From: Octopus sinensis
Taxonomy: Eukaryota
Reading direction: 5' to 3'
Assembly (NCBI RefSeq): GCF_006345805.1
Contig: NC_042999.1
Coordinates: 20,646,001-20,710,000, forward strand
DNA length: 64,000 nucleotides
The translations under genes were made by a program, and so were the position numbers. The notes under the pieces were generated by a model, which made no database searches, was not told where the DNA came from, and was given only the letters and a program-made list of their open reading frames with translations. Positions 1 to 64,000 of the stretch are shown here, one piece after another (positions within the stretch are counted from its first letter, which is position 1; every line of letters starts with the position of its first letter).

Positions 1-90
1 TTTCTGACTCCAAGAAAACGAATATTGGAGTGTCTGCAAGCTGTATCTTGAAAAACAGCCGCAAAAGAGTTAAGCCCTGTTCATTGTACA

Positions 91-472
91 TTGGAAGCAC
101 TCCGTCGGTTACGACGACGAGGGTTCCGGTTGATCTGATCAACGGAACAGCCTGCTCGTGAAATTAACGTGTAAGTGGCTGAGTACTCCACAGACACGTG
201 TACACTTAACGCAGTTCTCGGGGATATTCAGCGTGACACAGAGAGTGACAAGGCCGGTCCTTTGAAATACAGGTACAACAGAAACAGGAAGTAAGAGTGA
301 GAGAAAGTTGTGGTGAAAGAGTACAGCAGGGATCACCACCCCCTGCCGGAGCCTCGTGGAGCTTTAGGTGATTTCGCTCAATAAACACTCACAACAACCG
401 GTCTGGGAATCGAAACCGCGATCCTACGCCTGCGAGTCCGCTGCCCTAACCACTGGGCCATTGCGCCTCCAC
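91..472 (-). mobile_element. tRNA-derived SINE, family A, full length
   Basis: Minus strand begins GTGGAGGCGCAATGGCCCAGTGGTTAGGGC...GGTTTCGATTCC (Pol III A/B boxes). 12-bp target-site duplication GTTCATTGTACA at 79-90 and 473-484. Near-identical copy at 57942-58326. Confidence 0.92.
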
Positions 473-539
473 GTTCATTGTACAACAACAAGTGTCAAGT
501 GAATTCCATCAGGAATCATAACAGAAATGTAATGATTTA

Positions 540-1150
540 TACAGAAGGTGGGACAAGTAGGGATTCCCATTTTGTGTACGCGGCATAATGCCCGAAATAC
601 AAATTAATTTATGTTGTTGTACAACTGAACAATTAAACAAAATGTTTAATGGGAATAGATATGAAGTCTGGCACAATAACAATTGCTCGACAGAACTTGC
701 TGAACATTTTGCTTCAAACGGCTGAAGTTTTGAAAAGGACTTCAAATTGCATATTCTCAGAAAATATTCTGAATCTGTTTCGCTTTCACTACTCAAAATC
801 CATGTAGAAAAATATGTTTGCGGGTTATTAACATCACGCCCTGGAGGAATGAATAAAATGACAGGAGAATATCATCAAATTTATACAAAAATGTTTGATC
901 AAATATTCTTCTTTTTTCTTTCCTCATTCTTTCTGTCTTTCTTTTCGCCTGTTATAAAATTGAAACTTAAAGACTGATGATGTCATTCCATCAGCGTGTG
1001 GACGCTGGTTGATCTTGTTCATACTTTAAATTGAAAATTTCTATAATTTTGAATTTTTATAATTCATTTTGAACTTGACAAAGACAGACTTACCGTTGAA
1101 ATATCGTTCAACCAATAAAACATCTATTACAATCGAAACACGGTCTTCGT
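540..1150 (+). mobile_element. Degenerate Penelope-like element 3' end (GIY-YIG relic plus pLTR-like tail)
   Basis: Translates with stops as HFVYAA*CPKYKLIYV... and CSTELAEHFASNG*SFEKDFKLHIL...KYVCGLLTSRPGGMNK, the typical Penelope GIY-YIG pattern. An HHR-like motif follows. Confidence 0.7.
1069..1111 (+). ncRNA. Candidate minimal hammerhead ribozyme (U3-A8 core variant)
   Basis: TTGAAC-TTGACAA-A-GAC..GTT-GAAA-TAT-C-GTTCAA: 6-bp helix I, palindromic AUAU helix III, weak 3-bp helix II. Confidence 0.45.
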
Positions 1151-1154
1151 CTTG

Positions 1155-1440
<286 letters not shown>

Positions 1441-1631
1441 AGCGGCCATGGATCAAAATTTGTCTATAGTAGCTAGCGCCAGTGACAAAGTTAAATTTTG
1501 GTTTGCCCAACTTTGCATAAAGGACACGAGGTAAGCTTTGAGACAAAACTTCAGAGCAATATGCGTTTTATATGCCAACAAAGAAGGTAGTTCTACATAC
1601 ATCAACTTTAGTAAATCTATATATACATATA

Positions 1632-2047
1632 GGCGCAGGAGTGGCTGTGTGGTAAGTAGCTTGCTAACCAGCCACATGGTTCCGGGTTCAGTCCCACTGC
1701 GTGGCATCTTGGGCCAGTGTCTTCTGCTATAGCCCCGGGCCGACCAATGCCTTGTGAGTGGATTTGGTAGACGGAAACTGAAAGAAGCCTGTCGTATATA
1801 TGTATATATATATATGTGTGTGTGTGTGTTTGTGTGTCTGTGTTTGTCCCCCTAGCATTGCTTGACAACCGATGCTGGTGTGTTTACGTCCCCGTCACTT
1901 AGCGGTTCGGCAAAAGAGACCGATAGAATAAGTACTGGGCTTATAAAGAATAAGTCCCGGTGTTGAGTTGCTCGACTAAAGGCGGTGCTCCAGCATGGCC
2001 GCAGTTGAATGACTGAAACAAGTAAAAGAGTAAAAAGAGTAAAAGAG
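1632..2047 (+). mobile_element. tRNA-derived SINE, family B (internal TA/GT microsatellite)
   Basis: Head GGCGCAGGAGTGGCTGTGTGGTAAG...GGGTTCAGTCCC; body CTTGGGC..GTGTCTTCT; (GTAAAAGA)-like tail. Copies at 31435, 45783 and 58694. Confidence 0.9.
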
Positions 2048-3231
2048 ATATATTTATGATAAAGGACAATTTTTATCATTATTAAACAAAACTTGTAATA
2101 CTTTACACGAGTTTTTGAATATTTGTGTACGTTTACAGTTCTGTAACAATTAGTCATGTTCTGTTCATAAGAAAAAAAATTCACTGCATCCTGCAGTGAC
2201 GACATTGACTTTTGCAGAGGTCGAGGCTGATTATGTCAAATTGGATTTGGAAACACTTCATTTAAATACATACGAATTTACGTATACTCACATTTACGTG
2301 CACATACACACACAATTATATACATACGTGTGTGTCTGTGTTTGTGTGTAGCGTATTGCATTCGTTTCTCTAAAAATGTAAAAACACATTCCCGTATTTC
2401 TCTGCAGATTTTTACGCGATGTCTTCTTTTATTTGTCATTCAGTTTTACATTTCTATGTAACACCTTGGACTTAATTTCCTCCATTGTCATTTACTTAGA
2501 ATGTAATGGTGTCTTTCTTTTAATTTATTAGTTATAAATTCATTGCTTTGCTTCTAAGAGACTATTTTCATATAACATATGCCATGCTGATTCAAAGCTC
2601 AGCAGGAACTCTAAAAGAATATATATCGAAAATATTAAAGAAAGTGTGAACAACAACAAAGAGAGAGAAAGAGAGAGAAAAAGGGAGTGAGAGAGAGAGA
2701 GAGGAGGAAAATAAAAGAGGGGGAACATGAAATTGTGAGTGGGTAAGTTATGTTATTGTAGAGAACGAAATCAAAGTATTGCATATTCAATTCGAATTTA
2801 GTTTCCTGAAGTATGTCAGCATGAAGTATTCTCAAAGACTTTTGCCACGGAAACGGATATACATATACCTATACACAAGTGCACATATATACATCTATGA
2901 ATGTGCATGTGTGAATGACACTGTGTATAATAGATAACGGTTTCGCCGAACTGTTAGAAAAATGGATAATATTTCTTATAGTAGTCCTACCATTTCTTTG
3001 TTTTGTGAATTCAAATACTACCATGATCAGCGTGGTCTTCCATGGTTTTTGGCCCCAAAATCCAATGTTAGGTTCAGATTTCTCCCACACCTCCTATTTG
3101 AAAGAAAAACAAGAGGTACGTCGAGAATGGAATGCGGTTGGTTTCCCCATTCGTTTAAAAGATCGATTCATGACGTAGGTCTTGTCAGTGCACGTAAGAC
3201 TTCATTAGCAATTGAAAGCCTTAATATTCAT

Positions 3232-3636
3232 TCTACTATAGGCACAAGGCCCGAAATCTTTTTTTTTTTTTTTTGGTGAGAGAGCAATCGATGAGATCGA
3301 TCCTAGTACGCAATTAGTACTTAATTTATTGACCCCGAAAAGATGATAAGCAAAGTCGACCTCGACGGAATTTGAACTCAGAACACAAAGACAGACGAAA
3401 TACTTATTTTTTTACTACCCACAAGGGGCTAAACACAGAGAGGACAAACAAGAACAGACAAACGGATTAAGCCGATTATAACAACCCCAGTGCGTAACTG
3501 GTACTTACTTAATCGACGCCGAAAGGATGAAAGGCGAAGTCAACCTCGGCGGAATTTGAACTGAGAACGTATAGCGGCAGACGAAATACGAAGTATTTCG
3601 CCTGGCGTGCTAACGCTTCTGCCAGCTCACCGCCTT
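3232..3636 (-). mobile_element. SINE family C, dimer
   Basis: Reverse complement of GGCGGTGAGCTGGCAGAAGCGTTAGCACGCC head followed by two GAGTTC..ATTCCG.CGAGGT.GAC.T.GC bodies. Confidence 0.9.
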
Positions 3637-3699
3637 GAAAGCCATAATATTTTCAACGTACGGATATATTTTCCCAGAGTTCTGATATCCACGCAATCA

Positions 3700-3785
3700 A
3701 TTACTGAACCTTGTTTTTTCTGTGTCCCTTTCTGTAGAAGAGAGTAGGCTCGAAACGTAAAAGACTTTTTGTATTCCTGAGCTGA
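3700..3785 (+). mobile_element. Penelope-tail fragment with HHR-like motif (3727-3764)
   Basis: CCTTT-CTGTAGA-A-GAGA-GTAG-GCTC-GAAA-CGT-A-AAAGA; homologous to 4297-4333 (minus) and 61819-61856 (minus). Confidence 0.65.
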
Positions 3786-3874
3786 ACCACTAAGTTAAGA
3801 AGACGCAAACAGACCACCATCGGTTGTCAAGAATTGATGGGGGGTGGGGGCAAACACACACATATGTATATATG

Positions 3875-3930
<56 letters not shown>

Positions 3931-4159
3931 ATATGTATGTATATATATAGAAAAAAAGCAACAAGAATGGATCAAAATATCGGTACAATTGTTTCGTAAC
4001 AATTGTCCCGGTATTTTGATCCATTCTTGTTGCTTTTTCCTATTTATAATCACCCCACTTTATCGTATGGTTAACACCATATAGATTTCTGATGCATCCC
4101 AATCAAGTACCATATTCTTGTGAATTCAATAGAACTCATTTGAATCTTAATTGCTTAAA

Positions 4160-4203
<44 letters not shown>

Positions 4204-4204
4204 T

Positions 4205-4572
4205 TAGTGGGAATTTACAAAACAAAAAAAAAAGATGAAGATGGGTGTGTAAACAACAAACAGATATATTAGCTTAACGCTCGGGGAGTGAGAATGTCTT
4301 TTACGTTTCGTGCCTACGCTCTTTGACAGAATGGGACACAGAAATAAACAGAGAGAGAAATAGAATGTGACCTCGTGTGTACCGTTGGCGATTCTTTTTC
4401 CTCTGTCTTCCCTTCTCTGGATCTTTCCTCCTATGTTTCCGACGAAGAGCTCCGCTCGAAACGTTAAACCCTCCTTCTTTCCTTCTTTCCTGAGCGTCCA
4501 ATAATACTATATTTGTTCCACGTCCACGCGTTGTTGTGCTTTTTTTGTGCTTTCTTGTTTGGATTAACTAGG
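4205..4572. mobile_element. Head-to-head pair of two Penelope-tail elements inside (TA)n
   Basis: Left half (minus) is homologous to 61721-61875; right half (plus) is homologous to the reverse complement of 16961-17178. Each half carries an HHR-like motif. (TA)n on both sides. Confidence 0.75.
4435..4469 (+). ncRNA. Minimal hammerhead ribozyme motif (U4C variant in this copy)
   Basis: GTTT-CCGACGA-A-GAGC-TCC-GCTC-GAAA-CGT-T-AAAC: helix I GTTT/AAAC, helix II GAGC/GCTC, palindromic ACGU helix III. Confidence 0.6.
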
Positions 4573-4598
4573 TATATATATATATATATATATAATAT

Positions 4599-4640
<42 letters not shown>

Positions 4641-5609
4641 TATATGTGTGTGTGTGTGTATATATATATTTTCTCCGTGTTATTGTATACATTGAAAGAA
4701 TACACATACACAGGTGTGTGTGTGTATTATTTCAACAAATTTGACATACATATGTTGCATAATTGTTATATCATACCTTGATACTGTGTGGAGTAAGATC
4801 CTCGTTGACAAGCCGCTAAACCCGTTTCGTATGCAAATTAGGTACTTATTCATAGAGTAACTGCTGTGTTTATTGAGTATATAAACAGTTTTGCTGCTTC
4901 CTTCTCATGAGACTGTCACATTTAAGGTCGAATATTAAGGTTTTTCATTTATTTCAGTCTACGGAGAAATGGCTAAAATTTGCCCAGTTTATAATTATTT
5001 CATATGTTACACATACATATATGCATACTTGTTTTAGCTTAAAAATGACCGCAGATAATAGAATGTAAGCTAAACTACTCCTCAAGACATGCCATGCAAT
5101 GATGAAGTAGTGGTTAAAAAATACTAGCTTTCCCCATTTCGCTACAGAGTTATGAAGAGTTATTATTTGAGATATTCCATATGTAGGAGAGAAATATATT
5201 TTTTACAGTGTCATTTTGCAAAAATCTATATACGTACAAACACACATAGCTATAGTATTATATAATGCAACATCTTTTCTATTGTTTCGGCTACAAATAT
5301 AGTTTTTTGTCGTCTGCAATATGGCAGAAGTAATCAAATATTTGGAGACATTGCATGCCTACGAAAAGAAAAATTGTCTGAATGAATAAAAAAAATGATA
5401 TATATATATAAGTATATAACTGTATTAAAAAAAAAAAAATTAATAAAAGGAGAAAAATTCAGAAATATTTCATTAAAAATTACACGTAAAACATTTCAAG
5501 AGTATAAAAAATGTCTATAAAATTATTTGGGAATTAAATGTTTTAGAAACTATTTAATTTGTCCTTTATTGTTTTACTTTGCGCAAGATATATTTCTTAC
5601 TTGTATTTT

Positions 5610-5611
5610 TA

Positions 5612-5678
<67 letters not shown>

Positions 5679-5735
5679 GTTGTTTTTGTTGTTGTTGTTA
5701 TTGTTGTTGTAGTCGTTGCTGTTGTTGTTGTTTCT
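5610..5735. repeat. (TTA)n/(TTG)n microsatellite
   Basis: Direct reading. Confidence 0.95.
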
Positions 5736-6114
5736 GTAATATTTTCACTTTTAATATTTTTTTCAACTCCTGTGAAACTATATGTCAAAATTACTCATGT
5801 TGGATACAAAATAATAAATTAAGTTACTTACAAGATATGAAAGCTAATTTTATGTCATATTTATGTAAAAATTAGCAATAAAGTTTTCAACACATTTAAT
5901 TCTAAACAAGAAATGTTGTTTGATATATGGCAGTAGTCATGTATATCTATATACACACTTACATGCATATATTTATACATACGGAAAGCGCACTGACACA
6001 CACACACACATTCAGATGTAGACAAATAAATATTGATATCTTTCTATTTACCTACACACATAGCAAATATCCCCACACCCACATATGTACACAATCACAT
6101 ATAAGTATAGAAAC

Positions 6115-6119
6115 ATACT

Positions 6120-6162
<43 letters not shown>

Positions 6163-6233
6163 ATTATATATATATATATATTATATATATATATTATATA
6201 TATATATACATATATATATGTACATACATATAT

Positions 6234-6284
<51 letters not shown>

Positions 6285-6483
6285 AACTGTATGTATTTAG
6301 ATGTATAATCATCGGGAAAAAGTCTATCATGATATGATTACAGTCATAAAATAAGTGAGAAATGATTCTTTTAGCAATCAAATTCTATAGTCTAGTTATT
6401 TGACAGTACCCTGTTATCCTCACCCCGGAATCATTAAATAGTTTGTCTTTCTCTGTGCTTGAGTGTGTGTAAAATTATATATG

Positions 6484-6538
<55 letters not shown>

Positions 6539-6609
6539 AACATATATACATATATATATATATACATACTTATATGTATATATACATATATATATATACA
6601 CACACACAC

Positions 6610-6656
<47 letters not shown>

Positions 6657-6687
6657 CTTATATATATATATTATATATATATATACT

Positions 6688-6734
<47 letters not shown>

Positions 6735-7074
6735 TATATATATATATACATACTTATATGTATATATACATATATACATATATACATATATACATATATA
6801 CATATATACATATATATATATACACACACACACATATATATATATATATACACACACACACATATATATATATATAAACTGTATGTATTTAGATGTATAA
6901 TCATCGGGAAAAAGTCTATCATGATATGATTACAGTCATAAAATAAGTGAGAAATGATTCTTTTAGCAATCAAATTCTATAGTCTAGTTATTTGACAGTA
7001 CCTGTTATCCTCACCCCGGAATCATTAAATAGTTTGTCTTTCTCTGTGCTTGAGTGTGTGTAAAATTATATATG

Positions 7075-7106
<32 letters not shown>

Positions 7107-7211
7107 TAATATATATATATTATATATATATATATATATAAACATATATACATATATATATATATACATACTTATATGTATATATACATATATATATATA
7201 CACACACACAC

Positions 7212-7258
<47 letters not shown>

Positions 7259-7320
7259 CTTATATATATATATTATATATATATATACATACATACTTAC
7301 ATACATACATACATGCGAAT
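6115..7320. repeat. (TA)n/(CA)n tract containing a ~592-bp tandem duplication
   Basis: Unique block AAACTGTATGTATTTAGATG...GTGTGTAAAATT occurs at 6284 and 6876 with only a 1-nt indel. Confidence 0.9.
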
Positions 7321-7960
7321 ATATAATATATGTATAGATTTTAAATTCTAAATACGACATCCAACTTCTAAAATACGTCTGTCCATGTGGAGACTGATGT
7401 TCCATCATGAACTGTGCAACGTGTATGTACGACTGGAAGCACACAAGCAAATATACAGTTTTCGAATACAGAACACGTATTAACATAACCTTGAAGAGAA
7501 TTGGCCAAAGTGAGAGTCGAAGCAAACTGACAAAACTGAACATATTTCATATTACGATTCACGTATTTTTGGGTCATATGAGCTCTTTTAATATGCAATC
7601 TGCATTACACCGTATCATACAATGGCACAAAATCAAACAAGCTACCGAACAGTATGTCACACAGCAGCCAATAATTAACAGTAAGATTATGCACTTCTTT
7701 ATTCTCAGAGTAATATTTAAAAACGACAGAGAACACGGCAAAGATTAACAGTAATACAGCTACAGCTCAGAAAATTGAGACTACTTCATTAGTTACACAC
7801 AACATTGCCTTCATCATTAAAAAGTGAAGCATAATATGCGGTACATTCCAACCCACAACAGGAATATAAAAATATGTAGGAAATAACGAAAAGCGTGAAA
7901 TTCTGGAGATGAAAGAGTTTGGCTATATAATACGAATAATATAAAGGTGAAATTTTGGAA

Positions 7961-8459
7961 TTTAGATTGCATTTGGCCCCGTTTCTGTTATGCGGTACCA
8001 GAGGTCATAGAGGTGACGAAACATTACTGTCTATCGCTCCTTTAACCGGATTTGTTTTGAATTATCCGACTTGTCTATAACTCCAGGTGCTTTAACACCA
8101 GGAGAATTAGCGGAAATATATTCTCTTACCCTTACAATCTCAGCCTGTCCATGAAGTGACAAAAAATAACATACCTTGTATATGTATGCTCAATATTGTG
8201 TATATCTATCGGGCTGCTTATCATTCATATTTGATTTTTTTCCCCAGCATGAAACGTTTGTACATATCAGCAGATGGGTTTACATATGGGTTTTGCATAT
8301 AGTTATAGAAAGCTATTTAGCCTGCATCTGGCTTTTTTCCGGGTAGGCGGGATAGACAAGTCACAAAGATGACGAATCATTAATGTCTGTCTCTCTTATA
8401 ACGGGATCTGATGTGAGTTATCTGTTTTGTCCATGAATTCCAGGTGTTATAACACCTGG
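7961..8459 (-). pseudogene. Two diverged ~145-bp direct repeats with decayed coding signature; product unknown
   Basis: 7961-8102 and 8316-8459 align. Minus-strand translations PGVKAPGVIDKSDNSKQIRLKER*TVMFRHLYDL and PGVITPGI/MDKTDNSHQIPL*ERQTLMIRHLCDL show many synonymous differences. Confidence 0.4.
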
Positions 8460-9414
8460 CAAATTCAATACACCTACAGTCGCAGCTTGCCCACAAACTG
8501 ATAAAAGACAACTTGTGTATTTGTGTTCGTTATTATACACAGACATACACACAGAGACATACACACACACACAAATGGGCACACGGAAAATATTCCAAAG
8601 AAGGATTCTGCACTAAGGGAAATTGTCACATAAGGAAATATCGTGTGCCAAAAAATCCCCAATTTACTGATAGAAAATGACTCATTTTGGGTGCATATAA
8701 TCTATGTTTTTTATAAATCATTATACAAGAACAATTCCCATACTAACAGATTCTGAATTAGAGCCGAAGTCAGCTATTTTAGAGGATCAGACGAGTCGGC
8801 ATCATTGCCTTCATTGGTTGGTACTTTATGCTATCAAGTGCTAATTGAAGCAATGCAAATTTTATAGAGGTGGTGATTGAACTAAAGAACATAAAGAGCC
8901 AGAACGAATGACGAAATGCATTTTTCTGACATTCTAAAGTTGTGCCAGCCCCACCGCAATTACAGACGTCTATAATAATATCAGCTAATTAAAATGTAGG
9001 AGTGGATGTCATTCCGGCCAAAAGCTGATTTCAACGGACATTTTTAGGTTTTGTTCATCCTGATCACGAACCATATCCATCTCCGGTGGCTAAATTTCGA
9101 TGTAATCAAGAATTGGTGTTGATTATGAATTTCAATGAAATCTTAGGGAAAAATAGCCCACAAGGAATATTCTGCATACTAAATACACATTCGATAGAAA
9201 TACTTTGACGAATTGCTCCTGGCCATTGAATTTGGAAAATCCAAATACACTTTAAGTAAACCAAGGCTATACTGCAATAAATATAAGAACCATCACAAAC
9301 AAAGTAGCGGCTACTGTGAAAGCATTCAAAAATCTCCGCTTGTAAAGTGGTTCATAGATGGGAATCAGTAGAATGCTGCTTGGGTGCATGGTTAATTTCG
9401 ATTAACATAGATTG

Positions 9415-10068
9415 GGTTGCGAGCTAGCAGAAACGTTAGCAAAGGTGGCGAGCTTGCAGAAACGTTAGCAAAGGTGGCGAGCTGGCAGAAACGTTAGCAC
9501 GCCGGGCGAAATGTTTTGCGGTATTTCGTCTGCCGTTACGTTCTGAGTTCAAATTCCGCCGAGGTCGACTTTACCGTTCATCTTTTCGGGGTCGATAAAT
9601 TAAGTACCAGTTACGCACGGGGATCGATGTAATCGACTTAATACCTATGTCTGTCTTTGTTTGTCCCCTATATGTTATGCCCCTTCTGGGTAATAAAGAA
9701 ATAGGTATTTCATCTGCCGCTACGTTGTGAGTTCAAATTCCGCCGAGGTCGACTTTGCCCTTCATCATTTCGGGGTCGATATATTAAGTACCAGTTACAA
9801 AGGGGGACGATATAATCGACTTAATCCGCCTGTTTGCCCTTGTTTGCCTTTTCTGTGTTTAGCCCCTTGTGGGTAGTAACGAAATAGGTATTTCGTCTGC
9901 TGTTACGTTCTGAGTTCAAATCCCGCTGAGGTCGACTTTGCAATTCATCCTTTCGGGGTCGATAAATTTAGTACCAGTTACGCACTGGGGTCGATGTAAT
10001 CGACTTAAATCCCTTGTCTGTCCTTGCATGTCCCCTCTATGTTTACTCCCTAGTGAGCAATAAAGAAA
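9415..10068 (+). mobile_element. SINE family C multimer (triplicated 29-bp head segment plus three bodies)
   Basis: GGT(T/G)GCGAGCT.GCAGAAACGTTAGCA repeats at 9415, 9444 and 9473; three ~190-bp bodies joined at AAAGAAATAGGTATTTC-like junctions. Confidence 0.92.
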
Positions 10069-10431
10069 TGGACATTGATTGGGTCGCAGGATACAGGTCT
10101 TTAAGCAGAATAAATTCGAGTATCCCCGCCCTTATTACATTGTCATCAATAATTACAACTGTCACTAAATGCTAGACTGAAACCTTAAATATAAACCGCG
10201 TGTGATAACCTCATTAATATCTGCTTATAAAAATTTCTTGATGTTGAACGCCATGCTGATAAAGTTTGCTACGAAGAGATTAATTCGTATCAGCATTTCC
10301 TTCGTTTCTTTTAGAACTTGTAACAGTTGTAACAATTTATAATGAATTCCTGTATATATACAAGTGTATATGTATGTATACACATACGCATAGAAGCACA
10401 TACACGCACACATAAAGAGAAAGTTAGAGAG

Positions 10432-10492
<61 letters not shown>

Positions 10493-10494
10493 AT

Positions 10495-10768
10495 GTTATA
10501 TAATTAGGGCTCAGTAAATTAATTTACTTTACCACACACCGAACTTTTAGAAATAGCAGCCAAAATATCTTAGCTATTTCTTCTACTATAAGAAAAGTCT
10601 CCCAGACAATGTATACTCAAAAATATACCTGCGTGAATTATTTTTGAGTAACATTGTCTGGGAGACTTTTCTTATAGTAGAAGAAATAGCTAAGATATTT
10701 TGGCTGCTATTTCTAAAAGTTCAGTGTGTGGTAAAGTAAATTACTTTACTGAACCCTAATTATATAAC
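10495..10768. mobile_element. Near-perfect palindromic (fold-back) element next to (TA)n
   Basis: Arms 10495-10625 and 10639-10768 are reverse complements with few differences; 13-nt spacer TACCTGCGTGAAT. Confidence 0.85.
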
Positions 10769-11026
10769 GTTATGTTTTAAATATACCGTAAATGGTCTTT
10801 TTACATATTGAACACTACTTGGTAAAATTAATTAATAATTAATTAATTTTACCCTTTTATTATTGATGATATATATATATATATAAAGTAAAAAAGTAAA
10901 AAAGTCAAAAGGAAGAGTAAGAACGGTTAGTCAGCTTTTTAATAATCACTACAAATGTTTCGATACATACGGATTCACGTATATACAGGATTTAAAGTTA
11001 AATTGAAATTGAAATTAAATTAAATT

Positions 11027-11149
11027 CTTCTTCTTCTTCTTCTACCTCTTCTTCTTCTTCTTCTTCTTCTTCTTCTTCTTCTTCTTCTTCTTCTTCCTAT
11101 TCTCCTCCTCCTTCTTCTTCTTCTTCTATTATTATTTTTATTATTATTA

Positions 11150-11207
<58 letters not shown>

Positions 11208-11240
11208 TTTATTTTTTTTTTTTTTAATTATACTTCTCCT
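11027..11240. repeat. (TCT)n/(TTA)n microsatellite
   Basis: Direct reading. Confidence 0.9.
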
Positions 11241-11948
11241 CCTCCTCTTACTTCTGTTTTCACTTTTCTTGAATTGAATATCTCTGTCAATTTTTTTTTT
11301 TACAATTCTGAAATTTATCAGGTCATTCTTTATGATTTTCTAGTTTTCATTCGAATGTTTACTGATGAACCCATAATATATCTCACCCAATATACTTATC
11401 AACGATAATTATTAATTTAATTTATCAAATGTACAGATACATATATATTTGTTGTTTTATGTATTTTTGAGTCTCACTGTATATTCCCGCCCCCAACATC
11501 GCTTCACTCTTCAGGCATCATGGTAATTCTTTCACTTACAACGTATATATTTCCATGTAAATGAATATAAAAAAAAATAGAGAGTTAAATTCTGTCGAAA
11601 ATATCAATAAAAGTATAAGGAAATTTAAACAGTGAAATTAATTTCTTTAGAGTTCAGATTTCAAATTTTGTAATTATTTTTCATTGCTATTTATAATTTA
11701 TCACTTGAGACTAAATATATTTTCTCTGACACAACAATTAAACATCTTAATTAAACGATAACATCTGTGTGCGATGGTGCAGAGGTTCTATATCACTGGT
11801 TGAAGAAAATATATTTTACGAGAGAGTGAAAAACTAACACATTTTTGGAAGCACACATTCATATACACAATCTCCCTTTATGTAGATCACATACGCACAC
11901 ACACACACTTACACATTCGCCCGCACACACAGGCACACACACACACAA

Positions 11949-11986
<38 letters not shown>

Positions 11987-12129
11987 TGCTGAACGAAAAA
12001 TTCCTACTGTTTTCGAATTGGTAGCATTTAAGACATAGATATTTTCTAAAATGGGAGATATTAGCATATTTTTATACAATTACTGTTAGGGAAGTTTATT
12101 TCTACTGTTATTTGGATTAAAACTCACGA

Positions 12130-12590
12130 TGGAATGTAAAGAAAAATACACTACGAAATGCAAAAAAGACGTGAGCAGTTCAGCGAAAAAGGGCAATAGC
12201 TGAGAGGACCGTTTGTAAATCGCTTCTTCGGTTTATAAATGAAATTCCTTTGAGTTTGAGGAGAGTAAACACTCAGCACCCAGTCGTTAAACGATGACCA
12301 AATCAAAAACTAACGAATCGAGGACATACTACATCAAGCATAGCAGAGATAATCCACAGACCTAAGAAGGCATTCAAAGGAATCGCTTGGCTTGAGTGTT
12401 TCTTAATTTATTGGGTGGGTGGGTGGGTGGGGGTTATTTAAGGGACCGCTTTTCCATTTGCGCTTTCTTAGTCAAACGCAACAAAAGACGACACATTTTT
12501 GAAAACCATCTTCATAGATAACGGAAAATTGATCGTTTACAAGAATGTAAAGCGGAGAATGTCCTGGAGAAATGAAAATAAAGCATCTTC
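12130..12590 (+). mobile_element. Degenerate mariner transposase relic
   Basis: DRFSICAFLVKRNK...NGKLIVYKNVKRRMSW resembles mariner DRISIC.SLLKRN...TGDEKWIVYNNVKRKRSW; frameshifted. Confidence 0.6.
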
Positions 12591-13629
12591 AATTACCCTT
12601 TGTTACGCACTGGAGGTCGATATAATCGACTTAATCCATTTGTCTGTCCTTGTTTGTCCTCTCTGTGTTTAGCCCCTTGTGGGTAGTAAAGGAATATGTA
12701 TTATAGTTAGGTGAAGGTAAGTGAACGATTTTTATCCTTTTTATCGGTAGGTCTTCAGGAAATAACACGTGGTTGCCTAGTCACCTGAGCATAATATCTT
12801 TCCATGTACCCATATCTCTACAGTCAAATATCCAGTGTACAGCTTTCCTCTCTTCGTTGAATTGTCCCGACTCTAATTGTCTTTTTTCTATTAGATGTCT
12901 TTCGAATAACTAAACACTGGACTACAAACATTCATAAAACTACTGAATTTATAGCGAGGCCGCTTATAAATTAGTTTGTGCGGAGGCGTAATTGCATTCT
13001 CTTGCTCATAACTTGTAATTCAGTATTCTTTAGTTGATAGTTCTCTCTTCCTACTCCATTCAAAATATTTGTTATAAAGCTAGAGTTGATATTTCTACAA
13101 TAAGGTGGTCTGAAAGAAAAGAGAAACAAAAGGTTAAATACGCAACGAAGATCAGCAACAACTGTATTAGAATAAATACGAGGAATGGGAAAAGAAGTAG
13201 ATGATGATGAGGATGATGATGAACAAGAACAACAACATTAACAACAACTAACTAGAATAGCAACAACGACTACAATAATAAAGAAAGGAAACGTTAATTT
13301 CAAAGTTGTTTACACTACTTTTAGAGCAGAAATTGTGATAAAGAAGCCAAGAGTAATATGTGTTCATACTGTGTTATATACTTTAATGAAGGAACAGGAA
13401 GAAAAAAACAAGACACAAAATAAGGTTAATTAACTAATAGCTACAACTAAAACACCAACAACAAATACGACAAATACGCCTTCTTCTACACATCAGCAAA
13501 GCACACACATGTATGTATTTATAAAAATATACAGCACATATATAAACATACAAATGGACGTGAATCAAGGCTTTTGTTCCTTTCTATTATTTAATTAGTG
13601 ACAAATTTCTCAATTTCCCCCACCAAAAA

Positions 13630-13632
13630 TAT

Positions 13633-13681
<49 letters not shown>

Positions 13682-13822
13682 GTAATAATAATGATGATGA
13701 TGATGAGAATGGTAATAATAATAATAATAAAAATAAAAATAATAATGACGATGATGATGACAATAATAACAATAATAATAACAATAATAATAACAATAAT
13801 AATAATGATAATAATAATAATA

Positions 13823-13872
<50 letters not shown>

Positions 13873-13925
13873 TAATAATATAATAATAATAATAAAATAA
13901 TAATAATAATAATAATATAATAATA

Positions 13926-13961
<36 letters not shown>

Positions 13962-13980
13962 GATAAAAATAAATAAATAA
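13630..13980. repeat. Long (TAA)n/(TGA)n microsatellite
   Basis: Direct reading. Confidence 0.95.
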
Positions 13981-14678
13981 TAGAATGGTTATTGCTAACG
14001 AACCATTAAACACTTGTCCATATGAATCAATGGCGATGACAATCAGAATGCGAAAATGACGAAGACAAAGTATGAAAATATATTTCAAAAAAATATATTG
14101 AAATTTTTAAGTAGGGAACAATAGAGAGATCAAAATCAGTAGAAAATATACGGAATACAATAATGGTTTAAAAAAGAAAATACAATGTGACAAGAAATGT
14201 AAAGCTTTACACTTCAATTATTGTCAAATGTTCTTTGTATTCTGAATGTTTTAATTCTTTTTTAGATTTAAGGTTTCGTACAATAATTAACTCACATTTA
14301 AATATATATTATTGTTCGTGTTCTTGTTCTTGCTATTGTTATTTTTGTCATCGTTTACTATTGTTGCTGATGCTGCTGTTGATGTCAACGCCATGGCCAT
14401 TGGGTGAGTGCTATATATGACGATAATTTGAAAGCATAGAGGAGTTATTCCCAAGGAACTATTTTATGCATGGCAATGTTTCCACTGACCGGAGAATAAC
14501 GAGCAAAACACAACACTATAAAGTGCATAAAATACAATTTGATTATTATTACATATATACAAAACATATAAAAGTATATTTTTTTATATATTTTTACATA
14601 TATATAAAACATTAATGTATACGCATACTGACTGAAATAGCCGTCCAAGAATTTAGACCTGGAGATCTCCATTCCCAG

Positions 14679-14731
14679 CGACTTCGAGGGCCACCTCCCA
14701 GTGGTGTCGGGCATCAACGAAGAGCTCTCGA
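14679..14731 (+). ncRNA. Candidate degenerate HDV-like ribozyme fold
   Basis: P1 CGAC/GTCG, P2 TCGAGGGC/GCTCTCGA, P3 ACC/GGT, L3 TCCCAGT, P1.1 CC/GG, J4/2 CGAA. P1 is too short and P4 is absent. Confidence 0.3.
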
Positions 14732-15548
14732 CTACAACAAGACGACCAAAAATTTTTTTCCAAGGTCTGAGGTCTCCCGCCCCTAAGCCCTAGACCATCA
14801 CCTAATCACTCTTACCCGTCTTGATGCTTAACAACAACAATAACAAACGACTAAAATAGTCAACAGAGAAGAAACACAATTCATAAAGTTATTCCTTCTG
14901 TGCTGCTCGTAACCAAATGACTCACGGTCTGAACACTGGTCTGAGGTCCACTGAGGTCCACTGTTTATGGAAACCAAAACTGAATTTTGCTATCTAAAAT
15001 GCGAAATCGTATATAAGGTCATTCCGCTGTCTACGAAGAGTGTTATGTACACCACTTGTTAGGCATTTCATCCGACTTTTTGCTATTGTCGCTACATCTT
15101 TTATGGCTATTGTTTCTAGAATTCCCGTGTGGAGAAGATTGCAAAAAGAATTGTGTTAGTCGAACTATATCATGCCCAAACTCATGTTTATCAATATACA
15201 GTCTTGGGATAATTTTGTTAAATAATAATTAATCACCGAAAACAATATCTATAGAAGAAGGCGTATTTGTCGTATCTGTTGTTGGTGTTTTAGTTGTAGC
15301 TATTAGTTGAGAGTTCAACTTCCACCGAGATCGACTTTGCCTTTCATCCTTTCTGGGGTCGATTTTCTAAGTTTCTGCTGAGCACTGGGAGCGATCTAAT
15401 CGACTTAGCTCCTACCCTTAAAATTACTGGCCTTGTGCCAAAATGTAAAACCATTGTGTACCCTGGTTGATTCAGCTGATCATATTATTTTATTTCTCTC
15501 TTTCTTGCTCTGTCTTTTCTTTCTCTCTCTCATTCCCCCTCGCTCGCC

Positions 15549-15617
<69 letters not shown>

Positions 15618-15859
15618 GTAACAATAATATAAAAGCCGTTTATCACAATTTGTGTTTGAAAACGTTTGTTTTGAGGTAGGATATATTTCCATTAGCCGTA
15701 ACGTTTTAGCATTTCGTTGTTTATATTATATTAGTCAATTATCACCATTTCTTGATATTCAATGTAATTCAATAACTTTATCATGAGTGGTGTAGAGTTT
15801 GATGGAATATTACTGAGAGAATGGTATTCACCAAGATGAATGAATAAAATTCGGTAATG

Positions 15860-16520
15860 ACTACAACTTAAAATGCTTGCATACCAGTGCTCTACTCTCA
15901 CCGATGGATAAATATCTAAAAAATAAAATTTTAAAGGAAAACAAATAAAGAACAGAAGGAATGCAGCAATAATTGATATTGTTTTCGGTGATTAATTATT
16001 ATTTAACAAAATTATCCCAAGACTGTACATTGAGAATCATGAGTTTGGGCATGGCATAGTTCGACTAACACAATTCTTTTTGCAGTCTTCTCCACACGGG
16101 AATTCTAGAAACAATAGCCTTAAGAGATGTAGCGACAATAGCAAAGAGATAAATTAAACCACTAATAACAATAAGCTGTACAAATTAGTCAAATTCAATT
16201 CAAATTAAACAAAGAATTACGAGAATTAATCCAATCTCTATTGGGAATGGCACATTCGAAGGAAGTCTTCCTTCAATGTCCTTTGTCTTGCGTTTACATC
16301 TTTACCATGTTAAGCACAAATGTGCACGGAAAGCAACCGTATTGTATAGGTTACCAACTTGTACAATTCATATAATAAATCAACGAAAAATATTGGTGTA
16401 GACATTGAATGAACTGATTGTGCAAAATGTGCAAAGTCAACTTTCAAAGAAGAACACTAATTAATATAGAATACAGCATTAAAAGAGTTAGGTGAACCAA
16501 TACAAAGAGAATGAGAACAG
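15860..16520 (+). mobile_element. Degenerate Dong/R4-like reverse transcriptase relic
   Basis: Fragments CLHT..MDKYLKNKIL / KEQKEC, SLGMA*FD*HNSFCSLLHTGILETIAL, NGTFEGSLPSMSFVL and KCAKSTFK occur in the order of the RT motifs EEQKGC, MAWIDY.KAFDS.PH.WI, GIFQGDSLSPL.F and KCAK.TF. Confidence 0.6.
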
Positions 16521-16885
16521 CAGCCATGAATATCATAAACGCTTCTAACTTCATTCACAGAAAAGTGTTCCGATACAGGACAGGCGTATCGTTATATAAA
16601 AACAAAATATGATACCATGAAGTAAGCAAGCGTACACTTAAACGTAAAGTTATACACAAGAATGTTTGTAGTGGTAACTATTTATAATTTAAAGCTATAA
16701 TTGTCTGAAATGAAGCCAGTGTATTAATATGCGTAGAGAGAACAGGGAGATAAGTTGTGACTGCATTTAGATACAAAATTTAACTATTGTCAGTTTTCGA
16801 ATCCATAAGGAACAGACGCACACACAAACTTTGTTTCATTATATTATATTATATTATATTATATTATATTATATTATATTATATT

Positions 16886-16954
<69 letters not shown>

Positions 16955-16960
16955 TATATA

Positions 16961-17175
16961 TAGTTAATCCAAACATGAAAACACAACGAGAAAACACAAC
17001 AACGCGAGGACGTGGAACAAGTATAGTATTATTGAATGCTCAGGAAAGAAGGAAAGAAGGAGGATTTAACGTTTCCAGCGGAGCTCTTCGTCAGAAATAT
17101 AGGAAAAGGAAAGATCCAAAGAAGGGCAGACGTAGGAGAAAAATCGCCAACAGTACACACGCGGTCACATTTTGA

Positions 17176-17178
<3 letters not shown>
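16961..17178 (-). mobile_element. Penelope-tail element between (TA)n tracts
   Basis: Reverse complement matches 4364-4572; flanked by (TA)n on both sides. Confidence 0.8.
17064..17098 (-). ncRNA. Minimal hammerhead ribozyme motif, canonical core
   Basis: ATTT-CTGACGA-A-GAGC-TCC-GCTG-GAAA-CGT-T-AAAT; one mismatch at the base of helix II. Confidence 0.6.
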
Positions 17179-17209
<31 letters not shown>

Positions 17210-17906
17210 AGACTGGAAAGAGGTAATAGATGGCATTTTCTCAGGTAATCTACTCTTAACCGAATACTAGTATTTGGAAATGGAAAGAAAAATGGTGATA
17301 TAAAATAGCAGATAATAAACGAAGTGCGATATTCTTCCATATGTCATTTGACTCAGCTGGAGATCAGGCATATAAAGGAAAGGATATTGCTTAGATCAAT
17401 CGGCAACATTTCTGGTGCTACCACGATGAAGTATCATTCCTGCCAGAAAGTAATATATCTGTACATAAATCCGAGGAATTTACCAACAAGAGACATCTGC
17501 CAAAAAAGGGTCAGTTTTGGGGCATTGACATAAGTGAAGAAAGCCTAACAGAATAAGTTTCTTATAAATTCTGGACAAAATACATTCAAGAAAGCAAAAC
17601 CGAATCTACGGGAGTTATTGGAACGAATAATATACGGAGGAAAACTACAAGTTACGGCAGATGTTCTAAGCAGATTAACCGACACCACAATGGAAAAGAG
17701 AGAACAAAAAGTAAACCTCACATGTAACAACAGTAGAGAGGTTTCCAAATGGTCATGTGATTTAGACAGGAAACACAAATGAAACCATTATAATTAGAAA
17801 AGCAACAACATCGACAACGACCACTACCACAGAAATGACAACCTCAACAACAACAACAACAACGACTAAGATAATAATAATAACAAAATAATAATTATTA
17901 TTATTA

Positions 17907-18110
17907 TTTCAAATTTTTGCCGTACGAGCAGCTTGGGGGTGGTGAGTCGATTACATTGACCCCAGTGTTCAGCTGGTACTTATTTTATCAACCCCGAAAG
18001 AATCAAAGGCAAAGTCAACTTCGGCGGAATTTGAACTCAGAAAGTGAAGACAGACGAAAAACCGCTAAGCATTTCGCTTGGCGTGCCACCGACTCTGCCA
18101 GCTCGCTTCC

Positions 18111-18112
<2 letters not shown>
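17907..18112 (-). mobile_element. SINE family C monomer
   Basis: Matches family C head and body on the minus strand. Confidence 0.85.
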
Positions 18113-18178
<66 letters not shown>

Positions 18179-18205
18179 TACAACAACAACAACAACAATA
18201 ATAAA

Positions 18206-18338
18206 ATGTCCTGATGCAGTACAAGGCAGTGGCTCTCGTGGCTTCTGACCTTAACTGATTGGAAGTGTTATCATGTGCTTTGTTTTGTCTTGATATAAAA
18301 GATGGGCTACAGCAAATATTCTGCTCAATACCACAGAA
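18206..18338. repeat. Truncated copy of the unclassified (TAA)n-associated repeat at 35821-36365
   Basis: CAGTAC.AGGCAGTGGC.CTC.TGGCTTCTGA...GCAAATATTCTGCTCAATACCACAGA is shared; abuts (TAA)n/(CAA)n. Confidence 0.85.
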
Positions 18339-18344
18339 ATGCTA

Positions 18345-18930
18345 TGTCCCTCAGGACTGTTTCAAGAAAAGAGTGCATTGGGATGTTGGCCGAGTGTATG
18401 ACATCAAAACAATACAAAAATAGAGAACACGAACTAGAAGCTGTGATAGAATATGAGAATTTCAAGACCTTGTAATCACATATGGTTGTAATATAAACCA
18501 GGAATGTCGGAAGTAAAGATCGCTGTCATTGGCTGACGAACGAGAATTTGAAACGTGGGACAGAAACGCTAATTATAGCTGCTTAGGGAGAATCCCTTAG
18601 AACAATTTGGATAAAGGCTGCTCATAATATTGAGGGGAGAATGTGGGACATGATTATAGAGAATAAAATAAACAAACGGTGTAAGATCGTAGATTTTACG
18701 ATCCTTTATGAAAAATAGAGACGCTACCAAAGATATTGTAAACGTTGAGAAGTATTAGCATCTATCCAGAGAGCTAAATGAACTGTGGAAAACCAAGGCA
18801 ACAATTGGTGCACTTGGGACAACACTCAGAATGCAACCTGAAACTGGTAGACTCACTGCCGATCATAAGGAAGAATCTATCCCATGTTTTGCAAGGGTCC
18901 TCTTGAGATTTGAGAAGTGCTGTCGCTAAA
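18345..18930 (+). mobile_element. Degenerate Dong/R4-like restriction-like endonuclease relic
   Basis: EHELEAVIEYENFKTL*, KRCKIVDFTILYE and VEKY*HLSRELNELWKTKATIGALGT correspond to the RLE motifs of the 32897-34015 ORF. Confidence 0.7.
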
Positions 18931-19017
18931 CCTCAAAGTAGAATATCTAATAACTATATTGGCATGTAGTGGTGAAATAATAATAATTATGATGACATAT
19001 TCTGTATTAATGAATCT

Positions 19018-19227
19018 TTCTACTGGAAGCACAAGGCATCAAATTTGGAGGGAGGGATTAAATCGATTACATTGACTCCAGTGCGCAACTGGTACTTAAT
19101 TTATCGACCCTGAAAGGATGAAAGGCAAAGTCGACCTCGAAGGAATGTGAACTGAGAACGTAGCGACGGGCGAAATACCGCTAAGCATTTCGCCCGGAAT
19201 GCGAACGATTCTGACAGTTCACCGCTT
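19018..19227 (-). mobile_element. SINE family C monomer
   Basis: Matches family C on the minus strand. Confidence 0.85.
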
Positions 19228-19976
19228 TATTTTCTTTATCAATAAGGACAACCTGCAAGGATTGAATACAAAATTATTTTAGTAAATTAGCCGGGTGTTT
19301 ACAATGACAGGTGAAGTGGAATAAGCAAGTTACACAAGACAAGAAGAAGGTTTACGAAATATATTTTAAAAGACTATAAATCACATAGCAATCATAGAAA
19401 GTATTTTATTTAAAATTAGAATGTCTCTTGCTTTGTCTAAACACTGTATATTTCTCATTTGGCCTCACAAGAACATTATTAGGCTGCTTAGAATGGCAAC
19501 ATAAATGACTTGGTCTGAGTGTCAATATCATTTTTGGTAAAGAGTTCAATAATAAACGTTTTGATTCGTCTGAAGATCCACTGAATTCTCATTAGTAAAA
19601 ATATGTAATCCGTTGTGTGTTGACAGATGGATGGATTAATGGACAATTAAATGTTCAGAAATATAGACTGACCGATAGATGAAAGGATGTAGTCAAGTTG
19701 ATACTGTCTGCGGTGGTTGTACCGATGTTCAAAACAGTAGCAATGATAGAAATAATGAGAAAGATAGTTGAGTGCACAAGATGGGAGAGATTGGACAGTA
19801 ATGGCAATGATAGAGATGATAGTAATGAAAACGTGATGGAAATGGCAATGATAATTGTATTAATACCATCACTAATATCAATGATATCGGCATCACGTTT
19901 GCCATTATCGCTGCCACCACCACCACTATTACCATTACCACCACTACAACAACAACAACAATAACAACAATAACTT

Positions 19977-20413
19977 GGATCTTTTCTCTTTCAACGACAG
20001 ATCGAGAGATTAATTTTTTGTAACTTAACACTTTCAAGATTCGGACACTGTTATATTGTGTCATATAAAACATCCTTTACTCTTAGTGTTGTTGAGAAAA
20101 ATGTATATGTTGAAAGTTATTTTGTGTTAAAGTTGTCGTATTTCGGTAATTTCAACCAATCAGTGATGTGCATTCAGTTGAATAAAATTACTGCTGTTGT
20201 TTGTCAACAACAACTTCCGGCAGTGTATATTGGTTGAAATTACCGAAATACGACAAATTTAACACGAAATAACTTTTGAAAATATAAACTTTTCTCAAGA
20301 ACACTACGAGTAAAAGATGTTTTATATGACACATTCTGCCAGTGTCCGAAGTTTGAAGGCGTTTTGTTTCAAAAATTTAATTTCTCGATATATTGTTGAA
20401 AAGGGAAAGATCC
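19977..20413. mobile_element. Imperfect palindromic MITE-like element
   Basis: Arms 19977-20160 and 20229-20413 are diverged reverse complements (e.g. GTCGTATTTCGGTAATTTCAACCAAT / ATTGGTTGAAATTACCGAAATACGAC). Confidence 0.8.
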
Positions 20414-20559
20414 TGGCATCGTGTTTACCATTATCGCCACCACCACCATCACCACAACTACAACAATAACAACGACAACATTTATAGCTAAATTAACTTA
20501 TATAATTGGTATCACCATCTTTTGATCCGAGTCACATCATCACTTCTCCAGCCTTTTCG

Positions 20560-20886
20560 AAACACTCATACGTTATCTCTAAACACTACCACTGTCATCA
20601 TAAGCGCATCGTCATCCTCATCATCATCACTATCGCCATTATTGTCACCACCACCACCACCACCACCACCACCACCTCCACTACCATCATCGACTTCATC
20701 ATAAGCAACAACATCGTCGTCATCACCATAATCATCATCACCATCATCATCATCATCATCACCACCATGACCAGCATCATCATCATCATTGCAACCACCA
20801 CTAACGCTACCATCATAAACAACAGCATCGTCATTATCATCATCATCATCATCATTGCAGCCACCACTACCACTACCATCATCGAC

Positions 20887-20926
<40 letters not shown>

Positions 20927-21125
20927 CCACCACCACCACCATCATCACCATCATCATTGCAACCACCACCCACAACAACTACCACCATCGACTTCATCAT
21001 CAGCAGCAACATAGCCATCATCACCATAATCATCATCACCATCATCATCATTGCAACCATCCACCATCACCGCCACTAGGACCACTATCATCATCATCAT
21101 CATCATCATAATCATCGTCATCATT
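20560..21125. repeat. Compound (CAT)n/(CAC)n microsatellite
   Basis: Direct reading; explains the poly-M/D/H/I ORFs. Confidence 0.92.
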
Positions 21126-22269
21126 ATTTCCATCACTCTCACAAACTGTCCTTTCAGCTTTGGCTGTTTCTTTTTCGCAATCAGCAACACCTCCGTTAAA
21201 AACAACGACTTCTCAGTCACTCTTTCCATTATTATCATCGTCGATGTTATTACAACCATCAGAACATCTTTTTTTTTTTTCGTATTTTGCACACTATCAA
21301 ACATCACCATCAATAAATTCATTCTTGCTATGACTTATATCTCCCCCACCTCTACCTGAAATAACCTCCCTCACTTATCTCCTCATCCTATTGGAATGTT
21401 TTATCTTCCTGGCACCAATTGTCTGTCCACCTCTCAATCCGTCGAACACAACACAGTTATATTAAGTTTTGCTTGTACTGTCTTTGGATACAAGACAATA
21501 GAATGCATCATATTAAACGCATTATTTATTTAAAACATACATACACACACATACTATAAAAAAATGCTTTAGCGTGCTAGTAAAGAAAGAAGCAGAAGAA
21601 AGATGATTGTCATAGAAACTCGTCAAATCCTTTCGCAAACATCTTTCTGGTTGTGAAGACAGCAGAAAAAGGGCAACATTTTGAAACTTGCCCATACAAT
21701 GGAAAACCTGGTAACCAGGTCATAAAATGTAAAAATGGATTCTCGAGACTTGCAGGTCTCATAACACTGGCCTTTTTCTTTATTTGGCGATGCATTGAGA
21801 AAATTTATGAGAACTGTAAAAAATGGAGTCATAAAAGAATTCACGAAATGTTCGTTTTTAACGTTATATTTCTTTTCAGAAATATGGAAGACCAACATTT
21901 TTCTTGCTGTGGGGGTTTTAACTCTCTTAATATTATATAGTTGATTTTTTAAAAAAAATTAATCCCTCCATCGGCATTGTTAGAGAAATTTAGCTTCATT
22001 ATAATGGCTTCATTATAAAGTTATTGTATCTTTGGTGTGTACGTATGTGGGTGTTGATGGGTGAAGCAGTCCAGGTAATGGAAATTTCTATGTTCGTAAC
22101 TTTTCCGAATACATTAACCACGAAATGGCCGGCTGTTGGGAATAAAAACTGTTAAAGACTTGGTTTGCTGAATAAAATATACATCTTGCGTAAAATCCCT
22201 TTCTACTTCGAATAGATATGGTAAGTTAATTTGTTCGTTTGTATGTGCCTCTTCCGTTGTTTTAACAAA

Positions 22270-23088
22270 TGGTGTGCGAGTGTGTATGTGGGTGGTTGTG
22301 TGCGTGTGGTTATGCGTGTGTGGTTCTGTGTGTGTGGTTATGTGTGTGTCTGTTTCTGTGTGCGGTTTTATGTGCGTGTATGTGGTTATGTGTGTGTAAG
22401 TGTGGTTCTGTGTTTGTGAGGGTGGTTGTGTGTGTTTTTGTGTGGGTGTGTGTGTGTAGTTATGTGTATGTGTGATTATGTGTGTGTGGATCTCTGTGTG
22501 GGGGGGTGTTGGGTGTGTATGTGTGTAGTTATGTGTGTGGTTATGTGTGCGGCTGTTTCTGTGTGCGGTTTTGTGTGTGCATGGGGTTCTCTGAGTGTGT
22601 TGTTATATGGGTGTATGTGGTGTTCTGTGTGTGTGAGAGGGGTTGTGTGTGTATTTGTGTGGTTATGTGTGTGTGGTCCTGTGTATGTGTGTGGTTCAGT
22701 GTGTGTGTGTATTTGTGTGGTTATGTGCATGTGCGGTTATGTGTGTGTGTGTGATTATGTGTGTCCGTTTCTTTGGGTGATTGTGTGTGTGTGTTTGGGT
22801 TTGTGTGTGGTTCTGTATTTGTTTTTTTATGCGTGAGTGTGGTTTTGTGTATGTGTGATTATGTGTGTGTGTGTGTGTGTGGTTATGTGTGTGGCTGTTT
22901 CCGTGTGCGGTTTTGTGTGTGTGTGCATGGGGTTCTCTGAGTGTGTTGTTATATGTGTGTATGTGTGGTTCTCTGTGTGTGAGTGGGGTTGTGTGTGTAT
23001 TTGTGTGGTTATGTGTGTGTGTGTGGTCCTGTGTATGTGTGTGGTTCAGTGTGTGTGTGTATTTGTGTGGTTATGTGCATGTGCGGTT

Positions 23089-23119
<31 letters not shown>

Positions 23120-23190
23120 ATTATGTGCGTCCGTTTCTTTGGGGGATTGTGTGTGTGTGTGTGCGTGAGTGTGGTTGCTTGTGCGTGAGT
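22270..23190. repeat. GT-rich cryptic minisatellite with internal higher-order duplication
   Basis: Block GCATGGGGTTCTCTGAGTGTGTTGTTATATG...GTCCGTTTCTTTGGG occurs twice, ~345 bp apart. Confidence 0.85.
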
Positions 23191-23721
23191 GTACTATGCA
23201 ATTTTCCTTTTCACACAGAAAACCACAGACATAAGGGAAAATAACTAAATTCATTCCGGGACACATAAGAATGGAAATACAAATTACAAAAACAAACACA
23301 ATAGGGAACCATATTATATTGCTTTGCTTCCAGTATAAGAAATAGAAGTATGTGTGTGGGGGAGAGAAATCACCAATGAAATTTGTAATGTATTATATGG
23401 TTTGTTTCGCAATTGTTGAAGAATTATTTGGAAAGACATTAAACAAAATATGCTGACTAGCTGGTTATTCCTTTCTTGGTAGTCTATGGGAAAAGATTAA
23501 TCATGTCTCTAAAATCCGAAGCTCAGACATCATACATTCACGCATTCAGATAATATAAAATAATATAAAATATATGTATGTATGAAAATTGAAAATATGC
23601 ACAAGTATAATTGCTTACTTTCTCATACGTCTACGCCTGTGCGTCTACAGAAATCCTGTAGTCACGTATACATACACATATATATAATATATATATGCAT
23701 ATATATATATATATGTATGTG

Positions 23722-23756
<35 letters not shown>

Positions 23757-23804
23757 CATACTCATATATATATATGTATATATATGTATATACATATATA
23801 TATG

Positions 23805-23836
<32 letters not shown>

Positions 23837-26199
23837 TGTGTGTGTATACATATATATATATATTTATATTTGTGTGTGTGTATGTATGTATATCTTCACA
23901 CGCACATATACGTACCTACATGCATACATGCATATATAATTCATTGCCGTCTCAGTTATGTCAAAAACAAAATTGCTGACTACCTCATTTCATAGTACCA
24001 CATCTATATATATATATATTTCTTGATTCTGTCCATAAGTTTGTGGACAATAATTTTTTTTAATATCATAATTTACATTTCTCATTGATTGGCAACCATT
24101 TTTCTATCTCTTTTATATTCGTAAGCCAATATTTGAAGCTATAGAAATCACTCTCTTACACCTCAATATATTTTTCTTTTTGGTTTTTCGTTTCCCATCC
24201 TACTTCTTCTTAGAAAAGACGTTTTCTCTATTTTTTTGTTTTGTTTTTTAATCATCTTATCTGTATCATGCAATCTCTCTATACAAAATATATTCTAAAG
24301 AAAATCTTTTAGTTTTGCTGTTCAAAAATGAACAACTGACTGTATATCTGCATAATTTTTACCTAGATTTTCCAAAGTGCTTGAGAAAGTTTCATAACTG
24401 ATAAACATTTTATGTCATTTCGTCAAAGTGGCTTTTATTGAACAGGCAATCTATATATTTTATAGTAACTCAAAGGGTGTTCTTCTACATCATTGACACT
24501 CTAATATACAGGTCTATCACAATTGTTTAGAGATTTCATCATTCATATTACATTTTTCTTTTATATTCAGTTTATTCAGAGTAAAACCACCATTATATGA
24601 AACCAACAAATATCACTTGAAGAATTTCATATTTATATTTCTTATATATGATACTGCTAGAGTAGTTTCTGATTTTTCGGATTATTAACCCATCTGTCAT
24701 ATTCTATTTTATGCTGAATTCTTCCTTCAGCCTTTTTTTTTTCTAATACATAACTTGTGTCGTAGGTGTAGTTATGTCTGTTGAAATTTTGCATTAGCTT
24801 GGAAGATTTTACGTTCAGAATCATTCTGGGAATAGGTATTTATGCAGATGACCAAATTCGAAAAGTAGTGTACTAAATAGAAACATGAAAAATGGGTTTA
24901 ATTAACCATAAATTTCAAACAAATCCCTTAACAAATTTTGTTATTCATAACGTGTTTTCTTTTTATGTATGAACTGTTCACGTTGTAATAAGGTTGAAAA
25001 ATAAAGCTTCGTTCCTGCTTACAGCTTGCGGAACTGCATAAAAAATATTTTTATCGTAATGTTTTATGGTATTTTGTAGCGCCATTCTTCCTTTACGCCT
25101 GTTCTTTATTGCGTTCGAAAATTGAATAAATATTTCCTCTTTTCAAACACATGATGATGGAGTGCTAAATAAGAAAAAAAGAGCATGTTCTACACCTGCT
25201 TCTCCTCGCTTTCGATCAAAGTTCCAAAGCTTCTAAAGCCGATAGAAACATTTGCGCTGTTTAGAGAGAAGTTACTGAAAGGAAACTGCATACAAATTCA
25301 GTGTTCGGGCTAAATGTGATAGTCTGGATAAAGGGAGAAGTCACGAAATCCCGTGCAAAAATATAATAATTTTGGAACATGAAAAATTATCAAATAGATT
25401 ATGGCCGGGAGATAACAGCATACTCAATGCACCTCGGTCTCACCTTCCACCAAGGTGCAAAGATGGTTTGGAACATGACACATGCATTCTTCCCTGTGGC
25501 CTAGGGAAGACCTTTGAACATCTTGATCTTAGCAACTGGCTTGGTCTTCACGGTACATGCAGAGCGGCAGGTGTGTTTCGAAAATGCACCACACACATAG
25601 TGAACCATAGGATTACAATAAGGAAATTAGAAGGCCGGCAATTGGGATTGATAATTTAGTAGAAATCCTTCGACCACCACTTCCGGCTTTTCTGGAGGTA
25701 TAACAAGGAGTCAAATCCTACTATCACATATATTTATTTTTGCAGCAATCTTTTCCAGCTAGGTGTTTGACTGGTCTCTAGCATTTTCTCAATGCCATCT
25801 GAATTGAGTCTAAGGCCATGTTGAAAAGTATAGGGATGTATTTAAGCATGCAGACAAAGTCACAACGCCCCTTTTGTCCCTTCATGTTGCCCTCGTCTTC
25901 GTTGTCTCTGTCTCCACTGTCGTAAGGTCTAAGATCATTTACAATGCTCACAGAGTATTGAGCACCCGCCGCCATTTACCTTGATATGGGTAACTCTGTT
26001 CCAATATTCCGATGGCTTCCCTTTCTCCATATCAGCTGACGTTGTTTGACTTACAACTCTAATCTTTATGCTCTTCAACTCCGTTGACTGTTCACCAATA
26101 CATCAGGCTATTCTTGAAAAAAGGAAGACAAAATATTGTCAAATTTAGCGCGAACACTCGGTGGTTTTCACCCTTGGAGTAGAAGAACTTCGATCTCGT

Positions 26200-26665
26200 G
26201 CTCTGTTCGTATTTCAGCCGATTTGTTCAGTTCAATGCGGATCGGGTGAAGCAGAATTTGCACCAGTCCACACGGGAGTTACCTCAGCAGATGTGTTGCT
26301 ATCCCGATACTATCCACAGTCATCATCTCTCGGTGAGTAATCCAGCTGAAACAATTGGCTCGGCGACTGAGTGCGCTTCTCCCCTGCGACAGCACTCGCC
26401 CCTATATCACTTATTTGAGCGGAATGCTATTCAAGAGGTTGGTTTGATGCTTCTATCACGTCTACAGTATTCTTCTAATACATCCCCTTCAGATTATTGC
26501 ATTTTTTGATCGCTATCCAACAGTCTCCATGGCGTTTCGATCAACGACGACGGAAACGTAGCTTGTTGAATTTTTCGAATCAAGACAAAGTGATATTTAC
26601 CGTCAAGGCATCGCCCAGTTAGTGGAACGTTGGCAGTCGTGAATAATGAAGAACATATCATTGAC
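26200..26665 (+). mobile_element. Internally deleted mariner transposase relic
   Basis: QSTRELPQQMCC (HTH) is fused to QYSSNTSPSDYCIF*SLSNSLHGVSIND...EFFESRQSDIYRQGIAQLVERWQ (YSPDLAPSD and C-terminus); the DD34D middle is missing. Confidence 0.7.
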
Positions 26666-27549
26666 TGATTTTTAAAATTTGCAAATGAATGAAAGTAAGT
26701 GAAAAAATAAAACTACTTTTAACTGACAATTCGAGGTGTAGACGTGCGCTAAGTTTAATTCCTAACTAAATGTTTCCAGATTGAGTCCAACTGCGTGGCA
26801 ACATTAGCAAGTGTCTTCTACTATAACCTCATATTAGCTACAGTCTTGTGTCTGCATTTGGTAGACAGAAACTAAAATTAGTAACTACACCCGCAACTGC
26901 AATACTATCATTTATTTTATTTATTTATTATTGTTTTTTGATTTTTGTTAAAATTATTCTTTTCAGCTGTCTACAAATAGAGCCAGGCTGAAATAAGTAA
27001 TTCATTCTTTCAGGAGTGAATTTTAAAAATCTCAAATTTGAGGGGATGGGCCCCTTAGATACTAACATGGGCTCCCATATATGGATTCTAATTGTGCAGA
27101 GGACCACTTGACATCGAGTAAGCTGGCAACCTGGCCAGTCCTCCACTGTAAATACACACATATACATACATAGACAGACTTACATACGTGTACACACGGA
27201 CATATATGTTGTTCATTATGAATGAGAAACAAGAAAAATATGAATAAGAAATATTCATAGTGTCTACTTATATCCAGTTGTGTTATATCTCCGCGGTTAT
27301 CAGGAATTTAATTATTTTGGGTGTTATGTGGTATGTCGCGGACAAAATAGTGAAATACACGCGGGTCGATACAAGCGAGGTAAATATGGCAATTCACAAC
27401 TCCAATGCTATTGTAATCAGGAAACAATCTAAAAGGAAGCTTTGTAGATTAATCCATCCAAGCTATTGGTTAGAGTACACTATATAGGCTTACCATTTGA
27501 TGAACGGAATTTACAGTACACGTAGAGTTCATGTAATATGTAACCTGTT

Positions 27550-28262
27550 TAAGGCGGGGAGCTGGCAGCAACGTTAGTATGCCAGGCGAAATGCGTAGCC
27601 GTATTTCGTCTGCCGTTACGTTCTGAGTTCAAATTCCGCCGAGGTCGACTTTACCTTCATCCTTTCGTGGTCGATAAATTAACTATCAGTTACGAACTGG
27701 GGTAAATGTAATCAACTTAATCCGTTTGTCTGTCCTTGTTTGTCCCCTCTGTGTTTAGCCCCCTTGTGAGTAGTAAAGAAATAGGTATTTCATCTACCAC
27801 TACGTTCTGACTTCAAATTCCGCCGAGGTCAACTTTGCCTTCCATCCTTTCCGGCTCGATTAAATAAGCAGCCGTTACGCACTGGGTTCGATATAATCGA
27901 CTTAATCCGTTTATGTGTCCTTGTTTGTACTCTCTACGTGTAGCCCTTGCGAGCAGTAAAGAAATATGAAACTTTAGCACGCCGGGTGAAATGCTTAGCG
28001 GTATTTGGTCTGCCGTTAGGTTCTGAGTTCAAATCCTGCCGAGGTCGACTTTGCCTCTCATCCTTTCGGGATCGTTGAATTAATCACCAGTTGCGTACTT
28101 GGGTCGATGTAATCTAATTGACTGGCTCCCCCTCCCCCCAAATTTCGGGCCTTGTGCCTTGAGTAGAAAATGATATTCAATCTGTTTGAGGTGGCGAGCT
28201 AGCAGAAACGTTAGCACGCCTTGGCGAAATGCTTAGCCGTATTTCGTCTGTCTTTACGTTTG
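27550..28262 (+). mobile_element. Cluster/multimer of SINE family C
   Basis: Head plus two bodies, then a further head plus body, then a truncated head. Confidence 0.88.
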
Positions 28263-29464
28263 TACCTAGAATAAAAAAGAATATTTAATCTGTTTCAAAA
28301 GAAATATACTTGAAACTTACGGTTTTATAAAATGCACGAAAACAAATCGGAAATAATATTCCACTCCTAGGCAAGAGCCCTTGTTTCACTTCCTTGACAT
28401 CATCACGGTTTGTGATGTTTGTTTTCGTAATTGAGCAGGTGTCACATAGGCAGCTATCTTTTTATTTTTGCCTTTCACTGCATATGCTTTATTTTCTCGT
28501 ATATTTTCAGAAATTTTATGTATCTTGAATTCACTACTCCTAAACGAATTTCTGTGTTATCTTTTCTCTCCAGTTTTAAAACTGTTCCCGCTTCAACTCA
28601 TTATATCTCGACATTGTACAATTAACAAATTTTACGTAGACTTTCTATATTACTTCCTTCCAAAGACAACTTCTACCCTGATGGAAACTGTTAGCATTCA
28701 GATTGCTTTATCAGCGTATCGTTAGAAATTCACGTTATTATATAACTCATACAGCTACATTTTATTGAAGCTGCGTGGAATCAGAGTGTGATAAGCGAAA
28801 GTACAAATTAATCAGTGGAAAGTAGATAGCTGATATATGTATAGTATTATTTAGTTTATATTTATAAAAGTTTATTCTTTTCTTTCTCAATTTAACATAG
28901 TTGAATGTAGGTTCCTCAATGTATTTATGCTTATCACTATAGCCACTTCTGCCTAAGTTATTTCTATTATTGCAAAGTTTTATTAACTATCACCAATATA
29001 TCTATGTACGACGATAGATAGACATCCGAGAAAGTTCATATCTACTGTAAATTTTATAAATATTCTACAAGAATATCTATAGAAAATTGATGGGCAGGAC
29101 TCGACAATACCAAATTGATTTAAGCTATATTTAATCTTTATCTCCGATATTCTTGAATGACATTGAGGTACACCTGATTTAACGTTGCTTTAAATTCGTT
29201 GTGCACTATACTTTCTGTACGCATATTCAATTTAAAATTACTACTTTGTTCAAATTTTATTAGAGTAAGGAGTCTGCGTGTTTGACTGGCTGTAAAATTG
29301 AAAGCTACGTAATATTTACTTGGTTTGAGGAGTTCTATTCGGTAAATTACAGTAAATTGCTTTACTCAGGTGGTAACCTTGTAGTTTATGGGAATGTAAC
29401 ATTTGGAATATTGCAAAGTTCTGCTATAAATTACTATAGAGAGCGTAAATAAACTTAAACCTAT

Positions 29465-29870
29465 TAAGGCGGTGAACTGGCAGAATCGTTAGCACGCCGG
29501 CCGGAATGTTTAGCAGTATTTCGACCGCCGTTACGTTCTGAGTTCAACTTTGCCTTTCATCCGTTCGGGGTCGATAAATTAAGTACCAGTTACGCACTGG
29601 GATCGATGTAATCGACTTAATCCGTTTGTCTGTCCTTGTTTGTCCTCTCTGTTTTTGGCCTCTTGTTGGTAGTAAAGAAATAGGTATTTCGGCTGCCGTT
29701 ATGTTCTGAGTTCAAATTCTGCCGAGATCGGCTTTGCCTTCCCTCCCTTCGAGGTCGATTAAATAAATACCAGTTAGGCACTGGGGTTGATGTAAACGAC
29801 TTAATCGCTTTGTCTGTCCTTGTCTGTCCCCTCTATGTTTAGCCTTCTGTGGCCAATAAAGAAATAAACT
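29465..29870 (+). mobile_element. SINE family C dimer
   Basis: Head plus two bodies with the AAAGAAATAGGTATTTC junction. Confidence 0.88.
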
Positions 29871-31331
29871 ATATTTATGGGCAAAAGCTGGTTTAGCTGC
29901 TATGTTGTGCATGACTAGGCTGTTTCAGTATGTTGACGATTGTATCAGTGTCACAAATGGTCACGGGTAGAAAGTTCTATATCATATAACACAGATGTTT
30001 ATATTTATTTATTTTCTCGCTTAACACTGAACCATTTCTTCAGTGCCTAGCTCCCCAGCAACAAATAAATATATATTGGGATTACATTTAAAAAAGGGGA
30101 TTAAGATACACGACTAGCAATTAAATAACCAGCAGTTAAAATTATCCCAATGTAATTCTTCAAGTATTGAGTAATTTATCGTATATCTAACTGTATGATC
30201 CTTAGCATTAAATACACCCGAATACATGTCCGTGAGGAGTGGGGGTTGGGGGAGTATGCATGTTCTGATTTTAATTATTTGAACAAGTCTTCTCTGTGCA
30301 GGGGACATCAAGTAATTCTAACAAAAATATAAAGCTCCACATTTGGCATTTTTATAATAAAAATCAGTGCCACACTTTTAACACGAGCAAAGTCATGTAT
30401 ATTTTTTATTGTTCCGCTTATGTATATATGGATGAATGTATAGATAGATGGATATATGTTTGTACGTATAATTTACGTTCAGGCATTTACAGTAAGTGTT
30501 TTCAAACAACCTCAAGTATGAAAATAAACCTGTCTCCAAACCTGGTGATATTTCTACGGCGTTCCTAGGTTTTTTTGGTTGGTCTTGTGTTCACATAGGT
30601 TTTATAAATTTTTATGAAATCCCTGCGTACAAGCTTTATAGATTTAGTCAGAGATTACTATGTTTTAGCAGTGCATAGTTTGCATTACCATGTGACATTC
30701 AAACGGTGTCAGTTTTGTTTTTTTTTTCATTACCCATCTGATGTTGGAATTCTCCATGCGTTCTTATGTCGGTTCCATGACATTACTTCATCAGATTTAT
30801 GGTTTGCGTAGTGGCTCTTGAAGCTGCCTTCACACGTGCGTAAGTATGATATAATGTTATAGAACTAGTTTTTGTATATCGGTTGCTGGTTTATGGTTCC
30901 GGTATTGTCAGTCATGAGGCCGTAAAACTTTAATTCCACATTTATGGTTGTCTCAACTACAGCAGTATATACAGTGGCTTATGCTGCTTTTCTCTATCAC
31001 TTTGCTAAAACTTGTGGTACACAGGAATGATTTATGCATTGTACTCTGAATATTTTTATTATTTATCTTCCTGCATAGTAGGAAATATTTGTGTATTAGC
31101 GTTAAGAAGTATTTAGGTATGCATGGTGTTAACGTGATACGAAATTCCTTTTGAACAAGGCTTTGAACTCACTCGCCGTATTACTCACTGTTGCGAAGAA
31201 TAAAAGTAATCGATTCCTCAACATCCTATGTTATAAATATATATTTTAATATGGATTCAGTCACTATATTATTGTATTTAAGAAATAGGGTTTCGTAATT
31301 TTTTTTCTTTTTTTTTTTTTGAATTTTAAGA

Positions 31332-31418
31332 ATATACGGCCATATCACGTTGGAAGCAACTTCGAGGCTAGTTAGTACTTAGATGGGTGACTGTTTGGGA
31401 AACCTATGTGCTGTAAGC
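31332..31418 (+). pseudogene. 5S rRNA pseudogene with internal deletion
   Basis: TACGGCCATATCACGTTG joined to AAGCAAC...GTTAGTACTTAGATGGGTGACTG..TGGGAA.C..TGTGCTGTAAGC matches both ends of metazoan 5S rRNA with ~30 nt missing; a T-run follows. Confidence 0.8.
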
Positions 31419-31434
31419 GTCACACATTTTTTTA

Positions 31435-31890
31435 GGCGCAGGAGTGGCTCTGTGGTAAGTATTTTGCTTACCAGCCACATGGTTCTGGGTTCAGTCCCAT
31501 TGCGTGGCAAATTGAGCAAGTGTCTTCTACTATAGCCTCGAGCCGACCAAAGCCTTGTGAGTGGATTTGGTACATGGAAACTGAAAGAAGCCCGTCGTAT
31601 GTATATATATATGTGTGTGTATCTGCGTGTCTGTGTGGTTGTGTGTGTGTGTGTGTGTGTGTGCTTGTGTGTGTGTGTGTGTGTCTGTGTTTCCCCCCTC
31701 CCAACATTTCTCAACAACCAATGCTGGTGTGTTAACGTCCCCGTAACTTAGCGTTTCGGCAAAAGAGACCGATAGAATAAGTACTAGGCTTACAAAGAAT
31801 AAATCCTTGGGTTGATTTGCTCGACTAAAGGCGATGCTCCAGCATGGCCGCAGACAAATGACTGAAACAATTAAAAGAAAATAAAAGAAA
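31435..31890 (+). mobile_element. SINE family B
   Basis: Homologous to 1632-2047. Confidence 0.9.
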
Positions 31891-32775
31891 AAATAATCAA
31901 CAAACCTAATGTATACAATATTTGAAACGAAAAATATATATGTTAATATCTGGGGATGTTAATTATGTCCTGCAAAACAGTCCTTTTAAGATTAGATTTT
32001 ACATTTCCCTTTCAAAGTTTGTGTATTTCACCAGCATAGTTAATAATATCGTAAAGTTAACTGACGTATACTTTCACACATTGCATGTCAATAGTTCTTA
32101 TGTTCATACATACAAGCTCTGAAGAGCGAAACATCGATCCTTTAGTTTGATGACCTAACTACAAGACGTAGCCGTAGTCAAACTTGGAGTATATTTAAAC
32201 CATGGTTTGCTCTATCAAGTTTAAATTGCGGCTGCAGGAAAACAAGAACACAAATAAAGACCTCGATGACATTTTCAACGACACTTATTACAACTGTGTG
32301 CTTAAAACACATAAATAACTTTGCAGAAAATGACAGCAATATAATCTGTAAATGATATCGCAGTCTATTATCACACAACATTGCTTAACTTTCAACATTT
32401 TGCTGACCTTGTATTTGTTTATTGCCGCGCTTCGGTTTTAAAAAACGAAATATCGATCGATTTCTCAGCTCGTAAATAATCGTGTCATATTTTGCAAAAC
32501 GCCAGCAAGTGAAGGACAGGGGTTAGTCAATTACGTCGACGCCAGTGTTAAACTGGTGCTTATTTTATCGACCGTGAAATGATCAAAGGCCAAATTCGGT
32601 GAAATTTGAACAAAGAACGTAAAGACGGACGGAATGCTGCTTGGTGTTTTACACGGCATGCAAATGATTCTGCCAGTTCGGCACATTTCAGATCATAAAT
32701 ATACAAGACAACAATAATGAAGATGGCAACAACAGCAATAACTAGAATGAAAGCAACGTCAATAATAATAATGAT

Positions 32776-32827
<52 letters not shown>

Positions 32828-32845
32828 GTAATAATAATAATAATG

Positions 32846-32889
<44 letters not shown>

Positions 32890-34180
32890 CTGGAATATGA
32901 GTGAAGTAAAGAATATAGATAGAAAAATACGCAAGCTGCTGAGTTGTAATAGGATGCACCACCCAAAGGCAGACGTAGATCGCCTTTACCTTCCCAGAGC
33001 CCAAGGAGGTCGAGGCCTGATCCAATTTGAACTAGCTTACAAAACAACCACAATTGGAATGGACAAATATCTCGAAATATCGAATGACTGGATGCTAAAG
33101 CTCGTGGAAAATCACGAGAGACGAAAGAAGCTTCATTCTATCATAAAGGAAAGCAAAAACTTTGCTATTGATCTCGTGCAGGATACCCAAACTGAACAAC
33201 CCGAGGGAATGATGGCAATGAAAAAAGCGCACGAGCAATTGGCTGATAGGTGGGAGGAGAAACCTCTGCACGGCAAATATGTGACCCGCAGCAAACAAGC
33301 TGATGTTGACCAGAAGCAAACCCATCAGTGGCTACGGAGCTCAGGGCTAAAAGCAGAGAGCGAAGGTTTCATCCTGCCTGCTCAAGATCAAAGCCTATTA
33401 ACCCGGAACTACCAGGCCAATGTGATGAAAAATGGAGCAGACCCAAAATGCCGATTCTGCAACGACATGATTGAAACAGTGGACCACCTAATCTCTGGAT
33501 GTAAAGTCTTAGCACCAGTGGAGTATAAATTAAGACATGACAGAGTTGGCCAATATCTCCACTGGCTAATAAGTTGGCATTACAATATCAAAACTGCCGA
33601 CAAGTGGTATAATCACCACCCTGAGGCTGTAACTGAAGGAGAAAATGTAACCATTCTGTGGGACTTTCCAGTACATACAGACCGAACCATCAAGGCCAAT
33701 AAACCAGATATTGTTGTGAAAGACCAAAACAATAAAGTTTGCTTATTGATCGACATGAGCATCCCCTGTGATCATAATATCTCAGCGAAAGAGTTTGGCA
33801 AGCTCAGAAAATATAAAGACCTACTCATTGAAATTGAGAAAATGTGGCATCTCAAGGCGGTTACAATACCAGTGATCGTAGGAGCACTAGGAATGATCAA
33901 GAAGGGAACCGAAAATTATATGAGAATGATCCCTGGCTTACCATCCCTGCAAGAAGTGCAAAAGATTGTCTTAACTGGTACATCACACGTATTGAGAAGA
34001 GCATTGTCGATGTGAGAACTGTTGCTGCTCATGTATTTTAATTTAACTTTAAAAAAAAAAAAAATGAACGAACTACTGAGTTTGGTTTAATGGCCTACCA
34101 ATGTATACTATGAGTTTCTTTGCCCTAGGAGTCGGGAAGACACTCGGCAAGAAATGGAAACAAATTTTAAAGGAAAAAAA
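32890..34180 (+). mobile_element. 5'-truncated Dong/R4-clade non-LTR retrotransposon inserted in (TAA)n
   Basis: (TAA)n directly on both sides; open C-terminal ORF; 3' UTR also found at 44152-44250. (TAA)n targeting is established for Dong elements. Confidence 0.9.
32897..34015 (+). CDS. C-terminal part of Dong/R4 ORF: post-RT region, CCHC knuckle, restriction-like endonuclease (372 aa; truncated, ATG not native)
   Basis: RLYLPRAQGGRGL, KPLHGKY, CRFC...ETVDHLISGC, RHDRV, ILWDF, KPDIVV, LIDMSIP, KYKDL, VIVGALG; no stop codons. Confidence 0.9.
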   Translation: MSEVKNIDRKIRKLLSCNRMHHPKADVDRLYLPRAQGGRGLIQFELAYKTTTIGMDKYLEISNDWMLKLVENHERRKKLHSIIKESKNFAIDLVQDTQTEQPEGMMAMKKAHEQLADRWEEKPLHGKYVTRSKQADVDQKQTHQWLRSSGLKAESEGFILPAQDQSLLTRNYQANVMKNGADPKCRFCNDMIETVDHLISGCKVLAPVEYKLRHDRVGQYLHWLISWHYNIKTADKWYNHHPEAVTEGENVTILWDFPVHTDRTIKANKPDIVVKDQNNKVCLLIDMSIPCDHNISAKEFGKLRKYKDLLIEIEKMWHLKAVTIPVIVGALGMIKKGTENYMRMIPGLPSLQEVQKIVLTGTSHVLRRALSM

Positions 34181-34198
34181 AATAATAATAATAATAAT

Positions 34199-34234
<36 letters not shown>

Positions 34235-34379
34235 TATTATTATTATTATAATAACAATAATAATTCCTTTATTAACCACAATGGTTTACTTGAAGAAATA
34301 CGTTACGGACAGTACAGGAAAAAAACAAGAAATGTGTGGTTATGTGTGTCAGTGCGTGTAGTTGTGAGGAAAGTAAATG

Positions 34380-35675
34380 CTACGGCTTGTTTGCCAAAAT
34401 AGATGCAGAAAAAACTCATATACTATTGCCAAGGAAGCTTGAAAATTCGCAAGGGAACTCGTCATCAAACCCTGAATCAGAGGAAGAACCTGGAAACGCT
34501 GCTACCATTGCAAAACGGATCAAACAGATTGGGAAAAGAAACGGGCAGAAATTAAGGAGCAATGCAGCCAGAAGCCTGTAGATGTACAGTATATATTTCA
34601 AAGCCAAAATGCTGATGTATACCAAGCAACAACCCATCAGTGGCTGAGAAGCTCAGGACTGAAAGCAGAGACTGAACGTTTCATATTGGCGGCACAAGAT
34701 CAAAGCTTTCTCACAAAAAAAAAAACTACCACGCTAACGTTCTCCAAAATGGTTCTGACCCTAAATATAGATTCTGCAATAAATTTGATGAAACAATAGA
34801 CATATACTGACATCAAAGTAAAACATAGCTATGAAAGTGTTGGACAGTATTTACGTTGGAAAAATATGTAAACTCTACAATATCATCACTCCTGCTTACA
34901 TGTATGAACATCATCTTGAGCCAGTTGTTGAAGATAAACATGTCACTATCTTCTGGGATTTTGCAGTCAACACCGACAGAACAATCCATGCGAATCGACT
35001 AGACATAGTCATTAAAGACAGGGATGAAAAATACTTGTACACTTATACAAGTGAGTGTTCCCACTGATAAAAATTAAATTTGGTAACAAGATGCAGCACG
35101 GATTTTTGTCAGTGAACAGGTCGCGGTCGTAAAGCGACGAAAATATTTTGACAAATTAAACTTAAATGTTGAAGTGAATCGAACGGCTTTTGTGTATTTC
35201 TTAAATAGCTTACAAACACCTTCACGCTGCAATTGTTTTCGTTTCAGCACACGATCTCAGATCAAATCACTTGCTATGCAGGTACATCTCCGTAAACTTG
35301 TAAAGAATTCACAAATTATGTAAATATAGATATTTGAAAAATGAAACAAAAAAGATGTGGCATCTTAAAGGAAGAATTGTTCCTGCTACTATGGGTGGCC
35401 TGTGAATCATAAGAAAGGGATATCAGAAACATCTAGATAATATCCCAGGAAAACCATGCCTACGAGAAATCCGAAAGATTGTCTGAACACATCCTTAGAA
35501 AAACCCTATCCATTTAAATATCTGTTGTATTACATGTAGATATTTCGCTATTGTCCCTGCCATTCCCCTGCCCAAGCTTTCAGTCATACTGTTACGGCTC
35601 TTATCCTTCACTCGCACCACGAACCTAGGTGTGTCTCCGCAAATGATTGTAACAAATATGGAGATTGAAAATAAG

Positions 35676-35690
<15 letters not shown>
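34380..35690 (+). mobile_element. Second, degenerate Dong/R4-like copy, interrupted by a ~230-bp insertion (35089-35325)
   Basis: THQWLRSSGLKAETE, TIFWDFAVNTDRTIHANRLDIVIK and KMWHLKGRIVPA...IPGKPCLREIRKIV, with stops and frameshifts; followed by (TAAA)n/(TAA)n. Confidence 0.85.
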
Positions 35691-35718
<28 letters not shown>

Positions 35719-35723
35719 TAATG

Positions 35724-35757
<34 letters not shown>

Positions 35758-35768
35758 TAATAATAATG

Positions 35769-35820
<52 letters not shown>

Positions 35821-35822
<2 letters not shown>

Positions 35823-36365
35823 GTACCAGGCAGTGGCCCTCATGGCTTCTGATCTTAACTGATTGGAAGTTTTATCATGTATATTGTTTTGTCTTGGTAT
35901 AAAAGATGGGCTACAGCAAATATTCTGCTCAATACCACAGATTTGCTTGTCAGTTGTTTGACCTTAACCAGTTGAGCATGTCCCTTAGTGGCTGACGATA
36001 TGTGCATCTCTGATCACGAGCAGAAGTAGTGGGGGAGCATCATAGCCATGTGTTGAGAGGGATTCTTTGGGGTTTGAATAATTCACCTCTGGAAACATGG
36101 GTGGTTCTTTCAACATCCTTAAACCACCCTTATTCAGGGACCTTTTGAGCGGTATGGGCTACTCAACCTGAAGAAATTTCTAACTGGGCCCCACCTGCAA
36201 GGTCATGTGCTGTTTATCTTGATATGAGATCACCATGTCGCGCACATATGGTTGTGATGCATGTGCCCGGTGTACCCTTATCAGACGGGTAGTCATGATG
36301 TGTATATTGGGCTTCGTATATTTTACCCTATTGTCACTTTGATGGCATGAACTGCTCTCTGACTC
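35821..36365. mobile_element. Unclassified ~545-bp interspersed repeat embedded in (TAA)n
   Basis: (TAA)n on both sides; second partial copy at 18206; no clear Pol III boxes, TIRs or ORF. Confidence 0.7.
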
Positions 36366-36442
<77 letters not shown>

Positions 36443-36461
36443 TGATAATAATAATAATAAT

Positions 36462-36534
<73 letters not shown>

Positions 36535-36999
36535 CTAATCATATTAATTATAGTATCCCAAAATAGATGTAACATTTTTGTAATTATATATATATATATA
36601 TATATATACGTACTTATTCACACACACACATAATGTGTATGTGTGTTTATGTGAGTATGTGTGTGTTTGTGTGTGCGTGTATGTGACTGTGTGTGTGTGT
36701 GTTGTTATTATTATATCTTTATCAGTATAATGAGGTGATTTGTACAACTGAAGCGGCTCAATATTTTCTAACCATAAAACTGATCTAATCAAGATATATC
36801 TACAGGTAAATACAATATATAATTTGTGTTTTATAATCTAGCTTTTGATTTCCAATTTCTCAGCAATAATTCGTCTCCATAACGATCGCCTTAAAAATTC
36901 AAGTGCCTTTTCATCATTGAAGGAATCATGAGTAAACCTAATTTCCAATCTGAAATTACCGATTGCTATGATAATAACATACATACACACAAAAGCACG

Positions 37000-37177
37000 C
37001 CAACCCATTCATGTTTACATATGTATGTATACATACATATGTATGTATACATACATACATCTATATATGTATATGTATATATATATACTTATATATATAT
37101 ATATGTATACATACATATGTATGTATACATACATACATACATCTATATATGTATATGTAAATATATATACTTATATA

Positions 37178-37215
<38 letters not shown>

Positions 37216-37242
37216 CTTATATATATTAGAAGGTTTGGAGAT

Positions 37243-37305
<63 letters not shown>

Positions 37306-37680
37306 GTGTGTATATATATACGTATATGCATGCTATTATATATATTTGTATATATATATGTTTATGTATATACATGTATATGTACATATATATATATATA
37401 TATATGAGTATATATATATATATATATATAATATATATATATATATATGCATATATATGAATTAATATGCACACATATGCCTAAATGTATATTTATTTAT
37501 ATATAGATACACACATACATACACATATATATATGTATACACCAACACGCATATATATTGTATATCTGCATATCTATGTGTATATATACATATACATACA
37601 TATATACGTGTGTGAGTGCGTGTGTGAGAGTGCGCGTGTGTATGTGTTTGTGTTTGCGTGTGTGTGTGTGTCAGCTGTGT
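37000..37680. repeat. (TA)n/(TACA)n/(GT)n compound microsatellite
   Basis: Direct reading. Confidence 0.95.
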
Positions 37681-39543
37681 AAAATCACAATTCTTCAGTC
37701 AATATTCTGCACCAAGTTGGCAACATTGTTTCATTTATTTCCTTTGTCAGTGAAGTAATGAAATCAATCAGACTTTCGTTGCATTGTTTTCCTTTTGTGT
37801 TTCGTTTGATTTAGTTTTGATCAGTATGTTATTGGTATTATGATTTTTTAGTAGTATCAGCTTTATTGCGTGCTTTCACTGATCAACCGACCGCTGCTCT
37901 CTACACCTTTGTTATGTACAGTGTTTTGTTTTGATTTTTACAATGTCTGTTTCAGTGTCAGCATTCTTCCTAATATGTTTGCAGCATCTAGTGTTCCTAA
38001 TTTTTGTTTGATGTTCATATTTGTGAAGATCAGTGGTTTTGGTTATGTAATTTCCTGCATGTTTCTTTAATTCTTTCAATTTATACGTTATCATTGTATT
38101 TGATTTTGATTTTCATTTCTCGCATTCTTTGTTTTCTCTATTTTTGAAGTCTCTATATATGGACAAATACGTTAATCTCTTTCAGGAATACATCATCCCC
38201 TGTTGGGAAATGGATCTCCGTTTAGGATCTGAGTCCTTTCTGAGTACACCTTGTCTACATTATCTATCCGATTTAACTTAATATCTTAATCTGTGTGGAT
38301 TAGTAAAATCTCCGAATATGCCCCCTTAATCATTCACCAAATTTTTTCCACCGTGTGACTATTATCACCGCTTTTCTATCGTCTTCCATTATGCTTTAAC
38401 AGTGACTATAATTTCAGATTAATTCGTAACTAAGGCTATTCGTTCGCTAAGCCTGAGTAGCGAGAAAAAGTAAAGCTAAAGACGTGGTTTCTTATGTGGC
38501 ACACTTGCGGCAGATTAACCTTTTTTTTACAATCATTATGTGAACTTCGCGATTCCTCGTATGGAATGCATTGTTGGCGTACTGTAGCCAAGCGTTCTTA
38601 AATTATGATTGCACATCTTGTATTTCATTTCTCCTGTTATGATTATTGGTTCTCTTACCTTGCTAATTTATAGTCTATTTTCCATGTAGGTTAGTGTGTT
38701 CGGTGCACCACCTTCTAAGGTTTCATTTCAGTTAATCAGTTTTTTAGTTTTCTTTGACATTTTGTTGTTGTTTCAGTGGTTGATTTGCATTTCTGCTATC
38801 CGTGAATAAAGTACAAAACAAAAATAAAAACATTCAATTCATTGTTTTCGTCTTATGTAATTTTTTATATAAGGTTTCCGACTGATAAATTGTAGTCTTT
38901 TAATAATTATTTTATAAAAGTTTCTAGTTGAATAAATCTATTAGATACTAGTATTTGTGGAAAATATAATGTTTTAGTATTATACTTCGAATGAAACCTT
39001 TCATTTTCTAATTAGTTCTTTTGATATCAATAAGCTAATAAGCTCAGCAACCAGTCCAAAAATTACAACTTATTCTTGCTAAAGTTTTATTCCTTTTTAG
39101 TGTTGCAATTATATATGACCTCCATATTACTCCGTCTTTCATTCTTGTCGAAATCTCTCACGTACATGGTTCCTCAGTATCTCTAAGTTTGTCATTTTCT
39201 CTATTTCTCTCAATGTCTCTCAATGTCTCTGTTATTGTCACTCTATCATGATAATCAATGCTTTCCTTTATATTTTGTCAACACTGCATTTGCGATAAAT
39301 TCTTATCTCATACCCATTACTCTTCTAAATCTGTCTTTGCTTTAATATGTTTTGATGGTTTTCGTATGCAGTGCACAACCTGAGGTCATTCATATAGAAA
39401 AAATTGGTTCATTTATTCTCAGACCATCTATACTTACGTCCACTCTTTTGGGTCGTCGCCAAAATCTCCTCGCCGACATTAATTTTAATCACAATGCACA
39501 ATATGGTACGTGCTCATCAAGAGTTTGTTTCCACTTTGAGATG

Positions 39544-39699
39544 TGTTGTGTTGACGCCCCCAGACGATGAAGTAGGCTAGCCCAATACGTAGATACAGAG
39601 GGAGAAGTCTAGACGTCAAGGTAGACTAGAACAGTAGAGAGTAGAGTTGGGTTGAGTAGAAGGCATCTGAACGCGTGACATAACAGTGGCGACGAGGAT
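39544..39699 (+). mobile_element. Short LTR plus primer-binding site of an LTR retrotransposon remnant
   Basis: TGTTGTGT...ACATAACA termini (39544-39685) followed after 1 nt by TGGCGACGAGGAT, complementary to the 3' end of tRNA-Ser(GCU); no internal ORF follows. Confidence 0.55.
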
Positions 39700-39980
39700 T
39701 TCGTAGAACACACAGCCACTATGTAGTATTGCGATAATAACAACACGGCACTGTTGATGTATTTTAATAGTATCGGAAAAGCTTTCGCTATGTGGTGTGA
39801 CCTGTATATAAAAGACAGTAGTAAAATATCAAATCATTTTCAGTAATCACTACAAAAAGCACCATGCCTTATCATCATTATATCCCTTACTTATACGATA
39901 CTAGGTTCGTTAGCAGCTGAGAGGTCTCCTGAGCACGCCCGGTTTTCCGCGCCAAACAGAAAACTCCATTCCGGCACACC

Positions 39981-40217
39981 TATCTCTTTACTACCCACAA
40001 GGCGCTAAACACAGAGGGGACAAACAAGGACAGACAAACGGATTAAGTCGATTACATCGACCCCAGTGCGTAACTGGTACTTAATTTATCGACCCCCGAA
40101 AGGATGAAAGGCAAAGTCGACCTCGGCGGAATTTGAACTCACAGCGTAACGCAGACGAAATACCGCTAAGCATTTCGCCCCGCGTGCTAACGTTTCTGCC
40201 AGCTCGCCGCCTTTTGA
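39981..40217 (-). mobile_element. SINE family C monomer with TSD
   Basis: 14-bp TSD CATTCCGGCACACC at 39967-39980 and 40218-40231. Confidence 0.92.
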
Positions 40218-42009
40218 CATTCCGGCACACCGTTTGACATATCTTTTCCTGGCCTTGATTTACTGCCTCCTGCCGTGTAGAACGTTGTTGGAGATTTTGG
40301 TTTTTACCCGTGAAATATTTATTACCTGCGCGATACCCTTAAATATTTTATTGTGCCTCTACGTATATCTTCCAAGGACTGGTTTTACTCTGCAAGGACT
40401 CAATATGTGTTCCATTGCCGGTTTATCCCGGCAGAGTAAGCAGAATCATTAGCACACCGCATAAAATGCTTAACGGAATTTCGTCCGCCTTTACGTTTAA
40501 GAGTTTAAATTTCGCCGAGGTCGAATTTAACATTTAACCTTTCGGGGTCAATGAAATGAGTATCATTTAATCACTGCGATCGACGATTGGCCCCGCAACA
40601 AAATTTCAGACATTGTACCTGTAATAAAAAGGATTATTATTAATATCATCATTATCATCATCATCACCATCATCGTCTTCATCATCATCATCGTCGTCGT
40701 CGTCGTCGTCGTCACCGTCATTATCATCATCATCATCATCATCATCTTGATTATTTGTAGAAGTAGTAGTTGTGACTAGCAGCAGCAGTTTTAGTAGTAG
40801 TACTACAGATAAATTGAGCCCCAAGAAAACCGAGTTAAATATTGGTTTGGTCTTTATTTACAATTTGATCATTCTCTTGAACAATAGGTATTTAGGCTTT
40901 GTGTTTGCGCCCTCTTGTAGATTTTGGTAATATAGTGTTGAACATTATCTTTTAGATATTTTCCCTTGGTCTAGAAAAACATAAAACTTTTGAACGTAAT
41001 TTTTTCTTCGGAAAACGCCTATCGGATGATAATTTGGAAAGTGATTATTACAGAGACGTGTAACAAAAACAAACAAAAAAAATTACACGGACATAAAGTA
41101 GCAGATTATGACACTTCAATGGACAGTGGCGCTAGTGTGAACAATTCTATCGAGATATTTGGCAGCAACGAAGCCACCATGAAGAAAATTTCAACAAAAA
41201 CTCGCAAATTTTGCTAAATAAATACATCGTAAATTACATCAGTGAGAATTTAAAAAAAATTTCTTAGCATTCCTAATCGAATGCTGATTTCTACATTAAA
41301 TTAATTTGATTCAAGAAGAGAGTGGCAACCATGCGTCAGAAGAGAGTGCATAACCATGCCTGAGGGATTTAACATCTAAGAATTTAGGAGGCGAAAATTG
41401 ATGCAATTGCACTAAACAGATTAGAATAAGGTGTTCAGTGTATCCTCAAAATAAAAAAAAAAGTGAGGGCTCTGGCCGACGTGTGAGAGAATGTGGTCAC
41501 CACAGATCGAGAGTGTGTTTTGGGGGTTTAAAGATCGAGGCTGGAAAAAAAGGGACAAGCTGAGTTGATGAGGTACTCGCCTGCTAATACAGTTAACTAG
41601 CAATACAATTAACATTGAAATACAAATAAAAGGTGAAATTTTTAAAAAAGAGGTGGAACTAGAGACAGTCATCTGTAAATCACAGTCAACTGGTATCTTA
41701 ATAAAGGTGGTTAGTTAAGGAAGGTGTATCTAAAATCGTTATGGGTCGGGGAGAAGGATTGTAGGGACATAAATGTTATACTGAACTCGGAAAAGCACGG
41801 AAGCATTCTGCAATTATCTCCGATAGTGGGTTTTGAAAAAAGACCAATTACATAAACAGCGACAGTAGAAAACTTGACAGCTGCTCGTGCTGTAGGAACT
41901 CTAGTTTCTGTCCTGGGGACATGAAAAACAGATGAAGTGATGTACCAATGTACAATTCCACAAATATCAGCAAACATCGAAGGAATATAAATGTATGTGG
42001 TTTGAGTTT

Positions 42010-44090
42010 GTCCCGGAAGCAATATCACTTACAGAGCGACCGCAAGTTATTAGCTATAGATGTGACAGTCGTCGGTGAGATCAGTATCTCCGATACGCGC
42101 AAGCTCGCGCTCATGTGTAACACTTTGAGATCTCTGCCCATCGGCTTGTTGACCTGGACTGGGAATGGGTTGCAATACTGTTGAAAAAACACATGGATTT
42201 CGAGGTCTGCACTAACATTCAGGACCCAGATTGTAGGTTGGTAGTCGTGGATATGCGCAATAGCGATGGTAGTATTTTAAGATTAGTTCATGTGTACACT
42301 CAGACTGGGGTGTGGCAGACGGAATTTTCAGACGTTTGGAGAATTTCCTTGGTACGTCTCGCTGTTTAGTACTCGCGGGGATTTGGAATGCTATCTTGGA
42401 CGCAAGCCTAGACTGTATGTGGCTAGCCAATAAGGGACAGAGATATAAATGCGTCACAAGCCTGGTCTTATACTTCCTATCGGCTTACAGGTACCAACTT
42501 TATTTTTCCAACGCGCCAATGAGGACATGGACAAACAACCTAGGATCTTCCACATCATATCCAGAGAGAGTATTCTGTTGGCCAGAATATAGAAGAGACC
42601 TAATTTGTCCACTGTTCAAAGTCGTCGACTACGCTGACCACGAATAGACAAGGCTACAGGAAGCTGAAATCGTCGTTCAAGATGCGTCAAGCTTTCAGTG
42701 ATCGGTTGGCCGGTTAATCCATCGGAAATCGTCAGCAGCAATTGTCAACAACCAATGGTGACCAGCTAGAAGGGTTGCTTAGGAAAGTCATAGCAGCCAA
42801 CGTACTAGCGGCGAAATTGACTCCTGGCCGTCTTCCCTTGCTCTCTTTTGTTGCCCATCTAACTGGAGTCCTATTTTACTTTCTATGGAAGGAATGAATT
42901 CAGCTATTTAGACGGCCCATTTATTGTCAGGAGCTGATGCGTGGAGGGAGGGCATGTTGTAGTTAATGATCCGCAGCCAAGCGCTGAGATTGCGATATCT
43001 CCAGCGAATCCTTGACAGTGAGAATGTGTAGTCGCCAATTGTCAAGCAGGATTGTCAACAGCTACTCATATTGATGGGGCTGCAGTCCTGGATCAAGTAC
43101 ATACTAAGACACATTTTTGGAGCGTGAAGTCGCCAAGCGCTCACAGTCCTCTTGCCAGTCGAGCAATGATGTCGATGGATGTTCCATCGTGAAGTTCTAT
43201 GGAAGATTACTGGTGGTCAAAGTGATGACGTTCTCAGGGAATATCTGCGAACCAGGGAAGATCAGAAAATGTCTGGGGATCAGAGGAGTTTCGGAAATTC
43301 TTCGGTTTTTTCCAGAGGACTTTCGCAAATTTTTCACAGAACCGGGTCCTATGTATATTTCCAGAAATCCCAGGTCTGGCATCGCTACAGAGGATTTGTC
43401 GATCCAAGATAAGCTCTGTGGGAATGGAGGTGCTTTCAGACAGACGTAGATGGATGAAAGCGTTTGGCATGCACTCGTCCAGTGTCCGCCCATTGCTAAG
43501 TTGTGGAGACCTATTTACTAGCTGTTGTCACGTGTAGGACAAGTCCAGTTTTCGACCGAGTTCATCATGAGGATCGCCCTGCTGCCTTCTTTTGACCGGA
43601 AGGGCTGACATTTTTTTCTCAGTCAAGTGGCTATGATAAAGCGAATGTCGTGGACAATTTTTTGAATAGACTGAAGTCAGACGCTCTTCTCTACGGCCAA
43701 GCTCATGTGGATTTTTGCAAGTTCTACATTAAATGGAGAGCAAGGGTTGAGATAGCTGGAAGTGTTTCACATCTCTACATCCATTATTTTTGTTGAAAGG
43801 TGGTGGTTAAGTGACGAGGGTGACATGTCTGAATTGGCTTAGCTTAAACATGCGCCTGTTGACATGAAGGGATGAAGGGGACAGTCGTGCCTTTTTGAGA
43901 TACCTTTGGATAAAGGGCTGACCATGACGTATGGGGTCCTACTCCTTTTCTCTTTAGGGGAATTCTATATGATTATTTTTGTTAATTGTTCTTGTTTTTA
44001 TATTGTTTACAATTGATTTTGTGTTAAACCCACTGTCCCTTTATGTTAACCTTTTGTTTCGGTTTGGTTCTTGTGACCAATAAAGATACG
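42010..44090 (+). mobile_element. Degenerate L1/Tx1-like LINE lacking the RT core
   Basis: APE motifs DPDCRLVVVD, LRLVHVY, FRRLENFL, LVLAGIWNAILD, TWTN and YADH; post-RT LFYFLW..GG; C-terminal ESVWHALVQCP; AATAAA near 44079. Possible ORF1 relic upstream (41100-42000) not confirmed. Confidence 0.75.
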
Positions 44091-44151
44091 ATTCTTATTG
44101 TTATCATTAATGTTATTATTGTTGTTGTTATTATCACTATTTTCAAAAGCA

Positions 44152-44250
44152 TTTTTCTTTAAATTCTGCTTCCATTTCTTGCCGAGTGTCTTCTTGACAC
44201 TTAGGGCAAAGAAACGTACTGTATAACATTGGTAAGCCATTAAAACAAAG
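44152..44250 (-). mobile_element. Isolated Dong-like 3' UTR fragment
   Basis: Reverse complement matches 34080-34180 and runs into a TAA/CAA-rich tract. Confidence 0.85.
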
Positions 44251-44330
44251 TCACCAGATTGTTTATTTACAAGGTCATATGACAGGCAAAAAGGGGAAGA
44301 CAGACAGAAAAAGAAAAAAAAATGAAAATA

Positions 44331-44332
<2 letters not shown>

Positions 44333-44411
<79 letters not shown>

Positions 44412-44417
44412 ATAGTG

Positions 44418-44450
<33 letters not shown>

Positions 44451-44458
44451 CCAGCAGC

Positions 44459-44496
<38 letters not shown>

Positions 44497-44650
44497 CAGC
44501 AGTAGCAGTAGCAGCAGCAGTAGTAGTAGTAGTAGTAGTAGTAGTAGGGGCAGCAGCAGCAGCAGCAGTAGTAGAAGTAGTAGTAGTAGTAGTAGTGGTG
44601 GTGGTGATGGTGGTGGTGGTGGTGGTGGTTCTGCTGGTGCTGGTGCTGGT
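44333..44650. repeat. Compound (TTA)(GTA)(GCA)(GTG) microsatellite
   Basis: Direct reading. Confidence 0.95.
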
Positions 44651-45179
44651 TTGCTCACCATATAATTTTGATCTCTTCGTACGTTAGAAAAAACAATCAG
44701 ACTACTCTTTTAGGCAGTTCTTGTTATTTGATTGCGTTGCACAGTTTTGTTTTCGAAGTGTGTAAGAGGGCAAAGGTGTTTTGATTTGTCTAGATTTTAA
44801 ACCACTTGGGGATTTACACAGCTATATTTATACATCTAGGAAAATATAAAAATATATATATGTATATTTAGTTTGAAAGAGATGCCTCGAGATGAGTGGT
44901 GGTGGTGGTGGTGGGAGGGAGAAATTGGTGAGAGAGTGTGGAGGAAGTAATTCCACTTCATTAAGTTAGGCAAAAATATTCCATTATTGTGCTAAATTAA
45001 AAAAAAAAGCAGCCTTAGAACTAACACCTCCGGCCCTACCTGATTATTATGGTAGCTACAGGAACAGCGCTAACAACATCAAACCATCATCATAAAACTA
45101 ACACCAAGAACAATATGGCGGACAACAACAACAACAACACGGACATCAACACCAATTACAACAATAGTACCAATTTATT

Positions 45180-45405
45180 TACTACCTAGAAGGGGCTAAA
45201 CACAGAGAGGACAAACAAGGACAGACAAACGGATTAAGTCGATTATATCGACCCCAGTGCGTAACTGGTACTTATTTAATCGACTCCGAAGGGTTTGAAA
45301 GACAAAGTCGACCTCGGCGGAATTTGAACTCAGAACGCAGCGGCGGACGAAATACCACAAAGCATTTTGCCCTGCGTGCTAACGATTCTGCCAGCTGGCC
45401 GCCTT
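45180..45405 (-). mobile_element. SINE family C monomer
   Basis: Matches family C. Confidence 0.88.
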
Positions 45406-45782
45406 ACACAATAGTACCAACACCACTAACAACGACGCTAACACCATTCTTTGCCACTACTATCACATTGAGCAACAACCGATCATGTGCGAATATAACA
45501 GTAGTTACCAATATAACAGCAAGTAGCGGCTGTAGAATTCCTGTCAACAATTATGCCAATATCACATGAAAGAAATTTTTCCTTTGTCGTTACGACTACA
45601 ATATTCAAGAAAAGGTGTTTTCAGATATCAGGGAAGGATGAATGGATTAGTTGCACAAAAACGGATTTAGTGAAGCATGGATAAGATCATGTTGAAAATT
45701 ATTTAGTGGAGCTAAACCTCGAAGCAGATCTTTTTCGACACCAGATTAGAGTTGCGCGTGTGTTATATTATTATGTTACTCT

Positions 45783-46209
45783 TTTACTTGTTTCAGTCTT
45801 GCGACTGTAGCCATACTGGAGCACAGACTTTATTCGAGCAAATCGACCCCAGGATTTATTCTTTGATTCTTTGTAAGCCTAGTATTTATTCTATCGGTCT
45901 CTTTTGCCAAACCGCTAGCTTACCGGGTACGTAAACACTCTAGTTCGGGGACGTATACAAACAAGCAGAGGTTGTCAAGCGATGTTGGGGGGACAATCAC
46001 AGATACACAATCACACACACAAACACATATATGTATATATACATATATACGACGGACTTCTTTCAGTTTCCGTCTACGAAATCCACTCACAAGGCTTTGG
46101 TCGGCCCGAGGCTATAGCAGAAGACACTTGCCCAAGGTGCCACGCAGTGGGACTGAACGTGGAAACATGTGGTTCGTAAGCAAGATACTTACCACGCAGC
46201 CACTCCTAC
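45783..46209 (-). mobile_element. SINE family B
   Basis: Reverse complement of the family B head, body and tail. Confidence 0.88.
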
Positions 46210-46579
46210 ATTTTTCAGCGTCAATTATTTGGGGAATGGAGATATGATATGCATTGTAGAGAACAGGAGAGATAGGGGTCACACACGACAGCATTACCAC
46301 CATACAGATCTCTGCAGTTAGAAAACGGGGTTTAAAAGCCCTTTTGTGCGTACACCTTCAACAATAGAACAATAACAACAGCAACAACGGTGACAACTAT
46401 CGAAATAGCAGCAACAAAGGTCATTAAAATGGTCTCATCAGCAACAACATCAAGAACAAAGAAAGAAAAACAACAACAATCATGATAGCAAATATGACGG
46501 CCATCTTCAAACCAGGAAGTCTCGAAGGAGTTATCTCTCTTTCATAATAACAGCAACACAACAGAAACAACATGACGCA

Positions 46580-46830
46580 CATGTATTCCTCAACCAGTCT
46601 TTATCTGGCGCCGCAAATGGAGGAGGAGCACTGCGCATGGCAAACGGCGATCCTAGAGTCGAGAATAATTATTCCACTGGCAGTTGCTACGCTTTATGCC
46701 CCCTACCTCGCGCGCGCACGCACAACAAGAGACACGAGAATCCAAAGAGCCAACAGAGCAGACTCATTTCCATTATCACTTTCACAACACCACGCAAAAA
46801 TTAAACATAAGATGGACACCGCCAAATAAA
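46580..46830. promoter_or_regulatory. CpG-rich non-repeat patch, possible promoter or first exon
   Basis: Locally CpG-rich (TGGCGCCGC, CTGCGCATG, CGCGCGCGC) in an AT-rich window; possible minus-strand donor GAG|GTAGGG near 46705. Confidence 0.3.
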
Positions 46831-46925
46831 AGATAAACCCCCACAACACAAAAACAATTACAAGAAAAACCTCATCATTATCCTCACCACCACCACCACC
46901 ACCACCGTCATCGTCGTCGTTGTCA

Positions 46926-46960
<35 letters not shown>

Positions 46961-47004
46961 ATCGTCGTCGTCGTCACCACATCGTAGAACAACATCCTTT
47001 TCTA

Positions 47005-47415
47005 CTCTAGGCACAAGGCCCGAAATCTTTGGGGAGGGGGCCAGTCGATTAGATCGATCCCAAGTACGCAACTGCTATTTAATTTATCGACCCCGAAAGG
47101 ATGAAAGGCAAATTCGACATCGGCGGAATTTGATCTCAGAACGTAAAGACAGAAGAAATACAACTAAACATCTTGCCCGGCATGCTAACATTTCTTATTT
47201 CTTTATTGCCCACAAGGGGCTAAACATAGAAGGGACAAACAAGGATAGACAAAGGGATTAAGTCGAACCCAGTGCGAAACTGGTATTTAATTTATCGGCC
47301 CCGAAATGATGAATAGCAATGTCGACCTCGGTGAAATTGGAACTCAGAACGTAAAGACAGTCGAAATACAGCTAAGAATTTCGCCCGGTGTGCTAACGTT
47401 ACTGCCAGCTCACTG
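47005..47415 (-). mobile_element. SINE family C dimer
   Basis: Head plus two bodies with different tails. Confidence 0.85.
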
Positions 47416-48599
47416 CTTTGAATAAGAAAAAATTCATAAAAGCGAACAATAGCAACTTGCTCTCACCTTTACTTTTATCTGAAAGTAAATGCGACATCAT
47501 AAGAAGTAACTGTAAATACAGAGGGTAAGAAATCTCTCATTAAAAGAATGGCAGAGGAGAACCTAGAAGTCTACAAAACACAGCTTAAATTAAAGGATTT
47601 CAAAGGGAAGCACTGTAGGTATCTAGCTGCAGCCAAATCATCATTTGAAAAATGAAAATATTCTGTATTCAATAATCTATGCCCGAGTAGTTCTTGCTTA
47701 TATATCCATCAATGTAAATGATGTACATAATTCCTCATCTATTAAATATAGAACTGTATTATTTAATATTTGTAGGAGAGATACGAGTATCAGCTAAGGG
47801 CATCTTTTGGTCCAGAAGTGGAAGTGGCTTCCTCTTCATGGCTATTCTGCAAACGACTGTGTGTACGAAAGAACATTATATGCACGCGTGCGCGTGTGTG
47901 TGTGTGTGAGAGAGAGAGTATTTCTCTTTCTCCTCAAGATATCCTCAAATATTCCCCCTTGGCGGAAATTAAGGGAAGTCGTGTACTTCAGTTTCTTTCC
48001 TGGTTTTGGGATAATTACAACGAAATCGCCCAAGTGAATGGGGATATTTACAGTATGATCTAGCAGACTGGATACACCAGGTGATTAAGGGGATTCGCTT
48101 TTAACTGTGTCATACTGATCACTTATGACGTCTGTATCGTACTCGTTAAATTGCAACTGTTTCACACTCACGAAAAGAATTACTTGCAAACATAAAAACC
48201 ACAGATTTTCCCTTGACTTAAAAGTGTCGGCTGATATTTTTTATGAAAGGATTGCCTGTAGGCTTTAGTTATTATAAGAAATGATAAAAGAAAATTTCTA
48301 ATTGCTAAAGCTACTGTTGCAATTTGGTATCAAGGGAAGAAATAATTCTTAAGTCTTGTTGAACTTGTTTCAACATCCATGATGGGACACTGCCTTGAAA
48401 TGGTTAATCGAAAAAAACGCCCTCAGCACTAATTTTCTAAGTTTACTATTTATTGTATCGATTTCATTTGTCGAACTGCTAATTTACAGAGACGTAAAAA
48501 AACCAACACCGGTTGTCATTTGGTGGTGGTAGTGGTGGTTGTGTTGTTCACCCCAAGGACGGATCACACACTGGTCGACCACTTGAGGTCATGAAGAGC

Positions 48600-49340
48600 G
48601 ATAGTATCAACTTCACGAAAATCCACGTCAAACGACCAGAGAGTTCACAGAGCAGATGAATTGTGATTTAAAAAAAGATGTGGTGATCCACGTTCACTCA
48701 ATGGGCAAGGTTCGTGCTTGGATGCCACACACTTTGAGCGAAAACAACAAAATCAACGCTCCACAATCTCCACCAGATTGCTCAAATCGATATCGCACAC
48801 CCCATGGTCACAAACAACGTTTTCTATACCGCACTGCGACCGGCGACGAAAAATGGTGCCTTTACGTCAATATGAAGCAGCGAAAAGACTATGTTGTGGG
48901 ACTGGGAAGGTGTAACTCATTACGAACTGCTTGAGCGCAACCAAGCACTTAATGCAGAGCTCCACGTTCATAAACTGCACCGACCCAACGAGGCAATTCA
49001 GCAAAAAAGACCAAATGGGCGAAATGGCATTCTTATGGAACACGTCAACGCTCATCCTCAAATCGCCAATATAACAAGAGCAGCGATTCATGAACTCGAA
49101 TCGGAAGTGCTGCCTCATCCTCTATACTCTCCATAATTGGCGTCGTCAGATTTTCATCTCTTAGGACGGCTTTCGAACTCTTTGCCCCGTGTATCGTTCA
49201 ATAATGACGTAGAATTGAAAGCTTGGTTGGATGAATTCTGTGAGTCAAGCCTGGGAGATTTCTATCGCGTTGGCGTCTAAAATCTTATTGAATGAATGGA
49301 GGAAGTCGTAAACAGCAACGGAGAGTATATTATTGATATT
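48600..49340 (+). mobile_element. Degenerate mariner transposase
   Basis: EQMNCD..HSMGK, WMPHTL (WVPHEL), TGDEKW, LWDWEG, HPLYSP*LASSDFHL; stops and frameshifts; TIRs not identified. Confidence 0.85.
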
Positions 49341-49454
49341 AATTTGTTGTAGTTCCTTTTGCTTGAAACATATTTGAAAAATCGCTCATGAATTATTCTT
49401 AAGCCCGGGCCTATAATAGAAGAGAATCGCTTAGGGTGCCGCCCAATCGAATTT

Positions 49455-49690
49455 GAAGGCGGCGAGCTGGCAGAAACGTTAGCACGCCGGGCAAAAAGGC
49501 TTAGCAGTATATCGTCTACCGCTACGTTCTGTGTTCAAATTCCGCCGAGGTCGACTTTGCCTTTCATCCTTTCGGGGTCGATTAAATAAGTACCAGTTAC
49601 GCACTGGGGTCGGTGTAATCGACTTAATACCTCTGTCTGTCCTCGTTTGTCCCCTCTATGTTTAGCCCCTTTTGGGCAATAAAGAAATAA
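49455..49690 (+). mobile_element. SINE family C monomer
   Basis: Matches family C. Confidence 0.9.
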
Positions 49691-50587
49691 GAATTGAACC
49701 CGAAACTACCAGGCTGCAAAACAAGCTTCTTAACCAAATAGCCATGCCAGGAAATCAATATTGAAAACGCCTTTGCTATTGAACAACTGGATCTTCAAAC
49801 CTTTGCTGCGTTAATAATTCCTTTTAGACGTTAATGAAATTAGATAAGCCAGACTTGATTCTCGTAAAAAGCATTCGCCAAGTTCTTCATTTGGCATGTT
49901 CTTGTGATTCTAAAGAATTACGTTCTAATATTGACTAACTTTTAAGAGGAACTTAACAACTGGCACCGCAGATCAATTTTACGTAGAGAACATTACCTGG
50001 AGATATATAAATTAATCAAGTATAGCAAGGAACCATTGAAAATGATTTGACTTTCAGCTACAAGGTTGTTATCGAGACGCAGCTGTCTAAATAGAAATTC
50101 TAAGCCGGTGGGATGCATTCAAACTGCATTTTCAAACAGCGTTTTCTTGATGCGACAAGTATTATGCAATGCAACTGCATGCTATGTACTCCAATGGAAC
50201 TAATAAACTTTATTTAACATTTATAAGATCTGCGATGAGTAAATACTTTACAGTTCCGAAAGGAAATAGCGGATCCATGTAGAATCTTAGATTAAGCATG
50301 AAGCTTTGCATTGGCTATGCCTAAAAGAAGTTTACATTCTCAATACGTGAATCGTGAAATAAATTTAGGTGTTGATTTACAACGTATGTCATAAAATATA
50401 GAGATTTGGATACGACTCTATACCTTGCTAATCAGTAAACTTCTATCAAAAGAAATTTCAAAAAGCACGGCAACACTCTGTACAACATCGGTGACTCCTA
50501 TCGTTGTGGCTTCGTGCTAGAAAATCTTGACACCTGTACCACGATATAATAAACACCTTGGAAGGTATTAAAAAAATAAATACCCTT

Positions 50588-51190
50588 AAGGCGTTGAGCT
50601 GGCAGAATCGTTAACATGCCGAGCGAAATGCTTAGCGGTATTTCGTCTGCCGTTACATTATGTGTTCAAATTCCGCCGAGGTCGACTTTGCATTTCATCC
50701 CTTCGGGGTGGATAAATTAAGTACCAGTTACGCACTGGGGTCGATATAATCGACTTAATCCATTTGTCTGTCCTTGTCCTCTCTGTGTTTCGCCCCTTGT
50801 GGGTAGTAAAGAAATAGGTATTTCGTCTGCCGCAACGTTCTGAGTTCAAATTCCGCCGAGATCGACTTTGCCTTTCATCATTTCGGGGTCGATTGAATAA
50901 GCACCAGTTACGCACTGGAATCGATATAATCGACTTAATATGTTTGTGTGCCCTTGTTTGTCCTCTCAGTGTTTAGCCCCTTGTGGGCAGTAAAGAAATA
51001 GGTATTTCGTCTGCCGTTACGTTCTGAGTTCAAATTCCGCCGGGGTCGACTTTGCTTTTCATCCTTTCGGGGTCGATAAATAAAGTACCAGTTACGCACT
51101 GGGGTCAATATAATCTACTTAATCCGTTTGTCTGTCCTTGTTTGTCCTCTCTGTATTTAGCCCCTTGTGGGTTGTAAAGAAATAGGTATT
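50588..51190 (+). mobile_element. SINE family C trimer
   Basis: One head plus three ~186-bp bodies. Confidence 0.92.
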
Positions 51191-51707
51191 AATAAATAAA
51201 TGCCCTCAATACTGACACTAAAAATTAGAGAAAGAGACTTGACTGGTTGGAATCTGGTGTGAAGCAGCAACAGATAAATTGCTGTTAGTGTGTTTTGCTT
51301 GCGAGATTTGTCCGAATATGCAGTGGTAGTGTATTCATGTCCTTACACAATACATCTGTTTGAAAGAATATTTTCATGAATAACGTCCGCGCATACACTA
51401 AAATTAAACAAAGGAATAGAATGTGTTGGAATCGACTTTCAAGTATTAGTTCATAATTTTAAAGTAAGATTCGAAAAAAAAAAATTTTTTTTCAATATGA
51501 TTTACTCTCAGTGAAACCATGCTCAAGTACCATTCAAGCATCTATACAAATGAAAAACAAACAAACAAACTATGGAAGAGGACAGAGAAACACTTGAAAG
51601 ATTAAATCATATTGTAATATAAGTAGAAGAGATCTTGAGTCAATCATTATGAACACACATATAAATATACACTAATATATAACATGTATAGATAGAAACA
51701 AACAGAT

Positions 51708-51752
<45 letters not shown>

Positions 51753-51807
51753 GCTAGATAGAGTATGCTTTACTCTAACAAGAATCTTTTACGATTAAAT
51801 CCTAAAT

Positions 51808-52560
51808 GTGGAGGCGCAATGGCCCGGTGTTTAGGGTAGCGGACTCGCGGTTGTAGGATCGCGGTTTCGATTTACAGAACGGGCGTTGTGAGTGTTTAAT
51901 GAGCCAAAACATCTCCGCGAGGCTTCCGGTTGGGGGTAGTGACGCTGATTTCTTTCACCGCCACTGTCTCTCACTCTTTCTTCCTCTCCTTTCTGTTGTA
52001 CCTGTATTTCAAAGGGCCAGTCTTGTCATACTCTGTGTCACACTGAATCTCTCCGAAAACCACGTTATGGGTACACGTGTCTGTAGAGTGCTCAGCACTT
52101 GCACGTTAATTTCACAAACAGGCTAAGGCGGCGAGTTGGCAGAGACGTTAGCACGCCGAACGAAATGCTTAGCGGTGTTTCGTCTGCCGCTACGTTCTGA
52201 GTTCAAATTCCGCCGAGGTCGACTTTGCCCACCATCCTTTCGGAGTCGATGAATTAAGTACCAGTTACACACTGGTGTCGATATAATCGATTTAATCCGT
52301 ATATCTGTCCTTGTTTGTCCCCTCTGTGTGTAGCCCCATGTGGGTAGTAAAGAAATAGGTATTTTGTCTGTCTTTACGTTCTGATTTCAAATTCCGCCGA
52401 GGTCAACTTTGCCTTTCATCCTTTCGGGTCGATAAAGTACCAGTTGCATACTAGGGTCGATCTAATCGACCGCCTCCCTTCCTCCCAGAAAATAATTTCA
52501 CGAGCAGGCAGTCGGATCAACGGGAACCCTCGCCGTCGTAACCGACAGAGTCCCACGACA
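51808..52560 (+). mobile_element. SINE family A interrupted by a family C dimer (52125-52490)
   Basis: Family A head at 51808; TAATTTCAC(A/G)A(A/G)CAGGC is duplicated on both sides of the insert; the A tail resumes at ~52491. Confidence 0.88.
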
Positions 52561-53734
52561 ACCGAAATAAACTTGTTAGTTTTTACTAATTGTTCTACTA
52601 TGTTTTTATAATATGGCTATAATTAAAGAACTGAGTAAATTTCTCAGTACAGGATTAATAAATATTATTTTCATATTGTTTAGCCGAAATCGTTTTGTTT
52701 GTAAATATATTATTTGCGTTTCTGAATACTCAGCATATTCAACAATTTGTACTTCTACTTCATAAACAACGTTTCTAGCCAATTTTCTGTTTTCATCCCT
52801 ATGATGTGTCTAATGTGACTGCGTTCGAGAATTATTATTAATCTGAAACTATTCCCAGGTTTGCCGGACCACCCTTTCTGCTACACGCAAAATATAATTG
52901 TCTGTGTAGGAATATACAATCCACACCTCTTTATATTTCGTCCTTGTCTCTTATTTTTCAGCATTACAAATGCGGACTATACAGGAAATTTTAATCTGTT
53001 TTTGAGTGAAAAGTAAAAAGGTTTGAGTTTGTTGAAGAGAAATACGGGGATCATTAAGACCATTCGAGTCTCCATGTTGTTAAGTTTTCTTGGGGATAGT
53101 AAATTCTATGTAGCCCAGGCTACAGTAGATAACAATGATCACGATTTCACATCTCCGAACAGACATCACAAGGTTCATACTTGAAGCTACATCTATTTAA
53201 TCTTCAAGATGCAGTTGTATTGTTTTTAACCTGGTTGATGAATGGACTCTTTCTTTAACAAACCATAACGTTCGACTGTACATACATTATTTCTATTGAG
53301 AATTTGAACAGAAAGAGCTTTCTAGATTTCTTGCCCACTTTTGTGGTTGCTTTTATTTAGAAAATAAGAATGTCAATAAAGATGGCCTGTAACTCTCTTG
53401 CGTTCACATGATCATTAATTTTCTTAAAATACCAGCTTTATTATCGTGTAGTTATGTCAGAACGATCTACGGTTGTTTGATATGCATTGGGTTCCTCACA
53501 TCGCATTGCAGTTAATTGTCACAAGTAATGTTGGCTTCCGAATTTCCTCTCGACACACAACGCAATTTTGAAGTTATTTCCCATTGATCATGCAGTGCCG
53601 GTAAATAAATAGGGACAACTAAATTGTTGCATTGATTTGAAACCAAAATCCAAATTTTGTAAATTTTAACACAGTAAATAATAGAGGCCTTATTAAATTA
53701 AATTTACTTCTAAATAACTCAATGTATATTTATT

Positions 53735-54135
53735 TCTTTATTGCTCACAATGGGGCTATATATGGAGGGGACAAACAAGGACAAAGTCGATCACAGCGAT
53801 CCCAGTGCGTAACTAGTAGTTATTTAATCGACCCCGAAAAGATAAACAATAAAGTTGACCTTGGCGGAATTTGAACTCAGAACGTAACGGCAGACGAAAT
53901 GCCTATTTCTTTACCACCAACAAGGGGCTAAACACAGAGGAGACAAACAAGGACAGACAAACGGATTAAGTCGATTACATCGACTCCAGTGCGTAACTGG
54001 TACTTAATTTATCGACCCCCGAAAGGATGAAAGACATATTCGACCTCGGCGGAATTTGAACTCAGAACGTAACGGCTGCCGAAATACGGCCACGCATTTC
54101 GCCCGGCGTGCTAACGATTCTGCCAGCTCGCTGCC
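53735..54135 (-). mobile_element. SINE family C dimer
   Basis: Matches family C. Confidence 0.88.
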
Positions 54136-55670
54136 CGATCTCGAAGTATATTCTAACCATAAAAACCTCAATGTCATTCTTTTTAATATGATACACTGAA
54201 ACTACGCCGGACAGAATGCTTAGCAACAATTTGCCCGTCTATATGTCCTGAGATCAAATGCTGCCGGAGGCGAATTTGCTTTTCATCAATTAGAAATCCA
54301 CACATGTTTCAGTTTAACCCTGGAGTCAATGGAAAACACTTGCCATCTCATCCAAAATTGCTGACCTCGTGCCAAAACCTGGAAACCATTAAATCGAATT
54401 ATTAACACAAGGTATCAATCCATAAACTAAGAGCATTATTATTGTCTTAAATAGTGAAATTAAAAGAAAATGTTAAAGTATATGTAGAAACTAATTCACT
54501 ATTGCATTCTTTACCAACAAACAGAAGTATCAAAACAGAGGGTAGATAAATTGTTTATTAATCTAAAAGCGTACATTTAACAAATATATAATTCACCTCG
54601 CTGTCCAAATGTACCAAATCATTTACCAATAGAGAACACCCATCCCAATACAAACTGATATTCATCTCTGCACTACCGGTGTCAATTTCGTTCAATAGGA
54701 ATACACGTTTAACACATAACTGATTACGAAAAATGTCATTCTACGGAAATTACACATGTAATATTGGTTTGAAATTTAGGCACAAGGGTAGTATGTTGGG
54801 TAGAGGCGCCAAATCGATTACTTCGAGCTCAGTGTTCAACTGGTACTTATTTTATCGATCCCGAAATTAGGAAAAGGCAAAGTTGGCCTTGGTTGAATTT
54901 GACCTCGCAACGTAAAGACGGACGGAATACTGCAAAACATTTTCTGCAGCGTGTTACCGATTTTGTCTTGTTTCTGGCTTGTCCAAAATAAATATTAAAT
55001 ATTGTTATTTACACGATGGCGAATATTGTCAGTGGTACGTCCACTAATAATAATTCCTTCGTATTTTTGTACAAAAGTAACCATATAGGAAAGAGGACCT
55101 TGTGTTCAACTAATGGTTATTTTATCACCAATAGAATTTGATCTCACAATGTAAAGGCGGTCGAAGTGCCGCGAACCATTCCAGCGTGCTACCGATTCTA
55201 TCTGCTTTCCGCCTTGACCAAAATGAATATCAAAATATTGTCATTTACACGATGGTGAATTAATGTCAGTGGTACATCCACTAATAAATAATTCCTTATT
55301 TTTATACAAAAGTAACCTTATAGAAAAAAGAACCTTATGTTCAACTAATGGTTATTTTATCAAATTCGACGACGGTGGGATTTGAACTCAGAACGTAGAG
55401 GCGGGCGAAATGCCGCTAATATTTCGCCCAGGATGACAACAATTCTGCCAGTGTGCTGCATTATATGACACATATAGTACTGGTTTCAAATTTCGTTGCC
55501 AGCAGTTTCTGGGGAGGGGTGAAGTCGATTACATTCATGTCAGTGCTCAGTTGGTACTTATTTTATCGACCCCAGAACAACGCCTTAAAGTACACTTGTA
55601 ATATTATTAAGAATTATTTCACTCTTGCGGCATTTTAATACTTACTAGAGTTATAAGCTACTAATGAACG

Positions 55671-55938
55671 TTACGTTTGTTTGTTCCTCACAAGGGCCGG
55701 CTTCCTGGTTTCCTTGGCGTATAGTTTTCACACCTGGACGAGACGCCGGTCCGTCGCAGGTGAGCTGCAAGATGCAGGAGGAAACAGTGAGAGAAAGTTG
55801 TGGCGAAAGAGTCGGCATCACCTTCTGCTGGAACCGCGTGGCGCTTATAAACACACACAACGCCCGGTCTGAGATTCGAACCCGCGATCCCTCGACCGCG
55901 AGTCCGCTGCTCTAACCACTAGGCCATATGCTTCCCAC
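55671..55938 (-). mobile_element. SINE with family A head and core but a different 3' tail
   Basis: Shares the tRNA head and GTGAGAGAAAGTTGTGG core; the tail CCTGCGACGGACCGGCGTCTCGTCCAGG...GGAAACCAGGAAGCCGGCCC differs from family A. Confidence 0.8.
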
Positions 55939-56603
55939 ACTAATGAACGTGATGAGACACACATACACGCACATTCATATGTATGCGTGAATATATATAA
56001 AGAGAGGGAGAGAGAGTGAAAGAAAGAAAAAGAGAGAGATACACATAGACACGCATACACATAATTTATGACCGCTTAATTTCGCATTTGAAAGTTATAC
56101 TGTTCAGAAGCAAAAAAAAAAAAAAAACTGTGGACGTATTATCAGATGTATTTAAAATGAGAATATGCGCAAAAATACTTCGCATTTCGTATTTTAGGTG
56201 TGACTGAAGCAGTCAAGACAAATGGGTTTTAAATTCATTTTTAACAGAGCAACTGAAGATAGATGAAGCCATGAATATTATGTAACAGTTACAAAGATAT
56301 TGTACATTAAAGTAAACTGATTGATTAGATAAGACACTCTGCTGTTTCAGCAATGCATGCACTAAAATTGGAACGATATAGAGATGATTAGATAACAATC
56401 TACATCTAGAGCAACTCGTTTGTGGTTCGTTAGGTGGTATCTGCTATAAATAAATTACTGTGACTCTAAACGCAACACAACCTTATAAATCTATGTACTG
56501 GAAAACTACAAGGCGTTCTTCGATTGCATAAAAATATCAGTCGCTCTACATTAATTATATTATTTACATTTGACGGATATTTGTCCTCATCTTGTTTGTT
56601 ATC

Positions 56604-56649
56604 AATACAACGTTTCGGCTGATATACCCTCCAACCTTCATCAGGTGTC
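56604..56649 (-). ncRNA. Minimal hammerhead ribozyme
   Basis: GACAC-CTGATGA-A-GGTTGG-AGGGTATA-TCAGCC-GAAA-CGT-T-GTATT; 6-bp helix II; helix I with one mismatch. Confidence 0.7.
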
Positions 56650-56700
56650 TTGGGGGAAATTTCGAATCTGGATTCTCATTCCTAAGGAATTTTTCGATGA

Positions 56701-56735
<35 letters not shown>

Positions 56736-56913
56736 TATTATTATTCAAGTCACTGCCTCGAATCGAACTCTGAATTTTGGGTTTCGTATCCCGTGAGCGT
56801 AAACACTACGTCATATGCCCACGGGCATATGGCGTAGTGACCTGAATAATAATAATAATAACAACATCGAAAAATACCTTACGAATGAGAACCCAGTTTC
56901 GAAATTTCTCCAA

Positions 56914-56959
56914 GACACCTGATGAAAGCTGGAGAGTGTATCAGCCGAAACGTTGTGTT
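56914..56959 (+). ncRNA. Minimal hammerhead ribozyme
   Basis: GACAC-CTGATGA-A-AGCTGG-AGAGTGTA-TCAGCC-GAAA-CGT-T-GTGTT; 5-bp helix I; A.C mismatch at the base of helix II. Confidence 0.7.
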
Positions 56960-57941
56960 AACAACAAACAAGATGAGGACATATATCCGTCAAATGTAAA
57001 TAATATAAATAATGTACATAATGCCTCATCTCTTAAATATAGAAGTGTATTATCCGTCGTTCTAGTTTTAAAATTATGCAGAAGAGAATTTGAATCTAAA
57101 CCTATCAAAGCTAAGGAAATACTCGAATTAATTAGCTCTTTTATAAGCTTTTGGTATTTAATGAAAGGATTATCTTTAACTAACATTGCTCATAGTTAAG
57201 GTTTCTGTTATAGGATAAGGGTTTTCAGCGAAAAATCAAAACAAGTGGGCTGAATGTAACAGTATATCCATTTAGTATAATCTTTATAGTTTGAAAGAGA
57301 GAGATTTTATAGGAACCTTACATCTTAAATATACTAGGAGCTAAGTAATCTTGGCTTGCTGGAAAATATCAACTAGAAATGAATAATAAAATATATCTCT
57401 GAAATACAGTAAGATATATATTAATTGCCAACAGTATTATATATGGTTGTTCTAAGAACTTTCCTAAATTAGCAATTGCAGCGTGGAGGGCATAACGTTT
57501 TTTTACTCTAGGCACAAGGCTCGAAATTTTTGGGGAGGGGCCGAGCTGAGAAGGTCGAACCTAGTACGCAACTGGTATTTAATTTTTCGACCCCCAAAAT
57601 ATGAAAGGTAAAGGCAACCTTGGTGGAATTTGTGAAGGATATAAATTCGCCAATCAGAAACGCACAAACTTGACAACTTCAGCGGCACACTTATCTGAAA
57701 TATGGTATCAAAATTCTTGTCGCTCTAGTCTGAGCTGGAAGAATCATTAGCCCCACCCCACCCTGCAAAATGCTTAACAGCATTTCGTCTGTCATTACCT
57801 TCTGAGTTCTAATTCCGCCGATGTCGACTTTACTTTCATTCATTCAGAGTCAATAAAACAAGTACCAGTTGATCACCGGGCTCCATGCAAACGATTTAAC
57901 CCCTCCACGAAATTTCTGGCCTTGTGCCAACATTTGAAACT

Positions 57942-58326
57942 GTGGAAGCACTCCGTCGGTTACGACGACGAGGGTTCCGGTTGATCCGAATCAACGGAAC
58001 AGCCTGCTCGTGAAATTAACGTGTAAGTGGCTGAGCACTCCACAGACACGTGTACCCTTAACGTAGTTCTCGGGGATATTCAGCGTGACACAGAGAGTGA
58101 CAATGCCGGCCCTTTGAAATACAGGTACAACAGAAACAGGAAGTAAGAGTGAGAGAAAGTTGTAGTGAAAGAGTACAGCAGGGATCACCACCATCCCCTG
58201 CCGGAGCCTCGTGGCGCTTTAGGTGTTTTCGCTCAATAAACACTCACAACGCCCGGTCTGGGAATCGAAACCTCGATCCTATGACCGCGAGTCCGCTGCC
58301 CTAACCACTGGGCCATTGCGCCTCCG
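57942..58326 (-). mobile_element. SINE family A inserted in the tail of a family C copy
   Basis: TSD CAA(C/A)ATTTGAAACT on both sides; homologous to 91-472. Confidence 0.9.
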
Positions 58327-58693
58327 CAAAATTTGAAACTAATATTACATAAATGCGTAAGTTAAGCTCAGTGTCTGCGTTTCTGAATGACGGCAATCAA
58401 TGAAGCTTCAACACAGGATCTCAGATCGAAACACTTGCTATGCAAGTACATCTCTATTATTTACGAAATTAATCTCTATAGAATAACCTTGCGAAAGATA
58501 AACTTCCCTTTGATTATAGTCTTCTTTATTGCTATCGGTAATATACCATCAACAACAATAGGGTTAATGAACTCAAGACTTGACCACTTACTGCGCCGTG
58601 ACATCTTAATTGTTGCGATGGGAATTATACCTACTTACATACAAACATACGTATACACATATTCCACACAAATACACGCACCCACATACAAAC

Positions 58694-58855
58694 GTGACTG
58701 TGTGGTAAGAAGCTTGCTTCCAAACCACGTCGTCTCGGGTTCAGTCCCATTGCGTGGCACCTTGGGCAAATGTCTTCTATTATAGCCTCGGGCCAACTAA
58801 ATCTTTGTGAGTGGATTTGATAGCTGGAAACTGAAGAGAAGCCCATCGCATATAT

Positions 58856-58937
<82 letters not shown>

Positions 58938-59340
58938 TTTCATACATAAATATAAGAGGAAATGTTTTAACCACTAAATGGAAACCCTTATGCTAGAAGA
59001 AGATCCGCTATGGTCTCAACCACTAAAAATTGGTGTTAAAATTGATATTATCAAATTAATATCCAATTTTTCACCCTCGTTTTGATTTTAATTATATATA
59101 TATATATATATATGTATGTATATATATATATGTATGTATGTATGTATGTGTGTGTGTTTATGTGTCTGTGTGTGTCTGTGTCTGTCTCTGTTCTCCCCAC
59201 CATCACTTGACAACCGATGTTCTTGTATTTACGTCCACGTAACTTACCGGGTTGGCAAACGAAATCGATACAAGTAAGGGGCTTACGAAGAATAAGTCCT
59301 GGTGTCAACTGACAAGAACAAGAAAATAAAAAGAAAAAGG
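58694..59340 (+). mobile_element. SINE family B split by a ~160-bp insert (58936-59092) within its internal (TA)n
   Basis: 5' half 58694-58850; 3' half ~59150-59340. Confidence 0.75.
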
Positions 59341-59433
59341 AATATATATATATATATATACATATATATATAAATATATATATACATACATATATATATA
59401 CACACACATATATATATACATACATATATATAT

Positions 59434-59484
<51 letters not shown>

Positions 59485-59706
59485 TCAATATAGGATGGCA
59501 AAAAATTTTGTAGAATTTTTTTTGCCACCAGCGGCCTAGTGGGAAAAAAATTAAATAGTCATAGACCATTTTTAAGTTCAACATCACAATCAAGGAACGG
59601 CCATAATAGGCCATTCACCCACTAGAAATAACAGCCAAAAGCTTCAACCGCAAAATAACATCAATTCCGTAAACCAGGAGAAAATTAAAAAAACATTTAC
59701 CCTGTA

Positions 59707-59813
59707 ATTTCTTATACGATGCACCGTTTCATCTACTGTTTAATGGTAAACTAACCTGATTAAATTAAATCAAGCCAATCTACCATAGGCCCTTAGATTC
59801 ATCAGTAAGAAAT
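59707..59813 (-). ncRNA. Type I hammerhead ribozyme (array copy 1)
   Basis: Reverse complement of the motif at 60617-60723. Confidence 0.85.
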
Positions 59814-60616
59814 AGCCAAGTCGGAACAGATATCTTTCACGAGGCATTCCCGTCCCTGCCTCGGCAATATCTGACCTAAAATTTTCAAATCATCGCACTC
59901 GCGCCAAATTTATCGGCAGCAAATAAATATAAGCCGCCGATTCCATTACGGAATTAACCAGAAAATACATAATTAATCAATATAGGGTGGCAAAAAATTT
60001 TGTAGAATTTTTTTTGCCACCAGCGGCCTAGTGGGAAAAAAATTAAATAGTCATAGACCATTTTTAAGTTCAACATCACAATCAAGGAACGGCCATAATA
60101 GGCCATTCGCCCACTAGAAATAACAGCCAAAAGCTTCAACCGCAAAATAACATCAATTCCGCTTGATTTAATTTAATCAGGTTAGTTTACCATTAAACAG
60201 TAGATGAAACGGTGCATCGTATAAGAAATTACAGGGTAAATGTTTTTTTAATTTTCTCCTGGTTTACGGAATTGATGTTATTTTGCGGTTGAAGCTTTTG
60301 GCTGTTATTTCTAGTGGGTGAATGGCCTATTATGGCCGTTCCTTGATTGTGATGTTGAACTTAAAAATGGTCTATGACTATTTAATTTTTTTCCCACTAG
60401 GCCGCTGGTGGCAAAAAAAAAATTCTACAAAATTTTTTGGCACCCTATATTGATTAATTTTGAATTTTCTGGTTAATTCCGTAATGGAATCGGCGGCTTA
60501 TATTTATTTGCTGCCGATAAATTTGGCGCGAGTGCGATGATTTGAAAATTTTAGGTCAGATATTGCCGAGGCAGGGACGGGAATGCCTCGTGAAAAATAT
60601 CTGTTCCGACTTGGCT

Positions 60617-60723
60617 ATTTCTTACTGATGAATCTAAGGGCCTATGGTAGATTGGCTTGATTTAATTTAATCAGGTTAGTTTACCATTAAACAGTAGATG
60701 AAACGGTGCATCGTATAAGAAAT
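60617..60723 (+). ncRNA. Type I hammerhead ribozyme (array copy 2), predicted cleavage after A60715
   Basis: ATTTCTTA-CTGATGA-ATCTA-[long stem-loop]-TAGAT-GAAA-CGG-TGCA-TCG-TA-TAAGAAAT: 8-bp helix I, 5-bp helix II base, 4-bp helix III, GUA cleavage triplet, fully canonical core. Confidence 0.88.
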
Positions 60724-61107
60724 TACAGGGTAAATGTTTTTTAATTTTCTCCTGGTTTACGGAATTGATGTTATTTTGCGGTTGAAGCTTTTGGCTGTTA
60801 TTTCTAGTGGGTGAATGGCCTATTATGGCCGTTCCTTGATTGTGATGTTGAACTTAAAAATGGTCTATGACTATTTAATTTTTTTCCCACTAGGCCGCTG
60901 GTAGCAAAAAAAATTCTACAAAATTTTTTGCCACCCTATATTGATTAATTATGAATTTTCTGGTTAATTCCGTAATGGAATCGGCGGCTTATATTTATTT
61001 GCTGCCGATAAATTTGGCGCGAGTGCGATGATTTGAAAATTTTAGGTCAGATATTGCCGAGGCAGGGACGGGAATGCCTCGTGAAAAATATCTGTTCCGA
61101 CTTGGCT

Positions 61108-61214
61108 ATTTCTTACTGATGAATCTAAGGGCCTATGGTAGATTGGCTTGATTTAATTTAATCAGGTTAGTTTACCATTAAACAGTAGATGAAACGGTGC
61201 ATCGTATAAGAAAT
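61108..61214 (+). ncRNA. Type I hammerhead ribozyme (array copy 3), predicted cleavage after A61206
   Basis: Same motif as 60617-60723. Confidence 0.88.
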
Positions 61215-61332
61215 TACAGGGTAAATGTTTTTTAATTTTCTCCTGGTTTACGGAATTGATGTTATTTTGCGGTTGAAGCTTTTGGCTGTTATTTCTAGTG
61301 GGTGAATGGCCTATTATGGCCGTTCCTTGATT

Positions 61333-61396
<64 letters not shown>

Positions 61397-61584
61397 TATA
61401 TACATATATATATACGATAGTGTATTCTGTTTACATAACGTATAAGACTTGACATTAGACCTTATCTAATTTGCATTATGTAATTGATAATCACCTTACA
61501 CTAATGAAATGTATACAAGATGTAACTATATATTCTGTAAATGATGTCTCAAAGTTTGTGTTATTCTCTTTATTATACACTCTC

Positions 61585-61628
<44 letters not shown>

Positions 61629-61647
61629 TATATATATACATATACAT

Positions 61648-61682
<35 letters not shown>

Positions 61683-61720
61683 ATATATTATATATATATA
61701 TATATTATATATATATATAT

Positions 61721-62585
61721 AACGGGAAGCTTTATGAAAATAAACAAAAGACGAAGGCAGGTGTAGTACAAATAAACAATTGTATTAGTATGGCGCTCAG
61801 GAATATAAATAAAACAAGTCTTTTACGTTTCGAGCCTACGCTCTTCAACAGAAAGATACACAGAAAAGAAACACGGAGAGAAACAAGGAGAGAGAAAAAT
61901 GCGTGCAGAAGCTAACGATTCAACATGGCGATCTGATTCTGGCCGGAAGTCAGAGATCAAACGTGAGACGCAAGAGCGTAAATAGGGGAGATAACAGGGT
62001 CAAATGACTTCGCCCCAACATATGGGTGCGTGTGTGTATGAGAGAGTATGTGGTGCGTATGAAAGGTCTGGACGTGTGTATGTATGTATGATGTGATGTG
62101 TAATGTCGTATGGTGTAGTGTAGAGAGGGGAGATGAGGGGGAGAGTGAGAGAGAGTGGGGGAGGGGAAGAGATGAGGGGGGAATGAGTTTGATGAGGAGG
62201 GGGAGGAGAGAGGAGGGGAGAGGATGAGGGGGGATAGGGGTAGAGAGAAGGGGAGTGAGGGAGCAGAGAGAAAGAGAGAAGGGGAAGAGGGAAGAAGAAA
62301 GAGGAAAGAAGAGGAGAAAAGAAGAGAAGAGGAGGGAAAGAGAGTAGGGGTGAAAAGATGAAGAACCGAAGAGAAGAAGGAGTCGGGGGGGGGGGGAGGT
62401 TAGATGAGGAGGGTGGAAGTCGCGACCAAATGGCGTAAAAGAGCGAAGAGAGAAGATTAATCCTTGTTCACGGCGTAAACAGCAATCCGGATGGCCTCTG
62501 TGCAAGGACAAACCAAACACAGACAGCTGTTGCAAAGAGTGACCGGTGGAGCGGAAATGGCGTGAGACCGGTGTGTCGTTGGCTT
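61721..62585 (-). mobile_element. 5'-truncated Penelope-like retroelement within (TA)n
   Basis: 62580-62413 encodes NDTPVSRHFRSTGHSLQQLSVFGLSLHRGHPDCCLRREQGLIFSLRSFTPFG (GIY-YIG C-terminus), then a CT-rich UTR and a tail with an HHR-like motif. Confidence 0.85.
61819..61856 (-). ncRNA. Hammerhead-like motif with CUGUUGA core
   Basis: TCTTT-CTGTTGA-A-GAGC-GTAG-GCTC-GAAA-CGT-A-AAAGA; perfect helices I and II; A6 replaced by U. Confidence 0.6.
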
Positions 62586-64000
62586 ATATACATATATGAA
62601 TATAAGTATATATACATCTATATATATACGTGTGTGAGTGTGTATGTCTATATACATATACACATGGTACATAAGGAATTTACAACCTCTTAAGATGTGT
62701 TATGCGAGTATAATATAAATGAAATACACCTTTGCTTTTACACATGCACATAACCATTCACCTATGTTTCCTTCATAAACACATTAGGTTATTACCAGGG
62801 ATGCATCAGTTCAGAATGAAACTGTTGTGCTGGAGGCTGGTCATTCGCAGCAAGACATATCGCAGACATGTGACGCTACTTAGTTACCTCCTGTTATATT
62901 CTGATCTCACTGTGATCGACTCTGTATTTCATCCCAAAGTGGTTGACAAATGAAATAAGCGATCTTTATTTCGGTTAGGTTAATTTATTACGCATAATCT
63001 TTCCGAAATTGTCACTAATTTAGAAAGAAGTACTTCATATATGTGTGAAGAATTTTGATTAAACATTTAGCTGCTCCGCTTGCAGTCACAATACAACAAC
63101 GGATTTTTATGCCAAAGCATATTTCCCAACGTTAGAAAGAGAAAGATAGAGGGAGAGTTAGAGATGAAGTGCGATTGAGAGACGTAGTCATTCAGATGAT
63201 GGGTTTATATTACATCAGTTCGTGCAAAGAGGATTTAGATCCATCCGCAGTACGCTGAGTGGTTACTGTCGACATAAGAATGAGTATTTGAGCAAAAGTC
63301 ACGGGTCTGTTTACTGAAATACCCTCAGAAATACTGAGAAAGTTACTGATTTATAATATAACAAACGTTTCTGAGGTTTCTTTTGAGGACCTAGTTCCAT
63401 ACATTGTTTCAAATTTATTATCACGATCGCCATTTTCAACTTATAATTTGATATGATGGTAAATCACCAAAATACTAAGTCTTGAACCTTCTCTGTGAAG
63501 CCTAATAACTTACAACTGGACTTCATCCCTTTCCCTCATAGATTCCACAATTTTCACTTAGCATGAACACTTTCTGCTTACATATTCTCGTGTGCATAAC
63601 GCAAGTATATCGCGAGTAATAGTGTTAGATCATTTGGCATCTTTTCACAATATCTATGTAAGCTGAGATAAAGGAGAATAAACTGGATCAGAGGAACTCA
63701 GTAGAAAATGTACAATAGATGTAAACTCATGACATCGAAGCATATTGTGCAATACCTTATACATCAATCATTTATCTTGTCTCTTTAATAAAAGAACTTC
63801 CCTGGGAAAGTCAAAGCCAGCCGAACAAACAGATATGGTTTTGGTTACTAGAAGGAATAGAGTTTGATTAGCATCACCCAACAATGGCTTTACTTCTCTA
63901 TAACAAATACAATTAATTTTCACGTAAAGATACATCCTGAAGAAGCATGTCAATATGAGATCGACTGACCTCTAGAAATAACAGTTACATCTCACTCACG

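What the first reader, a model, noticed from the sequence alone, without database searches (positions are those of the whole stretch)
59481..61336. Retrozyme-like tandem array: each ~491-bp unit encodes a canonical type I hammerhead ribozyme
Seen: the unit contains ATTTCTTA-CUGAUGA-AUCUA...UAGAU-GAAA-CGG-UGCA-UCG-UA/-UAAGAAAU, with a perfect 8-bp helix I, a canonical core and a GUA site. Helix II is extended by a long hairpin (AUGGUA/UACCAU plus 12 bp rich in G.U wobbles), and those wobbles pair only on this strand, which points to selection at the RNA level. There are three complete HHRs (59707-59813 minus; 60617-60723 and 61108-61214 plus) and a partial one at 60161. Consecutive cleavage would release a 491-nt monomer (60716-61206). 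Established: animal non-LTR retrozymes are non-coding tandem repeats with type I HHRs that yield circular RNAs. Inference: this is such a family, with a rather long monomer, possibly mobilised by the Penelope elements that share its (TA)n habitat. I cannot tell whether it has been described.
Basis: partly seen in the sequence, partly recalled or inferred. Interest (0 to 1): 0.95.

Follow-up and report, generated by a model that had tools for sequence, protein, structure and literature searches.

The report
Self-cleaving hammerhead retrozyme repeat array
A 1.86-kb non-coding block of 491-bp repeats, each carrying a hammerhead self-cleaving RNA motif, looks like a new family of a known animal mobile element (non-LTR retrozyme), and its shape and TA-microsatellite site match insertions made by Penelope-like retrotransposons.

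Summary
Positions 59480-61337 are built from a 491-bp unit. A 2.4-unit plus-strand array (60161-61337) joins head-to-head to a 1.39-unit minus-strand array (59480-60161), and both outer ends abut (TA)n.

Cleavage would release 60716-61206 (491 nt). Only 28 of 20,000 shuffled units gave any hammerhead, and 1 gave one as good.

There are caveats:
- No Rfam hammerhead model matches.
- The 10.1-11.1 pair is A-U, not the conserved G-C.
- No diverged copy could be found, so covariation is untested.
- No Penelope coding sequence is recognisable in the window.

Two additions:
- The helix III segment ACGGUGCAUCGU is self-complementary. The predicted lowest-energy fold of a two-unit transcript is the classical double hammerhead, whereas a single unit disfavours helix III.
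- The tandem array, the inverted 5'-truncated copy, the variable 3' ends and the (TA)n target reproduce the published insertion signature of Penelope-like elements.

Retrozymes of 51-972 bp and a ~500-bp hammerhead satellite are already known. This is a new member of a known kind.

The parts
59342..59481 (.). Left (TA)n microsatellite, impure with CA/TACA interruptions. It abuts the 3' end of the minus arm and is the presumed target.
   Evidence: TRF period 2, 70 copies; sequence read.
59480..60161 (-). Minus-orientation arm of 1.39 units (unit 45-491 then 1-234). It is 5'-truncated at the central junction, and its 3' end lies at unit position 234, on (TA)n.
   Evidence: blastn of the unit against the window, 98.7-99.1% identity; inverted repeats I1-I5.
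59707..59813 (-). Complete type I hammerhead motif. It is the only one on this arm, so this arm alone cannot release a monomer.
   Evidence: Descriptor hit, identical to the two plus-strand copies.
60161..61337 (+). Plus-orientation tandem array of 2.4 units (unit 431-491, 1-491, 1-491, 1-131). It is 5'-truncated at the junction, and its 3' end lies at unit position 131, on (TA)n.
   Evidence: TRF period 491, 99% matches; blastn.
60161..60229 (+). Partial hammerhead: the 3' 69 nt only. It lacks the 5' strand of helix I, the CUGAUGA box and the 5' strand of helix II.
   Evidence: Unit coordinates; sequence.
60617..60723 (+). Complete type I hammerhead. Helix I is 8 bp. The core is CUGAUGA / GAAA. 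Helix II is 5 bp (A10.1-U11.1), then a 7x7 internal loop, then a 19-bp hairpin. Helix III is ACGG/UCGU with loop UGCA. The cleavage site is GUA, between 60715 and 60716.
61108..61214 (+). Second consecutive complete hammerhead, with cleavage between 61206 and 61207.
60716..61206 (+). Predicted 491-nt monomer released by the two cleavages. Folded as a circle it gives -143.0 kcal/mol, z -5.2, with 60% of bases paired.
   Evidence: The antisense circle gives -106.9 kcal/mol.
60703..60714 (+). Self-complementary helix III segment ACGGUGCAUCGU of unit 1. In the lowest-energy fold of the two-unit transcript it pairs with 61194-61205.
   Evidence: The hairpin alone is -1.2 kcal/mol; the 12-bp duplex is -19.5. 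The MFE of 60600-61230 contains this duplex.
61194..61205 (+). Helix III segment of unit 2, the partner in the double-hammerhead duplex.
60008..60420 (.). Head-to-head junction. Arms 60008-60161 and 60267-60420 are 99% complementary, with 105 nt between them. A transcript running through the junction would form a long hairpin.
   Evidence: Inverted repeat I5. The spurious miRNA-precursor hits, all well below the families' gathering scores, reflect this hairpin.
61336..61414 (.). Right (TA)n microsatellite, abutting the 3' end of the plus arm.
   Evidence: TRF period 2, 40.5 copies.

Best explanation
This is one insertion of a non-autonomous, non-coding retroelement of the animal non-LTR retrozyme kind.

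Shown from the sequence:
- The unit is 491 bp, and every complete unit carries a type I hammerhead motif on one strand only.
- The plus arm has two consecutive complete motifs.
- The array sits inside a (TA)n microsatellite. It consists of a tandem array plus an inverted copy that is 5'-truncated.

Inferred life cycle:
1. A transcript of at least two units folds into a double hammerhead. The self-complementary helix III segments of neighbouring units form a 12-bp duplex. Each CUGAUGA/GAAA core then cuts after the GUA of the other unit.
2. This releases a 491-nt RNA with a 5'-OH and a 2',3'-cyclic phosphate.
3. A host RtcB-type tRNA ligase circularises it. In the circle or monomer, helix III is disfavoured and part of the core is sequestered, so the circle should resist re-cleavage.
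4. The RT and GIY-YIG endonuclease of an autonomous Penelope-like element elsewhere in the genome copy the circle or multimer for more than one unit length. They insert it at a nicked (TA)n.
5. Both target strands prime synthesis, at internal AU microhomologies of the RNA. This gives two arms that diverge from a 5'-truncated centre and have different 3' ends.
For: - Array and unit structure.
- Three identical hammerheads at the stated sites, with a complete core, A15.1-U16.1, A17 and helices of 8, 5 and 4 bp.
- Chance is low: 0 of 100 window shuffles were as good. Of 20,000 unit shuffles, 28 gave any hit and 1 was as good.
- Strand-specific structure: -33.8 against -18.8 kcal/mol for the 107-nt motif, and -143 against -107 for the circle. 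All five non-Watson-Crick pairs in the helix II hairpin are G.U on the sense strand. The sense strand is G+U-rich.
- Double hammerhead: the helix III hairpin is -1.2 kcal/mol, with pair probability 0.03 in the single motif. The 12-bp self-duplex is -19.5. The unconstrained MFE of 60600-61230 is the double hammerhead, with both helices I formed across units. Metazoan type I HHRs with a short helix III and a palindromic loop are known to act as dimers (PMC4209133; PMC7229834).
- Non-coding: the longest ORF lying wholly within repeat sequence is 63 aa (60 aa in the consensus unit), and the concatenated repeat ORFs have no homologue. No other ribozyme or RNA family appears on either strand.
- Retrozyme criteria and size range: PMC7229834 and the 2026 preprint.
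- Insertion signature: 5' truncation, partial tandems, an adjacent inverted 5'-truncated copy, (TA)n bias and no discernible TSD are the published hallmarks of Penelope-like insertions (PMC8557442). All are seen here.
Against: - No Rfam hammerhead model matches at the gathering score or at E<=10, even on the 131-nt stretch.
- The 10.1-11.1 pair is A-U, whereas G-C is highly conserved. This may lower activity.
- There is no recognisable loop 1 / loop 2 contact.
- The copies are 99% identical. The 10 variable sites avoid the ribozyme only at p about 0.085. So there is no covariation or conservation evidence.
- No second locus was found in the window, in public metagenome, prokaryote-genome or viral contigs, or in the protein collection.
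- No Penelope RT or GIY-YIG sequence is recognisable in the window.
- Transcription, cleavage, circularisation and reverse transcription are all untested.
Confidence: 0.75

Rival explanations
1. The array is a remnant of a Penelope-like element's own terminal repeats (pLTRs). The copy would have lost its RT/EN ORF, or be a run of 5'-truncated 3' ends, rather than belong to an independent non-autonomous family.
For: HHRs of PLEs sit in the pLTRs, and PLE insertions are tandem/inverted and target (TA)n. The 2026 preprint finds retrozymes to be sister groups of pLTRs, so the boundary between the two is soft.
Against: - The period is a clean 491 bp for 2.4 + 1.4 units, with no ORF remnant. Pfam and motif scans find no RT or GIY-YIG sequence.
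- The two arms end at different unit positions (131 and 234). A PLE 3' end should be fixed.
- PLE HHRs are typically minimal, with little or no helix III (at most a short palindromic stem), a bulged base before 10.1 and a G10.1-C11.1 pair. This motif has a 4-bp helix III, no bulge and A-U.
Confidence: 0.12
2. The array is an ordinary satellite DNA that happens to carry, or once carried, a hammerhead. It would have been amplified locally by unequal crossing-over or replication slippage, with no RNA-mediated transposition.
For: Hammerhead satellites such as newt satellite 2 and cricket pDo500 (~500 bp) were long described this way. Only one locus is visible, and its copies are 99% alike.
Against: Unequal crossing-over does not readily give a head-to-head inverted partner whose junction is out of register (unit 45 against unit 431), nor two outer ends at different unit positions that both sit on (TA)n. 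The array is short, not satellite-sized.
Confidence: 0.07
3. The hammerhead-like motif is inactive or fortuitous, and the repeat has no ribozyme-based biology.
For: No Rfam hit. The 10.1-11.1 pair is A-U. A competing UGAUG/CAUCG pairing sequesters part of the core in the single-unit fold. There is no conservation evidence.
Against: - A chance occurrence of this quality is about 5e-5 per unit.
- The motif lies on the strand with the far stronger fold.
- Helix III is a perfect 12-nt self-complement, which yields the double hammerhead as the MFE. That feature was not in the search descriptor, and it is typical of real metazoan HHRs.
Confidence: 0.05
4. The head-to-head arrangement is an assembly artefact, such as a fold-back chimeric read, and the true locus is a simple tandem array.
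For: Complex PLE-type insertions are known to trouble assemblies. The arms are nearly identical.
Against: A fold-back artefact is mirror-symmetric about its centre. Here the arms meet at unit 45 and unit 431, leaving a 105-nt unpaired centre. Each arm has private variants (unit positions 97, 219, 239 and 372 on the minus arm). The outer ends differ.
Confidence: 0.04
5. The array is an integrated copy of an exogenous viroid-like or deltavirus-like circular RNA agent.
For: It would give a small circular RNA with a hammerhead, and the copy is of more than unit length.
Against: A ribozyme is found in one polarity only. No other ribozyme family appears on either strand, and there is no ORF. The composition (36.5% GC) equals that of the window (35.8%).
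Confidence: 0.02

Closest known systems
Metazoan non-LTR retrozymes (Acropora ~220-240 bp, Mytilus ~350-390 bp, axolotl 330/350 bp; Cervera & de la Pena 2020, PMC7229834)
   Same: [quoted passage not shown] The predicted unit-length RNA is well folded. The family sequence is species-specific. Mobilisation by PLEs has been proposed.
   Different: - The unit is longer than the 170-400 nt of that paper, though within the 51-972 bp of the 2026 preprint.
- Helix II carries a 7x7 internal loop and a 19-bp hairpin.
- The 10.1-11.1 pair is A-U.
- There is no recognisable loop 1 / loop 2 contact.
- The HHR is predicted to work as a dimer, like the amphibian HHRs, rather than as a monomer like the coral and mussel HHRs.
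- Expression and circularity are untested here.
pDo500 satellite of Dolichopoda cave crickets (PMC2837043)
   Same: Both have a ~500-bp monomer with one hammerhead that processes multimeric transcripts to monomers. Single- and double-hammerhead modes have been proposed for pDo500. Its helix III contains a G.U pair, and its 10.1-11.1 pair varies by compensatory change.
   Different: - pDo500 makes up ~5% of a genome in long arrays. Here there is a single 1.86-kb locus with an inverted arm in a microsatellite.
- The pDo500 ribozyme is compact (49 nt).
- Its double form pairs helices I and II between molecules. Here helix III is the shared helix.
Newt/axolotl satellite 2 hammerheads and the avocado sunblotch viroid double hammerhead
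   Same: All have a weak helix III capped by a palindromic loop. Two neighbouring motifs therefore form an extended helix III and cut efficiently only in multimers.
   Different: Helix III here has 4 bp rather than 1-2. Activity has not been measured.
Hammerheads in the pseudo-LTRs of Penelope-like elements (PMC4209133; PMC8557442)
   Same: Both are type I topology with a long helix II, poorly defined helix I contacts and a palindromic helix III region. The insertion architecture and the (TA)n target are the same.
   Different: - There is no RT/EN ORF.
- There is no bulged base between positions 9 and 10.1.
- The 10.1-11.1 pair is A-U instead of G-C.
- Helix III is full rather than minimal.
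Plant LTR retrozymes (PMC4918200)
   Same: The logic is the same: a ribozyme-delimited RNA, a circular intermediate and parasitism of an autonomous retroelement.
   Different: The plant elements have type III HHRs, LTRs, PBS/PPT, 4-bp TSDs and Ty3/gypsy helpers. None of these applies here.

Membership tests
Hammerhead ribozyme, type I | Conserved core C3 U4 G5 A6 N7 G8 A9 and G12 A13 A14 | tested here: met
   CUGAUGA and GAA are present in all three copies.
Hammerhead ribozyme, type I | A15.1-U16.1 pair and a non-G residue at position 17 (NUH site) | tested here: met
   A-U pair; the site is G16.2 U16.1 A17.
Hammerhead ribozyme, type I | Three helices around the core, with helix I open | tested here: met
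   Helices I, II and III are 8, 5 and 4 bp, and all pairs are standard. Helix I is closed only by the rest of the unit.
Hammerhead ribozyme, type I | G10.1-C11.1 pair at the base of helix II (highly conserved, not absolute) | tested here: not met
   The pair is A10.1-U11.1. Conservation is stated in PMC4209133. Compensatory changes at this pair occur in pDo500.
Hammerhead ribozyme, type I | Match to a curated covariance model (Rfam hammerhead families) | tested here: not met
   No hammerhead hit at the gathering score, nor at E<=10 on 2.2 kb or on 131 nt. The likely reasons are the extra ~62 nt in helix II and the A-U pair, but I could not test a trimmed sequence.
Hammerhead ribozyme, type I | Tertiary contact between loop 1 and loop 2 | tested here: inconclusive
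   Helix I has no internal loop within its 8 bp. The 7x7 internal loop of helix II and the junction beyond helix I could substitute. This cannot be decided from the sequence.
Hammerhead ribozyme, type I | Covariation or conservation of helices and core across family members | tested here: inconclusive
   Only 99%-identical copies are available. There are 0 of 10 variable sites in the HHR, p about 0.085. No other copies could be retrieved.
Hammerhead ribozyme, type I | Site-specific self-cleavage | not testable with these tools
   Needs in vitro transcription.
Metazoan non-LTR retrozyme | Tandem repeat of a few hundred bp, with at least two consecutive units carrying complete type I HHRs (MFE below -5 kcal/mol) | tested here: met
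   TRF period 491, 2.4 copies. HHRs at 60617-60723 and 61108-61214. HHR MFE is -33.8.
Metazoan non-LTR retrozyme | Non-coding; no LTRs | tested here: met
   The longest ORF lying wholly within repeat sequence is 63 aa (60 aa in the consensus unit), with no homologue. There are no terminal repeats other than the unit itself. PBS and PPT were not searched for specifically.
Metazoan non-LTR retrozyme | GC content below 50% | tested here: met
   36.5%.
Metazoan non-LTR retrozyme | Unit-length RNA predicted to be highly self-paired | tested here: met
   The circular fold is -143.0 kcal/mol, z -5.2, with 60% of bases paired. It is branched rather than rod-like.
Metazoan non-LTR retrozyme | Multiple dispersed genomic copies | not testable with these tools
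   There is one locus in the window. The source genome is not available, and the public collections searched hold no copy.
Metazoan non-LTR retrozyme | Expressed as linear and circular unit-length RNA | not testable with these tools
   No RNA data.
Metazoan non-LTR retrozyme | Co-occurrence with autonomous Penelope-like elements in the genome | tested here: inconclusive
   The window shows no RT (beyond a LINE) and no GIY-YIG sequence. A 64-kb window cannot speak for the whole genome.
Penelope-like element (autonomous, or its pLTR) | RT plus GIY-YIG endonuclease ORF between the repeats | tested here: not met
   No such ORF or motif.
Penelope-like element (autonomous, or its pLTR) | Insertion signature: 5' truncation, partial tandem, adjacent inverted 5'-truncated copy, microsatellite (TA)n target, TSD not discernible | tested here: met
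   compared with PMC8557442. This shows 'inserted like a PLE', not 'is a PLE'.
Viroid-like / deltavirus-like circular RNA agent | Ribozymes in both polarities, or a delta-antigen-like ORF | tested here: not met
   Only a sense-strand HHR is present. No other ribozyme family appears on either strand, and there is no ORF.

The most novel reading that the evidence does not exclude
This locus would be a young insertion that preserves the integration mechanism of animal retrozymes. A circular or multimeric ribozyme RNA would have been copied by a Penelope-like RT from both nicked strands of a (TA)n target, a form of twin priming. Priming would have been internal, at AU microhomologies, rather than at a defined 3' end.

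That would account for four features together: the two arms diverge from the centre, they are 5'-truncated, their junction is out of register, and they end at unit positions 131 and 234.

If other insertions in the genome show the same pattern, it would be the first structural evidence, as opposed to phylogenetic evidence, that retrozymes use the PLE machinery. It would also show that the template has no fixed 3' end, as expected of a circle.
Probability: 0.3. Interest if true: 0.55.

Novelty: new member of a known kind. Interest (0 to 1): 0.35.

Why it matters
Retrozymes are a widespread source of abundant small circular RNAs in animals. How they move is still unsettled. The 2026 preprint says the precise mechanisms remain to be elucidated.

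This family adds little as a catalogue entry. The locus is nevertheless clean and young, with about 1% divergence between copies, and it yields two testable predictions:
- **Insertion signature.** It combines a retrozyme with the full Penelope-type insertion signature. The prediction is that (TA)n targeting, inverted 5'-truncated partners and variable 3' ends recur genome-wide.
- **Ribozyme switch.** The fold predicts a double hammerhead in multimers and a disfavoured helix III in monomers. Such a switch would cut multimers while protecting the circle.

The A10.1-U11.1 pair and the very long helix II also explain why covariance-model scans would miss such families.

Tried and rejected
- **Rfam scans.** I ran cmscan on the whole window at the gathering score, on 59300-61500 at E<=10, and on 60605-60735 at E<=10. 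No hammerhead hit appeared. The miRNA-precursor hits are far below their gathering scores; those within the array reflect the long inverted repeat at the junction or, the helix II hairpin, and the rest lie in the flanking (TA)n.
- **Search for diverged copies, for covariation.**
  - The gapped core pattern gave 13 loci in metagenome contigs and 4 in prokaryote genome contigs. All are chance matches in bacterial coding sequence, with no similarity to the unit.
  - An exact 23-mer gave 0 hits in viral contigs.
  - The concatenated repeat ORFs gave nothing against the 5.8-billion protein collection.
  - Exact-protein look-ups of three window ORFs found nothing on record.
- **Literature strings.** Neither ribozyme nor SINE strings occur in any searchable paper.
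- **Penelope coding sequence in the window.** Pfam on most non-low-complexity ORFs of 75 aa or more (a hand-picked subset of the 108) found only a mariner Transposase_1 fragment. Six-frame motif scans for GIY-YIG and YxDD found nothing convincing.
- **Host identification.**
  - The LINE ORF's best named relative is Penaeus indicus at only 60% identity. Its best hit overall (88%) is an unnamed ENA metagenome contig (sample ERZ22666216), which from its record name I take to be a sewage sample.
  - A SINE-derived peptide found nothing.
  - ARAGORN found no tRNA.
- **Alternative hammerhead register.** I considered a bulged base between positions 9 and 10.1, as in PLE HHRs. I rejected it because it would leave an extra U before G12.
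- **Pol III A/B boxes in the unit.** There is no convincing match by eye, and I did not pursue it.
Full report
**What is there**

Tandem Repeats Finder reports a 491-bp period over 60161-61337, with 2.4 copies and 99% matches. Dinucleotide (TA)n tracts lie at 59342-59481 and 61336-61414.

I aligned the unit 60716-61206 back to the window to resolve the whole block.
- The plus arm, 60161-61337, reads unit 431-491, 1-491 (494 bp with homopolymer indels), 1-491, 1-131.
- The minus arm, 59480-60161, reads unit 45-491 and then 1-234 on the opposite strand.
- The two arms meet head-to-head at 60161, and both outer ends run straight into (TA)n.
- No other copy, even a diverged one, exists in the 64 kb.
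- The unit has 36.5% GC, like the window at 35.8%.
- Its ribozyme-sense strand is G+U-rich: 108 G against 71 C, and 182 T against 130 A.

**The ribozyme motif**

I ran a descriptor search of both strands of the whole window. It required CUGANGA, 8-120 nt, GAAA, helix II of at least 3 bp, helix III of at least 1-2 bp closed by A15.1-U16.1, a non-G at position 17, and helix I of at least 4 bp.

The parts are:
- Helix I: AUUUCUUA/UAAGAAAU, 8 bp.
- Helix II: AUCUA/UAGAU, 5 bp, then a 7x7 internal loop, then a 19-bp hairpin with five G.U pairs.
- Helix III: ACGG/UCGU with loop UGCA.
- Cleavage site: GUA.

Cleavage would fall at 60715|60716 and 61206|61207, releasing 60716-61206. The piece at 60161-60229 is only the 3' 69 nt of a motif.

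The chance expectation is low.
- 100 dinucleotide-preserving shuffles of the window gave 0.14 loose hits each and none as good as the observed motif.
- Of 20,000 shuffles of the unit, scanned as a tandem, 28 contained any hit and 1 had 17 or more helix base pairs.

**Where 'canonical' is too strong**
- No Rfam hammerhead model matches. This holds at the gathering score on the window, at E<=10 on 2.2 kb and at E<=10 on the 131-nt stretch alone. The extra ~62 nt in helix II is the likely reason, but I could not test a trimmed sequence.
- The 10.1-11.1 pair is A-U, whereas G-C is described as highly conserved (PMC4209133). Compensatory changes at this pair do occur in the cricket pDo500 ribozyme (PMC2837043).
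- No loop 1 / loop 2 contact can be recognised.

**Strand specificity**

The 107-nt motif folds at -33.8 kcal/mol (z -5.6) on the sense strand and at -18.8 (z -3.2) on the complement. The 491-nt circle folds at -143.0 (z -5.2, 60% paired) against -106.9.

All five non-Watson-Crick pairs in the helix II hairpin are G.U on the sense strand. Suppose a perfect palindrome decayed by transitions without selection. Each change would then be equally likely to give G.U or A.C on a given strand. Five out of five has a probability of about 0.03. That figure is my inference. It is suggestive, not decisive.

**A double hammerhead**

Helix III as a hairpin is worth only -1.2 kcal/mol. In the ensemble of the single 107-nt motif it has a pair probability of 0.03, because UGAUG of the core pairs with CAUCG instead.

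The 12 nt ACGGUGCAUCGU (positions 15.1 to 16.1) are self-complementary, and two copies form a 12-bp duplex of -19.5 kcal/mol.

I folded the two-unit transcript 60600-61230 without any constraint. The minimum-energy structure (-199.5 kcal/mol) contains:
- that duplex, 60703-60714 with 61194-61205;
- helix I formed across units, 60617-60624 with 61207-61214 and 61108-61115 with 60716-60723;
- both helices II.

This is the classical double-hammerhead topology. The literature describes it as the normal working mode of metazoan type I hammerheads with a short helix III and a palindromic loop (PMC4209133). It has been shown experimentally for axolotl retrozymes (PMC7229834).

It predicts cleavage in multimers and protection of the monomer or circle. 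This feature was not part of my search descriptor, so it is independent support that the motif is real.

**Variation among copies**

The five partial or complete copies differ at 10 positions. All lie at unit positions 21-372, and none lies in the ribozyme (392-491 plus 1-8). With 22% of the unit being ribozyme, zero of ten has p of about 0.085, which is not significant. Nearly all variants are private to one copy. That fits mutation after a single insertion event, but it does not prove one.

**What it is**

The locus meets the sequence-level description of metazoan non-LTR retrozymes (PMC7229834): short tandem repeats, a type I hammerhead in each unit, no LTR and low GC. PBS and PPT were not searched for.

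It also passes the operational test of the 2026 preprint: a TRF repeat, at least two consecutive complete hammerheads, and a hammerhead MFE below -5 kcal/mol.

It is non-coding. The longest ORF lying wholly within repeat sequence is 63 aa (60 aa in the consensus unit), and the concatenated ORFs find nothing in the protein collection.

A monomer of 491 nt is not exceptional. Consensus lengths of 51-972 bp are reported, and the pDo500 hammerhead satellite is about 500 bp.

**How it got there**

Published hallmarks of Penelope-like element insertions are (PMC8557442):
- frequent 5' truncation;
- partial tandems;
- an inverted 5'-truncated copy adjacent to the 5' end;
- a bias for microsatellites, with (TA)n given as the preferred target;
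- target-site duplications that cannot be discerned.

This locus shows every one of them. In addition, the two arms end at different unit positions...UUGAUUAAU at 234 and ...GAUUGUGAU at 131. Each ends in AU next to (TA)n. That fits priming by the nicked microsatellite at internal microhomologies of a template that has no fixed 3' end. A circle or a multimer is such a template.

The junction is out of register (unit 45 against unit 431, leaving a 105-nt unpaired centre), and each arm has private variants. Both points argue against a fold-back assembly artefact.

I found no mention of microsatellite targeting or inverted partners for retrozymes in the two retrozyme papers I read. This may be a small new point.

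Pfam on most non-low-complexity ORFs of 75 aa or more found only a mariner fragment, and the LINE ORF at 32717-34015 matched only zf-RVT weakly (E 0.0016, below the curated cutoff). Motif scans found no GIY-YIG sequence.

**Limits**

No diverged copy could be retrieved from any collection. Covariation and conservation, which are the strongest computational tests, therefore remain open. Transcription, cleavage, circularisation and mobilisation are all inferred.

The host is unidentified.
- The LINE's best named relative is a shrimp protein at 60% identity.
- From memory only, and untested, the abundant SINE-like repeat of the window resembles the common SINE of octopus genomes.
- No paper in the searchable library links hammerheads to the octopus beyond a passing mention.

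**Verdict**

This is a new family of a known kind of element. It has an atypical but plausible hammerhead, a predicted double-hammerhead switch and a textbook Penelope-type insertion signature. The interest is moderate to low.

Noticed in passing
window 31332-31419 (+): A 5S rRNA-like sequence scores just above Rfam's gathering score (41.2 against 38 bits). It has a 32-nt internal deletion. A long T-rich tract (a 21-nt T/C run containing T11) lies 10 nt upstream, and a T7 run 8 nt downstream. The tRNA-like head of a SINE-like repeat starts at about 31436, immediately downstream. It is probably a 5S pseudogene or a 5S-derived SINE module.
   Followed up: partly
window 59186-59341, 1847-1963, 31700-31807, 48453-48529, 3791-3844: A SINE-like repeat family at 74-78% identity. 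In the two copies I read in full (~1780-2040 and ~31436-31890) it has an internal (TA)n/(TG)n microsatellite and an A-rich tail. ARAGORN calls no tRNA. The retrozyme array's left (TA)n follows directly after the tail of the copy at 59186-59341. From memory only, it resembles the common SINE of octopus genomes. A peptide search and a literature string search found nothing.
   Followed up: partly
window 32717-34015 (+), with further frames to about 35064: The C-terminal part of a LINE-type reverse transcriptase ORF (432 aa) with a weak zf-RVT match. It has 209 homologues across animals. The best hit (88%) is on an unnamed ENA metagenome contig (sample ERZ22666216) that looks like a sewage sample from its record name. 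The best named hit is Penaeus indicus at 60%.
   Followed up: partly
window 48605-49133 (+): A degraded mariner-type transposase fragment (Pfam Transposase_1, E 1.5e-6), spread over two reading frames.
   Followed up: no
window 60053-60374: The head-to-head junction gives sub-threshold hits to plant miRNA-precursor models (MIR1435 at 50.7 bits against a gathering score of 94, and MIR7723). These only reflect a near-perfect hairpin with arms of 154 nt or more. A read-through transcript would be long double-stranded RNA and could feed small-RNA silencing of the family.
   Followed up: no
window 62125-62358: A purine-rich (GA-rich) degenerate minisatellite with a very strong GC skew (up to 0.84), just right of the array's flank. 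The ORFs listed over it, and the 187-aa ORF at 59051-59614, are low-complexity artefacts.
   Followed up: no
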